NCBI GenBank assembly: GCA_043812495.1
Contig: JBDRMG010000021.1
Location: forward strand, 1 to 58,945
Reading direction: 5' to 3'
DNA from: Candidatus Omnitrophota bacterium
Lineage (GTDB): Bacteria; Omnitrophota; Gorgyraeia; Zapsychrales; JBDRMG01
DNA length: 58,945 nt
In this document: in pieces, positions 1 to 58,945 of the stretch
Position numbering within the stretch: position 1 is the stretch's first letter
Layout of the letters: the number at the start of each line of letters is the position of its first letter
Notes under the pieces: generated by a model
The model's input: the letters and a program-made list of their open reading frames with translations, nothing else
The model's database searches: none
Told to the model about the DNA's origin: nothing
Made by a program: the position numbers and the translations under genes

Positions 1-598
1 AATCCAAATCGGCCACTGGGATATAAGTACCTTGAATCAATGAAACTAAACGATTGCATTTTAACGCGCCAATCCACTGCCAGCCTTTGCGTGCGATGGC
101 CTTGAGATTATCAACGCAGGTGTACCAGGCATCCATCAGCACATACAACGGTTTAAAGCCTCGTTTCTCGGCGGTATGAATCATCTCGCGCGCGTGATCA
201 TTCTTTGTTTTGCCATCACAATCGGGATCATAAACTCGAAAGTCAACGGGAACATATTTTTCTCCATCGCTCCAAACATGATTAACGATATCGATCCCTT
301 GAACGACTTTGTGATGTTTTCCTGAATATTGTTTCTTGGTTAACGCCATGTTATGAGCGTATTGTTTATCCAAAACGGTATCGTCAATGATCAGATATCC
401 TTTTGTTGGTTCAACCAGTGGTTCGCTGTATTCCCATAATGTCTTGGGTGTTAATTTTTCTGTGCTTAACCAACGGCTGACCGCATCATGCGCCATTGGC
501 CTTGGTGATACACGGCTGAGTTCAACACCTGAATACTGTTTTTGACTGGCTATGAGAAAGTCAACGTATAAGTTGACTGAACATTTTTGTTTTTGCAT
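1..598 (-). CDS. IS701-family DDE transposase (3' part outside window; absent from ORF track)
   Basis: Hand translation MQKQKCSVNLYVDFLIASQ...HDAVSRWL...GYLIIDDTVLDK...YSGKHHKVVQGI...PVDFRVYD...GKTKNDH...VLMDAWY...LKCNRLV; AAGGAG RBS upstream. Confidence 0.9.
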   Translation of the reverse strand, partial: MQKQKCSVNLYVDFLIASQKQYSGVELSRVSPRPMAHDAVSRWLSTEKLTPKTLWEYSEPLVEPTKGYLIIDDTVLDKQYAHNMALTKKQYSGKHHKVVQGIDIVNHVWSDGEKYVPVDFRVYDPDCDGKTKNDHAREMIHTAEKRGFKPLYVLMDAWYTCVDNLKAIARKGWQWIGALKCNRLVSLIQGTYIPVADLD

Positions 599-706
599 GG
601 CTGACTCCTTGAGTTCATCGGTTTAGCTTTATTGCTACCCATTATCTCATGGCTCATTCCATGCTTAAATCTTAAATATGACTTTTTTTGCTCAAACGCG
701 AAAGTC
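1..706 (-). mobile_element. IS701-family insertion sequence, left part (cut by window edge)
   Basis: Contains a transposase ORF. On the minus strand the end reads CTAG|GACTTTCGCGTTT, resembling IS701-type termini next to a CTAG target (707-710). Confidence 0.8.
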
Positions 707-736
707 CTAGAGATATTATAATTGTATTTGCTTGGT

Positions 737-804
737 CCCCCGCCGCATTCTTGCAGAATGCAAGAGGCGGGGTTAATTCGCCCGCCACTGATTCATTGGC
801 GGGC
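737..804. repeat. REP-like double palindromic element
   Basis: CCCCGCC...CAAGAGGCGGGG hairpin followed by GCCCGCCACTGATTCATTGGCGGGC; a related copy lies at 48350-48460. Confidence 0.75.
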
Positions 805-828
805 TCATTAAAGCGAAAGGATTAAATC

Positions 829-2034
829 ATGAAAAAGATTGGTGTCATTACAAGCGGTGGGGATTGCGGGGGTTTGAATGCCGTTGTTAAAGGTGTAGCG
901 CAAATGGCGCACAAAAGCGGTATCTCCTGTTATATTATTCCTAACGGATACGCGGGACTTTACAACTTAATTGAATTCGACCAATTGGTCGAATTAACGC
1001 CGCAGCGCGTGGATTCCGTGGATTCGAATGCGGCCGGGTCTGAGGCAGGCCATTCTCGCGTGAAGATCAAAAAGATTGAGGATGAAAAAAAATATGACCA
1101 TATTAAGGAAGGTTTGAAGAAGTTCGGGATTGATGGTCTTGTGATTAGCGGTGGCGATGACACGGGAAGCGTGATGGTGGACTTATCCGGTCAAGGGATC
1201 GCTTGCGTGCACGCGCCCAAGACCATGGATTTGGATTTGCAGACCTATTCGGTCGGCGGTGATTCGACGGTCAGCCGCATTGCGACCTATGCCGAAGAAA
1301 TCAAGACTACAGGACGCACGCATAACCGCATCATTGTGATGGAGGTATTCGGCCGCTATGCGGGTCATACGGCCTTTCGCGGCGGGATCGCGGCCGATAC
1401 CGATGCGATCTTGATTCCGGAAATTCCGGTTGATTTTGATATTATTTATGCGCATATGAAAAAGCGTTATATGCGCCGCATTGAGCAAAGCGATGTCAAG
1501 GCCGGGACGTATTTGATTATTGTCGCCGAGGGATTGAAGAATGCGGACGGCGGAGAGCTTGTGGATGAGTCGGCTGGCATCGATGCCTTTGGTCATAAGA
1601 AGCTTGCCGGCGCTGCCAAATATGTTTGCCAGGAGCTGACCAAAAGACTCAAGAAAGATTCGGAGATCGAGGCATTCATGAAGAAAGAAAAAATGTTTGT
1701 CAAGGGCCTCTATGATATTCCGGAAGTGCGCTCTGTTACGCCGGGGCACTTGGTTCGATCGGGGCACTCTTCTGCTTTTGATGCGAATTTCGGAAAAGAA
1801 GCCGGGGCGTCAGCTGTGCTTTTGCTTAAGAAGGGAATCACGGGTGTCACCGTTGTAGGCGTCAGCGGTAAAACTGTCCGCTACATGAATACCAAAGAAG
1901 CTATTAAGCAGCGTTTTGTGGACTTGGATCTTGTGACCCTGCATGAGCAGATGGGTATTTGCTTCGGCCGTAAACCGGGCGTGCTTAATGTGGAATTTCA
2001 GAAAATGGAAGGATTTATCGAGAGGCATTTGTAA
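829..2034 (+). CDS. pfkA: 6-phosphofructokinase, probably PPi-dependent
   Basis: TSGGD..GLN, GGDDT, PKTMD, MEVFGRYAG and GHLVRSG motifs. Confidence 0.92.
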   Translation: MKKIGVITSGGDCGGLNAVVKGVAQMAHKSGISCYIIPNGYAGLYNLIEFDQLVELTPQRVDSVDSNAAGSEAGHSRVKIKKIEDEKKYDHIKEGLKKFGIDGLVISGGDDTGSVMVDLSGQGIACVHAPKTMDLDLQTYSVGGDSTVSRIATYAEEIKTTGRTHNRIIVMEVFGRYAGHTAFRGGIAADTDAILIPEIPVDFDIIYAHMKKRYMRRIEQSDVKAGTYLIIVAEGLKNADGGELVDESAGIDAFGHKKLAGAAKYVCQELTKRLKKDSEIEAFMKKEKMFVKGLYDIPEVRSVTPGHLVRSGHSSAFDANFGKEAGASAVLLLKKGITGVTVVGVSGKTVRYMNTKEAIKQRFVDLDLVTLHEQMGICFGRKPGVLNVEFQKMEGFIERHL

Positions 2035-2053
2035 ACAAGAAAAGAAATTGAAG

Positions 2054-2096
2054 ACGAGCCCCTTTCGCGTTTTCGCGCGAAAGGGGCTCGTTTTTT
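2054..2096 (+). terminator. Intrinsic terminator between convergent genes
   Basis: 16-bp stem ACGAGCCCCTTTCGCG/CGCGAAAGGGGCTCGT followed by a T6 run. Confidence 0.85.
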
Positions 2097-2117
2097 GCTA
2101 GTCCCTCAAAGCGTCGT

Positions 2118-3233
2118 TTATGAAATGATAGACGCCAAGAACGACTCCAATTTTTTGGTTTGTTCGTCCCAGGTTGATATGGGAAGGTCGAGGGGGGTCG
2201 GATTCTTAAGCTGACCAGATACTATTCTGACAAAACTGTCGATATCTTCTGGGTCAAACAAACATTCAGGATGTTCAGTCAACAACTTTTTCATAGAACC
2301 CACGGATGCAGCCACCAACGGTGTTCGACAAGCAAGTATTTCGTAAGCTTTCTGAGGAAAGCAGTATCGACCGAATGATGAATCTTTATTGCAAATAACA
2401 GCAACGTTTAGCGAATTAATCAGCAAAGGAATCCGGTTTAACGGCAGAACACCCAGGTAGTGGATCCTTGGATGATCAGGTATCGACGTATATTGATCCA
2501 GGGGGCCAGCTAGAGCTAAGTGAATATTGCTTTTTTGAGAAGAAAGTTTTTGAAATCCGTCAAAGATGGTGTCAATGCCCCTGCTATGAAATAAGGCCCC
2601 GGCCGTGCCAATAATTTGGGCATCTTGCGGGAGACCAAGCTGCTTTCGGCATTCACCTTGGTTTTGAGGATAAAAAAGTTTGGCGGAGATGCCGTTCACA
2701 AGCACTAGGGTCGGTTTCGTCCGCTTATAATCTACCTTTATTTTTTCAGCCAATGGCTCACTAACAACCGTAAGACCATCCGTATTACGAATGGTCCGAC
2801 GAAACAAAAATAGCATTCCGGGAATTCTTGCCGAACCAAACGATTCAAAATTATCATATAAATCAATGACGCACAAAGAGCCAATCTTTCGGGATAACCA
2901 CAAACCTAAGATTGAATAGATAGTGTCCGAACAGGCATACACAATATCTGGTTTAAATTCACGTGCTAACTGCAGTGATTTCTTTGCATAGGCAAGAAAA
3001 CCGTACGGTTTAAAAGGTCCTGCGTTGAAACTATGCCAGATGACTTGCTTTTCCATTTTCTGGTCATCATCAGAAACGCAGCCCTCTTTCTTTTTGACGT
3101 AACTTAAACAGACGCCAAGGACATTATGCCCGCATTTGGCTAATCCTAAAGGGAGTTCTCTCAGGCGTCCAAATCGATCGTCAAGAATATCTTTTTGCGT
3201 GTACTGTCGTTTTGTTAAAACAAGAATTTTCAT
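2118..3233 (-). CDS. Glycosyltransferase family 4
   Basis: MKILVLT start overlaps the upstream stop (ATGA); GT-B features including FPQKAYE..AC..P.VA. Confidence 0.85.
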   Translation of the reverse strand: MKILVLTKRQYTQKDILDDRFGRLRELPLGLAKCGHNVLGVCLSYVKKKEGCVSDDDQKMEKQVIWHSFNAGPFKPYGFLAYAKKSLQLAREFKPDIVYACSDTIYSILGLWLSRKIGSLCVIDLYDNFESFGSARIPGMLFLFRRTIRNTDGLTVVSEPLAEKIKVDYKRTKPTLVLVNGISAKLFYPQNQGECRKQLGLPQDAQIIGTAGALFHSRGIDTIFDGFQKLSSQKSNIHLALAGPLDQYTSIPDHPRIHYLGVLPLNRIPLLINSLNVAVICNKDSSFGRYCFPQKAYEILACRTPLVAASVGSMKKLLTEHPECLFDPEDIDSFVRIVSGQLKNPTPLDLPISTWDEQTKKLESFLASIIS

Positions 3234-4006
3234 AAGTGAAATATTCTTCTTAATTTGAGAACAAGGATAGTTTTGTAAGGGAAATATAGTATCTGATAAA
3301 CAAACTGGATGCATTTCCAGAAAGGATTTCTTTCATTAAGCCTTTGGACAAGAAATTCTTCCTTGATACGCTGGGTCCAATAGGCGCTATGACTACCAAT
3401 CCCTACTCCTCCCATGATGGCGATGGGTGTTTTGTATCTCTTGACTTTGACACGTGCTTGAATCGCGCGATAAAAAAAATCATAATCCATGGCGATGGAA
3501 AATTCTTTGCGGAAAAAACCAATCTTTTGATATACCCGTTGATGGACAAGACTGCCTTGATGGGGGAATGGTGTTTTAAAATGATGCCACCATCTCAAGG
3601 AGCTTGGCTCACGGAGAATTCTTTTATGACCAGAATATTCTACGAGGACAGGAAAAACGCACAGGTCAAATTGCTCATTTTCTATTTTTGAGTAAATTTC
3701 CTCTAATATATGATTGGAAATAAGATAGTCATCTGCATGAATGATGAGGATATAATGTCCTTGAGCTATTTTAAGGCCTTTATTCAGTGCATCGGCAATT
3801 CCTTCATCCGGCTCGGATTTCCATGTCAGTGGATAAGTAGACTCGTAATTCTTCAGAATATCCGTGGTCTTGTCAGTCGAATTTCCATCCACGACGATAT
3901 GTTCAAAACTCTGAAAACTCTGATTTTTAACGGATTCCATGGTTTGAGTAATGGTGTTTTCGTTATTAAATGAGGCCGTAAGAATTGTGAAGAAGGGATC
4001 TTTCAT
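3230..4006 (-). CDS. Glycosyltransferase family 2
   Basis: VVDGNSTD, SEPDEGIADALNKG, HADD and HQG motifs. Confidence 0.9.
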   Translation of the reverse strand: MKDPFFTILTASFNNENTITQTMESVKNQSFQSFEHIVVDGNSTDKTTDILKNYESTYPLTWKSEPDEGIADALNKGLKIAQGHYILIIHADDYLISNHILEEIYSKIENEQFDLCVFPVLVEYSGHKRILREPSSLRWWHHFKTPFPHQGSLVHQRVYQKIGFFRKEFSIAMDYDFFYRAIQARVKVKRYKTPIAIMGGVGIGSHSAYWTQRIKEEFLVQRLNERNPFWKCIQFVYQILYFPYKTILVLKLRRIFHL

Positions 4007-5244
4007 TGTAAAGTTTCTCGGTAAAGGTCGATATATTTTTTTGCGCTAAGTTCAATTGTGAATTCCGATTCTATTTTGTTGCGAGCATGGGTACGAAGTA
4101 ATTGATGACGTGGTTCATCTGCTAAGACCCAGCGTATTCCTTCGGCTAAGTCATGAACATCAAAAGGCTTTGCCAGATAGCCGTTTTCCTTATGGTCGAT
4201 CATATCGGGCATTCCGCCCACCTCAAAAGCAACGACAGGGGTCCCACAGGATAAAGATTCTAGCACGACATTAGAAAGATTTTCTTGAATCGAGGGCGCG
4301 ATGAGCACATCAGCAGATGAGTATAGCAAAGATAATCGAGCATCATCCTCGACGTGCCCAATGTGGATAGGATCAGAATTAGGGTTCGAAAATTTGCCAT
4401 TCTTTGATCCGCCAAAAACAACGGACTTCATATTCAGTTTTCTTTCTTCCTTTAATAAATTTAAAGTCTCTGCTAATTTTTTATATCCTTTTCTTTGATC
4501 GGACGTGGCTTTAAAGGCTCCGAAAAGAATTAACTTCTTATCGTGAGGTAATCCAAGGTGTTTCCTTGCGGCTTTTTTATCCACAGGTCTAAATTTCTCA
4601 GTGTCGATCCCGTTTGGGATCACAAGGATTCGCTTGTCTTTCAATATGGAGCTTTTTCTTGCGCATTCAGCCAGCCACTTACTGGGTGTAACAATGATTA
4701 AGTTTAAATCTTTAAATGCATTTGATTTTCTTGAAAAATTTAAACGAGATAAATCGTCTCTTTTTTCTGATCTCAAAATAGGGCATTGACCGCAGGAATT
4801 CATATATTTACCACAGTCTTGGTCATAGTGGCAGCCTCCAGTAAACGCCCACATATCATGAAGGGTCCAAACAATGGGTTTGGTGATTTTAGCGATCTGT
4901 TCGATCCGTATGAATCCTCCGGCTATCCAATGGAGGTGAACTATGTCGGGATTCATGTGATGTAAAATCTTACTTATCCTTGAAGGAACGATGGCGGGAG
5001 AGAAAATAACCTTTTCTCTTTGTGGATACAGACAAAGAGGCAATTTATCTAATTTCGAACGAATTTTAAAAAACCATCGATCAAAAAAATTATAGCAGGT
5101 GATAATATCCGTGTTGTCGGACCTTTTACTTGCGACAAGATATTTGGAATTAAGCCCGGCTCGTGATAATCCCTTATGAAGTCTATAGGCTGCTTTGGCC
5201 GCACCGCCAACAACATCGAATGTATTCAGTATAATAACTTTCAT
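4003..5244 (-). CDS. Glycosyltransferase family 4 (WcaC-like)
   Basis: GGAAKAAYRLH, WTLHDMWAFTGGCHY and ENLSNVVLESLSCGTPVV motifs. Confidence 0.9.
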   Translation of the reverse strand: MKVIILNTFDVVGGAAKAAYRLHKGLSRAGLNSKYLVASKRSDNTDIITCYNFFDRWFFKIRSKLDKLPLCLYPQREKVIFSPAIVPSRISKILHHMNPDIVHLHWIAGGFIRIEQIAKITKPIVWTLHDMWAFTGGCHYDQDCGKYMNSCGQCPILRSEKRDDLSRLNFSRKSNAFKDLNLIIVTPSKWLAECARKSSILKDKRILVIPNGIDTEKFRPVDKKAARKHLGLPHDKKLILFGAFKATSDQRKGYKKLAETLNLLKEERKLNMKSVVFGGSKNGKFSNPNSDPIHIGHVEDDARLSLLYSSADVLIAPSIQENLSNVVLESLSCGTPVVAFEVGGMPDMIDHKENGYLAKPFDVHDLAEGIRWVLADEPRHQLLRTHARNKIESEFTIELSAKKYIDLYRETLQ

Positions 5245-6392
5245 ATTATTTTTCTTAGATGATCAGAATAAATCCTTAATTGGTCTTCAAGAACTTCTTT
5301 GCGATATGAAAATTTATCGTGAATATTCACATTCTTCCAAAAGTTATCTTTTGGTGCATCTTTTTGTAAGCTCACATAACGACTCGCATAAAAGCTTTCC
5401 GGATCGATATCTTTCAAGAAACCTGAGATTTTTCCTTTGTGAGGTTCAGTATAATCCAAAATACAATTCTTTCCGTTGGATAGAGTCTGGAAAATGATCG
5501 AATGAAAGCGCATCCCGACATTAAAAAATGCGTTTTGAAATATTTCTAAAGTTTCCGCTAAGGCCAAAGGTTTATTTTGCACCACAAGATTTTCTTTTCG
5601 AAGTCTTAAGCTGATACGGTTAAGAATCTCGCGATCATCACCTCCGATGCAGAAATAACTCAAGGGGACAAGGATTAGCTTCTTGCCATAGAAAAGGTCA
5701 AATAAATTATCCACTATAGAATAAAGCGAGCTCTCTATTCTCTCTTTGATGTTTTCCGTCGCATATTCTTTAGGGAAAGAACGCAAGTTAATGGCCACAT
5801 AGTCGCCTTCATGGGGTTGATGAAGGGCATTGAAGTCCAAGACACAACGCATAGAGGGATCTAGACTAACGAATATCCTTCGATCTTTCTCGTTACCGTA
5901 TTGTCTGAGTATTTCATTGAGATTACTCTGCGATAGTGAATCGCGCAATATCGTCAGATCAGAGTTGCGGAGGATGCTGACGAGCGCTTTTTTATGCTTG
6001 CTTGAAAAGAATGGCCCAATACCACAACCTAAAAGGGCTGTTTTTTTCTTGAGATGTTGAGCTTTTTTGAATGCATATTCGATCATAAATATCGGATCAA
6101 TATGCATAAGAGGCCCTCCGCCCATCACGATCAAGTCCGATGCCTGGATGGCGGAATCCAATTCTCGAGTCATCTTCGAATCAAAAAGATGGATAGCGGG
6201 ATTAATGTCGGTACTTTTCCGATAAAATTCAAAATCTTCATTGATTGTGCGTTCTGTAAAAAAAGGATACAGGCTACCGAGCTTACAATCAAATGAACCA
6301 AAAGAATCCTTGAAAAAGTGAAGTAGCCCGGCCAGAATGGCGCGATCTCCTATAGTTTCCGTGCCATACCATCCCAATATCAGAATTTTCAT
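5241..6392 (-). CDS. Polysaccharide pyruvyl transferase family protein
   Basis: GWYG...GD.AI, GGG, G.GIGP, LRD..S, DP and GMRFHS motifs. Confidence 0.85.
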   Translation of the reverse strand: MKILILGWYGTETIGDRAILAGLLHFFKDSFGSFDCKLGSLYPFFTERTINEDFEFYRKSTDINPAIHLFDSKMTRELDSAIQASDLIVMGGGPLMHIDPIFMIEYAFKKAQHLKKKTALLGCGIGPFFSSKHKKALVSILRNSDLTILRDSLSQSNLNEILRQYGNEKDRRIFVSLDPSMRCVLDFNALHQPHEGDYVAINLRSFPKEYATENIKERIESSLYSIVDNLFDLFYGKKLILVPLSYFCIGGDDREILNRISLRLRKENLVVQNKPLALAETLEIFQNAFFNVGMRFHSIIFQTLSNGKNCILDYTEPHKGKISGFLKDIDPESFYASRYVSLQKDAPKDNFWKNVNIHDKFSYRKEVLEDQLRIYSDHLRKII

Positions 6393-6422
6393 CGAGACAT
6401 CACTCCGCGAAGATAATGGTTT

Positions 6423-7580
6423 TCATGAAAATAATTCCTTGATGCGATAAAAAGAACAGTAGAATTTATCAAATAGCACAAATTTTAAAAATATCAAAAC
6501 ATCTTTTAACTGCGGTCCTCCACAGTAATCATGTATGCATTGATCGCAATTTTGAATGATTAAATTCTTTCTATAGGAAATGTGATCGTTTGATAAGAAA
6601 ATTTCTTTGCCGTCTTTTTCTCGCAGAGAACCGAGGCTTTTGCTGGCGACAGCACAGTAATACAGGTTGCCCTTCGCGTCCAATGTGATCCCTTCTTCTT
6701 TCCAGTCGCAACCCAATAGTCGAGTGGTTGGCGTATTGTTAAGGAAATAAAATATAGAAAAATACTTAAATTTGTCAGACAATTTTCTTGAAGTTTTGAA
6801 TAGCCTAAAAAAGAATTCCTTTGCGGATTGTTTTTCTTGGCCGCTTAAAACACTAAAGCGATCCACGATAAGGTCACTTTGTATCCTTTTATTTTTTATC
6901 CCCAATCTGTATTTTATATCGATATGATTCTCTTTGGCAAACTCATCTAAGGCGATCAGGTGGTCAACGTTTTGTTTAATAACTGTACAGGCAACATCAA
7001 AGGAATGACAATACAAATGTCTATTATTCTGAATTTCTTTGATAGAGAAAAATGTTCTGGCAAAGACTCCTTTGAGACCACGTATTTCGTCATGCTTTTC
7101 TCCGACGCCGTCCAGAGAAATAGAAAGATGAAAGCGAACGCCTTTTTTCTTGCATTGCGCAAAAATTTTACGCAAAGCAAGACAGAGGAGATCTGGGTTG
7201 AATCCATGCGAGATGATGTTCAGAGAATTTATTTTAGGCAATTGCAATATGGATTGGGTGTATTCCGGGAGATTCTTCAAAAGGGAAGGTTCTCCTCCGT
7301 TGATCCCAACAGCCCGGATATCTTTAAAAATCGGATCCTTGAGAAAGCGCGAGAGTTCGTCCGATGACATTTCCTGGGAATGGTCCATGGTCCAGATGTT
7401 GCACATAACGCAGCGAGAGTTGCATCTATTTGTTATGGGCAATTGAAGAACTTTTGGATATGCTTTCCTGTTTCCCCTGATAGCAAGCACATCCGACGAA
7501 AGCAAAAGATGCAACATTTGGATCGGGAGAGAAGGTCTAAACAACTTTTCTAGCGTCTGCTTGAATTGTTTACTTAACAT
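6423..7580 (-). CDS. Radical SAM protein with C-terminal SPASM/twitch-like cysteines
   Basis: CNSRCVMC, GGEP, SLDG..HD.IRG, and C-terminal C...YYC...CDQCIHDY. Confidence 0.88.
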   Translation of the reverse strand: MLSKQFKQTLEKLFRPSLPIQMLHLLLSSDVLAIRGNRKAYPKVLQLPITNRCNSRCVMCNIWTMDHSQEMSSDELSRFLKDPIFKDIRAVGINGGEPSLLKNLPEYTQSILQLPKINSLNIISHGFNPDLLCLALRKIFAQCKKKGVRFHLSISLDGVGEKHDEIRGLKGVFARTFFSIKEIQNNRHLYCHSFDVACTVIKQNVDHLIALDEFAKENHIDIKYRLGIKNKRIQSDLIVDRFSVLSGQEKQSAKEFFFRLFKTSRKLSDKFKYFSIFYFLNNTPTTRLLGCDWKEEGITLDAKGNLYYCAVASKSLGSLREKDGKEIFLSNDHISYRKNLIIQNCDQCIHDYCGGPQLKDVLIFLKFVLFDKFYCSFYRIKELFS

Positions 7581-8509
7581 TTAGAAAATGGTATCCAATG
7601 CATGATTCTCTGAATAATGCATTGCCACTTACTTGCGCGTCTTTGTCTCGAGACCAGATGATCGAAATGAGAATTCTTAACACAATATGAGGGATGATTC
7701 AGCGGCCAACTACTAAAATCCGAAAGAATAGATTTGATTCGCGGATCACGGATGTTGCCCGTATGGGTAGAATCTCCATCAAATCCGATGTTTGTTATAA
7801 GGTTGAGGCGAGGTACGACCGCTAATCCGTTGTGAGTGATCATTGAGAAATTCCATGGATAATCCCACGTGTCAATGCGGCCTTTCTTATATTTCTTAAA
7901 ATCGTTTATACTTTTGAGGATTTCTCCTTTTGAAAAATAAACCGTATCTAAGAAACTTAAGGTGATGCATTCTTCTAGGTAGGGTAAATCAAGATCCATT
8001 TTGGACCAAGCGGATTTCCAGGTCGCCCACCCCCAGATGACTGCATATTTTGTGAAAAAATAGTCATAGGGAAACGCGGGATCAACGTATCCGTAGTTAC
8101 TGCCTGTTATTTGCATGATACGTTCATCTTTCCTGTACCGCTCTAACAATTCTTGGCAGAAGAAGAAAAAACTGTTGCTAGGAAGACAATCGTCTTCGAG
8201 TATGATCCCCTCCTCAACTTGTTCGAAAAACCAATTAATAGCGCTGCTAACAGCGATCTTGCACCCCGCATTCTTTTCTCTAAACAAAGTTTTCACTTCG
8301 CAGGCCCAATCGACATGAGAAACGATTTCCTTGACTCTGTCGATTTTTTCTTTTTCTCCTTTCACGCCTGGCCGCGAACCATCGGCCGCGATAAATAATC
8401 GCTTTGGTTTGGCCTTCTTAATTTCATTGAATACCTTTGCGGTTAGCTCGGGCCTGTTGAAAACGAGGAACAAAACGGGTGTTGTTAATTCTGGATTTAT
8501 ATTTGCCAT
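7574..8509 (-). CDS. Nucleotide-diphospho-sugar transferase (GT2-like)
   Basis: LVFNRP, IILEDDC, IWGWATW and DTWDY.W motifs. Confidence 0.85.
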   Translation of the reverse strand: MANINPELTTPVLFLVFNRPELTAKVFNEIKKAKPKRLFIAADGSRPGVKGEKEKIDRVKEIVSHVDWACEVKTLFREKNAGCKIAVSSAINWFFEQVEEGIILEDDCLPSNSFFFFCQELLERYRKDERIMQITGSNYGYVDPAFPYDYFFTKYAVIWGWATWKSAWSKMDLDLPYLEECITLSFLDTVYFSKGEILKSINDFKKYKKGRIDTWDYPWNFSMITHNGLAVVPRLNLITNIGFDGDSTHTGNIRDPRIKSILSDFSSWPLNHPSYCVKNSHFDHLVSRQRRASKWQCIIQRIMHWIPFSKC

Positions 8510-8537
8510 AGTGAAGACCCTGGATATCAGTTATACG

Positions 8538-9215
8538 CTATATTTTCTTCTGAGCTTCCATGTACAAAGATTCCCATCTTCTCTCCTCGGAATCTCTCAG
8601 CAAGTGCGCATCGCTGCCTTCCATGAAGCCGACTTTCCTTATTTGCGAGAAACCAGCTTCCCGCAGAAAACGCTCAAGCAAGGTATAATCCCAAACGGAA
8701 TAATGAAGCCAGTTTTGAGTTAACGAACGTATGGCCTCGCAACCCGTCGCCCATCGGGAAGTAAAATTTTCGAGAGTTCCCTCTCCGGCGTAAAAATTGA
8801 CATATTTTTCTAAGTCTGGAACGCTAATCCGGAGCCATGCCCCCGGTTTCATGACCCGAAGAGTTTCTCTTAATAACTGTGAAACCTCTTGAGGATATAA
8901 ATGCTCAATCGTATGTTCGCAAAATACGCCGTCAAAAAGATTATCGTCGCAACGCAACGGATATCTTAAATCAAGCATCCAATCAGGTTTCCATGTGTAC
9001 TTTCTCCAAGGAATAAAACCTTTAAAAAAGTCAGCATTAACCCATCCCTCGAATATCTCCTGCCCGCATCCCAAGTTCAGAAGATTTATTCCGTTGAGCA
9101 AAGTGGGTTTCCTGTTGATGAATGTCCTGCCAAGGAAACTTCTCAATTCGAAATTGAACCGTTGCCCGAGTGTCATCCGAAGATTAGAATTTAATATGGC
9201 ATCGTCTGAATACAT
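8538..9215 (-). CDS. Class I SAM-dependent methyltransferase
   Basis: LNLGCG, GWVNAD, EHTIEHL and RVMKPG..LRISVPD motifs. Confidence 0.85.
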   Translation of the reverse strand: MYSDDAILNSNLRMTLGQRFNFELRSFLGRTFINRKPTLLNGINLLNLGCGQEIFEGWVNADFFKGFIPWRKYTWKPDWMLDLRYPLRCDDNLFDGVFCEHTIEHLYPQEVSQLLRETLRVMKPGAWLRISVPDLEKYVNFYAGEGTLENFTSRWATGCEAIRSLTQNWLHYSVWDYTLLERFLREAGFSQIRKVGFMEGSDAHLLRDSEERRWESLYMEAQKKI

Positions 9216-10020
9216 CAAATTCCCTTCTTACGGCAATAATATTTTGATATCCAAAAATTTCATGTTTCGTTGGGCTATATGTGCCCAGAGGCAAGAAGCC
9301 GTTGGGTAGTAACCTAAAAAAAGAATATTTTGGAGACAAAAGATCGTAGAAATCTTTCATATAGATTCTTGATGTCGAATTGATTTGTGTAAACTCAAAT
9401 TGAATCACGTCTACCATATTGGCGTCAATTGATTTCATTCCTCCGCGTAAAACTTTTAGCTCATGGCCTTCCGTATCGATTTTTAACAAATTGATTTTAT
9501 GTATTTGATTTTCATGAATAAAGTCATCTAAAATGATGGCCCCCACTTCATAGGACGTGCTCGGAGACTTATGAACATCTTCTATGACATGAGCGCAAAG
9601 TGTGGCATGGGAAGAAGAATGGGCGCTGTCGAAATAGTCGTACAAAAGAACGTTGCCTTGCACATCAGAAACCGCTTTATTCTTAACCGAAATACTTGTT
9701 GCGGAAACATTCTTTCTTAATTCGTTAAATATTTTAGGGTGAGGTTCAAAAGCATATATTTTTGTTGTATTATTTATTTTGAGAGCCTCCAGAGCATAAT
9801 GACCTTTGTTTGCGCCAATGTCGAACAAAATTGGTTCTTGTAAATCTTTTATGTATTTCTTGAGAAACTTATTTTCTCCGCTAATTGTTCTATTCTGATA
9901 GTTGTAAATTCCAAGTCCTCGAAGGGATAAATGAAAGATGAAGCCATGTATTTTTGAGAAAATATTTCGTGAAAATAATTTTGCGTAAAAATAATATAAT
10001 TTTTTTGAGAAATTAATCAT
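9184..10020 (-). CDS. FkbM family methyltransferase
   Basis: DIGANKG, AFEP and LLKIDTEGHE..VL.G motifs. Confidence 0.9.
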   Translation of the reverse strand: MINFSKKLYYFYAKLFSRNIFSKIHGFIFHLSLRGLGIYNYQNRTISGENKFLKKYIKDLQEPILFDIGANKGHYALEALKINNTTKIYAFEPHPKIFNELRKNVSATSISVKNKAVSDVQGNVLLYDYFDSAHSSSHATLCAHVIEDVHKSPSTSYEVGAIILDDFIHENQIHKINLLKIDTEGHELKVLRGGMKSIDANMVDVIQFEFTQINSTSRIYMKDFYDLLSPKYSFFRLLPNGFLPLGTYSPTKHEIFGYQNIIAVRREFDVFRRCHIKF

Positions 10021-11306
10021 GGGATTCTAAAATCAATGAATTTTAGCATTAAGACAGCTTGACGCCTTGTTTTTGCAATAAATACGATAAAAAATGTCGC
10101 AATAAAATAAGAAATTACCGTTGCAATGGCTGCTCCTATTATCCCGTAATATTTTATCAAAACAAGATTTAATAAGACATTGCTTATCATGCCTACGGAG
10201 GTTCTCAAAAACGCAATTCTTGTATAATTCTCCGATATTAAATATTTTCCATTGGCAACACCTAAAAAGACAAAGATACTTGACCAAATATAGATCCTTA
10301 AGACACTTACAGACTCGAGATATGGTGCGCCAAATAATATTTTGATAATTGGAACAGCAAAAAGAGTTCCTGGAATCGCAACGACGACAGCAATCCAGAA
10401 CATTAAAGCATATAGTTCTTGCAGCCTACGGTGATATAAATCGATACTTGTTTTCTTCGAGTTAAGAATAGCCGGAAAGAGTGAACCGCAGATAAGCGTT
10501 GGGATAAAATACCAAACTTCGGATAAGCGGACGGCGACTGCGTATATTCCTACAGAGGCGTCACCGATCATGTGCTTGATCATGACCTGGTCGATTTTCA
10601 TATAGATAGAAATGGCAATTCCCGATAAAACCAATGGCCAGGCATCTTTCATTAGAGATAAGGATAATTTCCAGTTGATTTTCCATCTTAAGAAAGATAA
10701 AGATTTTCGTAAATAGTTGAAGATCAATCCGGATGCCAGAAGAACGCTATCTAATAAAATTATATAGGCAAACCACAGTAAGGGAGCTTTCAGGAAAATC
10801 AGGACTAGCTTTAAGATCGAAGATATGATGAGCTGTATGATTTGTGCAAAGACGACGTTCTTGGATAATACCTGGGATTGAAAATAGTAGTCGAGGACAT
10901 TAAAAGATTGAAAAATTAACCCACCTGTAATAATAAGTATAATGCTATTTGTGGTTTGGTCGTCTTTTGTGAACCGCGTCAATAACGCGATGATGAAAAA
11001 AACAATGATGGAGCCTAGTAGTCTCAGAATAAAGGATGTACCTAGGATTTCATCCCGTTTGTCAACGTGCCGAATCAACTCTCTTACAAGGATGCTATCT
11101 AAACCAGCAGCCGCCAAGGCAGAAAACAATGCAACAAAACTTATTGCGTAGTTTAATACGCCATATTGATCGGGCCCAAGGAACCTCGCTACATACGCTC
11201 CGACGAAAACAAAAACAATGATGCGCAGAATCCTTTCGCCGATAAGCCAGGAGGTATTGGAAAAATATTTTCTTAAACTCTGCTTATTAAAATTAAAAGA
11301 TTTCAT
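10017..11306 (-). CDS. wzx: Oligosaccharide flippase (Wzx family)
   Basis: Multi-TM protein with ARFLGPDQYG, IYMKIDQVMI, GIYAVA and GIIGAAIAT. Confidence 0.9.
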   Translation of the reverse strand: MKSFNFNKQSLRKYFSNTSWLIGERILRIIVFVFVGAYVARFLGPDQYGVLNYAISFVALFSALAAAGLDSILVRELIRHVDKRDEILGTSFILRLLGSIIVFFIIALLTRFTKDDQTTNSIILIITGGLIFQSFNVLDYYFQSQVLSKNVVFAQIIQLIISSILKLVLIFLKAPLLWFAYIILLDSVLLASGLIFNYLRKSLSFLRWKINWKLSLSLMKDAWPLVLSGIAISIYMKIDQVMIKHMIGDASVGIYAVAVRLSEVWYFIPTLICGSLFPAILNSKKTSIDLYHRRLQELYALMFWIAVVVAIPGTLFAVPIIKILFGAPYLESVSVLRIYIWSSIFVFLGVANGKYLISENYTRIAFLRTSVGMISNVLLNLVLIKYYGIIGAAIATVISYFIATFFIVFIAKTRRQAVLMLKFIDFRIP

Positions 11307-11314
11307 TTGAAAAT

Positions 11315-12409
11315 TTAGCCTTTGCCAATGTCTTCAAACAATTGAAAATAGCGTTGTGTAATGCTTTGCCATGAGTAATTCTCTTTAACGAATTCCCTGG
11401 CCCTTAAGCCGCAAGATTTTCGGTAGCTATCATTGCCCAGCATTTCAATGATTTTTTCTGCAAAAGCCCCATATTGATCATACTCAATGAGAAATCCGTT
11501 CTCCCTGTCGCGGATCGCATCCGTAATACCATCTACTGCCGAGGCCACGACCGGTAGGCCTGATGCGGCCGCCTCAAGCGCAACAATACCGAAGCCTTCG
11601 ATATCTCCGACAACAGGAACATTAGGCATGACAAAAATGTCTGAAAGCGCATAAATTTTCTTTAGCAGATGACTCCCCATCGGCAAAGAACCAAAAAGGT
11701 GAACATAGTCGTTCCATTCTTTTGCATCAATGGTGTTTTGTATTTTTCTTTTTAATGGTCCGTCGCCGACGATGAGATAAAGCAAATTTCTATTTTTTTC
11801 CAAAATTCGAGGAAGAATGTTCAGAATAAAGGAATCTACGCCTTTCTTAGAAATGAGTCGACCAACGGTTAATAAAATTCTTCTTCCTCTGAGTGATTGA
11901 CCGATCTTTTTCTCTATCGCGTCAATATCTTCTAGGGTGGGCTCGACATTGAAATCCTCGACATCAACTCCGTTTGGAATAACTTCTATTTTGTTCAACG
12001 GTACACTTTTTTGGAGGCATGCTTCTTTTAATTCCTGACTCACGCAGATGACTCTATCCGCATTTTTCAAGGACCAGGCAAGAACCTTTTGGTATAGGAT
12101 GAACGAAAAAGCCGCATCTTTACCGTGTATGGTGACAATCAGAGGTTTTCGGAATAAGTATTTCAGAACTACACCCAGAGGGCTTAATAATCCATCGGAG
12201 ACGTAAATACAAGCGATTTTTTGCCATAAGCAGACATAAGAGGATCTTAGAAACGCCCAGAAAACAAAAAACGGTAAGAAAATTTGACTTCCTCCCCAGA
12301 CCAAAAGCTGAAATTGGGTTTTCTTACGAAGATGGGCTACTAATTTCTCGTTGAATCTTTGCATCCCCCCTACGGAGGGAGGGAATTTTCGGGTGATATA
12401 TAAGATCAT
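11315..12409 (-). CDS. Glycosyltransferase family 4
   Basis: FPPSVGGM, VGRLISKKG and EGFGIVALEA motifs. Confidence 0.9.
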   Translation of the reverse strand: MILYITRKFPPSVGGMQRFNEKLVAHLRKKTQFQLLVWGGSQIFLPFFVFWAFLRSSYVCLWQKIACIYVSDGLLSPLGVVLKYLFRKPLIVTIHGKDAAFSFILYQKVLAWSLKNADRVICVSQELKEACLQKSVPLNKIEVIPNGVDVEDFNVEPTLEDIDAIEKKIGQSLRGRRILLTVGRLISKKGVDSFILNILPRILEKNRNLLYLIVGDGPLKRKIQNTIDAKEWNDYVHLFGSLPMGSHLLKKIYALSDIFVMPNVPVVGDIEGFGIVALEAAASGLPVVASAVDGITDAIRDRENGFLIEYDQYGAFAEKIIEMLGNDSYRKSCGLRAREFVKENYSWQSITQRYFQLFEDIGKG

Positions 12410-13365
12410 GAATCTTTGCGGATTGTATTGGTCAATTCAATGCGTTTGATTCTCAGGAGTATATCTTCTATCAGCCGTCGGTTGGCAGAAATCAGATCTG
12501 ATACCAAACCAACAACGCACAGTTGGAATCCGATGAGGATCAAAACCGCAGCTAAAATCAGAGATTGAATCTTACCCTGGCCTTCGCCGATCATATAGAA
12601 ATATACGAACCGAACGCCAATTAAAGAGCCGACCAAAGACATGATTAACCCAAATCGCATAAACAGGCGAAAAGGGTTAAACATCGAATAGACACGAATT
12701 AAAGTGACAAAGGATCGCTGGATGTATTCGGGAATACTTCTAAAAAGACGTGATTTTCTTTTCACTTCGTTTGTGGAAATGGTGATGTTTTCTATGGCAA
12801 GATTCTTGTCAGCAGCCTGAATAATGCTCTCAAGGGTATACGTATAACCTGAAATAATGTTCAAGCGGAGCGCCGCCTCCCGGCTGTAGGCGCGAAATCC
12901 GGTTGTGGCATCAGGAATCGCCAGACCGGACAACTGACGAACCACCCAACTTCCGATACGCTGCAGCTTTTTCTTAATAAAGGATGATTGTTTCATCTTT
13001 CCGATGTCTCGGTTACCAATGACGATATCCGCCCGTTGTTCGAGAATTGGCTGGATCAGGTGGGGGATATCTTCACCCTTGTATTGTCCATCCGCGTCGG
13101 TATTGACGATAATATCGGCTCCGGCCTTGATAGCCGCATCTAAGCCTGCATTAAAGGCTCTGGCAAGGCCTCTTTGTTTTGTAAACCGCATCACATGTTG
13201 GACACCGTGCGCTTTGGCAATGTCAGAAGTTTTATCCGAGCTTCCGTCATCGATAATCAGGACTTCGATCTTATCAATGCCGTCGATATGCCGAGGTAGA
13301 TCACTCAAGGTTTTGGGTAAGGACTCCTCTTCATTCAAGCACGGAATTTGGATGATTAATTTCAT
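12406..13365 (-). CDS. GT2 polyprenol-phosphate glycosyltransferase-like protein
   Basis: IPCLNEE, DDGSSD, DADGQY and DATTGFRAYSR motifs; two C-terminal TM helices. Confidence 0.88.
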   Translation of the reverse strand: MKLIIQIPCLNEEESLPKTLSDLPRHIDGIDKIEVLIIDDGSSDKTSDIAKAHGVQHVMRFTKQRGLARAFNAGLDAAIKAGADIIVNTDADGQYKGEDIPHLIQPILEQRADIVIGNRDIGKMKQSSFIKKKLQRIGSWVVRQLSGLAIPDATTGFRAYSREAALRLNIISGYTYTLESIIQAADKNLAIENITISTNEVKRKSRLFRSIPEYIQRSFVTLIRVYSMFNPFRLFMRFGLIMSLVGSLIGVRFVYFYMIGEGQGKIQSLILAAVLILIGFQLCVVGLVSDLISANRRLIEDILLRIKRIELTNTIRKDS

Positions 13366-13396
13366 ATATTCCTCCTAATGATTGATTAGCTCAATA

Positions 13397-13426
13397 ATTA
13401 TAACAAAACAATCCCGTTTAATACAA
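13397..13426 (-). promoter_or_regulatory. Putative sigma70 promoter of glycan cluster
   Basis: TTGTAT-N18-TATAAT with a TGn extended -10. Confidence 0.6.
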
Positions 13427-13451
13427 TGTGTTTGTTGTAATATAAATATGG

Positions 13452-13500
13452 AAAAATAAGCGGCCGTCTTTTGCTGAAAAAAGCAAAAGACGGCCGCTTA
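13452..13500 (-). terminator. Intrinsic terminator after TonB receptor
   Basis: 19-bp stem TAAGCGGCCGTCTTTTGCT/AGCAAAAGACGGCCGCTTA with a U-run on the minus strand. Confidence 0.8.
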
Positions 13501-13522
13501 AAAGAGCGTTCAAATGCACGTA

Positions 13523-15547
13523 TTAGAATTTTCCCTTAACCCCAAGGACAAAATTCATCTCCGGAGCCGGAAAATGATCTTTATTGGTGGATTTTGCGCT
13601 TTTAACCACATAGGTATAATATTGCTCGTTAAAAATGTTATTGAGTGAAATAAAGCATTCCAGATGCTTGATATCAAAGGCGATTTTAGCATCCAGAAGA
13701 GCATACGGCTTGATAGGTGGGGTTTCGTTAAGCGTGTCGTTGATAGCAAAACGGCTCCCGACATAAGTTCCGATCAATGACAGTTTGTAACGATCAAACA
13801 ATTCTAAATTTAATCCCGAGCTCACCTGATGGCGAGGGGCCATAGGAATAAGTTTTTTCTCAAAAGCACCTTCACTGAATTTTGGCTCCTGATAAGTATA
13901 ATTAGCGAAAAATTTGAGCTTGCTCAACCACGGAAGATCCATAAATTTTAAGAGGTCGGCTTCCAGGCCCGTCTCCAAGCCGACCCTTCGTGTTTTATCA
14001 TAATTGTCATTCGAGCCGAAGGACCCCGATGTCGGATTAAAGAAGATCTCGTTCTTCAAATCCATCCAATATGGTGTTAGGCTGACAGTGATCTTATTAT
14101 CAAAGTTATGTTTGAGGCCGATTTCATACTGGATGCCGTTTTGATGATCAATGTCAGTGTTCAATCCCGACCAGGTATCATACCATTCATCCGTTGAGAG
14201 AAATCGGAATGTCTGCTGGACATTAAAATGAACATTTGAACCCTTGGCGTATTCATATTTCGCCCCGAGTATAGTAACGGTTTCGCTGGGCTCAATTTCG
14301 TCATAAAAGGGCGTGTCGCGCCGGTCAAAGGTATAAGCGGCCTTCTGATAGCGAAGACCGCCATTGATAAAACCGTGTTCGAGAATCTCGTATTCCGTAA
14401 AGAGATACCCGCCGATTTCCTCTTTGGATATCGTCAAGTCATCGGTGCTGGCGCTGATCCCCGCCCCGCTTCCCAGAATATCATTGGTGACATCGTACCA
14501 ATCGATTCCTGTAACAAAATTGAACTCCTTTGAAAATAGAGTTTTATCAAAGATATACTTAGCGGATAATCCGTACGTATCATTCGAGCGTTTTGTCGCG
14601 GTTGCGCCAAAGGCGCCGTAATCAAACCAGGCATAGGTATCTTTATTATTAAAGAAAAAATCCACGACAAAATGGCCGAAGTCCATGTCTTCCGGCCATG
14701 GTTTCAGGTCGATGGCCAATTTGACATGGCGGTCTTTGCTTGAGGCGCGATCTTCGGCGTTTGCCGATCCGCGTCGACCTAGATCCTCCAGCTCTGCAAA
14801 GCTTAATCCGCCGGGCAGGCCATAATCATCCTCATGCCATCCGGCTATTAAATCAAATGAAGCCATGTCAAAGATTTTGTAGCCAAGACGCATATCATAG
14901 TCCTTAGCTAATAAATCACTATTTTCTCTATAGCCGTCGGTATCGGAATATTTTGAGTAAAAATAATAGGATAGCTCTTTCCATTCACCGGATAATTCCG
15001 CCTCTTCACTAAGCGCATCGTAACTTCCGTAGTTGACACCCACCTGACCGGACAGTGGCCCCTTGCCTTTTTTAGTGATGATATTGATGACCCCGCCGAC
15101 GGCGTTATCACCGTAAAGAACCGAACCGGCCCCGCGGATGATTTCTATTCTGTCAACTGCTTCGAGGGGGATTTGAATTAAATCCGGTCCGGAGATATCA
15201 ATGGGATTGACTCGACGGTCATTCACAAGAACAAGAACATTTCTTGTGGCCGTATCCCCGAAACCGCGGATATCCACCACAGACGTTTTGGTGGTTCCGG
15301 TGTTGTAGACACTGACACCAAGCTCTTCTTTAAGAACATCTGCAATATTTTCCGCACTCGATTCCTCGATGTCTTCTCGTGTGATCACGGATACATTTCC
15401 GGTGATCTTATAGTCATGTTGAGCGATGCGACTCGCGGTGACAACGATTCTGTCGAGATCAAAAGCTTGGTTGTCCTGGCCGAAAACAACATCACTAAAG
15501 GCCAATAGACAACAGATTGTAATCAATAAAATAACAATATTTTTCAT
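13523..15547 (-). CDS. btuB: TonB-dependent receptor, probable cobalamin transporter
   Basis: Signal peptide, DRIVVTASR TonB box, RIEIIRGAGSVLYG..AVGGVINIITK plug motif and C-terminal Phe; lies downstream of a B12 riboswitch. Confidence 0.85.
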   Translation of the reverse strand: MKNIVILLITICCLLAFSDVVFGQDNQAFDLDRIVVTASRIAQHDYKITGNVSVITREDIEESSAENIADVLKEELGVSVYNTGTTKTSVVDIRGFGDTATRNVLVLVNDRRVNPIDISGPDLIQIPLEAVDRIEIIRGAGSVLYGDNAVGGVINIITKKGKGPLSGQVGVNYGSYDALSEEAELSGEWKELSYYFYSKYSDTDGYRENSDLLAKDYDMRLGYKIFDMASFDLIAGWHEDDYGLPGGLSFAELEDLGRRGSANAEDRASSKDRHVKLAIDLKPWPEDMDFGHFVVDFFFNNKDTYAWFDYGAFGATATKRSNDTYGLSAKYIFDKTLFSKEFNFVTGIDWYDVTNDILGSGAGISASTDDLTISKEEIGGYLFTEYEILEHGFINGGLRYQKAAYTFDRRDTPFYDEIEPSETVTILGAKYEYAKGSNVHFNVQQTFRFLSTDEWYDTWSGLNTDIDHQNGIQYEIGLKHNFDNKITVSLTPYWMDLKNEIFFNPTSGSFGSNDNYDKTRRVGLETGLEADLLKFMDLPWLSKLKFFANYTYQEPKFSEGAFEKKLIPMAPRHQVSSGLNLELFDRYKLSLIGTYVGSRFAINDTLNETPPIKPYALLDAKIAFDIKHLECFISLNNIFNEQYYTYVVKSAKSTNKDHFPAPEMNFVLGVKGKF

Positions 15548-15594
15548 TTTTTAAATCCTTTCGATTTTTTTGATGCGCTGTTAGGGTGAAGGTG

Positions 15595-15633
15595 AAATAA
15601 AAAAATCCCAGCCGAATGATTTCAGCTGGGATT
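15595..15633 (-). terminator. Riboswitch-associated attenuator terminator
   Basis: Minus strand AATCCCAGC-loop-GCTGGGATT followed by a U-rich tail, between the aptamer and btuB. Confidence 0.75.
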
Positions 15634-15701
15634 GCACCCTGATTTACTTAGTCCCTTTATGCAGTTTCTATGCCATTTCCTCGCGGCAAAAGAAAACAAA
15701 A

Positions 15702-15918
15702 CTAGATAGGTAGGTCTTCTGGCTCTCCCGCCCTTTTGACCGCCTTCCCATTCTCACCCGGAGAACAGTGGCTCTATTATTGTGTCAAAAGGGTTCCCTC
15801 TTTCGTTCTCGAAAAAGGGCGGGATTACAGCGGCGGGACCGCGCCTGACTTCCTGCCAATCGCGCAGGGCACAGGCTTCCCTTTTAATTCTCTTTAAAAT
15901 CCGAGAAACCTATTTAGA
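15702..15918 (-). ncRNA. Cobalamin riboswitch
   Basis: Minus strand AGGT...AAAAGGGAA...GCGGTCCCGCCGCTGTAA...GCCACTG...GGGAAGGC...AGCCAGAAGACCTACCT (B12 box); P1 TAAATAGGT/ACCTATCTA. Confidence 0.93.
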
Positions 15919-15922
15919 TTAT

Positions 15923-16429
15923 TTAGTTTGTTAAAAGAGCATGAGCCAAGCGTGTGTCTTTGACTCGTAAGGCGATATATTCATATAGACCAAAAAGTGC
16001 AGTGCTATAGACTAATGTGCTAACTAAGGTATTTCTAAAAAACGGTATCGCTAAGCTGAAACATTGAATCAAACCGGCTAAAGTGTTCGGATAGAGGCCG
16101 GTCAGCCAGACACCAAAATTGGTGACGATAAAGAAAAGAACGGCGCTTGCGATGCTGCCGCCAAAAATAAGAGCAAAACTTTTTCTTGTTTTGATCCAAA
16201 GGCCTAAGGCCGCGATGATGGCCATGCTGCCCCATGTGTAGAGAATTGTCTCATGAAGACCCAAGAACAGATCAGCCAAGATCATTAAAGCAACAGGTAA
16301 AATGACCGCGTAGCGTTTGTTGAGATAGACACCGCTAAAAAGGGCTACCGCTAAAATAGGCGTGAAATTCGGTTCATGAACGATCAATCGAGTCAATACA
16401 CCAAAGACCAATAGAATAATCGCTAACAT
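15923..16429 (-). CDS. DUF6580/BtuM-like membrane protein, putative cobalamin transporter
   Basis: R...H.PNFTP..A.ALF.G, LFFIVTNFGVW, YP.T..GL..C and AIPFFRNT motifs; B12 context. Confidence 0.75.
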   Translation of the reverse strand: MLAIILLVFGVLTRLIVHEPNFTPILAVALFSGVYLNKRYAVILPVALMILADLFLGLHETILYTWGSMAIIAALGLWIKTRKSFALIFGGSIASAVLFFIVTNFGVWLTGLYPNTLAGLIQCFSLAIPFFRNTLVSTLVYSTALFGLYEYIALRVKDTRLAHALLTN

Positions 16430-16450
16430 ATTTTTTCTCCTTTTGTGTCT

Positions 16451-16479
16451 AATATAGTGGAATTATAATTTTCTGTCAA
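16451..16479 (-). promoter_or_regulatory. Sigma70 promoter of the B12 uptake unit
   Basis: TTGACA-N17-TATATT. Confidence 0.7.
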
Positions 16480-16500
16480 GAACTTGTTGCGCGAAAAAGG

Positions 16501-17355
16501 TCAAACGCTTTTTCGTATGGCGCCAGAAACTTTCTCAAGAATGTCCGTTGCTATCATTGAGGTCATCGACCGCTTTTTAGCTGCAAGATCACCGGCCCGG
16601 CCATGAATATAAGCCGCAAACTTCGCCGCATTAAAAGCAGAAAGCCCTTGAGCCAAGAACGCCGCAATGATTCCCGTTAAGACATCTCCGCATCCGGCCG
16701 TTGCCATACCCGGATTTCCCGTTCGGTTGATGTACAAACGCCCGCGTTGATCGGCCACGACAGTTCGGTTTCCTTTTAGAAGAACAATGCAGCGGTATTT
16801 TTTAGCAAAGTCTTTAGCGACCTTCGTTCGATCTTTCTCAATGTCACTTTTTCTTAAACCCGTTAATCGGGACATTTCACCGGGATGAGGTGTAATGATT
16901 TTCTGCGCTTTATTTTTTAAAAGGATTTCTGGATTTTTAGAAAGGGCATTGCAAGCATCCGCATCAATAACAAGAGGAATCGGACTCACGGCAACTATTT
17001 TGCGGATAAGCTTCTGAGTACTTTGATGTTGCGATAAGCCTGGCCCGATGGCCAGGACAGCGAACGACAAAAATCTTTTCTGGATTTGGCTCAAAGCCGC
17101 GATAGACAATGCCTGGTCTTTTGTTTCATTTAAGGAAAGCGTCATGATGGTTGGCGAGATTTTCTTTTGAGCAACACCGTTAAGGCTTTTAGGAACACCG
17201 AGGGTGACCAAACCGGCTCCTGCGCGCAGCGCCGCCAAGGATGTCAAGGCCGCCGCACCCATCATGTGTCTTGAGCCGGCCAAGACAAGAACGTGACCGA
17301 ACGTATTTTTATGAACGTTTTTCTTTTGACGTAATAAGGGCGCTGGCAACCGCAT
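16501..17355 (-). CDS. nnrD: ADP-dependent NAD(P)H-hydrate dehydratase (stand-alone)
   Basis: HK..FG.V.V.AGS, IGPGL, VIDADA, TPHPGEM.RL and MATAGCGDVL motifs. Confidence 0.92.
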   Translation of the reverse strand: MRLPAPLLRQKKNVHKNTFGHVLVLAGSRHMMGAAALTSLAALRAGAGLVTLGVPKSLNGVAQKKISPTIMTLSLNETKDQALSIAALSQIQKRFLSFAVLAIGPGLSQHQSTQKLIRKIVAVSPIPLVIDADACNALSKNPEILLKNKAQKIITPHPGEMSRLTGLRKSDIEKDRTKVAKDFAKKYRCIVLLKGNRTVVADQRGRLYINRTGNPGMATAGCGDVLTGIIAAFLAQGLSAFNAAKFAAYIHGRAGDLAAKKRSMTSMIATDILEKVSGAIRKSV

Positions 17356-17674
17356 AATTTTTTGTATGAGAAATGGAGATTAAAATTTCATCCTTGAAGG
17401 TTTTATCGCGAAAAAGACAAATGGGTTTTCCGCTTTTTTCATTCTTGATTTGGATATCCTTCCAATTGATGTGGGCATTATCGCCGAAGGCCTTGAGGAC
17501 GGCTTCCTTGGCGGCAAATCGCGCGGCAAAATGCTGATTGGGAAAACGCTGTTTTCTCGCGTAGGCAATCTCTTCATCGGTAAACACATGATGGAGAAAT
17601 CCGTCTCCCCAGCGGTCAATGGCGCCGGCGATGCGTTCGATTTCGATAATGTCAATACCGCTTCCTTTAATCAT
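17309..17674 (-). CDS. acpS: Holo-ACP synthase
   Basis: GIDIIEIERI, AARFAAKEA..KA and SISH motifs. Confidence 0.95.
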   Translation of the reverse strand: MIKGSGIDIIEIERIAGAIDRWGDGFLHHVFTDEEIAYARKQRFPNQHFAARFAAKEAVLKAFGDNAHINWKDIQIKNEKSGKPICLFRDKTFKDEILISISHTKNYAVASALITSKEKRS

Positions 17675-18392
17675 GATTCATTAAAGCGAGTCTTCGCATT
17701 TCCCTCACAGCTTGTTTAAGTCCGACAAAAACAGCACGCGCGATGATCGAATGGCCGATATTCAATTCTTCTATTCCTTTGATGCGCGCGACTGCGCGTG
17801 TGTTCTGATAATTTAATCCGTGGCCCGCGTGCACAGTAAGACCGATCTTGCGGCCCAATAATACACCCGCTTTGATTTTACGCAGTTCTGAAGCAGCGGC
17901 CTTCTTTGTTTTGGCGTGCGCGTAACGACCCGTATGCAATTCAATCGCTTGCGCACCGGTCTCCTTGGCCTTGCGGATTTGCCTTGGATCGGGATCGATA
18001 AAGAGATTGACAATGATTTTCCGGGCTTTCAGTCTTTTCACCACCCGTTGAATGCGGTCAAAGTTTTTAATCACGTCAAGTCCGCCTTCCGTCGTTAGCT
18101 CTTCTCTTTTTTCCGGAACTAACGTTGCCTGATCCGGCTTTATACGAGCCGCAATACGGACAATCTCAGGTTCGATCGACATTTCAAGGTTGAATTTTAT
18201 TTTGAGAATTCGTCGAAGCGCAAGAATATCTCGATCGAGAATATGACGGCGATCTTCGCGTAAATGCGCGACAATGCTGTTTGCGCCGGCTTGTTGGCAG
18301 ATTTTCGCCGCGGCAATCGGATCGGGAGAAAATTCTCGTCGGGCCTGGCGCAATGTAGCCACATGATCGATATTAATGCCTAATTTGGGCAT
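17667..18392 (-). CDS. pdxJ: Pyridoxine 5'-phosphate synthase
   Basis: LGINIDHVATLRQAR, HLREDRRHI, TTEGGLD, AGHGL and ELNIGH motifs. Confidence 0.97.
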   Translation of the reverse strand: MPKLGINIDHVATLRQARREFSPDPIAAAKICQQAGANSIVAHLREDRRHILDRDILALRRILKIKFNLEMSIEPEIVRIAARIKPDQATLVPEKREELTTEGGLDVIKNFDRIQRVVKRLKARKIIVNLFIDPDPRQIRKAKETGAQAIELHTGRYAHAKTKKAAASELRKIKAGVLLGRKIGLTVHAGHGLNYQNTRAVARIKGIEELNIGHSIIARAVFVGLKQAVREMRRLALMNHD

Positions 18393-18398
18393 GGTCTT

Positions 18399-18506
18399 TT
18401 AGGGGGATTTGGATATTTCAAAAAAGACGTAAATCCAGGTGATGATGGCTAGAATTAAAGAAATGGCCTTCAATCCAAACTTATAGGTAAACCATTCTTT
18501 GATCAT
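18399..18506 (-). CDS. 35-aa membrane peptide resembling the N-terminal TM segment of CdaR/YbbR
   Basis: MIKEWFTYKFGLKAISLILAIITWIYVFFEISKSP; ATGA overlap with the cdaA stop; below the ORF-track cutoff. Confidence 0.75.
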   Translation of the reverse strand: MIKEWFTYKFGLKAISLILAIITWIYVFFEISKSP

Positions 18507-19294
18507 TTTCGCTCACTATATTTTAATAATAAACTCTTGAGGATATTTGTAAAACGTTCCTTATTGACAATCGGGATGAAGCGGCCATCTTCCGCAATCG
18601 ATACCTCTGTTGTTTCTTCGGAGACCATGACGACCACGGCATCCGTTTGTTCGGTCAGGCCGAGTGCGGCACGGTGGCGAGTCCCGATAATCTTGCTAAA
18701 GCTCGGATTCTCCGATAAGGGAAACAGGCAGGCCGCGGCTAAAATCCGCTCTCCACGGATGATAACGCCCCCGTCATGCAAAGGCGATGTGGGAATAAAA
18801 ATACTTTGGAGGAGCTCTGAGATGACCTTGCTGTCGATCGCTACCCCGCTTTCCAGATAAGCTTTAAGTCTTGTTTCCCTTTCAATGGCGATGATGCAGC
18901 CGATTTTTCTTGAGGAGAGCTTATAAACAGCCGAAGTGATTTCTTCTACCAAGGCTACGATTTCCTGCTCGGCCAAAGCCACGCCAAAAAGATGCTGCTG
19001 ACCTAAGCGTGCGAGGCCTTGACGAAGTTCCTGCTGAAAAATGATCAGGAAGGCAATAATAGATATCGCAAAAAATTTTGTCAATAGCCAATTAAGCGTA
19101 TTAAGCTGAAGGACCTGAGAGATGAGGAACGCTAAAACAATGTAGATGATTCCTTTGAGAACTTGAAAGGCGCGCGTGCCTTCAAAAAAGACGAGGATAC
19201 GATAGAAAACAAGCCAAAGAATAAGGATTTCAAATATAGTTCTCACGGAGAACCATATAAGGCTATCTCCGGCAAAGAAGTTAATCAAGCTCAT
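18503..19294 (-). CDS. cdaA: Diadenylate cyclase CdaA
   Basis: Three N-terminal TMs, IFQQELR, PLHDGG and GTRHRAA motifs. Confidence 0.95.
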   Translation of the reverse strand: MSLINFFAGDSLIWFSVRTIFEILILWLVFYRILVFFEGTRAFQVLKGIIYIVLAFLISQVLQLNTLNWLLTKFFAISIIAFLIIFQQELRQGLARLGQQHLFGVALAEQEIVALVEEITSAVYKLSSRKIGCIIAIERETRLKAYLESGVAIDSKVISELLQSIFIPTSPLHDGGVIIRGERILAAACLFPLSENPSFSKIIGTRHRAALGLTEQTDAVVVMVSEETTEVSIAEDGRFIPIVNKERFTNILKSLLLKYSERK

Positions 19295-20208
19295 GAATTG
19301 TTTCCTCGTTGATTAATAATGGCGTCGGTCATATGCGCGACATCTTTGATTTCTCTGACGTCATGGACGCGCACGATATGCGCGCCATTCATAATAGCTG
19401 CCGTTATGGTTGCGGCTGTCCCCATCAGCCGCTCATTCACTTCTCTTTTTAACACCTTTCCAATAAATGACTTACGCGAGGTTCCTATCAGGAGGGGGAA
19501 ATTTAAATAGCCAAACTCCTGCAATCTCTGGATAATCTCACAATTGTGCTCAACGGTTTTCCCAAAACCAATACCGGGATCAATTATAATTCTATCTGAT
19601 TGTATGCCAATTTCCAAGCATTTTTCAATGGATTTTACTAATTCACCGTAGATTTCATTAATGAGATTTTTGTAGTGAATATTTTTCTGCATGGTCCGCG
19701 GCGTACCGCGCATATGCATCAGAATAATCGCGGCTTTATAATTCTTGACCATGCGTAAAAGTTTCTTGTTGAGAGCGACACCCAGAATGTCATTCACGAT
19801 ACTTGCTCCGGCCTCAAGGGCTTCCCGGGCCACGCGCTCTTTGTAGGTATCCACAGAAATGGGTTTTTTGATCAAGCGAGAAAGTTTTTTGATGACAGGA
19901 ATGATGCGCCGAATTTCTTCTTGCGCGGAAATTTGCTTGGCCCCCGGCCGCGTGGACTCTCCGCCGACATCAATCATGTCTGCGCCTTCGCGAATCATCC
20001 GATGAGCCTTCGCTACAATTTGATCAACACTGCGTGAATGGTAAAGACAGCCGTCTTGACTGAAGGAATCCGGGGTGATATTGAGAATCCCCATAATTTT
20101 TGTCGTGGATCCGAGTATCAGACGATGATGACGTGCCTGAACGATGAATCTTTTTCTTTTAAATGTGCGCTGTGTAGAGATACTTTGCGCCTTGGGTGTG
20201 AAAATCAT
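19291..20208 (-). CDS. folP: Dihydropteroate synthase
   Basis: MGILNITPDSFS, GGESTRPG, DPGIGFGK, SRKSFIG and RVHDV motifs. Confidence 0.96.
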   Translation of the reverse strand: MIFTPKAQSISTQRTFKRKRFIVQARHHRLILGSTTKIMGILNITPDSFSQDGCLYHSRSVDQIVAKAHRMIREGADMIDVGGESTRPGAKQISAQEEIRRIIPVIKKLSRLIKKPISVDTYKERVAREALEAGASIVNDILGVALNKKLLRMVKNYKAAIILMHMRGTPRTMQKNIHYKNLINEIYGELVKSIEKCLEIGIQSDRIIIDPGIGFGKTVEHNCEIIQRLQEFGYLNFPLLIGTSRKSFIGKVLKREVNERLMGTAATITAAIMNGAHIVRVHDVREIKDVAHMTDAIINQRGNNS

Positions 20209-20245
20209 GATTATTTGAGGTCTTTGAGGAAAAACTTAGAATTAC

Positions 20246-22156
20246 CTATGATGAAGCCGGATGATTATCTTTGGAATCTTGGGGCTTCTGATCCTGCAGG
20301 CCAAGGAAGGCCTTGGCTTCATCGATATCAAGAACTTCTTTTTCCATGAGTCCCTGGACCAGTTTCTCCAGCTTTTCCCTATTTTCGGAAAGCAATTTTT
20401 TTGCCCGATCATAGGAATGGTCGACAAATTGACGAACCTCGACATCGATTTGCTTAGCTGTTTCTTCGCTGTAATCTCTTTGTTCCATCATGTCGCGGCC
20501 CAAGAAAAGTTGATGGTGATGACGGCCGAGTGTCAGCGTGCCCAATTTTTCACTCATACCGTACTCGCAAACCATTTTTCGCGCAATCTGAGTGGCTGTT
20601 TCCAAGTCGTTCTGCGCACCGGTGGTCAGGTCTTCAAGACAAACTTCTTCGGCTGCGCGCCCCCCTAAGGACAATGTAATGCGCCCCAAGAGTTCTTTTT
20701 TACTCCAATAGTGTCGATCTTCAATAGGCGGGGTCAATGTATAACCGCCGGCCATTCCCCGAGGAATAATAGATACTTTACTAAACGTATCAACTTCGTC
20801 AATCAAGAGAGATAATAAGGCGTGGCCTGCTTCATGATAGGCGGTGATTTCTTTTTCGCGTTTAGAGATCGTACGGCTTTTCTTCTCTGGACCCATAGTG
20901 ACGCGCTCAATGGCAGCCAGCATCTCATCCATCTCAACAGCGTCTTTGTTTTTGCGGGCGGCTAAAAGCGCGGCTTCATTGCAAACGTTGGCCAAATCAG
21001 CTCCGGAAAAATACACTGTTTGGCGAGCGACCTTTTTAAGGTCTACATTCACTGCTAGCTTGATATTCTTTGTATGGACTTTTAGGATTGCTTCACGACC
21101 CAAGATATCAGGGAGCGGAACGACAATTTGCCGGTCGAAACGTCCTGGCCTAAGAAGGGCTGGATCAAGAGTGTCAGGTCTATTGGTTGCCGCAATAAGA
21201 ATAAGGCCTGCGTGCGTATCAAATCCGTCCATTTCAACCAGAAGGGCGTTGAGCGTCTGTTCTCTTTCATCGTGACCGCCGCCGATTCCTGAAAATCTCA
21301 AGCGACCGACCGCATCGATTTCATCGATAAAAATGATACATCCCGTACCTGAGAGTGTTGCTGCTTTTCGACCTTGCTCAAAGAGGTCGCGCACGCGCGA
21401 AGCGCCGACACCGACGAACATTTCCACAAAGTCCGAACCGCTTAAGGGAAAAAACGGAACACCGGCTTCACCCGCCACGGCCTTGGCCAAAAGGGTTTTT
21501 CCTGTTCCGGGCGCGCCGATAAGAAGAACACCTTTGGGAATCTTTCCGCCGAGTTTCTGGAATCTCTTAGGCTCTTTTAAGAATTCAATGACTTCCTGAA
21601 GCTCTTCTTTGGATTCATCGACGCCCGCCACATCATCGAACGTCACACGAGCATTTTTGTTGGCATCCATTTTGGCCCGGCTTTTGCCGAAGGACCAGAT
21701 TTTGTTTCCTATTTGCGCTCCCCTGTAGGACATTAACCAAAAGAAAAGAATCAGAAGCCCAATCGGCAAGAGATTAATAAGAAGCGAGCTCCAAAAAACT
21801 CTGGGTTGCTCAACGGTAAAATCCTTTACATCGGAGCGAATTAAGTCAAGAATCGCTTCATCGTCTTGGGGGATTGTGACCTTAAATGTTGAACCATCGC
21901 TGAACCGACCTTCGAGCTCATTCTCCCTTTTGGTGAGGGATTCAATTTTATTGGTTTCATTATTGTCTTTCAAAAGAGAATAGAACTCGCTATATTTTAA
22001 TTGCCGAGGGCTTGTGACCGTTGTATTGATATTCGCCTGACTTACAAAAATGATGGTCACTAACGCGATCGAAATCCAAATAAACATATTGTTATTTGGT
22101 TGCGGTGGTAAGCGTTTTTTTAGGGGTGTGCGTTTGATCGGTTTTCTTGGTTCCAT
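20246..22156 (-). CDS. ftsH: ATP-dependent zinc metalloprotease FtsH
   Basis: Two TMs, [20 protein letters not shown] and HEAGH motifs. Confidence 0.97.
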
Positions 22157-22196
22157 TTTTTCCTCGGAGTTAATTAAGATTTATTTTAGTTCATCA

Positions 22197-22225
22197 ATTA
22201 TACGCATAATCCGGAGATTTATCAA
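22197..22225 (-). promoter_or_regulatory. Sigma70 promoter of ftsH
   Basis: TTGATA-N17-TATAAT. Confidence 0.65.
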
Positions 22226-23220
22226 GTCTTTCTTAGGCTCAAAATGACCGAATGACGTGTTTTTTGAATAGAAATATTTTGAGGCAAATGAACAATCGCA
22301 TTAACTGTTCGACGAGTTAGAAGGTCTTCGACTTCTCTCCAGTGAATGAGTGTCAGTCGGCGCGTATTTCCTTTGATTCTTTCAATAGCCAATCGGATGA
22401 CCATTCGCTGAAGGGCAGGATGCAGGCTAAGGAATTTCTCTAAAGACAAGATGATTTTTTCTTTTTGCGTACCGGGTTTGATGATTTTCTCAAGCGCCAG
22501 GGCAGCGTGATGAGTGATAAAATCATAATCCGTAAGAGTGACATCCGAAAGATGAGATAAAACTTTCTTAACGTTCGGATTGAAATTCTTTTCAAGATAA
22601 GGAAGGAGATCAAGGCGTACCCTGTTGCGGAAGAAATTCTTATTTTTATTGGTCGCATCCGTGCAGAATTTGGCCTTCTTTTTTCTTAAAAAAGCCAGGA
22701 CCTCTTTTCTTTTAACATTAAGCAGCGGGCGCACAAAAAGACAATCATTGATTTGACGTTTGGTGATTATACCGCGCAACCCAGACAAACCTGTCCCTCG
22801 CAAGACGCGCATCAGGACTGTTTCCGCGAGATCATCTTGTGTGTGGCCCAGGGCAATCGCTTGGGCAGAGTAACGCTTAGCTGTTTTCTTGAAGAAAGCA
22901 AAACGTTGATGGCGGGCCCATTCCTCTATTGATCCTTTTGGTTGCGCGCGCCGGTGGGGCGCTTTAGCAGTTACAAAAGGATATCCGAATCCTTCCGCTA
23001 TCTTTCTAGTGAAATCTTGATCTTTATCGGAATCTTTTCTTAATTGATGGTTGAAATGAGCAACGATTAGCTGTAAGCCCATTGTAGAGCGCAGATGATT
23101 CAATACATGGAGAAGGGCCACGGAATCCGGTCCGCCCGAAACGCCAACGATAATTCTATCACCAACACTAAAGAGCTTATCGGCCATAATGGTTTGTTTG
23201 ACTTTTGTGATCATATCCAT
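22222..23220 (-). CDS. tilS: tRNA(Ile)-lysidine synthase
   Basis: VSGGPDS, HTQDD.AET, RPLL and RNRVR motifs. Confidence 0.95.
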   Translation of the reverse strand: MDMITKVKQTIMADKLFSVGDRIIVGVSGGPDSVALLHVLNHLRSTMGLQLIVAHFNHQLRKDSDKDQDFTRKIAEGFGYPFVTAKAPHRRAQPKGSIEEWARHQRFAFFKKTAKRYSAQAIALGHTQDDLAETVLMRVLRGTGLSGLRGIITKRQINDCLFVRPLLNVKRKEVLAFLRKKKAKFCTDATNKNKNFFRNRVRLDLLPYLEKNFNPNVKKVLSHLSDVTLTDYDFITHHAALALEKIIKPGTQKEKIILSLEKFLSLHPALQRMVIRLAIERIKGNTRRLTLIHWREVEDLLTRRTVNAIVHLPQNISIQKTRHSVILSLRKT

Positions 23221-23268
23221 AGAAATGTGATAACGGTAACGTGCCGTCAGAAAAACAAATTTTAGAAA

Positions 23269-23388
23269 TTAAAACTTATCCATGTATTTTACGCCGACAT
23301 AGGCGATCAAGGCCAATAGGATGAGCATGAAAATGAGGACCCCTGCAATTCTCAGTAATTCCGGAGGCGGTGGGAAAGAATAAGTCAA
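23269..23388 (-). CDS. Putative 39-aa single-TM small protein
   Basis: TTG start after GGAG; MTYSFPPPPELLRIAGVLIFMLILLALIAYVGVKYMDKF fills the gap between the nuclease gene and tilS. Confidence 0.55.
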   Translation of the reverse strand: MTYSFPPPPELLRIAGVLIFMLILLALIAYVGVKYMDKF

Positions 23389-23390
23389 TA

Positions 23391-23933
23391 CTACTCTCCT
23401 TGCAGCCCTCGTTTTTCTTGTCGGGCTTCTTGGTAGGCGGCCCTTAGCTCATCGATATATTTATCATTGGGCGGAATCGTTCTTAAAGAGGCATAACCCT
23501 GGCGAAGGATTTCGGCGTTGACAAACGTATCATCCTCTAGAAAAACATAGGCTAGAGTGTAAAAATCGTCGTCTTTTCTTTGGACGTCGAATTCAAGACG
23601 TACATACTTTTTAACGAGAAGCTTCTGGGTAAATTGGAAGGCGCGTTCATTAACGGATATCAGAGGATCCACTTCTCTTATGATAATATTGTACTCATTC
23701 CTTTTAAATTCTTTCTTTTTTTTGGGCACTTCCGGAGCCTTCAAGCCGATGAGCCGAATTTTTTCACCGTCTTCAAGAATAAAACTATCGGTGCTAAGCA
23801 CCTTGTCGACAAGGACGTTCTCATATTTTGATGTATCCTGAAATAGCATCTGGGCGCGGCCGCTGGTTGCAAGAAGCAGACCGCTTGAATGAACACAACA
23901 TAAGAGAATGAGATATCTAATCAAGACTTTCAT
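23391..23933 (-). CDS. Exported thermonuclease (SNase)-fold protein, possibly inactive
   Basis: KIRLIG..APE, LAYV, VNAEILRQGYA and A..EAR..KRGL motifs; signal peptide. Confidence 0.85.
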   Translation of the reverse strand: MKVLIRYLILLCCVHSSGLLLATSGRAQMLFQDTSKYENVLVDKVLSTDSFILEDGEKIRLIGLKAPEVPKKKKEFKRNEYNIIIREVDPLISVNERAFQFTQKLLVKKYVRLEFDVQRKDDDFYTLAYVFLEDDTFVNAEILRQGYASLRTIPPNDKYIDELRAAYQEARQEKRGLQGE

Positions 23934-23948
23934 AGAAAACGATTTAAC

Positions 23949-24851
23949 CTATCTTTCCGTGGGTGGTTGCTGTTGGCTTTCTGAACCACTGGACGTTGAG
24001 TCCGAGAAATACGTTTGTGTGGTGATGTCTTCCCCGGGAATAGGCACAGACGAGTCGTAGTCATCCGGGTGCAGGACATGATCTTCCTTAGGATTATCAG
24101 TTGGTTTCCCGTCGCTGATGTGAATTTCACTTTTTAAAATATTTTGAAAGAGATCCGGGGTTTCACCGTCATAATCATCAACAAGGTCTTTCCACTTTCC
24201 CTTCTCGGAGTATTCGCGGACATGATCCCGAATGCGTTTGGCCCAATTCATTAACCGCTGGATGTCTTCCAAAGAAAGGGGAACCATCGGACCTAGTTTT
24301 CCGTTTTGGTCAACGTCAGTCTTTTGTCTTTGCGAAACACTCTTTTGGCTAAGGGGCCGCCCCTGAGAATCAAATCCTTGGACTACAATCCTGTCTTCGA
24401 GAACATTAAACTGGGCAAGGACATCCGAGACGGTCTCCCATGCTGTGCCTCGCGCCGCGCCGCTTGCAACGGGCGTTCTGACTTCAAAAGAAGAATTGGG
24501 CTGAAGATTCTCGATAATGGAAAATACGCGGCCCTTCGATATTTTGACCTGTTGGTTTAATTTCTCAATAGAAATTTCTGTTTCGGGTCCTAAGCTGACG
24601 ATGTTTTTCAGCTTTTTATCCAAAGAGATATCGCATGTGGCTTTTTCGGAAGTTTTAATAACCGATTTTTCATCAACCTTCATGCCCCGTGTAGCCGGCA
24701 ACCATTGCGCATTTGGCGCTTTAATAAAAACAGAACCATCCATGTGGATGACGGTTGCCTGCATTGCGTCCTTGGCGTGCGCTAGGGCCAATGACATGAA
24801 TACAAAGCACGTGATTAAGAAAATTGGAATGGTTCTTAAGCGATAGAACAT
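23949..24851 (-). CDS. Exported FecR-domain protein
   Basis: AAGGAG RBS, signal peptide, and FEVRTPVA..AARGT motif. Confidence 0.75.
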   Translation of the reverse strand: MFYRLRTIPIFLITCFVFMSLALAHAKDAMQATVIHMDGSVFIKAPNAQWLPATRGMKVDEKSVIKTSEKATCDISLDKKLKNIVSLGPETEISIEKLNQQVKISKGRVFSIIENLQPNSSFEVRTPVASGAARGTAWETVSDVLAQFNVLEDRIVVQGFDSQGRPLSQKSVSQRQKTDVDQNGKLGPMVPLSLEDIQRLMNWAKRIRDHVREYSEKGKWKDLVDDYDGETPDLFQNILKSEIHISDGKPTDNPKEDHVLHPDDYDSSVPIPGEDITTQTYFSDSTSSGSESQQQPPTER

Positions 24852-25035
24852 GCTATTCTCCTTCTTATTGGTCTTTTCCTTATTAATGGAACAGTCAATA
24901 ATATTCTCTCTATACGAGAAAGAAGACCTAATATTGACTTCCACCGTTCCTTTAATAAAGAGAAAGTCAATAAGGTATGTTTAATCATCGTTAAGGTTGA
25001 AATTCAGGAATCCCATTTGATCGCACATAATATCT

Positions 25036-25144
25036 TGGTAGCGGGGGAGAGATTCGCCCGCCCTGAACTTTAACGGTTCAGGGCAAGGTCTCGCCCCGTG
25101 CCCTGTCCCGCTATTGCGGGACAACGGGGCGGAAACTCTCGACG
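25036..25144 (-). pseudogene. tRNA-Met 3' fragment (with CCA) split in the T-loop by a 77-nt palindromic insert
   Basis: Plus strand TGGTAGCGGGGGAGAGATTCG[25057-25133]AACTCTCGACG matches the intact tRNA at 28 of 29 nt. Confidence 0.8.
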
Positions 25145-25192
25145 TTACCAGCAGTAACTCAATATATTCAATGGCATTCTAGCCTTATTAAG

Positions 25193-25286
25193 TAGCGGGG
25201 GTCGGATTTGTCCGTTCCGTTAAAATTGCAAATTTTAACGGACCGAGACATCGTCATCCCGACATTTGTCGGGATGACGGGAACCG
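25193..25286 (-). pseudogene. Second tRNA 3' fragment split in the T-loop by a 71-nt palindromic insert
   Basis: Plus strand TAGCGGGGGTCGGATTTG[25211-25281]AACCG. Confidence 0.65.
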
Positions 25287-25296
25287 CTATTAATAA

Positions 25297-25370
25297 TAGC
25301 GGGGGAGAGACTCGAACTCTCGACGCCGCGGGTATGAGCCGCGTGCTCTGACCAACTGAGCTACCCCGCC
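25297..25370 (-). tRNA. tRNA-Met (CAT), elongator type, CCA not encoded
   Basis: GGCGGGGTAGCTCAGTTGGTCAGAGCACGCGGCTCATACCCGCGGCGTCGAGAGTTCGAGTCTCTCCCCCGCTA folds as a cloverleaf. Confidence 0.93.
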
Positions 25371-25389
25371 ATAAAATCAATTTGAGACG

Positions 25390-25531
25390 TGAGTCCTTCG
25401 ACTCGCTCATTTCATTCGCTCGCTTGAGGATGGTTCGCCTCGCTTCTTCCAAGATTTATGGCGAGTCCCTCGACTACTCTCGGGATGGTGAGCTTGTCGA
25501 ACCACGAAGCGAGTCGAACCGCTACCCCGCC
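25390..25531. repeat. Nested REP-like palindromes ending in a duplicate of the tRNA 5' end
   Basis: GTCCTTCGACTCGCTC...GAGGAT, TCCCTCGACTACTCTCGGGA and TGGTGAGCTTGTCGAACCA; GCTACCCCGCC at both 25360-25370 and 25521-25531. Confidence 0.7.
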
Positions 25532-25646
25532 TTAAGAACCTATGGTTGGGAATAATAAATGAATTAAGAAATCGTCAAGATTCTACGTGAAATGAAGGGA
25601 AATTTCAAGACATATTTCCCTCATGAGGATGGGCGCAAGGGATCTT

Positions 25647-25946
25647 TCAAATATAGAAGATCACGTAAAGAAGGAAGACGATGATTAATGCAGACAAGAT
25701 ATAGAAATCATTAAAATAAAAAAAGTCTTTAAAGCGCTCAGAGGACGTGTATTTGAATTGGATGGTTTCTTCGGTTACATCCCCCGTATTTTTTAAATCG
25801 AGAACTTCGCTTCTTTTCAATCGCAAAAACTGGCCGGCGATGCGATAGGCTTGGAGCTTGCGATCTTCCACTAAGTCCATGATTATTTTTTCGGATGTGC
25901 CCAGCGCTTGCGCAGCTTCCCGCACAGAAATAAATTGGTCAGCCAT
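25647..25946 (-). CDS. Excisionase/MerR-like (HTH_17) domain protein with C-terminal TM helix
   Basis: ISVREAAQALGTSE..I..LV....L.AYRIAGQFLRL.R.EV; hydrophobic tail FYILSALIIVFLLYVIFYI. Confidence 0.8.
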   Translation of the reverse strand: MADQFISVREAAQALGTSEKIIMDLVEDRKLQAYRIAGQFLRLKRSEVLDLKNTGDVTEETIQFKYTSSERFKDFFYFNDFYILSALIIVFLLYVIFYI

Positions 25947-25947
25947 A

Positions 25948-26463
25948 TTATTTTATCTTGGTCGATGAGGCCCACTCATCAATGCGTGAACGTTCGAATT
26001 TCCAGCCATTGCCTTCTTTGGTGGCCGGGATTTGCCCTGAATTAGCCAGCTCGACGATAGAGGAGGTGTCAATCTCAAGGTATTTGGCTAATTCATCCGC
26101 ATCCAAATATTCATCCAGCATTTGGCATTTTCCCTGAAAGACAGCGCCTTCGACCACATTGAGTTTTGGCGTGATGATATTACCGTTTAATATGCCGGTG
26201 GGCATAAGGACCAGCATTCTCTTAGCGACAATATCACCCTTGACACGTCCGGCAATAATAATATTTTCTCCTGAAATGTGAGCGATGACATTGGCTGTAT
26301 TGCCGACCGTTAACGTTCCCCGGGTTTCTAGTGTTCCTTCAAATTTTCCGTTAATTTTTAAGTTGACCGGATCCTTAAAAGATAATGTCCCTTGCATTTT
26401 TGCATTGATTTCAATCACCTTTTCATCTGTATTGCCCTGTTCTTTTCGTTCTCGTAAGGCCAT
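25948..26463 (-). CDS. Bactofilin (polymer-forming cytoskeletal protein) fused to a C-terminal HTH_17 domain
   Basis: Beta-helix pattern MQGTL..LKINGKFEGTL...LTVG.TANVIAHI....IIIAGRVKGDI...GNI.TPKL.V.EGAVFQGKCQM, then YLDADELAKYL.I....I..LA..GQIPA.K.GNGWKF.R..IDEW; GAAGGAGG RBS. Confidence 0.88.
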   Translation of the reverse strand: MALRERKEQGNTDEKVIEINAKMQGTLSFKDPVNLKINGKFEGTLETRGTLTVGNTANVIAHISGENIIIAGRVKGDIVAKRMLVLMPTGILNGNIITPKLNVVEGAVFQGKCQMLDEYLDADELAKYLEIDTSSIVELANSGQIPATKEGNGWKFERSRIDEWASSTKIK

Positions 26464-26478
26464 CGTCAACCTCCTTCA

Positions 26479-26922
26479 TTACTCGTTAAATTTTTCGTCT
26501 AAACGCTTTTCAAAAGAACGTAATCCTATCAAGATGATGAAAACAGCAATCGCGACAACAAAAGCCGCGGTATAATCACCGGAGCCAACGGCCATGCCGA
26601 TTCCTGCGACAATCCAAAGGGTCGCTGCTGTTGTTAATCCTCGGACGCCGCGGCCGCCTTGAATAATCGTCCCCGCACATAGAAATCCAACGCCTGTGAC
26701 AATTCCCGAGATAATACGGGTCGGGTCGACCGTAGTTACATTTTTATATATATCAAAAACATGAAAGGAAGTCAACACAATCAAAGCTGAGCCTACACCC
26801 ACAAGAACGTGGGTTCTCAAGCCCGCTTCCTTATGACGGACACCTCTTTCCGCTCCGATCAATCCGCAAAGTATAACCGTTAAAAGTATTCTCCAAACAA
26901 TGACAAGAAATCCCGTACTCAA
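26479..26922 (-). CDS. MgtC/SapB family membrane protein
   Basis: IGAER, AGLRTH.LV, DPTRI...IVTGVGFL.AG and GLTTAATLW motifs. Confidence 0.92.
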   Translation of the reverse strand: MSTGFLVIVWRILLTVILCGLIGAERGVRHKEAGLRTHVLVGVGSALIVLTSFHVFDIYKNVTTVDPTRIISGIVTGVGFLCAGTIIQGGRGVRGLTTAATLWIVAGIGMAVGSGDYTAAFVVAIAVFIILIGLRSFEKRLDEKFNE

Positions 26923-27911
26923 TGCGACCCTCCTTTTTTTAAAAGATGATAACCAAGCCCTGCGACCATAGCTGCGTTATCCATGCAGTATGTGAGAGCA
27001 GGAAAGTAAACATCAATCTTGTTTTTCTGACAAACCTGGATGAGGCGTTTTCGCAAAGACGAATTGGCGGCTACGCCTCCCCCCACCAGAAGTGTATTTA
27101 AGTTTTTTCGATGGCAAACGGCGAGGCATTTATTCACAAGTGACGTAACGACGCTTTTCTGAAAAGCATAAGCAATTTTCTCAATAGGAATGGCTTTTCG
27201 ATTTTTATACGATCGCAAATGATAGAGAACAGAGGTCTTCAGGCCGCTAAAACTGAAATCATTAGTGTTTCTAAGATCCGCGCTGGGAAATCGAATGTCT
27301 TGATTTTTTCCATTTCTGGCCAATCGGTCAATGACAGGTCCGCCGGGAAATCCAAGATCAAGCAATCGTGCCACTTTATCAAAAGCTTCACCCGCTGCAT
27401 CATCTCGGGTTTGACCCAGTGGCGTAAAGGTCGTGAAATTCTTCATAAGAAAAAGACTCGTATGTCCGCCGGAAACAACCAATCCTAAAGCCGGCAATCC
27501 GGGCCGCATTTTCTTAGACGCATCGCGAACGGTTTCCTTCCGCTTTGATAAAAAATTTGAATACAGATGAGCGTGAATATGATTGACTTCCGCTAGAGGT
27601 TTCTTGAGGGCAAAAGAAAGCGCGCGACCGAAAGAGACACCGACAAGAAGGGATCCCACAAGACCCGGATAAGCGGTGACGGCAATCCCACCGATTGATT
27701 TCAATGGCAGATTGGCCTTTTTCAGTGCCTGCTGCGTGACAAGGTTGATCAACTCAAGATGACGCCGGGATGCGATTTCCGGGATGATGCCTCCATATCG
27801 GGCATGTTCCTTTAAGCTCGAGGCAATGATGCTGGAACGAATCCATCGCCCATTTTCGACGATAGCGGTGGCTGTTTCATCGCAGGATGTTTCAATTCCG
27901 AGAATGTTCAT
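26919..27911 (-). CDS. tsaD: tRNA threonylcarbamoyltransferase
   Basis: LGIETSCDET, NHIHAH, VSGGHT, DDAAGEAFDK and DNAAM motifs. Confidence 0.96.
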   Translation of the reverse strand: MNILGIETSCDETATAIVENGRWIRSSIIASSLKEHARYGGIIPEIASRRHLELINLVTQQALKKANLPLKSIGGIAVTAYPGLVGSLLVGVSFGRALSFALKKPLAEVNHIHAHLYSNFLSKRKETVRDASKKMRPGLPALGLVVSGGHTSLFLMKNFTTFTPLGQTRDDAAGEAFDKVARLLDLGFPGGPVIDRLARNGKNQDIRFPSADLRNTNDFSFSGLKTSVLYHLRSYKNRKAIPIEKIAYAFQKSVVTSLVNKCLAVCHRKNLNTLLVGGGVAANSSLRKRLIQVCQKNKIDVYFPALTYCMDNAAMVAGLGYHLLKKGGSH

Positions 27912-28764
27912 AAGAAGCTTTCGTTTTTAGCAGTTGCGTGACGGTGACGAATTCAAAACCTTCGCGGGTTAGAAGTTCCATTTGTTCCTTGAGGACATTC
28001 AAGGTGAGGCGTCGGTCATGGCCGATGCCGATCGCGTACCCTCTTTTTTGGGCAATACGCGTGAGTTGCGCCAACTGGTTGGTGATATAATCTTGATCAT
28101 TTTCGTTATCCAAAAAAACATCTCGCGAAACAAAAGGTAGATCAAACACGCGTGAGGTTGATTGACCAACCGATTGGCTTGTAACTAAGCTGTCGACAAA
28201 ATAAAGATTTTTTTTCTTAAGATCCGCAAAAATTGTTTTCATGAGAGCGGGATCTTCCGTTGCCTTTGAGCCCATATGATTGCTGATGCCGACAGCAAAG
28301 GATACGCTTTTAAGGGCATCTCCCAGGATGTTTTGTATCTCTTCTTGAGACATATCGGTGTTAATCACATAGTTTTTAGGATACTCTTCATGGCTTTCGT
28401 AAGGCTCCAGAGGAAGATGCAAGATAACATCTTTATGGGAATCATGGGCGCATTGAGCGATTGTATCTGAATGAGGAAGATTTGGCAAAATAGAGATTGT
28501 TAAAGGATAGCCTATCTCCTTAAGAATTTGACAATGCTGGGCATTATATCCCCAATCGTCGATGATGATGGCTATCTTCGGGTGTATAGTTTTCTTTCTT
28601 GCTTCCAAAGGACGTTCGATTGTTACCGGTCGTTTTTGGACCAGGGCTTTTGGGAGGCGGTTACGTACAAGAAAAAAAGTCTCTAGCGCGACCAATAGGA
28701 TTAGCGCAAAAATGAGAGTATTCTTAAAATCGGGGTCGCGCTTTTTTATTTTCATTAAGATCAT
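27892..28764 (-). CDS. Divergent polysaccharide deacetylase family protein (YibQ-like)
   Basis: IAIIIDD.G, LHLPLEP, NHMGS, FVDS, RDVFLDN and IGH motifs. Confidence 0.92.
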   Translation of the reverse strand: MILMKIKKRDPDFKNTLIFALILLVALETFFLVRNRLPKALVQKRPVTIERPLEARKKTIHPKIAIIIDDWGYNAQHCQILKEIGYPLTISILPNLPHSDTIAQCAHDSHKDVILHLPLEPYESHEEYPKNYVINTDMSQEEIQNILGDALKSVSFAVGISNHMGSKATEDPALMKTIFADLKKKNLYFVDSLVTSQSVGQSTSRVFDLPFVSRDVFLDNENDQDYITNQLAQLTRIAQKRGYAIGIGHDRRLTLNVLKEQMELLTREGFEFVTVTQLLKTKASYEHSRN

Positions 28765-28773
28765 GCTACAAAA

Positions 28774-30177
28774 TTAACCGTTAAACTTACTAAAAACTTT
28801 GATGCCTTGAATAATATTGATAGCGCTTTGAATCTGATTATCGGCCGCTATGCGTTTCTTGATTTCTTCTTCCTTCTTGGCCTTCTCGATTTCTTCGGGA
28901 TTTTCGGCGCCTTTCAATTCGATGTCATCAAATATTTTTTCGGCACCATTTTCCTTGTCTTCTAATTTCTTCTCTTCGTCTGTCTTCTTGTATTCATATT
29001 CGACAATAACATCCGGCGTAATGCCAACACCATGAATCGATTTTCCTGACGGAGTGAAATATTTGCTTGTGGTGAGCCGCAAGCCCGATCCGTCCGGTAA
29101 CGGAATGACTGTTTGCACGGAACCTTTTCCGAACGATTGCATTCCTACGATGACGGCCCGTTTATTATCCTGCAAGGCGCCGGCAAGAATCTCGCTTCCG
29201 GAGGCCGATCCTTCATTGATCAAAACAACCATGGGCCAATGAACAAAGTCATTCTTAATATTATTTCTGGATACTTTTTCTGAATTTTGTGTTTCGCGAC
29301 GACCTTTGGTCGAAACGATGACGGCTCCTTGAGGAAGAAATTCTTCGGTGATATCTTCTGCAATAAGGAGAAGACCGCCCGGATTGTTGCGCAAATCCAA
29401 AATTAAACTATCGGCTCCCTCGTCTTTGATTTTCTCGAGAGCCTTGTGAAAATCCTTAGCGCTATTTTCACGAAATTCTGATAGGCGAATGTAGCCGATG
29501 TGATTATCTAAGACGCGCACATCCTTGACGTCCTGGATGCGAATGACTTCACGCGTAATGGTAAAATCATGGATTTTATATTCATCCTCCCGTAAAACCG
29601 TGATGTTGATTTTTGTTCCCGGCTTACCGCGGAGTTTCTTGACAGCGTCATTGAGGGTGATGTCGCGGGTGACTTCATCTTCGATTTTCACAATACGGTC
29701 GCCTGCTCTGATTCCGGCATTCCAAGCCGGAGTGTCCTCGAGCGGCGTGATAACCGTCAGAAGCCCATCGCGGATGGCAATTTCTATTCCGAGACCACCG
29801 AACTTTCCTTGAGTTTCTGTTTTTAAATCTTTGTAATCTTCGGGTGTGAGAAACTGACTGTGGGGATCCAGGGAAGAAAGCATGCCTTTGAGGGAGCCGT
29901 AAATCAATTCCTTGGCTGTTGGTTTCTCGGCGTATTCCGACTGAATCGTGGTCAAGGCATAACTAAAAAGTTCCACTTGAGCATAGAGGTCGTCTTCAAG
30001 GGCTTCTTTAGCCTCTTGTGATATTTCGACGTCTTCCTCAAGGTCGGGAGCGCTTATTTCCGTTTCAATCACTTCCTCGTTTTGCGGAATCTCTTGCGCT
30101 TCTTGAGACAGGACAAAATCGATCGGAATGGTGCAGATCAGTAGAAAGAGAAAAACAGAAACAATTTTTCTAACCAT
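28774..30177 (-). CDS. ctpA: S41 carboxyl-terminal protease
   Basis: LDPHS, PDZ GGLGIEI, LDLRNNPGG, SASGSEI and GKGSVQ motifs. Confidence 0.94.
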   Translation of the reverse strand: MVRKIVSVFLFLLICTIPIDFVLSQEAQEIPQNEEVIETEISAPDLEEDVEISQEAKEALEDDLYAQVELFSYALTTIQSEYAEKPTAKELIYGSLKGMLSSLDPHSQFLTPEDYKDLKTETQGKFGGLGIEIAIRDGLLTVITPLEDTPAWNAGIRAGDRIVKIEDEVTRDITLNDAVKKLRGKPGTKINITVLREDEYKIHDFTITREVIRIQDVKDVRVLDNHIGYIRLSEFRENSAKDFHKALEKIKDEGADSLILDLRNNPGGLLLIAEDITEEFLPQGAVIVSTKGRRETQNSEKVSRNNIKNDFVHWPMVVLINEGSASGSEILAGALQDNKRAVIVGMQSFGKGSVQTVIPLPDGSGLRLTTSKYFTPSGKSIHGVGITPDVIVEYEYKKTDEEKKLEDKENGAEKIFDDIELKGAENPEEIEKAKKEEEIKKRIAADNQIQSAINIIQGIKVFSKFNG

Positions 30178-31609
30178 TTTGGATCCTCCCTTTAATCATT
30201 TCGCCAATTTTCTTTGGGTTGGCTTTACCTTTGCTTTTTTTCATGGCTTGACCGACCAAAAATCCGATCGCGCTATCTTTCCCATCTTTAATTTGCTGAA
30301 TGATTTTATCATTTTCACGTAAAATCTCATCAACAATCTTATTTAATGAAGCGTCATCCGAAACTTGGGCCAATCCTTCCGCGGCAATAATTTCATCCAC
30401 ATTTTTTCCGGTATCAATAACGAGCTTTAAAACATCCTTTCCCGCAAGATTACTTAACGCGCCGCCTTCAACTTTCTCGATAATGGATATTAATTTTTTT
30501 GGGCTTAAAGAAACAGCGGTGATCGGAATTTTTCGCGCATTGAGCTCTTGCAAGACCGGACCGTTGATCCAATTGCAGATTTTCTTGGTCTGCGGGAACA
30601 ATTTAGCGCAGCTTTCAAAGAAATCTGAGAGGTTCCTGTCCTGAATTAAGATTTGCGCATCATAATCAGAAAGGCTGTAATCTTTTTGCAAGCGAAGATA
30701 TTTTTGCGTTGGCGACTCGCCTAAGGTTTTGCCGATTTCTTCAATGGCTTTTGGCTCAACCATAAAAGGGACAAGATCCGGTTCCGGGAAATAACGATAA
30801 TCGTGCGCCTCTTCCTTGCTACGCATCGGCAGGGTCACTTGTTTTTGTTCATCCCATAATCTTGTTTCTTGAGTCATCGGCTCATTCGCATTTTTCATGT
30901 CTGTTTGACGATTTATTTCGTAATCCAAGGCATTTTTAACGGCCTTAAAGGAGTTCATATTTTTAATTTCTATTTTGACGCCTAAAGTTTTTTCTCCCAT
31001 TTCGCGAATCGATATATTAGCGTCGCAGCGAAGACTCCCTTTTTCCATGTCGCAATCGGAGACGTCCAAATATTGAAGGGTCAATTTAAGCATTGTCAGA
31101 TAGTCGTAGGCTTCTTGCGCGCTTCGCAGATCCGGTTCCGTGACAATTTCCATCAGAGGAGAACCTGTGCGATTGTAATCGACCAGGCTACAGCGATTTT
31201 TCGGATCGTGGATCAATTTTCCGGCGTCTTCCTCCAGATGGGCCCGATGGATGCGAATTGTTTTTGATTGACCGTTCACAAAGATTTGGATATATCCGTC
31301 ATGGGCTATGGGTTGATCGTATTGAGAAATTTGATACGCTTTGGGCAAGTCAGGATAGTAATAATTCTTTCGATCAAATTTGATTAAGGAATTCACCTGG
31401 CAATTAAGACCAAGGGCAACTTTAATGGCCAGCTCAAGCGCCTTTTGATTGAGAACCGGAAGTGCGCCCGGCAATCCTAAGCACACAGGGCATGTTTGGC
31501 TATTGGGATCCTGGCCGAATGTATTGGCGCATCCGCAGAAGATTTTGCTTTCTGTGGCCAGCTGCAAATGCACTTCAAGTCCGATGACAGTTTCAAATTC
31601 TTTTTTCAT
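30170..31609 (-). CDS. gatB: Asp/Glu-tRNA amidotransferase subunit B
   Basis: IGLEVH.QL, FDRKNY.YPDLPK.YQISQ and DYRYFPEPDL motifs. Confidence 0.98.
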   Translation of the reverse strand: MKKEFETVIGLEVHLQLATESKIFCGCANTFGQDPNSQTCPVCLGLPGALPVLNQKALELAIKVALGLNCQVNSLIKFDRKNYYYPDLPKAYQISQYDQPIAHDGYIQIFVNGQSKTIRIHRAHLEEDAGKLIHDPKNRCSLVDYNRTGSPLMEIVTEPDLRSAQEAYDYLTMLKLTLQYLDVSDCDMEKGSLRCDANISIREMGEKTLGVKIEIKNMNSFKAVKNALDYEINRQTDMKNANEPMTQETRLWDEQKQVTLPMRSKEEAHDYRYFPEPDLVPFMVEPKAIEEIGKTLGESPTQKYLRLQKDYSLSDYDAQILIQDRNLSDFFESCAKLFPQTKKICNWINGPVLQELNARKIPITAVSLSPKKLISIIEKVEGGALSNLAGKDVLKLVIDTGKNVDEIIAAEGLAQVSDDASLNKIVDEILRENDKIIQQIKDGKDSAIGFLVGQAMKKSKGKANPKKIGEMIKGRIQNG

Positions 31610-33045
31610 AGTGACGGTTTCTGTTTATGCCAGGGCGTTTTCTGCTCATAGGCATGGGCCAAACGGAACATCATCTCTTCATCAAACGGTTTAGTCATCA
31701 TTTGAAGACCGATAGGCAAACCTTCTTTGGAAAATCCGCACGGAATCGAAATCGCAGGAATGCCGGCCAGATTAGCCGATATGGTATACACGTCGGATAA
31801 ATACATCGCCAGAGGATCATCTTTTCTCTCGCCAATCTTGAAAGCTGTTGTCGGTGATGTCGGCGTAAGAATCGCATCCAGTTCTTTAAAGGCTTTATCA
31901 AAATCGTTCTTGATCAGTGTCCTGACTTTTTGAGCTTTCAAATAGTAGGCGTCATAATATCCAGCGGACAACGAATAGGTCCCGAGCATAATGCGTCTCT
32001 TGGCTTCATCGCCGAAGCCAATCCCGCGCGTTTCTTCGTACATATCAATGAGACTTGAGCGTCTTGTTTTGTCCGGTTGCCGACGCAGACCATACTGTAC
32101 CCCGTCAAATCGGGCCAGATTGGAACTGGCTTCCGCGGTGGCCACGATATAATATGTGGCCACGGCATAATCGCTGTGAGGTAAAGAAATATCTTTAAAA
32201 ATGACGCCTGCATTCTTAAGGACGCTGATCGCTTCTTGAACAGAAGCCTTGACCTGCGCATCAAGGCCTTGGACGAAATATTCTTTTGGAATGCCGACCT
32301 TCAGTCCCTTGACATCGCCAGTTAAGGAATTTACATAGTCAGGGACAGGTACGTTGACGGATGTCGAATCCCGTTCGTCATGCCCTGCAACAATATTCAA
32401 TAAAAGAGACGCATCTTCGACATCTTTGGTCAGCGGGCCAATCTGGTCAAGGCTTGAGGCAAAGGCGATGAGTCCGTAGCGAGAAACGCGACCGTATGTT
32501 GGTTTGACGCCTACAACGCCGCAGAATGAGGCCGGTTGTCGGATCGAACCGCCCGTATCAGATCCAAGCGCCCAGATCGTTTCATCGGCAGCCACGCAAG
32601 CGGCCGATCCGCCGCTGGAGCCGCCGGGAACGCAATCGAGATTCCAGGGATTATGGGTTGGGCCGTAATAAGAGTTCTCTGTCGACGAACCAAAAGCGAA
32701 TTCATCCATGTTCGCGTATCCGAGAAAAGTGCTGTGGGCCTCAATGAGTTTTTCGATGACGGTTGCGTGGTAGGGCGAACGAAATCCTTCGAGGATATGC
32801 GAGCAACAGGTGACTTCCTGATTCTTTATGCACATGTTGTCTTTGATAGCGATTGGAATGCCGCCTAATTGACTTTGAGATGCTGCTTTTTGAGGTTGAG
32901 AATCAAACAGGCGAACATAGGATTTAACTTTTTTATCTGTTTTATTAATCCTTTGCAGGACAGATGCTTGAATTGCTTGTGCATCAGTCTTTTTTTGTTT
33001 GATCAAATCAAGTAGTGCGTGAGCCGTTAAGGCGGGATAATTCAT
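31606..33045 (-). CDS. gatA: Asp/Glu-tRNA amidotransferase subunit A
   Basis: IKDN, GGSSGGSA and SDTGGSIRQPA amidase signature. Confidence 0.98.
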   Translation of the reverse strand: MNYPALTAHALLDLIKQKKTDAQAIQASVLQRINKTDKKVKSYVRLFDSQPQKAASQSQLGGIPIAIKDNMCIKNQEVTCCSHILEGFRSPYHATVIEKLIEAHSTFLGYANMDEFAFGSSTENSYYGPTHNPWNLDCVPGGSSGGSAACVAADETIWALGSDTGGSIRQPASFCGVVGVKPTYGRVSRYGLIAFASSLDQIGPLTKDVEDASLLLNIVAGHDERDSTSVNVPVPDYVNSLTGDVKGLKVGIPKEYFVQGLDAQVKASVQEAISVLKNAGVIFKDISLPHSDYAVATYYIVATAEASSNLARFDGVQYGLRRQPDKTRRSSLIDMYEETRGIGFGDEAKRRIMLGTYSLSAGYYDAYYLKAQKVRTLIKNDFDKAFKELDAILTPTSPTTAFKIGERKDDPLAMYLSDVYTISANLAGIPAISIPCGFSKEGLPIGLQMMTKPFDEEMMFRLAHAYEQKTPWHKQKPSL

Positions 33046-33326
33046 TCAATCACCTGAGGGACTTTAAAGGATCCGTTGTGCGTGTGCGACGTGATTTTCA
33101 TCACGGCCCCCTGCTCAAGGGATGGCTTGATGCGATCAGCGCGAAACACATTTTTTAAAGGAAGAACATGGCTGGTCGGCTGGACGTTGGTCACATCCAG
33201 TTTATTGAGTTTCTCAATATAACCCAGAATATCTTCCAGCGTCTTTGTTAAGTGCTCAACTTCCTGTTCCTGCAAATGGATGCGAGATAAATGGGCAATC
33301 GCGCGAACATCTTTTTTAGAAATCAT
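33042..33326 (-). CDS. gatC: Asp/Glu-tRNA amidotransferase subunit C
   Basis: IAHLSRI, LDVTNV.PT and FKVP.VIE motifs; gatCAB order. Confidence 0.95.
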   Translation of the reverse strand: MISKKDVRAIAHLSRIHLQEQEVEHLTKTLEDILGYIEKLNKLDVTNVQPTSHVLPLKNVFRADRIKPSLEQGAVMKITSHTHNGSFKVPQVIE

Positions 33327-33383
33327 AGTAGCGTCATTCCTAAATTTTAATATTCATATTAATATTAACTCCAAAGCTGAAAT

Positions 33384-33412
33384 ATAATAGCATTTGCGTC
33401 TTAGTTTCACAA
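33384..33412 (-). promoter_or_regulatory. Putative sigma70 promoter of gatC operon
   Basis: TTGTGA-N17-TATTAT with a TGn extension. Confidence 0.55.
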
Positions 33413-33420
33413 GGACAACC

Positions 33421-33801
33421 TTACAACAATTTTGATTTGAGATCTTCCGGAATGGGGGTTGGCTTGAAATCTTTATTGAGACAAACGAGAGTTACTTCTG
33501 ATTCCACGATGAGCTGGTTTGTTTTCTTCTCAAAGATTTTCTGATCGAAAATCAGTTTAACAGCCGATGCCTTTATAAGAGTTGCTGTGCAGATCAGAAC
33601 CTGCCCATAGCGCGCAGGATATCGATAATGGATCGTACATTGACTGACGGCGTACAAAAGTCCTCGTTCGTGAAAGGCCGCAACGCTTAAGCCTTTGAGC
33701 TCGAGAAATTCTGTTCTGGCCTCTTCAAGGTATTTTAAATAATTGCCGTAATAGACGACGCCGCCGGCATCGGTATCATGAAAATAAATTCGTTTTTCCA
33801 T
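33421..33801 (-). CDS. YbgC/FadM family acyl-CoA thioesterase
   Basis: RIYFHDTDAGGVVYYGNYLKYLEEARTE motif. Confidence 0.92.
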   Translation of the reverse strand: MEKRIYFHDTDAGGVVYYGNYLKYLEEARTEFLELKGLSVAAFHERGLLYAVSQCTIHYRYPARYGQVLICTATLIKASAVKLIFDQKIFEKKTNQLIVESEVTLVCLNKDFKPTPIPEDLKSKLL

Positions 33802-33832
33802 TAAAAACTCCTCCGGGATGGTCTGTTAGCTA

Positions 33833-34261
33833 TTACTCTTTTTGTGTCTGCTGGGAAAGCCAGAAATTCGTGGTCGTGCGGAAATTAACTTTTCCGAATC
33901 CAAAAAGGACTTTGTTATTAGCGACTTGAGAAAGATCCCTTGCAATATCCAACAGCGTCATATCCGTGTAGCCCCAATTTCTCATAATTTGCCAGGCCTC
34001 CATGATCGTATCCGCGATGGCATTCTCAGGATTGAAGCAGCGATTTCTTAAAGAGCTCAGAATCCATTGAAATTCGGCAATAATAGCAGGAGCCGGCTCA
34101 ATTTTATTTTTCAGAAAAACATCCTGAATATTTTCATTAGCTGTATGAATCTTAGCAAGCTTATAGGCAATGGTATCCTGAACCTCTTGCGCTCTTGAAA
34201 GAGGCGCATGACAAAAGATGCATAACCATATGCAGATGAATAGGTTAAGAAATATTTTCAT
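33833..34261 (-). CDS. Hypothetical exported protein
   Basis: Signal-peptide-like N-terminus ending SRA-Q; no recognised domain. Confidence 0.6.
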   Translation of the reverse strand: MKIFLNLFICIWLCIFCHAPLSRAQEVQDTIAYKLAKIHTANENIQDVFLKNKIEPAPAIIAEFQWILSSLRNRCFNPENAIADTIMEAWQIMRNWGYTDMTLLDIARDLSQVANNKVLFGFGKVNFRTTTNFWLSQQTQKE

Positions 34262-34458
34262 AAGAATAATTGAACCAGAATTACTACCCATCTTTCTTTT
34301 ATCATCTGTTTGTTGATGTGTCAAGCACAATAGAGAAACTCTTAGCTTATGGGATAAAATAGGTTGTAAGAAACGGAAAATTACTCTTGTGCGAAAGATG
34401 CTTTCGTGTTATATATTTATTAAGACGGCCACGGATCCTTAGCAAAGGTGAAGTGGCC

Positions 34459-34881
34459 ATGCTTGTTAATGATAAAGAAAAAGATTTGAAGACTTTTAAT
34501 CAAAAAGAGTCCAGCCCGCAATCCAGCGATAGGCGCTATCTTCCCCGATGGGAAGTCAGTTCAAAAGTATCCTGCCAAAGAGAAGGCCAAGACGCAGCCG
34601 ATGATTGTTTGAGTAAAGATATTACAGCTATGGGAATGTGCGTTTCGACCAGCCAGGCCTTAAAATCCGGTGAGAAATTATCTTTGCGTATGTATCTGTG
34701 CGAAGACGCAGAGCCGATACGGGCCAATGGGCATGTCGTCTGGATAACGACGGAAGGCCAGGACCAGCGTGCCGGGATCAGCTTTGATTGGATTGATCAT
34801 AAGGCCCGGGATTTGATTTTTAATTATGCCTTTCAATTCAAGAGGGAAGAACTTCGCAAGCGCTGGTTTAAGGGTTGCTAG
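34459..34881 (+). CDS. PilZ domain protein (c-di-GMP receptor)
   Basis: DRRYLPR, DITAMG, G.VVW and AGISF motifs. Confidence 0.85.
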   Translation: MLVNDKEKDLKTFNQKESSPQSSDRRYLPRWEVSSKVSCQREGQDAADDCLSKDITAMGMCVSTSQALKSGEKLSLRMYLCEDAEPIRANGHVVWITTEGQDQRAGISFDWIDHKARDLIFNYAFQFKREELRKRWFKGC

Positions 34882-35416
34882 TGAGTTGTCGTTGTTGAAG
34901 CCCCCGTTCTCTTCGAACTGCAAACGTTATCCATAATCCCAAGAATCCACCCAAGGTATTATAAAGTACATCCCGCAGATCATAATACCGGCCCGGTAAT
35001 AAGTATTGAATTCCCTCATCACCCCACCCTAGGGCTGCTGTCAACAGGAAAGCTAAAAGATAAGCCAAAACTTTGTTTGTTTTTGCTTGCAGAGCCTTGT
35101 GAATCAGAAAAGCCAGGAAACCATATTCAAGAAAATGGATTTTCTCTATAGGAATGGTCATGGATTTAAGAAGGTGAATCATGACCGTTGCCAAGACGAT
35201 AAGGATAAGGTATGTTGAGCGAAATCGGATTTTTATTTTATGAAGAAGAAAAAGAAGAAAAATCAAAGCAAGAACATACAAAACATTGACAGCGATAGAA
35301 ATGGGTATAAATTGAGTCAAGAATTGGGTTAAGGATTGCGCGAATGGCAGAGTCAGATAAATGAAAGCCGTCCACGCAAGAACTTGAAACCAATAATTTC
35401 TTTGAAAGGATTTCAT
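34868..35416 (-). CDS. VanZ family membrane protein
   Basis: EKIHFLEYG.L and DE.IQY.LPGR..D..DV..N..G motifs. Confidence 0.85.
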   Translation of the reverse strand: MKSFQRNYWFQVLAWTAFIYLTLPFAQSLTQFLTQFIPISIAVNVLYVLALIFLLFLLHKIKIRFRSTYLILIVLATVMIHLLKSMTIPIEKIHFLEYGFLAFLIHKALQAKTNKVLAYLLAFLLTAALGWGDEGIQYLLPGRYYDLRDVLYNTLGGFLGLWITFAVRRERGLQQRQLTSNP

Positions 35417-36255
35417 TTTTCGCTTCGAAAATGAATACTGGCTCCGTCGTTTTCAAATACGATGGAGCCGTTTTTATCGGTCCTCAAGAGTTTCCGATTT
35501 CCTATCTTTTCAAGATCATCTTGAGCCGGTAGACCCCATGGATTATTACCGGTTAACATGACAAAGGTTGCTTTTGGAAAAGTCTTCAGAAACCCGTTAC
35601 TCAGAGGTCCTCCATGATGAGGGACTTGTACGCATGCGGCGTTTTTCACAACAGGATACTTCTTGATGATTTCCTCTTGAATGTCCGGACCAATATCCGA
35701 CGTAAAAAGAAATGAAGTTTCTTTATAGCGCAACAAGAGGACCATCGCGCTATCATTAACGGAGTGGTCGAAGTTATTCGGATTCAGAATATCCAGGACG
35801 ATGCCATCGGGCAGATGGGCAATCGTCTGTCCTTGTTTAAGGGTTTGCATAGATATTCTTTTCTCTCTAAAAAGATCAATCAATTCAGAATAACCTTCCT
35901 CTGCTCTCTCGTCTCCGTTCACAAAGATTCTCTGGATGGGAAATATTTGCGCGATAGAAGCAAAGCCCTCAAAATGATTTTTGTGAGGATGAGTGATGAC
36001 GGCCGTGTCGATTTTCTTAATTTCCTTGCGCTTAAGATAACTAATAAGATTTTTGGAATACTCTTTGGGTCCTGCGTCAATCAGCATCGTCGACGAATCA
36101 GGAAATACAATCAATGTGGCGTCTCCATAACCGACATTGATAAAATGAACACTGAGAAGACCACTGGATTCAGGCCCGCAGGTTGCGCAGCCTGCGAGAA
36201 ATACACAGGCCATAAAGAAAACATAACAGTCGGTGAATTTGGATTTCTTTTTCAT
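35413..36255 (-). CDS. ComEC/Rec2-like metallo-beta-lactamase-fold lipoprotein
   Basis: LAGC lipobox, FINVG.GD, LIDAG, THPHKNH, ND...V, VPHHG and RTD..G.I motifs. Confidence 0.85.
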   Translation of the reverse strand: MKKKSKFTDCYVFFMACVFLAGCATCGPESSGLLSVHFINVGYGDATLIVFPDSSTMLIDAGPKEYSKNLISYLKRKEIKKIDTAVITHPHKNHFEGFASIAQIFPIQRIFVNGDERAEEGYSELIDLFREKRISMQTLKQGQTIAHLPDGIVLDILNPNNFDHSVNDSAMVLLLRYKETSFLFTSDIGPDIQEEIIKKYPVVKNAACVQVPHHGGPLSNGFLKTFPKATFVMLTGNNPWGLPAQDDLEKIGNRKLLRTDKNGSIVFENDGASIHFRSEK

Positions 36256-36259
36256 GATC

Positions 36260-37072
36260 CTATTCGATCGCATTAGCCAAATTCGCAAAGTCCTCTAAGC
36301 TGAGGTTTTCGGGTCGTGAATGAGGATTCACTTTTATCAATGCCAAGAGAACGGAGCTCTTGTCCTTGGAGATTATGGATGATAATGCATTAACAATTGT
36401 TTTGCGACGTTGAGTAAAAGCCTGTCGGATCAATCGCCAAAAAAGAAATTCATTTTTGATGGCCAAAGAAGGTTTTTTACGCATCCGAAGTTGCATAAAG
36501 CAAGATTGTACTTTGGGTCTTGGGCGAAAGGCTGTATTTCTGATTTTAAAGAGCATTTCACAATCCGCATGATATTGAACAAAAAGGCTGAAGGCGCTGT
36601 AATCTTTTGTGTTGATTTTGGCTTTCATGCGGTTTCCAAATTCAAGCTGAACCGTGACGAATAAAGACGAGAAAAACTCTTTGTAATCGAGGATTTTCGC
36701 GATGATCGGTGAGCAAATATAATAGGGCAGGTTGCTGATCGCGATGCAATTTCTCTCTAAAGACCGAACATCAAATTTCAGGAAATCAGCATGGATCAGC
36801 TCAAGGTTGTCCTGAGGAAATTTCTTGCGAAGTTCCTCGATGAGCCTTCGGTCCGTTTCGATGGCGATGACTTTCTTGACGCGCGGCAGAAGTTCTGCGG
36901 TTAACGCTCCTCGGCCTGGCCCGATCTCCAAGACCGTGTCCGTTGGTTGCAGATGACAGGTCTGAATGATTTTCCTAGCAATATTCTGATCAATCAGGAA
37001 ATTCTGACCGAGTTGTTTCTTGGGCTTGAGAGAGGATGGAAATCGATCAGATGATTTTCTTTTTAACGACAT
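36260..37072 (-). CDS. rsmA: 16S rRNA dimethyladenosine transferase
   Basis: LGQNFL, EIGPG.G, SNLPY and QRRKT motifs. Confidence 0.96.
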   Translation of the reverse strand: MSLKRKSSDRFPSSLKPKKQLGQNFLIDQNIARKIIQTCHLQPTDTVLEIGPGRGALTAELLPRVKKVIAIETDRRLIEELRKKFPQDNLELIHADFLKFDVRSLERNCIAISNLPYYICSPIIAKILDYKEFFSSLFVTVQLEFGNRMKAKINTKDYSAFSLFVQYHADCEMLFKIRNTAFRPRPKVQSCFMQLRMRKKPSLAIKNEFLFWRLIRQAFTQRRKTIVNALSSIISKDKSSVLLALIKVNPHSRPENLSLEDFANLANAIE

Positions 37073-37082
37073 GACGTATGAT

Positions 37083-38033
37083 TTAAGCCTTTTTTGAACA
37101 AAGCCGAGAGGCTAACAGGATGGCCTCCATCATAGAGCGGGGGTCAGCAATATTTTTTCCTGCAATTGCGAATGCCGTTCCATGGGCCGGAGACGTGCGA
37201 ATGATCGGCAAGCCAATCGTGATATTGACAAGCTTGTCAAAGTAAAGAGCCTTCATTGGAGCCAGACCCTGATCATGATACATAGCGATGAGACAGTCGT
37301 AGGGACGGGCGTTGATCGGGCAAAAAAGGGTATCGGCAGCGATGGGACCGAAGACGTTAAGGCCTTTTTCTTGAGCTTGAAAAACAGCAGGAGCAATGAC
37401 TTTCATGTCCTCGTCTCCAAGGACTCCATTCTCTCCGGCATGGGGATTGAGACCGCAAAGTGCGATTCTAGGTTTTTTGATATGAAAATAATTCACGAGG
37501 GCCTGATGCGTTAAAGTGATTGTGCTGAAAAGACCCGTGATGGTTAACTGCCGACTCACCTCTTTTAAAGGAATATGGCGCGTGGCCACAACCATTTTGA
37601 GACCGTCCGCGATAAACATCATGTCAAAATTTTTAGTTTTAAAATAGCGGGCAAGAAATTCTGTGTGCCCTGAAAATGGAATACCAAGAGAACAAATGAG
37701 TTCTTTGGACAAAGGACCGGTGACGAGCGCGTCGATTTTCTTACCCTTCAAGAGACGGCATGCCAGCTTCAGATAATCTAAGGATGCTTGAGCGCTCTTT
37801 TGACTGGGATGCCCGGGTTTAAATTCGGTTTTTCTAGAGTTTTGTTGATGTGCAAATGCACAAAAACTCAGTTTTCTTCTTTGATTAAGGGAAAAAACTT
37901 GAGAGTCCCCGATAATCACAAACTGGGTGAGTTTTCGAATGGGGCTTTTGAGGAGAGATTTGAGGATAATTTCTGGACCGACGCCGCAAGGATCGCCTAA
38001 GGTGATTCCGATTCTTGTCTTTCGCATGGGCAT
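37083..38033 (-). CDS. pdxA: 4-hydroxythreonine-4-phosphate dehydrogenase
   Basis: GDP.GVGPE, GHTE, GLNPHAGE, MYHDQG and RTSPAHGTA motifs; start trimmed to MPMRK. Confidence 0.95.
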   Translation of the reverse strand: MPMRKTRIGITLGDPCGVGPEIILKSLLKSPIRKLTQFVIIGDSQVFSLNQRRKLSFCAFAHQQNSRKTEFKPGHPSQKSAQASLDYLKLACRLLKGKKIDALVTGPLSKELICSLGIPFSGHTEFLARYFKTKNFDMMFIADGLKMVVATRHIPLKEVSRQLTITGLFSTITLTHQALVNYFHIKKPRIALCGLNPHAGENGVLGDEDMKVIAPAVFQAQEKGLNVFGPIAADTLFCPINARPYDCLIAMYHDQGLAPMKALYFDKLVNITIGLPIIRTSPAHGTAFAIAGKNIADPRSMMEAILLASRLCSKKA

Positions 38034-38043
38034 AACAATCGCG

Positions 38044-39003
38044 TTATAATTGCTGTTGCTTAATGTCGATATAGGCGCTTTGCTTGAGTTCCTGAAGCCA
38101 GGCCATGAGGCGTTGGTGATATTTATCCTGGAAAATAGCTTGGTAAATCTTTTCTCGCACGTCTTCCAAGGGGGCCACTTCTTGAGGAAATTTGCGTACG
38201 ACCTTAACAATCAATAATGCTGAATCTGTTTGGATGACAGGAGAGATATCGCCGGGTTTGAGTTTGTAAATGATGTCTTCAATGTTCTGCAGCATTTGAC
38301 CGCGGGCCACCACTCCGATGTTAGGGATTTCAGAGAATTCCTTGGCGACTTGCGCAAAATCTTCTCCGGCCAGTAAACGGGCATGGGCCTCTTCAGCTTT
38401 TTTTTGCGCAGCCCCTTTATTATCAATGTCCAACTTAATTCCTATGGAATCCAACTCGATGCGCTCAGGCTTCTGAAATAAGCTGATATTTTTCTCGTAA
38501 TGGTCGGTCACATCCTGCGGATTAACAAAAATCTTGCTTTTAACTTCCCGCTCAATGATAAATTTGATTTTTAGATCATTGGCAATCTTTTCTTTAACAT
38601 CTCCCAGAGTTAGCCCTTCGCTTGTGAGGGCGTCTAAGAATACCTTTTCGGACGGATATTGACTCTTGACTTCATTGATTTTGTCTTCAATCGCTTTATC
38701 GCGGATTTCCATTCCTTTTGCATTGGCTGCATCGATCAAAAGCTTCTCTTCGATCAATTTGTTTAGACCGTCATTCTGGTAGGTCACGATTCTCTCTTCA
38801 ATCTCTGCTTGGCTTAAGCCTTGGGCGCGAAGGCGTATGAATAAAGAGCTTAAATAATCGCGAAAATCATGCAGGGTGATAACGTCTCCGTTGACGACGG
38901 CTATAATCGTGTCTTCTAAAGAAAAAACACTTGGAGAGGCCATGAAAAGAAAAACAGTCAAACAAAGAAAAATTTTGGTGATCTCTTTAGGTGTCCTGGT
39001 CAT
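38044..39003 (-). CDS. surA: SurA/PrsA-like periplasmic chaperone with a parvulin-like domain
   Basis: [30 protein letters not shown] and L.PG.IS..I motifs; mfd-surA-pdxA-rsmA context. Confidence 0.8.
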
Positions 39004-40882
39004 CTTTTGTTCCTTGTTGTTTAATATGTTCAACGGACTCTTTGAGTAAGCGGCAATAAAGATCAAAGCCTACAGAAACGATTGTACCATGTTGCTGCTC
39101 GCCAAGCAAATTTCCTGCTCCGCGAATCTGCAGATCTTCAAGCGCGATGTTGAATCCCGAGCCGAGCTCGCTGTATTTTTCGATTGCCTTTAATCTGGAT
39201 TGAGCAACCGAAGACATCGCGCGGTACGGGGGGACGATCAAATAGGTATAGGCCTTGTAGAGATAGCGCCCCACGCGGCCGCGCAATTGATGAAGCTCGG
39301 AGAGCCCGAAGCGATCGGCGCGATTCACAATCAGGGTATTGGCATTCGGGATATCAATCCCTGACGCGATAATGGTCGTGCACACCAGGACATCAATTTC
39401 GCCTGTGAGGAATTTGAGCATAATTTCCTCAAGAAGCCTTGAGGGCATTTGTCCGTGAGCGACAGCTACCCGGGCGTGACCCGCTTTTCTCTTAATTATC
39501 ATAGCAATTTTGTCGATATCGTCAACACGGTTATGCAAAAAAAAGACCTGGCCCTTTCGCCTCAATTCCCGTTCGATGGCATCAACAATGAGATCTTCGT
39601 CAAATTCGACAATATGCGTCGAGACAGGGATGCGATTCTGTGGCGGCGTATTGATCACGGACATGTCTTTAGCTCCGCTTAAGGCCATATAGAGGGTCCT
39701 CGGGATGGGGGTTGCCGTAAGCGTTAAGACATCCACCAAAAGCCGTAGGTGTTTGAGTTTCTCTTTGGCGCGAACGCCAAAGCGCTGCTCTTCATCAATA
39801 ATGAGGAGTCCCAGGTCTTTGAAATGGATATCTTTGGATAAGAGTCGATGCGTTCCGATAACGATATCAACCCGTCCCTCGGCGACATCCCGGATGATCT
39901 TGGTCTGCTCAGTTTTGGTGCGAAAGCGGCTCAGCATCGCGACTTGCACGGGAAAATCTTTGAGTCGTTGCATGAAATTGTAATAGTGTTGTTCGGCGAG
40001 AATCGTCGTGGGCACAAGAATGGCCACTTGTTTATTATCCATAACGGTTTTGAAACTTGCGCGCATGGCGACTTCTGTCTTACCGTAGCCTACATCGCCG
40101 CAAATGAGTCGATCCATGGGATGTTTGGATTCAAGATCATCTTTCACTTGTTGCGTGCTGGTTTTCTGATCAGGAGTTTCCTCAAAAGGGAATTGAGTTT
40201 CAAATTCTTTCTGCCAAGGAGTGTCTTTTGAGAACGCGTACCCTTGAAGGCTTGCGCGCAAGGCTTGAAGATGGAGAAGCTCGGCGGCAAATCGTTGAAT
40301 GCGTTTTTGAATGCGCGCCTTGGTGCGCTTCCATTCTCCCGACCCTAATCGATAGAGGCGGGGCGGTTTTTTCGTGAATCCGATATATTTCTGAATCAGG
40401 TGCATATCGCTCTTAGGAACAAAAAGCCGGTCGCCTTGGGAATACTCAATGACAAGATGTTCGCGCCGCTCTTGAGGAAGAGCGAAATCCGTTAATCCGA
40501 GAAATTTGCCAATCCCGTGGTGATTATGAACGACATAATCCCCTTGCTGAATATCCACGAAGTTTTGCAGAGGCGTATCAGCCGTAAAGGTTTGTTTTTC
40601 TAAAGTTTTTTTAGGCAGGACGATAACGATATGATGCTGCCAAATACAGTCTCCTGTTTTGAGATTGACACTGAAAATCCTGCGAATCTGATTATGGTCA
40701 AGATCTATGCGAATCGGACAATCAAAATTGGTTGGAAAAACATCGATGATGCCTCCGCGCTGAGAGTATTCCCCTTCCCTGTAAACCTTAGGAACATGGG
40801 CATAGCCAAAAGCCTCCAGCTCTCTTTTGATGTGGTCTGTATCGATGTATTGTTCAGTAAAAAATTTTATGGATTTAAACAT
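38987..40882 (-). CDS. mfd: Transcription-repair coupling factor, minimal 631-aa form
   Basis: RGGIIDVFP (UvrB-like D2), GDYVVH..HGIG (RID), [20 protein letters not shown] and TRG motif [12 protein letters not shown]. Confidence 0.92.
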
Positions 40883-40951
40883 CGGACATTAGAACGACGG
40901 CAGGTTAGCAAGGAAAATTGCTAAGCGTGGTACTTTTTGCGAGAAAAATGA

Positions 40952-43168
40952 TTAAAGTTTCTGCTTAATGATCTTTTGCCAAGCCAGGACCATGGGTGTT
41001 GCGATGAAAATCGTGGAGTAGGTCCCTGAAATGAATCCGATCATCAGGCATAACGCAAAGGTATTAAGGACTTCTCCGCCGGAAACAAATAACGTGACCA
41101 CAACCAGAAGAGTAGTCAAGGTCGTGATGATGGTTCGCCCAAGGGTCTGATTGACGCTGACGTTGAGTACTTCGCGCAGATCCATTTTTCGCATGCGCGG
41201 CAGGTTCTCGCGCACGCGGTCGTAGATCACAATCGTATCATTAATCGAATAACCGGCAATGGTCAAAAGGGCTGTGATCACCAGAAGATCGATTTGTCGG
41301 TTCAAAATGACGATCAGGCCAACAGTGAGAATAACATCATGCAATAAAGCAATAACACCGGCTGCCGCAAAATCAAAATGCTTAAAACGAAAGCCAACAT
41401 AGATCAAAATACCGACCAGGGCAAAAATGATAGCCAGTATGGCTTTTCTTCGCAGCAATTTTCCGACAACAGGACCGACCTTCTCGATGCGCATGATTTC
41501 AAAATGGTTAGCCGGTTCCATACTCTTTAAAACGGGAACTACTTTCTCGTAAGTGTCTTCGGATGTGCGGATGATAACATTTTGCGGGTTCTTCTCGAAT
41601 TGCTGAATTACGGCATCCTGGACGCCTGCGGCCTTGAGCGATGTGCGAAGGTCTTCGGCAACAACGGGACGATCAAATCGGTATTCCTGAAGTTGTCCTC
41701 CGGCAAAGTCAATTCCGTAAGCCGCTTCTTTCTTTGTGAAAATCATATAGAGCCCTGAACAAATCAAAATCAAGGACAAGACGTAGCAAATGTGACGCTT
41801 GGAAATAAAATCAATTTTTGAATCCCGAAAGATTTGAAACATGGGAAGCTTTTTGATGAGGCGAAAATGAAGCAGGGTGTCAAAGATTGTCCTTGTCACG
41901 ACAAAAGATGTAAAGAGACTGGCCAACAAGCCCATGGAGAGCGTGACCGCGAACCCTTTGATAGGTCCTGAGCCGAATTGAAAGAGAATAAGCGCGGCGA
42001 TCAGTGTGGTTAAGTTCGAGTCAAAAATGGCGCGAAAGGCTTTATGGTATCCGTTGCTGATCGCGGCTTGCAGAGGTCGGCCAATGGCAATTTCTTCTCG
42101 AATGCGCTCGCTGATGAGCACATTGGCGTCGACGGCCATGCCCAGCGTTAATATGATACCCGCTATACCCGGTAATGTCAGTGTGACTTGAGATTCCGGC
42201 ATGGTCACATTCAAAAAACCCATGATGCCAAGAATTAAGAATAGGTTAAGGACTAGGGCTATATCGGCAATGATCCCGGAAATTGAATAATAAATCATCA
42301 TAAAAATCAATACCAGAGCCCCGCCGATAATCGTTGCTTGTATTCCGGCGCGAATGGAATCGCGACCAAGAAGTGGGCCGATCGTCCTCTCTTCTTCGAT
42401 TCTCATAGGAGCCGGTAAAGCACCGGATCGTAATGACAAAGCCAAGAGCGAAGCTTCTTCAAATGTAAATATGCCCGATATTTCCGCTTTTCCCGATAGA
42501 ATGGCCTCACGGATATTGGGGGCCGAGATCACCTTGCCATCAATGACGATCGCAAGCCGCTCACCGACATGTTTCTGCGTTAATTTTCCAAATGTTTTCG
42601 AGCCTTCTGAATTCAAAGAAAGACTGATTTTGGGCTCCCCGAAACCTTGCTGATTGAAATCAACGCGCGCGTCCGTGACAGCTTCTCCTTTAAGGGATAC
42701 GGCTTTTTCGATTAATATTGGCTCCTCCTTGCCGTCCTTTTCTTTCATATTTTTTAACTCGTAACCTTGCGGGGCTTCTCCGGTCAGGGCCTGTTTCAAT
42801 TTCTTAGGGTCGGAATTAACGAGCCTAAATTCAAGCTGAGCGACTTTGCCGATGATATTAATGGCCGTGTCGCGGTCCGTGACACCCGGAAGTTGAATAA
42901 TGATATCGTCTTCGCCTTGGCGTTGAATCACGGTTTCGCCGACACCCAGACCGTCGATGCGGTTTCGCAAAATTTCCATTGCCCGCAAGACGGCATCGCT
43001 GCGGGCATTTTCGTCCAATTTTTCTGTTTCGACCTTAACGATGAGGTGCATTCCCCCTTTAAGATCCAAGCCCAGATTGATGCGTTTTTCCAAAGGAAAG
43101 GCAAAAAACAATGATGCCGCCAAAACACCAAGGATCAGAAGGATTTTTACCTTTAAATTCTTATTCAT
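40952..43168 (-). CDS. secDF: Fused protein translocase SecDF
   Basis: LGLDLKGG, GMAVDANV, GIDFAGG and GYSINDTIVIYDRVREN motifs. Confidence 0.96.
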   Translation of the reverse strand: MNKNLKVKILLILGVLAASLFFAFPLEKRINLGLDLKGGMHLIVKVETEKLDENARSDAVLRAMEILRNRIDGLGVGETVIQRQGEDDIIIQLPGVTDRDTAINIIGKVAQLEFRLVNSDPKKLKQALTGEAPQGYELKNMKEKDGKEEPILIEKAVSLKGEAVTDARVDFNQQGFGEPKISLSLNSEGSKTFGKLTQKHVGERLAIVIDGKVISAPNIREAILSGKAEISGIFTFEEASLLALSLRSGALPAPMRIEEERTIGPLLGRDSIRAGIQATIIGGALVLIFMMIYYSISGIIADIALVLNLFLILGIMGFLNVTMPESQVTLTLPGIAGIILTLGMAVDANVLISERIREEIAIGRPLQAAISNGYHKAFRAIFDSNLTTLIAALILFQFGSGPIKGFAVTLSMGLLASLFTSFVVTRTIFDTLLHFRLIKKLPMFQIFRDSKIDFISKRHICYVLSLILICSGLYMIFTKKEAAYGIDFAGGQLQEYRFDRPVVAEDLRTSLKAAGVQDAVIQQFEKNPQNVIIRTSEDTYEKVVPVLKSMEPANHFEIMRIEKVGPVVGKLLRRKAILAIIFALVGILIYVGFRFKHFDFAAAGVIALLHDVILTVGLIVILNRQIDLLVITALLTIAGYSINDTIVIYDRVRENLPRMRKMDLREVLNVSVNQTLGRTIITTLTTLLVVVTLFVSGGEVLNTFALCLMIGFISGTYSTIFIATPMVLAWQKIIKQKL

Positions 43169-43191
43169 GCCATATCCCCTTTTGGTTGCTC

Positions 43192-43476
43192 TTACGCTTC
43201 AGTCGTTTTCTTTTTTAATGCGCTGATGGCTTCTTTATCGATTTCGACTTTGACATTATCATCGATACGGACGATGACGGATGTATCTTTAACGTTGGCA
43301 ATCGTTCCATGAAGGCCACCGGCCGTGACGATTTCATCATTCTTTTTGAGATTGTTGATCATCTCTTTATGTTGCTTCTGCTTATCTTTCTGAGGCTTAA
43401 AGATTAAAAAATAAAAGATCAAAAAGATTAAAGCAAACTGCAATAAAACAGGATTGAATGATTGCTCCGGCGTCAT
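43192..43476 (-). CDS. yajC: Preprotein translocase subunit YajC
   Basis: IFYFLI.KPQ.....H..M...L..ND.IVT.GG.HG motif. Confidence 0.95.
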   Translation of the reverse strand: MTPEQSFNPVLLQFALIFLIFYFLIFKPQKDKQKQHKEMINNLKKNDEIVTAGGLHGTIANVKDTSVIVRIDDNVKVEIDKEAISALKKKTTEA

Positions 43477-43503
43477 GATGAGGTCCTTTCTGTCGACAAT
43501 ATC

Positions 43504-43752
43504 TTAGGTTTTTTTCGATTTTTTCACTAGGCTTCTTACCGTTTCGCTCATCCGCGCTCCTTTTTTCAGCCATTGATCAAGCTTAGCGTGATTGATCGAA
43601 ATTTGCGCCGGCTTCTTGGAAGGATCATAATAGCCCAAGATGTCAAGATGCCTGGAATCGCGTGAAGATTGTCGACTGATCGCGACGAAGCGAAAGTTAT
43701 AGCGTTTATTAGCTACTTTTCCTGCTTTTTGTAACCGAATACGAACTTCCAT
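43504..43752 (-). CDS. rpsP: 30S ribosomal protein S16
   Basis: VRIRL, RD...D.LGYYDP and WL.KGA..SETV..L motifs. Confidence 0.93.
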   Translation of the reverse strand: MEVRIRLQKAGKVANKRYNFRFVAISRQSSRDSRHLDILGYYDPSKKPAQISINHAKLDQWLKKGARMSETVRSLVKKSKKT

Positions 43753-43781
43753 GTTGACTCCTTTACTGTGGGTTATCGTTT

Positions 43782-45296
43782 TTATTCTAAATGTTTATGC
43801 GCAAGCTCAATAGCCGCAATTTGCGCTTTAGCCTTGTTGATTGTTTCGAAATATTCCTTTCTGGGATTTGAATCGGCAACAATACCCGCGCCCGCTTGAA
43901 TGTAAGCCAGGTTATTTTTCGCGACAATCGTGCGGATGGTGATGCAGGTATCCAGGTTGCCCGAGAAGCCAAAGTAACCGATGCATCCGGCATAGGGCCC
44001 TCGTTTGATGCGCTCAAGCTTTTCAATGATTTCCATGGCCCGGATTTTAGGAGCGCCAGAGACTGTCCCGGCGGGAAAGGCTGCGGCCAGGACATCGAAC
44101 ATGTCTTTTTGGGGTTTTAATGTTCCCACCACATTGCTGACAATGTGCATGACATGCGAATAGCGCTCAATGAGCATAAAATCAGAAACCTTGACGGTTC
44201 CCTGCTCGCAGACACGGCCAAGATCATTGCGGCCCAAATCCACAAGCATGATGTGTTCGGCCTTCTCTTTGGGATCATGGAGAAGTTCTTGAGATAAGGC
44301 CTGGTCTTCTTTTTCGCTTGCGCCGCGGGGACGCGTTCCGGCAATCGGCCGAGTTTCAACAATTCCGTTTTCGCAGCGCACGAGCATTTCCGGAGATGAC
44401 CCGATGATGCGAATCTCGTCAAAATTCAGATAATACATATAAGGTGACGGATTCAGTGATCGCAGCGTGCGATAAATATTCAAAGGATCTGTCCTGATTT
44501 TCATTTTGAAGCGCTGGGACAAAACGGTTTGTATGATTTCGCCGGCGCGAATATCCTTTTTGGCCTCCTGGACAATCTTTTTGAATTGCGCTTCGCTGAA
44601 ATTAGAACGGATCTTAAGGGTTTTGCGAAACGGTTTCTTGATACGCGTTTTTTTCTTTAAACGCAGAGGTCTTTGGAGCTGGACCACCAGACGGTTGATT
44701 TCTCTGGTCGCATGCCGGTAAGCCAGGGCACAGCGTGTTTTGCTTGCGCCTTTGGGAACATCAACGCACGAAACAACCTTGATCTTATGCGTTAAGTGAT
44801 CGAAGATCAGAAGATTCTTGGCTAGAACAAGGACAATATCCGGCAAGGATAAATCATCTTTGGTTATATTGGGAAGTTCTTCAAAGAATCGCACTGTATC
44901 GTAGCCGATATAACCCACCAGCCCTCCGCAGAAGCGCGGCAATCCGTCGATACTGACAAATTGGTAGCGCGACATGATCTCGCGTAAGAAGCTTAAAGGG
45001 GTGTCCATGGTTTTAAACTGATTCTTGGTGACCCTGTTTTTTTTGACTTGGATAAGCTCCACCGAGCGCCCTTTGCTTTTAAAAATCATTTCCGGATCTT
45101 TAGCCAGAAACGAAAAACGGGCTACCTTCTCTTCGCCTTCGACGGATTCAAGCAAAAAAGAATATTTCGAATTTTGCGTAAGCTTTAAATACGCCGCAAC
45201 AGGGGTTTCCAAATCGCCTAAGATTTCCCGATAGACAGGGATGAGATTCCCTTGCCGAGCGAGTTTCCTGAATTGTTTTCGTGAAGGATAAATCAT
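43782..45296 (-). CDS. trpE: Anthranilate synthase component I
   Basis: [26 protein letters not shown] and [11 protein letters not shown] motifs; ATGA overlap with hisI. Confidence 0.9.
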
Positions 45297-45649
45297 GTTA
45301 AGTTCAGCTTTCGATAAAAGCAGCTTTTTCTTCCTGTGTGACAGGCGGCTCCGACTTGGCGGACCTTGATCAAGAGACAATCGCAGTCACAATCGTAAGC
45401 GATTTCCTTGACAAATTGGAAATGACCCGATGTCATTCCCTTAACCCAATACTCTTTACGGGAACGTGACCAAAAGCAGGTCTTTCCAAGTTTCAGAGTT
45501 TTCTTGATCGATGGCAAATTCATATACGCCATCATCAGGACCTCTCTTGTTTTACTATCCTGAATAATCGTTGGAATGAGCTTTTTGTCATTAAAGCGTA
45601 ATTGATTCAGGGTTTTTGGGGTAAGTTTGATATTTTCAATTTTTTTCAT
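45293..45649 (-). CDS. hisI: Phosphoribosyl-AMP cyclohydrolase
   Basis: WSRSR, DCDCD and ACHTG..SCF motifs. Confidence 0.95.
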
Positions 45650-46401
45650 GATCGCACCATAATTGATTTCTGTTTCAGATATTCTTTGACTTTTGGTATA
45701 GGAATTTCATTATAATGAAAAATAGATGCAGCTAAAGCGGCATCCGCCCCGGTTTGATCAAAGACCTCAAAGAAATGTTCGCATCGACCCGCACCGCCGG
45801 AAGCGATCACGGGAATAGTGATGGCATCGCAAATCGCTTTGGTTAATTCTAAATCATAACCGTCCTTGGTGCCGTCGCGGTCCATGCTGGTTAATAAAAT
45901 TTCGCCGGCGCCAAAGTCTTGTACTTCTTTAGCCCAGCCAACAGCGTCTTTTTGCGTCGGCGTGCGTCCACCGTGGATATAGATATCCCAAGAGGTTTCG
46001 TTTCGCTTGGCATCGATCGCCACAACAATGCATTGACTGCCAAATTGATCCGACGCCTCCTTGATTAATGCAGGGCAATTCACGGCCGATGTATTGATGG
46101 ACACTTTATCGGCTCCGGCATTCAGTAAATCCCGAATGTCGAAGAGATTCTTGATACCGCCGCCGACTGTTAGGGGCATAAAAACCTCTTCCGCGGTTTT
46201 TTTGACAACATTAAGAATAATATTTCTTTTTTCATGGCTGGCGGTAATATCCAGAAAAATAATTTCATCTGCGCCTTGCTGATCATATATTTTAGCGACT
46301 TCCACCGGATTACCCGCGTCGCGAAGATTCAGAAAATTGACTCCCTTGACCACACGCCCGTCTTTAACATCCAGACAGGGGATTATTCTTTTTGTGAGCA
46401 T
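45646..46401 (-). CDS. hisF: IGP synthase cyclase subunit
   Basis: [15 protein letters not shown] and MDRDGTK.GYD motifs. Confidence 0.97.
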
Positions 46402-47114
46402 AGCCTGAGCGCATCCTTCAATTTAAAACAGTGTTCATAAAGCGCCTTGCCGACAATGACGCCTTCTAAGTTGTAAGATTTTAATTCAAGTAATTTCTTA
46501 ATATCTTCCAATTTTGAAATACCTCCGGATGCAATGATTTGAATGCTCACCGCGGAAAGCATCTCCTGGATTCCTTTGATATTGGGGCCGATTAACGTAC
46601 CGTCGCGGCTAATGTCCGTATAAATCAAAGTACTCAGGCCCAAATTCTGCAGTTCTTTGGCAAAATCCGTTGCTTTTAAATTTGATAAGGACGTCCATCC
46701 CTTCTTGGCGACGATGCCGCGCGAACAATCCAGGCTTACGACAATCTTTTCGCCCCATTTGCTGATAATGTTGGCCAGAAATTCTTTATCTTCAATAATC
46801 TTCGTGCCTAAAATGACACGGGCAACATTATTCCCCAAAAGACGCCGGATATCTTCCTCAGTGCGGATGCCGCCCCCGACTTCAATGGGAATATTAATAC
46901 CTTTCGCGATCTGCGCAATTAAGCCAAAGTTTTGCATCTGACCCTTTTCGGCGCCGTCTAAATCGACGACATGAAGTATCTTCGCTCCTGATTTTTCCCA
47001 TTGCTTGGCTGTCTTGACGGGATCGGAGGAATAAATTGTCATTTCGTCAAATTTACCTTGAGACAAACGAACAACTTTTCCTTCTTTAAGATCAATCGCT
47101 GGAATAATTTTCAT
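46383..47114 (-). CDS. hisA: ProFAR isomerase
   Basis: [25 protein letters not shown] and TDISRDG motifs. Confidence 0.96.
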
Positions 47115-47115
47115 G

Positions 47116-47718
47116 TTATTTAAGTTGCGCAAAATTGCTTATTATTTTTAGCCCAACGGTCTGACTTTTTTCCGGGTGAAATTGAACACCGAATATATTT
47201 TCTTTATTGACCGAGGAGGTGAAGTCAAGACCGTAATCTGTTTTGGTTGTTATGATATTTTTATCTTTGGGATTCACAAAATACGAATGACAGAAATAAA
47301 CATAAGACCCGTCAGTGATGTCCTGGTAAATTTTGCAGGGAGGTTTCGCAATGTGAATCTGGTTCCAGCCCATGTGAGGAACCTTCAGAGCCTTAAATCG
47401 CGTCACGCAACCCGCAAGAATCCCTAATCCCTGCGTTTGGCCCCCTTCGTCGCTTGAATCAAAGAGCAATTGGAGACCGAGACAGATGCCTAAGAAAGGC
47501 TTTCCGTCGTTAATCACTTGATGAATCGACTCGATTAAGCCAAGACTGCGGAGTTTCTCCATCGCCGGTTTCATAGACCCGACGCCGGGCAAAACGACCT
47601 TAGCCGCTTGCTTGATCGCCACAGGATCCTGAGTAATGACAGCTTGGGAGCCGACCTTTTCAAAGGCCTTTTGGACACTGCGCAGATTACCTGAGCCAAA
47701 GTCGACAATGGCGATCAT
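47116..47718 (-). CDS. hisH: IGP synthase glutaminase subunit
   Basis: GNL.SV, GICLGLQ, PHMGWN and QFHPEKS motifs. Confidence 0.97.
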   Translation of the reverse strand: MIAIVDFGSGNLRSVQKAFEKVGSQAVITQDPVAIKQAAKVVLPGVGSMKPAMEKLRSLGLIESIHQVINDGKPFLGICLGLQLLFDSSDEGGQTQGLGILAGCVTRFKALKVPHMGWNQIHIAKPPCKIYQDITDGSYVYFCHSYFVNPKDKNIITTKTDYGLDFTSSVNKENIFGVQFHPEKSQTVGLKIISNFAQLK

Positions 47719-48329
47719 TAGTCAATAATGCCTTTGGTTGAAGGAATGCCTTTTCGCCGGGGGTCTATTTGCGTGGCTTGATCCAGAGCCATCCCCAGGG
47801 CCTTGAAAACAGCTTCCAAATTTGTATGAAGGTCATTGCTGACGTTTTCGATTTTCAAATTCATCGTGGCATCTAAAGCATGGGCAAAGGATTCGAGAAA
47901 ATGATCAAGATAGCTTAAGGCGTAGCCATCCTGGACGCCGGGATCAGAAAAAACCTTTTGTTCTTTATTAAATTTAAAGAACCCCCGGCCGCTAATGTCA
48001 ATGACAACCCGCGCGACCGTTGCTTCCATGCACGCCATGGCAGCGCCGAATCTTCGAATACCGATTTTATCGCCCAGGGCATCCTTAAAGGTCTTCCCGA
48101 GCACGATGCCCACATCTTCGTTGGTGTGGTGTATGTCTACATTGGTATCAGCCTTTTTCACATTGATCTGAAGATCAAAGAATCCATGAAAGGCGAAAAG
48201 TTCAATCATGTGATCGAGGATACCGATTTGGGTGTTAATTTTTGCTTTTCCTTCACCGTCAATGGACAAATTGGCGACGATATCCGTCTCTTTGCTTTTT
48301 CTCTCCACAGTCGATTTTCTTTTTTTCAT
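47718..48329 (-). CDS. hisB: Imidazoleglycerol-phosphate dehydratase
   Basis: R...ETDI, DHM, HHTNED, EAVFKA and PSTKG motifs; the ORF-track N-terminal extension runs through a repeat. Confidence 0.9.
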   Translation of the reverse strand: MKKRKSTVERKSKETDIVANLSIDGEGKAKINTQIGILDHMIELFAFHGFFDLQINVKKADTNVDIHHTNEDVGIVLGKTFKDALGDKIGIRRFGAAMACMEATVARVVIDISGRGFFKFNKEQKVFSDPGVQDGYALSYLDHFLESFAHALDATMNLKIENVSNDLHTNLEAVFKALGMALDQATQIDPRRKGIPSTKGIID

Positions 48330-48349
48330 AAGTCCCCTCTCTTCAATGA

Positions 48350-48460
48350 GGCCCGCACTTATGGACCCCGCTGCCCCGCATTTTGCGGGACAAGAAGCGG
48401 GGGAACATAAGTGCGAGGCCGAATTGACCCAGCCCGCCATTGATTCGGTGGCGGGCTGGG
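48350..48460. repeat. Nested REP-like palindromic element between hisD and hisB
   Basis: GCACTTATG..CCCCGC..CCCGC/GCGGG..GCGGGG..CATAAGTGC plus CCCAGCCCGCCATTGATTCGGTGGCGGGCTGGG. Confidence 0.8.
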
Positions 48461-48489
48461 ATAGAACAAATACAATCATAATTTTCCAC

Positions 48490-49716
48490 CTATTTGAATC
48501 GTATATTGACAGACTCGTAGTGTTTGGTCAGTCCTTCGATTTTGGCTACTTTTTCCAGCGGTTCGCGCACTTTCTCAAGAGCTTTTTTAGAATAAGAAAT
48601 GATGTGACCCGTTTTGATAAAATCAATCAGACACAAACCGGAAAAGAACCGCGCGGTCCCGAGTGTCGGCAGAACATGGCTGGGCCCGGCCACATAATCG
48701 CCCACAGCGATAGGGCTGTACGGACCCAGAAAGATTGCGCCGGCATTCTGGATTTTCTTGGCGATACTGGCCGGATTATTCGTCAATATTCCCAAGTGTT
48801 CAGGGGCTAGGCGGTTGGTGATCAGTACGGCCTCATCCATGTTCTTCACATAAATCCCAAAACCTTTGGGGACTTTGTTACGCACTTGTTTAAGTAATTC
48901 CTTTGATGTTGTGATCAGAATGGCTAATCCGCCTAAGTGTTCGGCTTGGGCCTCTAAATCCGCCACCACATAATCGGGATCGCTGTGCCGGTTGGCAATC
49001 ACGACCAATTCCGAAGGGCCGGCCAGCATATCGATATCCACATAACCGAAAATTTGGCGTTTGGCTTCGGTGACATACATATTGCCGGGACCGATAATTT
49101 TATCGACAGCTGGGATAGTTTTCGTGCCGAAGGCCAACGCGGCAATCGCTTGAGCTCCCCCGACTTTATAAATTTCGTTTACTTTTAATAAATTTGCCAC
49201 GGCCAAAATATAAGGATTGATTTGACCGTTTTTGTCCGGCGGTGTTGCGATAACGATGCGCTTGACACCGGCGACTTTGGCCGGAATGGCCGTCATATAA
49301 ACGGAAGACACTAATGGCGCAGTCCCGGCCGGAACATAAATCCCCACAGCTTCTAAAGGCTTTACGCTTTCTTTTAATAATACTCCTTCGGCTTGACTGC
49401 CGATGCGGCATGCCTTAATCTCTTGTTTCTTATAAAAAGCAGAGACATTGGCGATGATGGTTTTTAGCGCTCCAATAAAATCACTGGTGATATTCTGAAA
49501 AGCACAACTGATTTCACTCTCGGCCACTTTTAATTGCCGGGCATTCAACATAACCTTGTCGAAGCGTTTCGTATATTTGGCTAAGGCCTCATCGCCGTTT
49601 AAGCGCACATCTTCAATGATTTGGCGAACCTTGTCTTCGATATGGCGTTTTCTTGCGTACAGATGACGGTTGTAGAGTTTCTCAAGTCCCGGGCTGGATT
49701 GTTTTAATATTTTCAT
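48490..49716 (-). CDS. hisD: Histidinol dehydrogenase
   Basis: GGAQAIAA, GPGN.YV..AK, QAEH, APEHL and GDY.AGPSHVLPT motifs. Confidence 0.96.
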   Translation of the reverse strand: MKILKQSSPGLEKLYNRHLYARKRHIEDKVRQIIEDVRLNGDEALAKYTKRFDKVMLNARQLKVAESEISCAFQNITSDFIGALKTIIANVSAFYKKQEIKACRIGSQAEGVLLKESVKPLEAVGIYVPAGTAPLVSSVYMTAIPAKVAGVKRIVIATPPDKNGQINPYILAVANLLKVNEIYKVGGAQAIAALAFGTKTIPAVDKIIGPGNMYVTEAKRQIFGYVDIDMLAGPSELVVIANRHSDPDYVVADLEAQAEHLGGLAILITTSKELLKQVRNKVPKGFGIYVKNMDEAVLITNRLAPEHLGILTNNPASIAKKIQNAGAIFLGPYSPIAVGDYVAGPSHVLPTLGTARFFSGLCLIDFIKTGHIISYSKKALEKVREPLEKVAKIEGLTKHYESVNIRFK

Positions 49717-49717
49717 T

Positions 49718-52363
49718 TTATATTCTCTCTTTGACTAAATGTTCAACCTTTTTGACGGCTTGAAGAATTTTTGACGGATCCTTGCTACCGGCCTGAGCCC
49801 ACTGCGGTCGACCGCCGCCGCTTCCGGCAATGATCGGCGCAACATCTTTGATCAATTCATTGGCTTTGATATTTTTCTTAATTAAATCATCCGTCACGGC
49901 AATCAGAATCATGGCATGATCGTCCGCGCGCGAACCCAAAGTGATGACAGAAGAATGCGCCTTTTGCTTGATAACATCCGCGATTTTTCTCAAAAGATCA
50001 ATGTCCAGATCACGAAAAACATGACTCACGATCTTTGTATTTTTAACTATCGGTGCCTGCATGAGAATCTCATCTAATGAAAGCTTGATGGAGTCAAACT
50101 GAAGCTGGCCCAGTTCCTTTTCAAGGTGCTTGATTCTCTTGAGCTGGTTTTGCGCGCGATCCGCTAATTCTTCCGGCGGAGCCTTAAGGATTTGTCCTAA
50201 TTGAGCAAGGCGTTCTTCGTTTTTTTTGACAAAGGCAAGGGCCTGATGACCCGTGATGGCTTCAATACGCCGTATGCCTTGAGCAATGGCACTTTCGCCC
50301 GTAATCTTAAAAGAACCGATTTGACCAACGGATGGAAGGTGAGTCCCTCCGCACAATTCTTTTGAAACATCACCGATAGACACAACATTCACCGTATCGC
50401 TGTATTTTTCCGCAAAAAAAGCCAAGGCGCCCTTTTCTTTGGCCTGTTCCAGAGACATCGATTCCTTATGGACGTCCTGACAAGACAAAATATTTTCGTT
50501 CACGCGTTGTTCAATTTTATCCAACTCTTCTTTTGTGACAGCCTTGGGATGCGTAAAATCAAGACGCAGTCGATTATCAGAGACTAAAGAACCCTGCTGC
50601 TTGACATGTGTTCCCAGGATTTTGCGCAAAGCCGATTGCAAAAGATGCGTTGCCGTATGATTGCGCATAATGGAAAGCCTACGCTCGCTGTCGATTTGCG
50701 TTTGCACGGTATCATGAACGCGAAATAATCCATCTGTCACAACGCCGATATGAATGAATCGGTCAGAGATTCTTTGGGTGTCCTCTACTTTCATGGTGGA
50801 GGCGTCTTTGGTGATGGCGCCCGTGTCACCGATCTGTCCACCGGACTCTGCATAAAACGGCGTTTGGTCAAGAATCATTTTGACTCGATCGCCCTTTTTG
50901 GCCTCACGCACGTCTTGATTGTCCCGGAAGATTTTCAAAATGCGTCCTGTTGCCTTGTGCTGTGTATAGCCAAAAAAGACCGTTTTAAGGACATTGAGAT
51001 CCAGATCAAGATCCGTAAAGACGTCTCCGGTCATTTTGCTTGCAGCGCGGGAACGGTTTTTTTGTTCCTCCATAAGGGTATCAAAAACTTTAAGGACCTC
51101 TTTCCATTTACCTTGGTTGACGCCGACGGTAAATGCGATGTCTCTAATGGTTGGAAGCGTCAGGCCGTAGGTGTCGCGAAAACGAAAAATTAATGAGCCT
51201 AATTCGCTGAGCTCATCCTCTTCGCTCATCGCTTGGTGCAAGATATCCTGAATACGCTTTTGCAATTCAGGAATCCGCTCTTTCCGGACACGGATATACG
51301 CCTCTTCTGTTTTCTTGATGATCTCGCTGATTTCCTTTTTCTTATCCATAAGTTCCGGGTAAGGTTCTTTCATGGTATCAGTAAGCGTATCCACAAGCTT
51401 GAAGATCACGGCGTCTTGATGTCCGCTGCTGGCCGCTAAGTCCGTGGCATCAATAATTAATCGCTTCATGACGTATCCACGGTTCTCATTGGACGGGATC
51501 ACGCCGTCGCAGATGCCAAAAACGATCGCCCTGATGTGATCCGCAATCAAAAGCTTTTGCGATTTTTCCAAGTTGCCTATTATTTTTTTATCAATGGCTA
51601 AGAGAATCGGCGCAAACAGGTCTGTTTCAAAATTATTTTTTTTGCCTTGAATGACGGCCACCAGGCGCTCTAAGCCCATCCCGGTATCAATATTCTTATT
51701 CGGTAAAGGTTCTAATATGCCATCGTCTTTGCGATTAAATTGCGTAAAGACAAGGTTCCAGACTTCAGAAAATCGGCCGCAATCACAGGCCGGCGAACAA
51801 TCCTTCTTACCGCAACCGGTTTGTACGCCATAATCAAAGAAGATTTCCGAGCAAGGCCCGCAGGGACCATTCGGTCCTTTGGTCTTGGCCTCAGCCGGCC
51901 AGAAATTACTTTGATCGCCTAAACGGATCAGTTTTTCTTTGGGGATCTTGATGTCCTTAAGCCAGATGTCCTCGGCTTCTCGGTCGTCTTCATAAACAGA
52001 AACACAAAGTTTGGCCTCAGGGATGCTGAGTTCTTTGGTCAGAAATTCCCAGGCCCAGGCAATAGCTTCTTTTTTAAAATAATCGCCGAAGGAAAAATTT
52101 CCCAGCATTTCAAAGAAGGTATGATGAAAAGGAGTTTTTCCGACCTTGCCCAGATCATCTGTGCGCAGGCACTTCTGTGAAGAAGCCGCGCGCGTAAAGC
52201 TCCCGATGTGCCCTAAAAACTGACGTTTAAACTGCTGCATCCCGGCCGTCGTAAAAAGCACAGTTGGGTCATCTTTGGGGACCAAAGTGTCGCTTGAGAT
52301 AATCGCATGGCCTTGTTTTGCAAAGAAATCCAGGAATTTTTTTCTGATGTCGTTGGCGGTCAT
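49718..52363 (-). CDS. alaS: Alanine--tRNA ligase
   Basis: AGMQQFK, HHTFFEMLGNFSFGDYFK, IDTGMGLER, HTATH, ELCGGTH and GGGRP motifs. Confidence 0.98.
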   Translation of the reverse strand: MTANDIRKKFLDFFAKQGHAIISSDTLVPKDDPTVLFTTAGMQQFKRQFLGHIGSFTRAASSQKCLRTDDLGKVGKTPFHHTFFEMLGNFSFGDYFKKEAIAWAWEFLTKELSIPEAKLCVSVYEDDREAEDIWLKDIKIPKEKLIRLGDQSNFWPAEAKTKGPNGPCGPCSEIFFDYGVQTGCGKKDCSPACDCGRFSEVWNLVFTQFNRKDDGILEPLPNKNIDTGMGLERLVAVIQGKKNNFETDLFAPILLAIDKKIIGNLEKSQKLLIADHIRAIVFGICDGVIPSNENRGYVMKRLIIDATDLAASSGHQDAVIFKLVDTLTDTMKEPYPELMDKKKEISEIIKKTEEAYIRVRKERIPELQKRIQDILHQAMSEEDELSELGSLIFRFRDTYGLTLPTIRDIAFTVGVNQGKWKEVLKVFDTLMEEQKNRSRAASKMTGDVFTDLDLDLNVLKTVFFGYTQHKATGRILKIFRDNQDVREAKKGDRVKMILDQTPFYAESGGQIGDTGAITKDASTMKVEDTQRISDRFIHIGVVTDGLFRVHDTVQTQIDSERRLSIMRNHTATHLLQSALRKILGTHVKQQGSLVSDNRLRLDFTHPKAVTKEELDKIEQRVNENILSCQDVHKESMSLEQAKEKGALAFFAEKYSDTVNVVSIGDVSKELCGGTHLPSVGQIGSFKITGESAIAQGIRRIEAITGHQALAFVKKNEERLAQLGQILKAPPEELADRAQNQLKRIKHLEKELGQLQFDSIKLSLDEILMQAPIVKNTKIVSHVFRDLDIDLLRKIADVIKQKAHSSVITLGSRADDHAMILIAVTDDLIKKNIKANELIKDVAPIIAGSGGGRPQWAQAGSKDPSKILQAVKKVEHLVKERI

Positions 52364-52830
52364 AATTGATCTAAAATTTCGGAGATAACCTCAGGCTCAA
52401 AGCCTCGATACGCCAAATACTCGTAGGTTCGTCGTTTCGCCTTCTCGACGGGAAGATGCCGATATTTCTGCAACCGTTGTTTGGCTAAAGACAGTACGTT
52501 GGTCTGCTCGCCGGAATCGATTTTGGCGTTCGCAAGTTCCTCTTGAATAATTTTTTGAGGAACACCTTTTTGCTCTAATTCAAAGAAAACGCGCTTGGCT
52601 CCAATAGGTTTAGAGAGGCGACCTTGAATCCACTCTTTGGTCAATTGTCGATCATCGATAAGATGCGTATCTTTCAAAAAGATCATTGTCTCTTCAATAG
52701 ATGTCTTTGAGAATTTCTTCAGTCTAAGTCTATCGCGGATTTCTTTTTCGCTTCTTGCTTGGAATTTGAGCAATCGAAGCGCTGCGTTTTTGGCCTGGGA
52801 AAGCTCATCTTTGCCTAAAGAAACTTTCAT
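52360..52830 (-). CDS. recX: Regulatory protein RecX
   Basis: A..LL...RSE.E...RL, IDD, EL..KG and YL..RGF motifs. Confidence 0.9.
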   Translation of the reverse strand: MKVSLGKDELSQAKNAALRLLKFQARSEKEIRDRLRLKKFSKTSIEETMIFLKDTHLIDDRQLTKEWIQGRLSKPIGAKRVFFELEQKGVPQKIIQEELANAKIDSGEQTNVLSLAKQRLQKYRHLPVEKAKRRTYEYLAYRGFEPEVISEILDQL

Positions 52831-54332
52831 GTCCCGTTGGATTTCACAACAATGTAACCCCTGTTAGTTCTTAAAAGACAATCGTCTTTGATGGTTTTCA
52901 CGGTTTCTTTAAAATCAGCTATGTTGTCAATGGACTTTTTGTTGACGGCCGTAATAATATCACCTTTTTGCAAGCCTGCATCATCCGCCGGGCTATCGTT
53001 TTCTACATCCGTGACCACAACACCTTTATTGTTATCAAGGCCAAGACGGTCCGCAAGCGACGAAGGAATGTCCTGAATGCTCAAGCCCCGCCATTTGCTT
53101 TCATCCTTGCTCTCTTGCGCGTCCTCTTCAAGAACGCGACCCGATTGATCAAAAGCCGGGCGTTTTCCAACAACAATAGGTAAATCGATTGTCTTTTTAT
53201 CTCGATAAATCTTCAGTGGAATCTTTTTTCCGGCAGGAATTGACCCCACGATATTCAGGAGATCAGAGACCTGCTTGGTATCTTGTCCATCCACCGAGAG
53301 AATAACATCCCCGTCTTTGAGGCCGGCTTTTTGGGCCGGTCCATCTTCCAAGATCCTACTGACCAGAACACCATCCGTGCTAGGTAAGCCAAAATATTCA
53401 GCCAGACGTTGGTCGAGATTTTGAACGCTGACGCCGATCCAGCCGTATTCAACTTTTTCACCCTTAATGAGATTTTCAATGATGCGGTTGGCCGTATCGA
53501 CGGGAATAGCAAATCCAACGCCTTGATAGCCGCCTGAAGTGGAGAAAATCGCGACATTGATACCAACCACCTCGCCGCGCAAATTGACAAGCGGTCCGCC
53601 CGAATTACCCGGATTGATTGCCGCATCTGTTTGAATAAGGTTTGTGTAATTTGTATCTCGTCGCGATGCTTGCGGCAATGACCGCTGAAGCGCGCTGATC
53701 ACGCCGGCTGTCACCGTTGGTTCCGGATTAGGCAAAAGTTGTCCAAAGGGATTGCCGATGGCAACAACCCATTGTCCTATTTTTAAATCTTTGGAACTTC
53801 CCAATCGAGCGATAGGTAAATCCGCTGCCTCGATTTTTACGATAGCCAGATCAGAACGAGGGTCCGTGCCTTGTAATGTTCCTTCAAATTCCCGGCCGTC
53901 CGCTAATGTAACAGAAATCTTGTCAGCTTCGCTGATCACATGTTCGTTGGTAAGAATATAACCTCGTCCGTCAATGAGGACGCCGGAACCAAGACCGCGG
54001 CGTTTCTTCTCATAATCCGGCATATTGCCAAAAAAATCTTCAAAGAATCGGTCAAATAAATCATCTTGAAAAGGGCTCCCAAAAAGTTGCCTTTTCATGC
54101 TATAGGTTTTAACGCTTTCTGTGCGGATAGAAACGACGGTCGGACCGACGACCTCAGCCACTTTCTCAATGGCCTCGGTAAAATTCTCGGCTTGTACCAA
54201 AGGAATCGTTGGGGAGACGGGATTTTCGGATTTGGCCACAGGATTTAAATCCAGCCGCGCTGAAATGATGAGGCCGACAATAATTCCGCAAAGTAAAATA
54301 GAGAAAGCAACAAATTTTCTGTTCTTATCCAT
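52827..54332 (-). CDS. degP: Do/DegP family serine endoprotease with two PDZ domains
   Basis: GSG, TNEHV, DLA and TDAAINPGNSGGPL motifs. Confidence 0.93.
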   Translation of the reverse strand: MDKNRKFVAFSILLCGIIVGLIISARLDLNPVAKSENPVSPTIPLVQAENFTEAIEKVAEVVGPTVVSIRTESVKTYSMKRQLFGSPFQDDLFDRFFEDFFGNMPDYEKKRRGLGSGVLIDGRGYILTNEHVISEADKISVTLADGREFEGTLQGTDPRSDLAIVKIEAADLPIARLGSSKDLKIGQWVVAIGNPFGQLLPNPEPTVTAGVISALQRSLPQASRRDTNYTNLIQTDAAINPGNSGGPLVNLRGEVVGINVAIFSTSGGYQGVGFAIPVDTANRIIENLIKGEKVEYGWIGVSVQNLDQRLAEYFGLPSTDGVLVSRILEDGPAQKAGLKDGDVILSVDGQDTKQVSDLLNIVGSIPAGKKIPLKIYRDKKTIDLPIVVGKRPAFDQSGRVLEEDAQESKDESKWRGLSIQDIPSSLADRLGLDNNKGVVVTDVENDSPADDAGLQKGDIITAVNKKSIDNIADFKETVKTIKDDCLLRTNRGYIVVKSNGT

Positions 54333-54347
54333 GACTCTTCCCTCCTA

Positions 54348-55364
54348 CTATTTTTTTTCGCGAATCGACTTCTCGATTTTGCTGAATATTTTCGGATTTT
54401 CTTTGAGAAAGCTGCGTGCGCTTTCGCGTCCCTGGCCGATTTTCTCGTTTTCAAAGGATAGCCACGCGCCTGATTTCTGGATGATGTCAAACTGGATACC
54501 AAGATCCAGGATATCACTGATTCTCGAAATTCCTTCGTTAAAGTGAATCTCGAATTCCCCGATACGAAACGGCGGAGCAACCTTGTTTTTGACAACTTTC
54601 GCCCGCACGCGACTTCCGATAATCACATCTCCGCTTTTGATCGATTCGATTCTGCGCAGATCAATACGCACAGACGCGTAAAATTTAAGAGCCCGGCCTC
54701 CTGTTGTGGTTTCCGGAGAGCCGAACATGACGCCGATTTTCATGCGGATCTGATTGATAAAAATGACACATGTTTTGGATTTACTTATGGCGGCCGTGAG
54801 TTTGCGCAAGGCCTGTGACATCAGACGCGCTTGCAGGCCCATATGTGAATCGCCCATCTCTCCTTCAATTTCGGCTCTTGGCGTTAAGGCGGCAACCGAG
54901 TCAATGACGACCAGGTCGACGGCATTGGAACGGACAAGTGTTTCTGTGATTTCCAAGGCCTGTTCGCCCGTATCCGGCTGCGAAATAAATAAATCGTTCA
55001 AGTTGACGCCAACTGTTTTTGCATACAACGAATCAAACGCATGCTCGGCGTCAATAAAGGCCGCTACGCCCCCCATCTTTTGAATCTCTTTGATAATGCT
55101 GAGCGTCAATGTTGTTTTCCCCGAAGATTCCGGTCCATAAATTTCAATCACCCGTCCACGAGGCACGCCTCCGATTCCCAGGGCTATATCCAATGACAAA
55201 GATCCTGTCGGAATGGCAGGGATATCTAAGTTAATATCACTGTTAAGCTTCATAATCGAGCCCTTACCGAATTGTTTCTCGATTTGCGCTAGGGCTAAAT
55301 CCAGGGCCTTTTGACGGCTGGATATGTCTTTGGGTGGTTCTTGGGATTTCTTTTGATTGGCCAT
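54348..55364 (-). CDS. recA: Recombinase A
   Basis: [14 protein letters not shown] and [10 protein letters not shown] motifs. Confidence 0.99.
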
Positions 55365-55378
55365 ATTTGCCTCCCTTA

Positions 55379-55459
55379 TGTTGAAGTTGATAGGGCTTTA
55401 CAAAAAGCGTTTCGCCCTCAGCCCTGAATAAATTTTGTGAAGGGCTGTTGAAGTTGATA
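55379..55459. repeat. 53-bp palindromic insert between 14-bp direct repeats in the recA leader
   Basis: TGTTGAAGTTGATA at 55379-55392 and 55446-55459. Confidence 0.75.
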
Positions 55460-55469
55460 ACAGGTGAGA

Positions 55470-55498
55470 ATTATACTAAAGGACACATCTATTGTCAA
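55470..55498 (-). promoter_or_regulatory. Consensus sigma70 promoter of recA
   Basis: TTGACA-N17-TATAAT. Confidence 0.85.
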
Positions 55499-55609
55499 TG
55501 ATTTTAAAACCGTGTTTGGCTAATAAATGATTACGCAGGAATAAGTTAGAGTATATGCCGTGGCCGGGAAAGGTGACCTCTTATTTATTAGTACTAATAT
55601 TATTTAGAA

Positions 55610-57403
55610 TTACTTGGTTTTACAATTGCGGATCAGGTACGTTATCTGATTTTCTAAAAGAGGCTTTAATTCAATGAGCTTTTGATACTGAGATTCAGCT
55701 TTTGCGCAATCACCTCGCAGGGAATAAATGCCGGCTAAGCGATATAAGGCATCAGGGCTGGATGATTGAAGACGCAGAACAGATTGATAGGCTTGAAGGG
55801 ATAAATCATATTGCTTGATCATTTCATAAGCAAAGGCCAAATTATAAAGCGTGTTCGTATCCAAAGGATAAATGCGCAGGGCTTCGTGGTAAGTCAAAAT
55901 GGCTTCCTTGTATTTGTCTTGCGCAACGTAGCAATTTCCGAGATTATACAACGAGTTGGCGTCGCGGGGATTCAACTTCAAAGCTTTTTGATACTGCTTT
56001 TGCGCCTGCTGAAATTCATTTCTTTCCATGTGAATGGGGCCGGAATTGGAAGCCGTCAGAAAGTCTATCGTGGAGGCAGATACCTTTGTTGGCTTAAGAA
56101 CATAAATCAGCCATAGTGTCGCCATCACAACAAACAAAGCTTTTGCGAAAGCTTTTTCTCTGAATTGATCAAAGATCCAGAACAAGGCGAAGCATTCGAA
56201 CATCATCAAAAAAGGCAAAATTGTCACACGATGCCGATGAATCACAAAGAATAAAAGAGAAAAAGCAAGCTGGCTGAAGATCAAAAGATCAAGCCACCTT
56301 GATTTCTTCTTCCGACGGTAAGAAAAAATCATCCCCACAAGTGCAAGCGGTAAAATCACTCTGTAGCGATTGATCTCAAGTTTTTCTTGCCATTGATTCT
56401 GCAGCAATAAATCAATGTCGTAAGTCCATTGGTTCTCTGTCAGAAACATGTTTAGCTTATCCTTCAAGAGGAAAACAAATTGCTTGGGATGTTGTCGAAT
56501 GAAATCCAATGCTTTTTGACGCCAGAAGTCCGAGACCTCAGAAGGCAAAAGCCTGTGGCCGAGGCTTTCTTCGGCAATGATGGTCGAATCATTGGCGTGT
56601 CCTTCATGAGAAGGGCGTAAAAAAGCAGGATTACTGAAAGTGCCTGTGGACTGAGGGTGATTGCCCAGATAAAAATTGATTCCGCTATGAGCGCTGATAA
56701 AAACAAAATCTCGGCTAACAAGGAAATTTCGCAGAGTCACTATGGATAATATAATAAAAACGCCTACAAAAAGAGGTGTGAAAATTTTGACAACAAATCT
56801 TTGAAAGTTAAAACGATACTGAAAAAAGAGATGCCCAAGCATCAGCATAAAGAAGACCAGAAACTTTCCGTCCCCAAGGATAATAAGACCGATGAGCAAG
56901 CCTAAGATAAACCACTCTCTTGTTTTTGATTTCTCATCAAGGGTCAAGAGGGAGTAAATGATAATGCAGCTAAACGTTATCAAAAGTGTTGCGGGCATCG
57001 TCAGCCAGTCATAATAAATGAGCGTAAAATTGCCGGCCATCAAGAGGGATGAGACAAGAGCAACCTTTTTCGAAAATATTTTCTTGGCAATGAAATAGGC
57101 CGCGCAACAATTGACGGAGCCCAACACAAGATGTAAAAAACGAATGATTTCCCAGTGACCGAGCGTCAGGCGATCAAGAAGGGCAAGAGCATAAGGATAA
57201 AGCGGCATCCCAAAGAAAACAGTTGAGCCCAGTCCATTATGTCGCGAAATCTCTTTGGCCCAGTTTTGGTAAAACAAGACATCCGTGCCGGGATGGTCGT
57301 AAAAAAAGTAATTTTGGCGAAGGAAAAGCGTATAAAGAATACGCAGCGTCAGAGCAAAAATGAAAATGCAAATGACAAATTTCCGCTCTTTGGAGTCTGT
57401 CAT
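55610..57403 (-). CDS. ArnT/PMT-like (GT-C) membrane glycosyltransferase with C-terminal TPRs
   Basis: D..FY..WA, PLYPY and GINFYLGN motifs, multiple TMs, and TPRs (ALKLNP..A..YNLG). Confidence 0.8.
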   Translation of the reverse strand: MTDSKERKFVICIFIFALTLRILYTLFLRQNYFFYDHPGTDVLFYQNWAKEISRHNGLGSTVFFGMPLYPYALALLDRLTLGHWEIIRFLHLVLGSVNCCAAYFIAKKIFSKKVALVSSLLMAGNFTLIYYDWLTMPATLLITFSCIIIYSLLTLDEKSKTREWFILGLLIGLIILGDGKFLVFFMLMLGHLFFQYRFNFQRFVVKIFTPLFVGVFIILSIVTLRNFLVSRDFVFISAHSGINFYLGNHPQSTGTFSNPAFLRPSHEGHANDSTIIAEESLGHRLLPSEVSDFWRQKALDFIRQHPKQFVFLLKDKLNMFLTENQWTYDIDLLLQNQWQEKLEINRYRVILPLALVGMIFSYRRKKKSRWLDLLIFSQLAFSLLFFVIHRHRVTILPFLMMFECFALFWIFDQFREKAFAKALFVVMATLWLIYVLKPTKVSASTIDFLTASNSGPIHMERNEFQQAQKQYQKALKLNPRDANSLYNLGNCYVAQDKYKEAILTYHEALRIYPLDTNTLYNLAFAYEMIKQYDLSLQAYQSVLRLQSSSPDALYRLAGIYSLRGDCAKAESQYQKLIELKPLLENQITYLIRNCKTK

Positions 57404-58137
57404 GAAAGAAGGGAAAATTGGGCGAAGGCGACGACGCAGATAGCGGCGGTATCGACTTTCAAAGTGGTTGGGCCCAGGGAGATCGGCAGGCATCCCTTTT
57501 GAATCGCCAGAGAAACCTCTTCTTTGGTAAAATCGCCTTCCGGCCCAATGAAGAAAATAATTTGTCCGCTTGTGTTTGCGATGTGATTGCGGATGTGAGC
57601 AATCGATTTGCGCGTCTGAGTTAAGCAGGGGATAAAGCTTGCGTCTTTCGGTGTGATAAGATTCAGGGCATCTTTAAAAAGCGTAATGGGGCGAATCACA
57701 GGGACAGTTTTTCGCTGGGATTGCTTGGCAGCATTCAAGGCGACTGTTTGATAGCGCTTGAGCTTTTGTTGGGCCCGTTCTCCTTTTAAAGTGACCTCTG
57801 TGCGTTTTGTTTCAAGAGGGATAATTTCGCTGACGCCAAGCTCTGTGCACTTTTCAATAATTGTCTCAAATTTTGCTTTCTTGGGAAGCGCGCAGGCTAG
57901 GATAATCGGCGTTGTGCGCGTTTTGGATTCAGTAAATTTCTTGACGTCGAGCGTAATGCAGGTATTTTCGACTTTTAAGATTTCACATTCGGCCTCTTGC
58001 CCTTTTCCGTCAAAGACCATGACGGAATGGCCTTTGGAAAGACGCAAGACATCTTTGATGTGATGAATTTCGCTCGGATCCGTAATGCGGATACTTTGAG
58101 AGCGTTTATCAAAATTTTTTGCAAAAAATCGATGCAT
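57400..58137 (-). CDS. rsmE: 16S rRNA m3U1498 methyltransferase
   Basis: MHRFF, HH..VLR, EK.TELGV, AA.QS.R, IGPEG and SLG...L..DTA motifs. Confidence 0.94.
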   Translation of the reverse strand: MHRFFAKNFDKRSQSIRITDPSEIHHIKDVLRLSKGHSVMVFDGKGQEAECEILKVENTCITLDVKKFTESKTRTTPIILACALPKKAKFETIIEKCTELGVSEIIPLETKRTEVTLKGERAQQKLKRYQTVALNAAKQSQRKTVPVIRPITLFKDALNLITPKDASFIPCLTQTRKSIAHIRNHIANTSGQIIFFIGPEGDFTKEEVSLAIQKGCLPISLGPTTLKVDTAAICVVAFAQFSLLS

Positions 58138-58241
58138 AACCAAATCCTTTCCGGCTCTTCTCAATATATTAATTGTGGAAGCCGGAATGCCGACCTCCAC
58201 AACAAAAACGAGAAAAGTCGGCGCTGATTGCGAACAAATAA

Positions 58242-58314
58242 TGGATCGGAGGAGGATCGAACTCCCAACCTCTTGATTGCGAACCAAGCGCTCTCCCAGT
58301 TGAGCTACCGACCC
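58242..58314 (-). tRNA. tRNA-Ala (CGC)
   Basis: GGGTCGGTAGCTCAACTGGGAGAGCGCTTGGTTCGCAATCAAGAGGTTGGGAGTTCGATCCTCCTCCGATCCA; G3:U70 pair. Confidence 0.95.
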
Positions 58315-58326
58315 TATGATTTACCC

Positions 58327-58355
58327 ATGATAACAAAAGACCTAAGCATTGGCAA
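58327..58355 (-). promoter_or_regulatory. Sigma70 promoter of tRNA-Ala
   Basis: TTGCCA-N17-TATCAT with a TGn extension. Confidence 0.65.
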
Positions 58356-58405
58356 GAAAATCGTTGCCTTTTGGAATTGAGGAAGGAATTTTTCGAAGGG
58401 TGATG

Positions 58406-58800
58406 CTATCGGATACCTGAATATACGCCGCCACCACTTCTGCGGCCGTCCTGATCGATCATAATGGTGGAAAAACCATCTCCTCCGTCTTGCGTATTTC
58501 GCGTGGCTAGGACATTAAACGCACTTGCCGTAGCGATCAAATTATAATTAAAATGCGAATAGGATGATGAATTTGGATTATCAATATCAAGCCTATCCAG
58601 CGTCATATTAACGTAATCACTTTTTGGAAGATAATAACGATAGGCCGCATGACGAATGGCTCCGAGGCGCATATACACTTCGAGCCCTAAGGCACATTCA
58701 ATGACTTTTGTGTATTTTGGCAAAACAACACCGATAAGAATACTGACAATAATGGTAACAATAGTGATTTCGATGAGCGCAAAACCTTTAATTTGCTCAC
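58406..58800 (-). pseudogene. Type IV pilin-like gene with frameshifted leader
   Basis: KG|FALIEITIVTIIVSILIGVVLPKY lies in frame upstream of the called ORF but has no in-frame ATG/GTG/TTG; GTG at 58800 is one base out of frame. Confidence 0.65.
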
Positions 58801-58945
58801 AATTACTACAGTACTTTGTTAAAAAATATTTTAAAATAATTTTTTTACGTTTATTTTGAAAAACTGTCTTTACGTAAAATTTGCGGAATCATAACTTACG
58901 TCATTTCAATGCGTTGCGTCAAATTTTCTTCATTTCCCCTTGATT

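Follow-up and report, generated by a model that had tools for sequence, protein, structure and literature searches.

The window, that is, the whole stretch of 58,945 nucleotides that was analyzed, lies on a contig of chromosomal Omnitrophota DNA. On its reverse strand it carries two small genes whose products both contain a helix-turn-helix (HTH) domain and which are separated by a single base (25947), between the stop codon of the one and the ATG of the other. The first, which we call the fusion, encodes a bactofilin domain joined to an HTH domain; the second, the partner, encodes an HTH protein with a predicted C-terminal membrane anchor (Table 1). An earlier note on this DNA had described a complete bactofilin fused to an excisionase/BldC-like HTH and, 1 nt away, a protein of the same HTH class with a C-terminal transmembrane (TM) helix, and both genes were found as described. 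The open reading frame (ORF) of the fusion is 25948-26469(-); we prefer the ATG at 26463 as its start because an AGGAGG motif is present 7 nt upstream and homologues begin with M-A-L-R.

Table 1. Features of the fusion and partner genes and their surroundings, in window coordinates.
Feature	Position	Strand	Extent in protein; stop codon	Basis
tRNA-Met, downstream of the pair	25296..25371	(-)		ARAGORN + Rfam
Tail-anchored HTH protein (partner) gene	25647..25946	(-)	99 aa; stop codon 25647-25649	
C-terminal transmembrane helix, predicted (partner)	25650..25706	(-)	residues 81-99	
Aromatic juxtamembrane motif D-F-F-Y-F-N-D-F-Y (partner)	25701..25727	(-)	residues 74-82	
HTH_17 domain, BldC/Xis-like (partner)	25791..25931	(-)	residues 6-52	
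Bactofilin-HTH fusion gene	25948..26463	(-)	171 aa; stop codon 25948-25950	ORF + Pfam
C-terminal HTH_17, excisionase-type winged HTH, acidic (fusion)	25963..26109	(-)	residues 119-167	
Bactofilin domain, predicted right-handed beta-helix (fusion)	26122..26418	(-)	residues 16-114	Pfam
Basic N-terminal peptide M-A-L-R-E-R-K-E, candidate membrane-targeting sequence (fusion)	26440..26463	(-)	residues 1-8	
gatC-gatA-gatB-ctpA-yibQ-like-tsaD-mgtC run, upstream of the pair	26479..33326	(-)		Pfam

The gene run upstream of the pair, in which ctpA encodes an S41 peptidase and the yibQ-like gene a Polysacc_deac_2 protein (Pfam), agrees with the chromosomal, integrase-free setting that the note had proposed; a scan of 54 window ORFs turned up no family typical of integrases, transposases or phages. 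In related loci mgtC is directly upstream in 29 of 31 cases and tsaD in 30 of 31, the last locus ending with its contig, and the position after tsaD/mgtC is maintained across the phylum down to 40% identity. The segment 25380-25540(-), which contains short repeats, folds no better than shuffled sequences (z = -0.96). A search for sequencing runs matching positions 25300-27300 returned no RNA run and three groundwater DNA runs from one study, each matching at most 1/4 of the sampled words.

Domain composition of the fusion and the partner

The fusion matches the Pfam bactofilin family (PF04519) over positions 2-98 of the 98 in the profile, scoring 82.5 bits where the cut-off is 27.9 (E = 2.6e-23). 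A linker of some four residues leads to a domain that matches both HTH_17 (PF12728; E = 1.1e-10, 42.1 bits, cut-off 27) and TIGR01764, "excise" (33.9 bits, cut-off 28.8). The architecture is not a product of chance, because both Pfam families were found in 32 of 32 aligned fusions and HTH_17 was found in 31 of 31 partners. In the PDB, the bactofilin domain has sequence matches to BacA (2n3d) and to the bactofilin of Thermus (6ria). For the fusion, the ESM Atlas provides a model (pTM 0.59, pLDDT 0.76) that matches a bactofilin cluster over residues 1-125 with a TM score of 0.65, and ESM Atlas searches with both proteins retrieved only their own Omnitrophota families. F109 of the fusion is aligned with F130 of BacA, a residue of the polymerization interface, in the PDB sequence match, and in an alignment of the 32 fusions, read by eye, this column is hydrophobic throughout. 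The BacA F130R variant reportedly served as a polymerization-deficient control. One figure legend of PMC12448750 names it as a variant of BacA.

The N-terminal peptide of the fusion has a hydrophobic residue within positions 2-4 in 29 of the 32 fusions and at least two basic residues within positions 2-9 in all 32. Judged from sequence, it appears to resemble the published bactofilin membrane-targeting consensus, MFSKKKK (PMC12448750), without being identical to it. The idea that the fusion would need its partner in order to reach the membrane, which seems to underlie the note's proposal, is weakened by the presence of this targeting-like peptide on the fusion itself.

The HTH domain of the partner is a borderline member of HTH_17 (27.8 bits against 27) and a clearer match to TIGR01764 (36.1 against 28.8). 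When a profile of the 31 partners was compared with the PDB, the matches included the excisionase Gp37 Xis (4j2n, E = 4e-4), BldC (6amk/6ama, 0.06-0.07), Tn916 Xis (0.07), RacA (1.2) and RdfS. The HTH domains of the partner and the fusion are related to each other with a probability of 97% (hhalign, E = 7.9e-11) at 18% identity. In the partner, R42 is invariant and aligned with R48 of BldC, and basic residues (K/R) occupy positions 35, 44, 45 and 52; its net charge is about neutral, with a mean of +1.5 and a range of -2 to +6. The best-conserved stretch of the partner (n = 31) is the aromatic juxtamembrane motif, of which D80 and Y82 never vary and five further residues (D74, F75, Y77, N79, F81) show conservation of 90% or more. 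The window protein ends in a 19-residue hydrophobic stretch (residues 81-99, Kyte-Doolittle mean 2.72) that reaches the C-terminus, and all 31 partners contain a 19-residue window with a Kyte-Doolittle mean of at least 2.0 that stops 0-4 residues short of the C-terminus. Among 8000 candidates, none was a longer (above 230 aa) or fused form of the partner, which is weak evidence. Neither protein reached the cut-off of 80 bits for MAD1 of the MADS defense system (NF047737), the scores being 42.7 and 19.5 bits.

Distribution of the pair and loss of the fusion in Omnitrophota

Homologues of the fusion number 1150, the best 120 of which all carry both families at 66-100% identity. By a hand count of the match table, about 355 of 401 Omnitrophota genomes have a strong full-length match (E <= 1e-54), 41 have weaker matches and 5 have none. 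The fusion is the sole bactofilin found in Omnitrophota; the source genome has one PF04519 match, and exactly one such match is present in 55 of the 61 genomes that are at least 90% complete. The partner is found in 376 of the 401 genomes, with one match each (E <= 1e-15). It is located directly downstream of the fusion in 31 of 31 fetched loci, with a gap of at most 22 nt in 28 of them, and in 45 of 45 further genomes, for which coordinates were cross-checked by eye, the two genes are adjacent on the same strand. The conservation of both fusion and pairing across the phylum, on which the earlier note had staked its proposal, is therefore borne out.

The pair is not obligate, however, since the partner persists, apparently unchanged, where the fusion has been lost. 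In one family (f18) the partner is present without the fusion in 9 of 11 genomes, and in one genus (g41) all three sampled genomes lack a strong fusion match and keep the partner; the gene order in one g41 genome is tsaD-mgtC-partner. The HTH domains of the f18 partners look alike whether the fusion is absent (7 sequences) or present (2 sequences). A change from the otherwise conserved A-Y-K/R to T/S-H-N/Q/H in the f18 partners was considered as a possible consequence of fusion loss and rejected; it is a family trait, because both f18 genomes that keep the fusion share the variant. In addition, a distant bactofilin-HTH lineage, known from four metagenome loci, has no such partner, and it lies two genes downstream of a gene for a ParA-like ATPase. 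These observations do not fit an obligate two-part system.

Charge of the fused HTH domain and possible roles of the pair

The fused HTH core has a net charge of -5 in the window protein and of -5 to -1 (mean -3.4) in 32 of 32 fusions, compared to +1 to +7 (mean +4.9) in 23 stand-alone HTH_17 domains from Omnitrophota genomes, a control set that includes close paralogues and whose members are hence not independent; the two distributions do not overlap. The electropositive DNA-binding surface expected of HTH_17 is thus lacking in the fusions on this measure. Among 23 representatives of 50%-identity clusters with the bactofilin-HTH architecture, the HTH is negative in 20, the distant P0185 lineage included, and neutral or positive in three. 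The acidic residues are not scattered, but occupy conserved positions (130, 132, 157 and 162), and K/R155 and R158 are retained. In BldC, Arg30 contacts bases and the basic wing consists of H46, R47 and R48 (PMC5859096). Sequence alignment alone places an acidic residue opposite Arg30 in 28 of the 32 fusions and in 27 of the 31 partners. Of the wing only the equivalent of R48 is retained, namely R42 for the partner and K/R155 for the fusion. The fused HTH appears more acidic than a typical DNA-binding domain would be, with the proviso that net charge does not measure binding.

Few clients of the bactofilin scaffolds are known, and the choice of client is generally ascribed to the variable tail. 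Our preferred reading, which we hold tentatively and at somewhat less than an even chance, is that the fusion forms a membrane-bound bactofilin scaffold on which the HTH serves as a protein-docking module, with the partner as its likeliest client. The C-terminal extension, the client-docking region in known bactofilins, would have given way to a folded winged HTH of the excisionase type, which would have lost the positive charge of its DNA-binding relatives and would dock a protein, rather than DNA, along the polymer. The likeliest client would be the tail-anchored BldC/Xis-type winged HTH, held about 20 residues off the membrane by the aromatic motif and the TM helix. The dependence would be one-way, the partner also functioning without the bactofilin. 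What the analysis shows is the domain make-up of the two proteins, their conservation and copy number, their charge and predicted topology, and the synteny of their genes; the reading supposes in addition that the fusion polymerizes, as bactofilins do independently of nucleotides, binds the membrane, no longer binds DNA and contacts the partner. [quoted passage not shown] As for the cellular role, our guess is the organization of the envelope or of cell shape. FtsZ was not found in Omnitrophota and MreB was found. A chlamydial bactofilin is reported not to interact with division proteins.

It is doubtful, but well worth weighing, that the two proteins have unrelated functions and are neighbors merely through the stability of the block, the fused HTH having some other client and the partner acting elsewhere, for example with MgtC or in sensing the state of the membrane. 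The adjacency of the pair is weak evidence for a connection, because the whole mixed-function block gatB-ctpA-yibQ-tsaD-mgtC is equally syntenic irrespective of gene function; on the other hand, no other genes of the block share a domain class as the fusion and the partner do, both proteins are predicted to be at the membrane, and in 28 of 31 loci the genes show translational coupling or come close to it. That the partner is the more widespread of the two (376 versus about 355 of 401 genomes), is unchanged where the fusion is lost and is missing from the distant fusion lineage is what separate functions would predict. A mirror-tree analysis of the 27 loci with all genes points the same way: after removal of the TsaD and CtpA signal, the residual correlation between the two HTH domains was 0.11, while that of the partner HTH was highest with MgtC (0.59). 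The linker lengths of fusion and partner, however, do correlate (Spearman 0.55, p = 0.001, uncorrected for phylogeny), and long partner linkers occur only beside long fusion linkers (3 of 7 versus 0 of 24 loci with a complete partner), although these may belong to one clade.

A chromosome-membrane tether, in which the HTH domains displayed on the filament and the HTH at the membrane both bind DNA, perhaps head-to-tail, and so fix the chromosome to the inner membrane, was the central proposal of the earlier note and seems unlikely. Both domains do come from a family in which the members of solved structure are DNA binders (the matches of the partner profile include BldC, Xis, RdfS and RacA), and BldC multimerizes head-to-tail on DNA (PMC5859096). 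The retained basic residues (R42 with the basic positions 35, 44, 45 and 52 in the partner; K/R155 and R158 in the fusion) and the ParA-like gene near the distant lineage could also be accommodated. But the fused HTH core is negative in every fusion and positive in every stand-alone control, and tethering through the fused HTH is therefore improbable; the partner HTH is only about neutral, and the source genome encodes a canonical ParB. The acidic residue in place of BldC Arg30 counts against the tether as well, yet some of the control HTH_17 domains also have Glu at this position.

A switch resembling that of BacR, in which the acidic HTH of the polymer covers the DNA-binding face of a membrane-tethered regulator, so that the state of the polymer controls DNA binding, is quite unlikely in our judgment. 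There is a precedent, in that the bacR gene adjoins bactofilin genes, and BacR, which has an N-terminal HTH, binds BacE/BacF with loss of DNA binding and shuttles between membrane foci and the nucleoid (PMC13649987). A partner fixed in the membrane by its predicted TM helix could not relocalize in this manner, and neither protein matched DUF4004 (PF13171) in Pfam at E <= 1. The acidic patch of the fusion and the basic wing of the partner are opposite in charge, in line with such a switch, but the net charges of the two HTH domains show no significant anticorrelation (rho = -0.23, p = 0.2) and the mirror-tree gave no signal of co-evolution. While a regulator could work alone, as the partner does where the fusion is lost, neither 25372-25660 nor 33300-33900 contains strong direct repeats that might act as sites of the BldC kind.

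More of a long shot is a mechanism based on DNA mimicry, in which the acidic HTH, carried on a membrane-bound polymer, would imitate DNA and capture the DNA-binding face of the tail-anchored BldC-like protein, making the capture a polymer-controlled switch between membrane-bound DNA and bactofilin. If true, this would link the growth or division of the envelope to the handling of the chromosome or the control of genes, and would be a new route for the bacterial cytoskeleton to talk to DNA.

Finally, we reject the notion that the pair is a mobile-element remnant, excisionase genes left beside a tRNA gene: both proteins exceed the domain cut-off of TIGR01764, "excisionase family", and the tRNA-Met is about 275 nt downstream, but the scanned ORFs contain no mobile-element families, the place beside tsaD/mgtC is held across the phylum, the partner is a single-copy gene in 376 of 401 genomes, and in PADLOC the fusion had no match and the partner a single weak one, to mad1 (E = 0.0012).

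Full-text literature searches found no paper describing the architecture, in keeping with the note, which knew of no characterized example, and in the literature so found the pair of HTH-fused bactofilin and membrane HTH protein is uncharacterized. Nearly an entire phylum has settled on one folded tail for the only bactofilin found in it, and this tail is a winged HTH apparently turned from a DNA binder into an acidic module. Through deep divergence its gene has stayed beside the gene for the tail-anchored HTH protein. At 171 and 99 residues, both proteins are small and easy to express, and they would offer an entry to the cell biology of Omnitrophota, an uncultured group.

Comparison with known systems

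In fold, the two HTH domains belong with BldC, the Xis-type excisionases and RacA, a class of small winged HTHs without the MerR dimerization helix. RacA ties DNA to a polar scaffold in the RacA-DivIVA system. The domains of BldC, Xis and RacA are basic and bind DNA, whereas the fused HTH is acidic; unlike the genes of Xis excisionases, the pair has no recombinase context among the 54 ORFs scanned.

RodZ has an N-terminal cytoplasmic HTH and a single TM helix, and its HTH binds the MreB polymer, not DNA. It differs from the partner in having an XRE-type HTH_25 and a periplasmic domain, while the partner has HTH_17 and ends 0-4 residues past its helix. The partner was considered as a stand-in for RodZ and rejected; such a role is not needed, because strong HTH_25 matches, in frames of 241-376 aa, coexist with the partner in 20 of 41 genomes, including the source genome.

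The short basic peptide at the N-terminus of the fusion, which includes a hydrophobic residue, appears to resemble the membrane-targeting sequence of bactofilins, the consensus being M-A-[L/F]-[R/K]-x-[R/K]-[K/R] here and M-F-S-K-K-K-K in the published sequence (PMC12448750). In the BacA-PbpC system of Caulobacter crescentus, PbpC is a bitopic client; it binds the polymer through its cytoplasmic part and can aid the attachment of the polymer to the membrane (PMC12448750). The candidate client here would differ from PbpC in being a tail-anchored HTH protein of 99 residues that lacks a periplasmic enzyme domain.

In the BacNOP-PadC-ParABS system of Myxococcus xanthus, the C-terminal extension of a bactofilin docks an adaptor with DNA-related domains, linking scaffold and chromosome (PMC5703909). 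The long disordered extension of BacP and the ParB-like PadC contrast with the folded 50-residue winged HTH that follows a linker of about four residues in the fusion.

A further related system is BacR (YhbD, DUF4004) with BacE/BacF of Bacillus subtilis, where an HTH protein is genetically linked to bactofilins, contacts them and sits at the membrane, with DNA and bactofilin binding in competition (PMC13649987). BacR is a separate, soluble DUF4004 protein; here one HTH is fused and acidic and the other is anchored by a predicted TM helix, and the contact between fusion and partner is putative. The pair bears on whether the link between HTH proteins and bactofilins exemplified by BacR in Bacillus is a general theme.

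The gene pair and its distribution

The two genes are separated by a single base between the fusion stop codon and the partner ATG. They follow mgtC, tsaD, a YibQ-like deacetylase gene, ctpA and gatBAC, and are themselves followed by tRNA-Met, a FecR-like gene, a nuclease gene, tilS and ftsH. Open reading frames, Pfam and TIGR01764 matches, and a scan of 54 window ORFs that found no integrase, transposase or phage families indicate that the earlier note described the adjoining genes, their domain make-up and their integrase-free context correctly in every particular.

Positions of the features discussed (window coordinates unless another genome or locus is named)
Feature	Position	Strand	Length or match
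Bactofilin-HTH fusion gene	25948-26463	-	171 residues
Bactofilin domain of fusion	residues 16-114		Pfam, whole profile, E 2.6e-23
HTH_17 domain of fusion	residues 119-167		Pfam, E 1.1e-10
Partner gene	25647-25946	-	99 residues
HTH_17 domain of partner	residues 6-52		Pfam, just above cut-off; also TIGR01764 'excise' domain
Short direct and inverted repeats	25397-25520
Cobalamin riboswitch	15692-15928	-	91.9 bits
TonB-dependent receptor gene	13526-15547
DUF6580 gene	15926-16429
Stand-alone PilZ-domain protein	34387-34878	+
Possible bactofilin remnant, G043 contig C8	44497-44703		E 2.3e-8
HTH_17 frame with putative receiver domain, G000 contig C22	31224-31811		196 residues
Divergent lineage, metagenome locus L085	1112-4564

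The repeats, located in the interval from the partner gene to tRNA-Met, share a core (CGAGTCGAA / GGTTCG) that resembles a tRNA T-arm; they have no Rfam or ARAGORN match and fold no better than shuffles (z -0.96). Elsewhere in the window, the riboswitch is found upstream of the TonB-dependent receptor gene and just after the DUF6580 gene, and the small PilZ protein is encoded about 1 kb upstream of gatC, on the opposite strand.

Fusion homologues that carry a name belong without exception to Candidatus Omnitrophota, and both domains are present in all of the best 120 of 1150 homologues (66-100% identity). Among species-representative genomes, 48 loci were confirmed: 31 hold the full fusion (40-82% identity), 16 from other phyla match the bactofilin part alone, and one, where a contig begins, is incomplete. 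The titles of the 31 name Omnitrophota or Omnitrophica in 23 cases and 'uncultured Planctomycetales/Planctomycetia' in eight. A profile built from 32 fusions matches 396 of 401 Omnitrophota genomes (E <= 0.001). By hand count, matches reach E <= 1e-54 in 355 genomes, are weaker alone in 41 and are missing from five; the ten weak cases examined cover the HTH part only. PF04519 matches exactly once in 55 of 61 genomes that are at least 90% complete (not at all in six) and once in the window's own genome, so we take the fusion to be the phylum's only bactofilin.

The weak bactofilin match in G043, a genome of family f20 without the fusion, contains an in-frame TAG and is possibly a decaying copy. 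In P0155, a 253-residue metagenomic homologue, a bactofilin domain 43% identical to the window's carries a C-terminal PilZ domain instead of the HTH.

The partner protein and its association with the fusion

A partner homologue lies directly downstream of the fusion, on the same strand, at all 31 full-fusion loci, with gaps of -4 to +155 nt (22 nt or less at 28). The genes are also adjacent in 45 of 45 further genomes listed by both profile searches, where coordinates were compared by eye. At E <= 1e-15, 376 of 401 genomes each yield a single match to the partner profile. Conservation is strongest not in the HTH but in a juxtamembrane motif, D-F-F-Y-F-N-D-F-Y, and the transmembrane helix after it; the linker between HTH and motif varies from 16 to 53 residues. 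The last 19 residues of the window's partner form a hydrophobic stretch, and the predicted helix lies 0-4 residues from the C-terminus in 31 of 31 partners, a position that predicts a tail-anchored protein with its HTH in the cytoplasm. PDB matches of the partner profile are Gp37 Xis, BldC, Tn916 Xis, RdfS and, weakly, RacA. Alignment of the fusion and partner HTH domains (hhalign 97%, E 7.9e-11, 18% identity) indicates that they are homologous but distant.

The earlier note treated the two proteins as one system. The pairing is indeed conserved, but it is not obligate. The partner is present in all 11 genomes sampled from family f18, 9 of which lack a bactofilin match; there it directly follows tsaD, mgtC being absent too, and its HTH looks the same in two fusion-keeping genomes and in seven aligned fusion-less sequences. 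All three sampled genomes of genus g41 keep the partner with weak fusion matches only, PF04519 was not found in the two scanned, and in one member, G015, the order is tsaD-mgtC-partner, the fusion alone being missing. Conversely, a divergent bactofilin-HTH lineage (31% identity; L084-L087) has no HTH-TM partner at its four metagenome loci. Its gene comes after those for two proteins of unknown family and for a 465-residue fusion of a ParA/MinD-type ATPase with a CBM48/AMPK1_CBM glycogen-binding module, and is followed by an MscS-like gene.

Charge of the fused HTH and membrane attachment

The earlier note envisaged a filament whose HTH domains tether the chromosome. We aligned HTH cores from 32 fusions, 31 partners and 23 stand-alone HTH_17 proteins of Omnitrophota (three from the window's genome and 20 from seven others). 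Net charge was -5 to -1 in the fusions (mean -3.4), -2 to +6 in the partners (mean +1.5) and +1 to +7 in the stand-alone controls (mean +4.9). Fusion and control ranges do not overlap, although the Mann-Whitney p-value overstates the difference because some controls are closely related to each other. Of 23 sequences chosen to represent 50%-identity clusters with bactofilin-then-HTH order, 20 have a negative HTH. Acidic residues are conserved at fusion positions 130, 132, 150, 157 and 162, at several of which the controls have basic or neutral residues. BldC contacts DNA through K26, T27, T29, R30, W31 and K33 and a basic wing, H46-R48 (PMC5859096). When the sequences are aligned, most fusions and partners have an acidic residue where BldC has Arg30, and of the wing the R48 equivalent alone is kept. 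Since Glu occurs at that site in some controls too, we gave overall charge more weight. A core that is net negative in 32 of 32 fusions and positive in 23 of 23 controls argues against the tether, and makes it unlikely that the fused HTH binds DNA in the ordinary way.

A second proposal, that the partner anchors the fusion to the membrane, is also weakened. The global consensus of the sequence that targets bactofilins to the membrane is MFSKKKK, in which hydrophobic residues enter the bilayer and lysines touch lipid headgroups (PMC12448750). The fusion begins M-A-[L/F]-[R/K]-x-[R/K]-[K/R], with a hydrophobic residue at positions 2-4 in 29 of 32 sequences and at least two basic residues within positions 2-9 in all 32; the divergent lineage begins M-K-F-F-P-Q-K-K. 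Given this resemblance, the fusion is probably membrane-bound without help from the partner.

A possible docking scaffold and its cellular setting

Clients of known bactofilins dock at the regions on either side of the beta-helix, which is why we read the HTH as a docking module. [quoted passage not shown] A membrane-bound bactofilin polymer would thus display an acidic winged HTH for docking, and the first candidate client would be the adjacent tail-anchored HTH protein, with its basic wing. We offer this reading, of a membrane-bound scaffold with the partner as likeliest client, tentatively, as one that could well prove wrong. The evidence that favors the partner as client is indirect: the genes adjoin, their translation is nearly coupled, both products are predicted to sit at the membrane, and the linker lengths of the two proteins correlate, though without correction for phylogeny. 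Against it, the pair is not obligate, mirror-tree and charge-correlation results are flat, and synteny extends to the whole gene block, regardless of what its genes do.

Divergence of the partner HTH tracks MgtC (r 0.59) far more than the fusion HTH (0.11) at the 27 of loci L007-L037 that have all genes, with the TsaD and CtpA distance signal removed; the MgtC correlation may reflect shared subtype splits.

Among 81 Omnitrophota genomes with a completeness of 90% or more, none matched the Tubulin/FtsZ family (PF00091), TIGR00065 exceeded its cut-off in none of 21 relatives, and FtsZ_C was not found in the window's genome; control searches matched 13 of 14 reference genomes. Of 41 genomes, 40 have MreB; the one without a match is the window's own, which is 90% complete. 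FtsA-like full-length frames (the window's genome included) and ParB are present, and HTH_25 (RodZ-type) matches strongly in 20 of 41. Published accounts of FtsZ in the phylum disagree or are vague: one saw it only in 'OLB16' (PMC5147048), and another groups Ca. Omnitrophota with phyla of conserved dcw genes (PMC12283558). Should the phylum truly lack FtsZ, its one bactofilin works in cells without that protein, a setting that heightens interest in its role without showing what the role is. A chlamydial bactofilin is reported to affect cell size without binding division proteins.

On another contig of the window's genome, a frame combines HTH_17 with what appears by eye to be a response-regulator receiver domain.

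Database names for these proteins are no more specific than 'polymer-forming cytoskeletal protein', 'excisionase family DNA binding protein' and 'helix-turn-helix domain-containing protein'. The full-text literature, whose coverage excludes most subscription journals, yielded, among the papers listed, no description of a bactofilin-HTH fusion and nothing relevant on bactofilins in Omnitrophota or with excisionase, MerR, BldC, HTH_17 or PF12728; within that coverage, the earlier note's statement that it knew of no characterised example holds. Compared with known bactofilins, what is new here is the fused module and a candidate membrane client, on a scaffold whose class is itself known.
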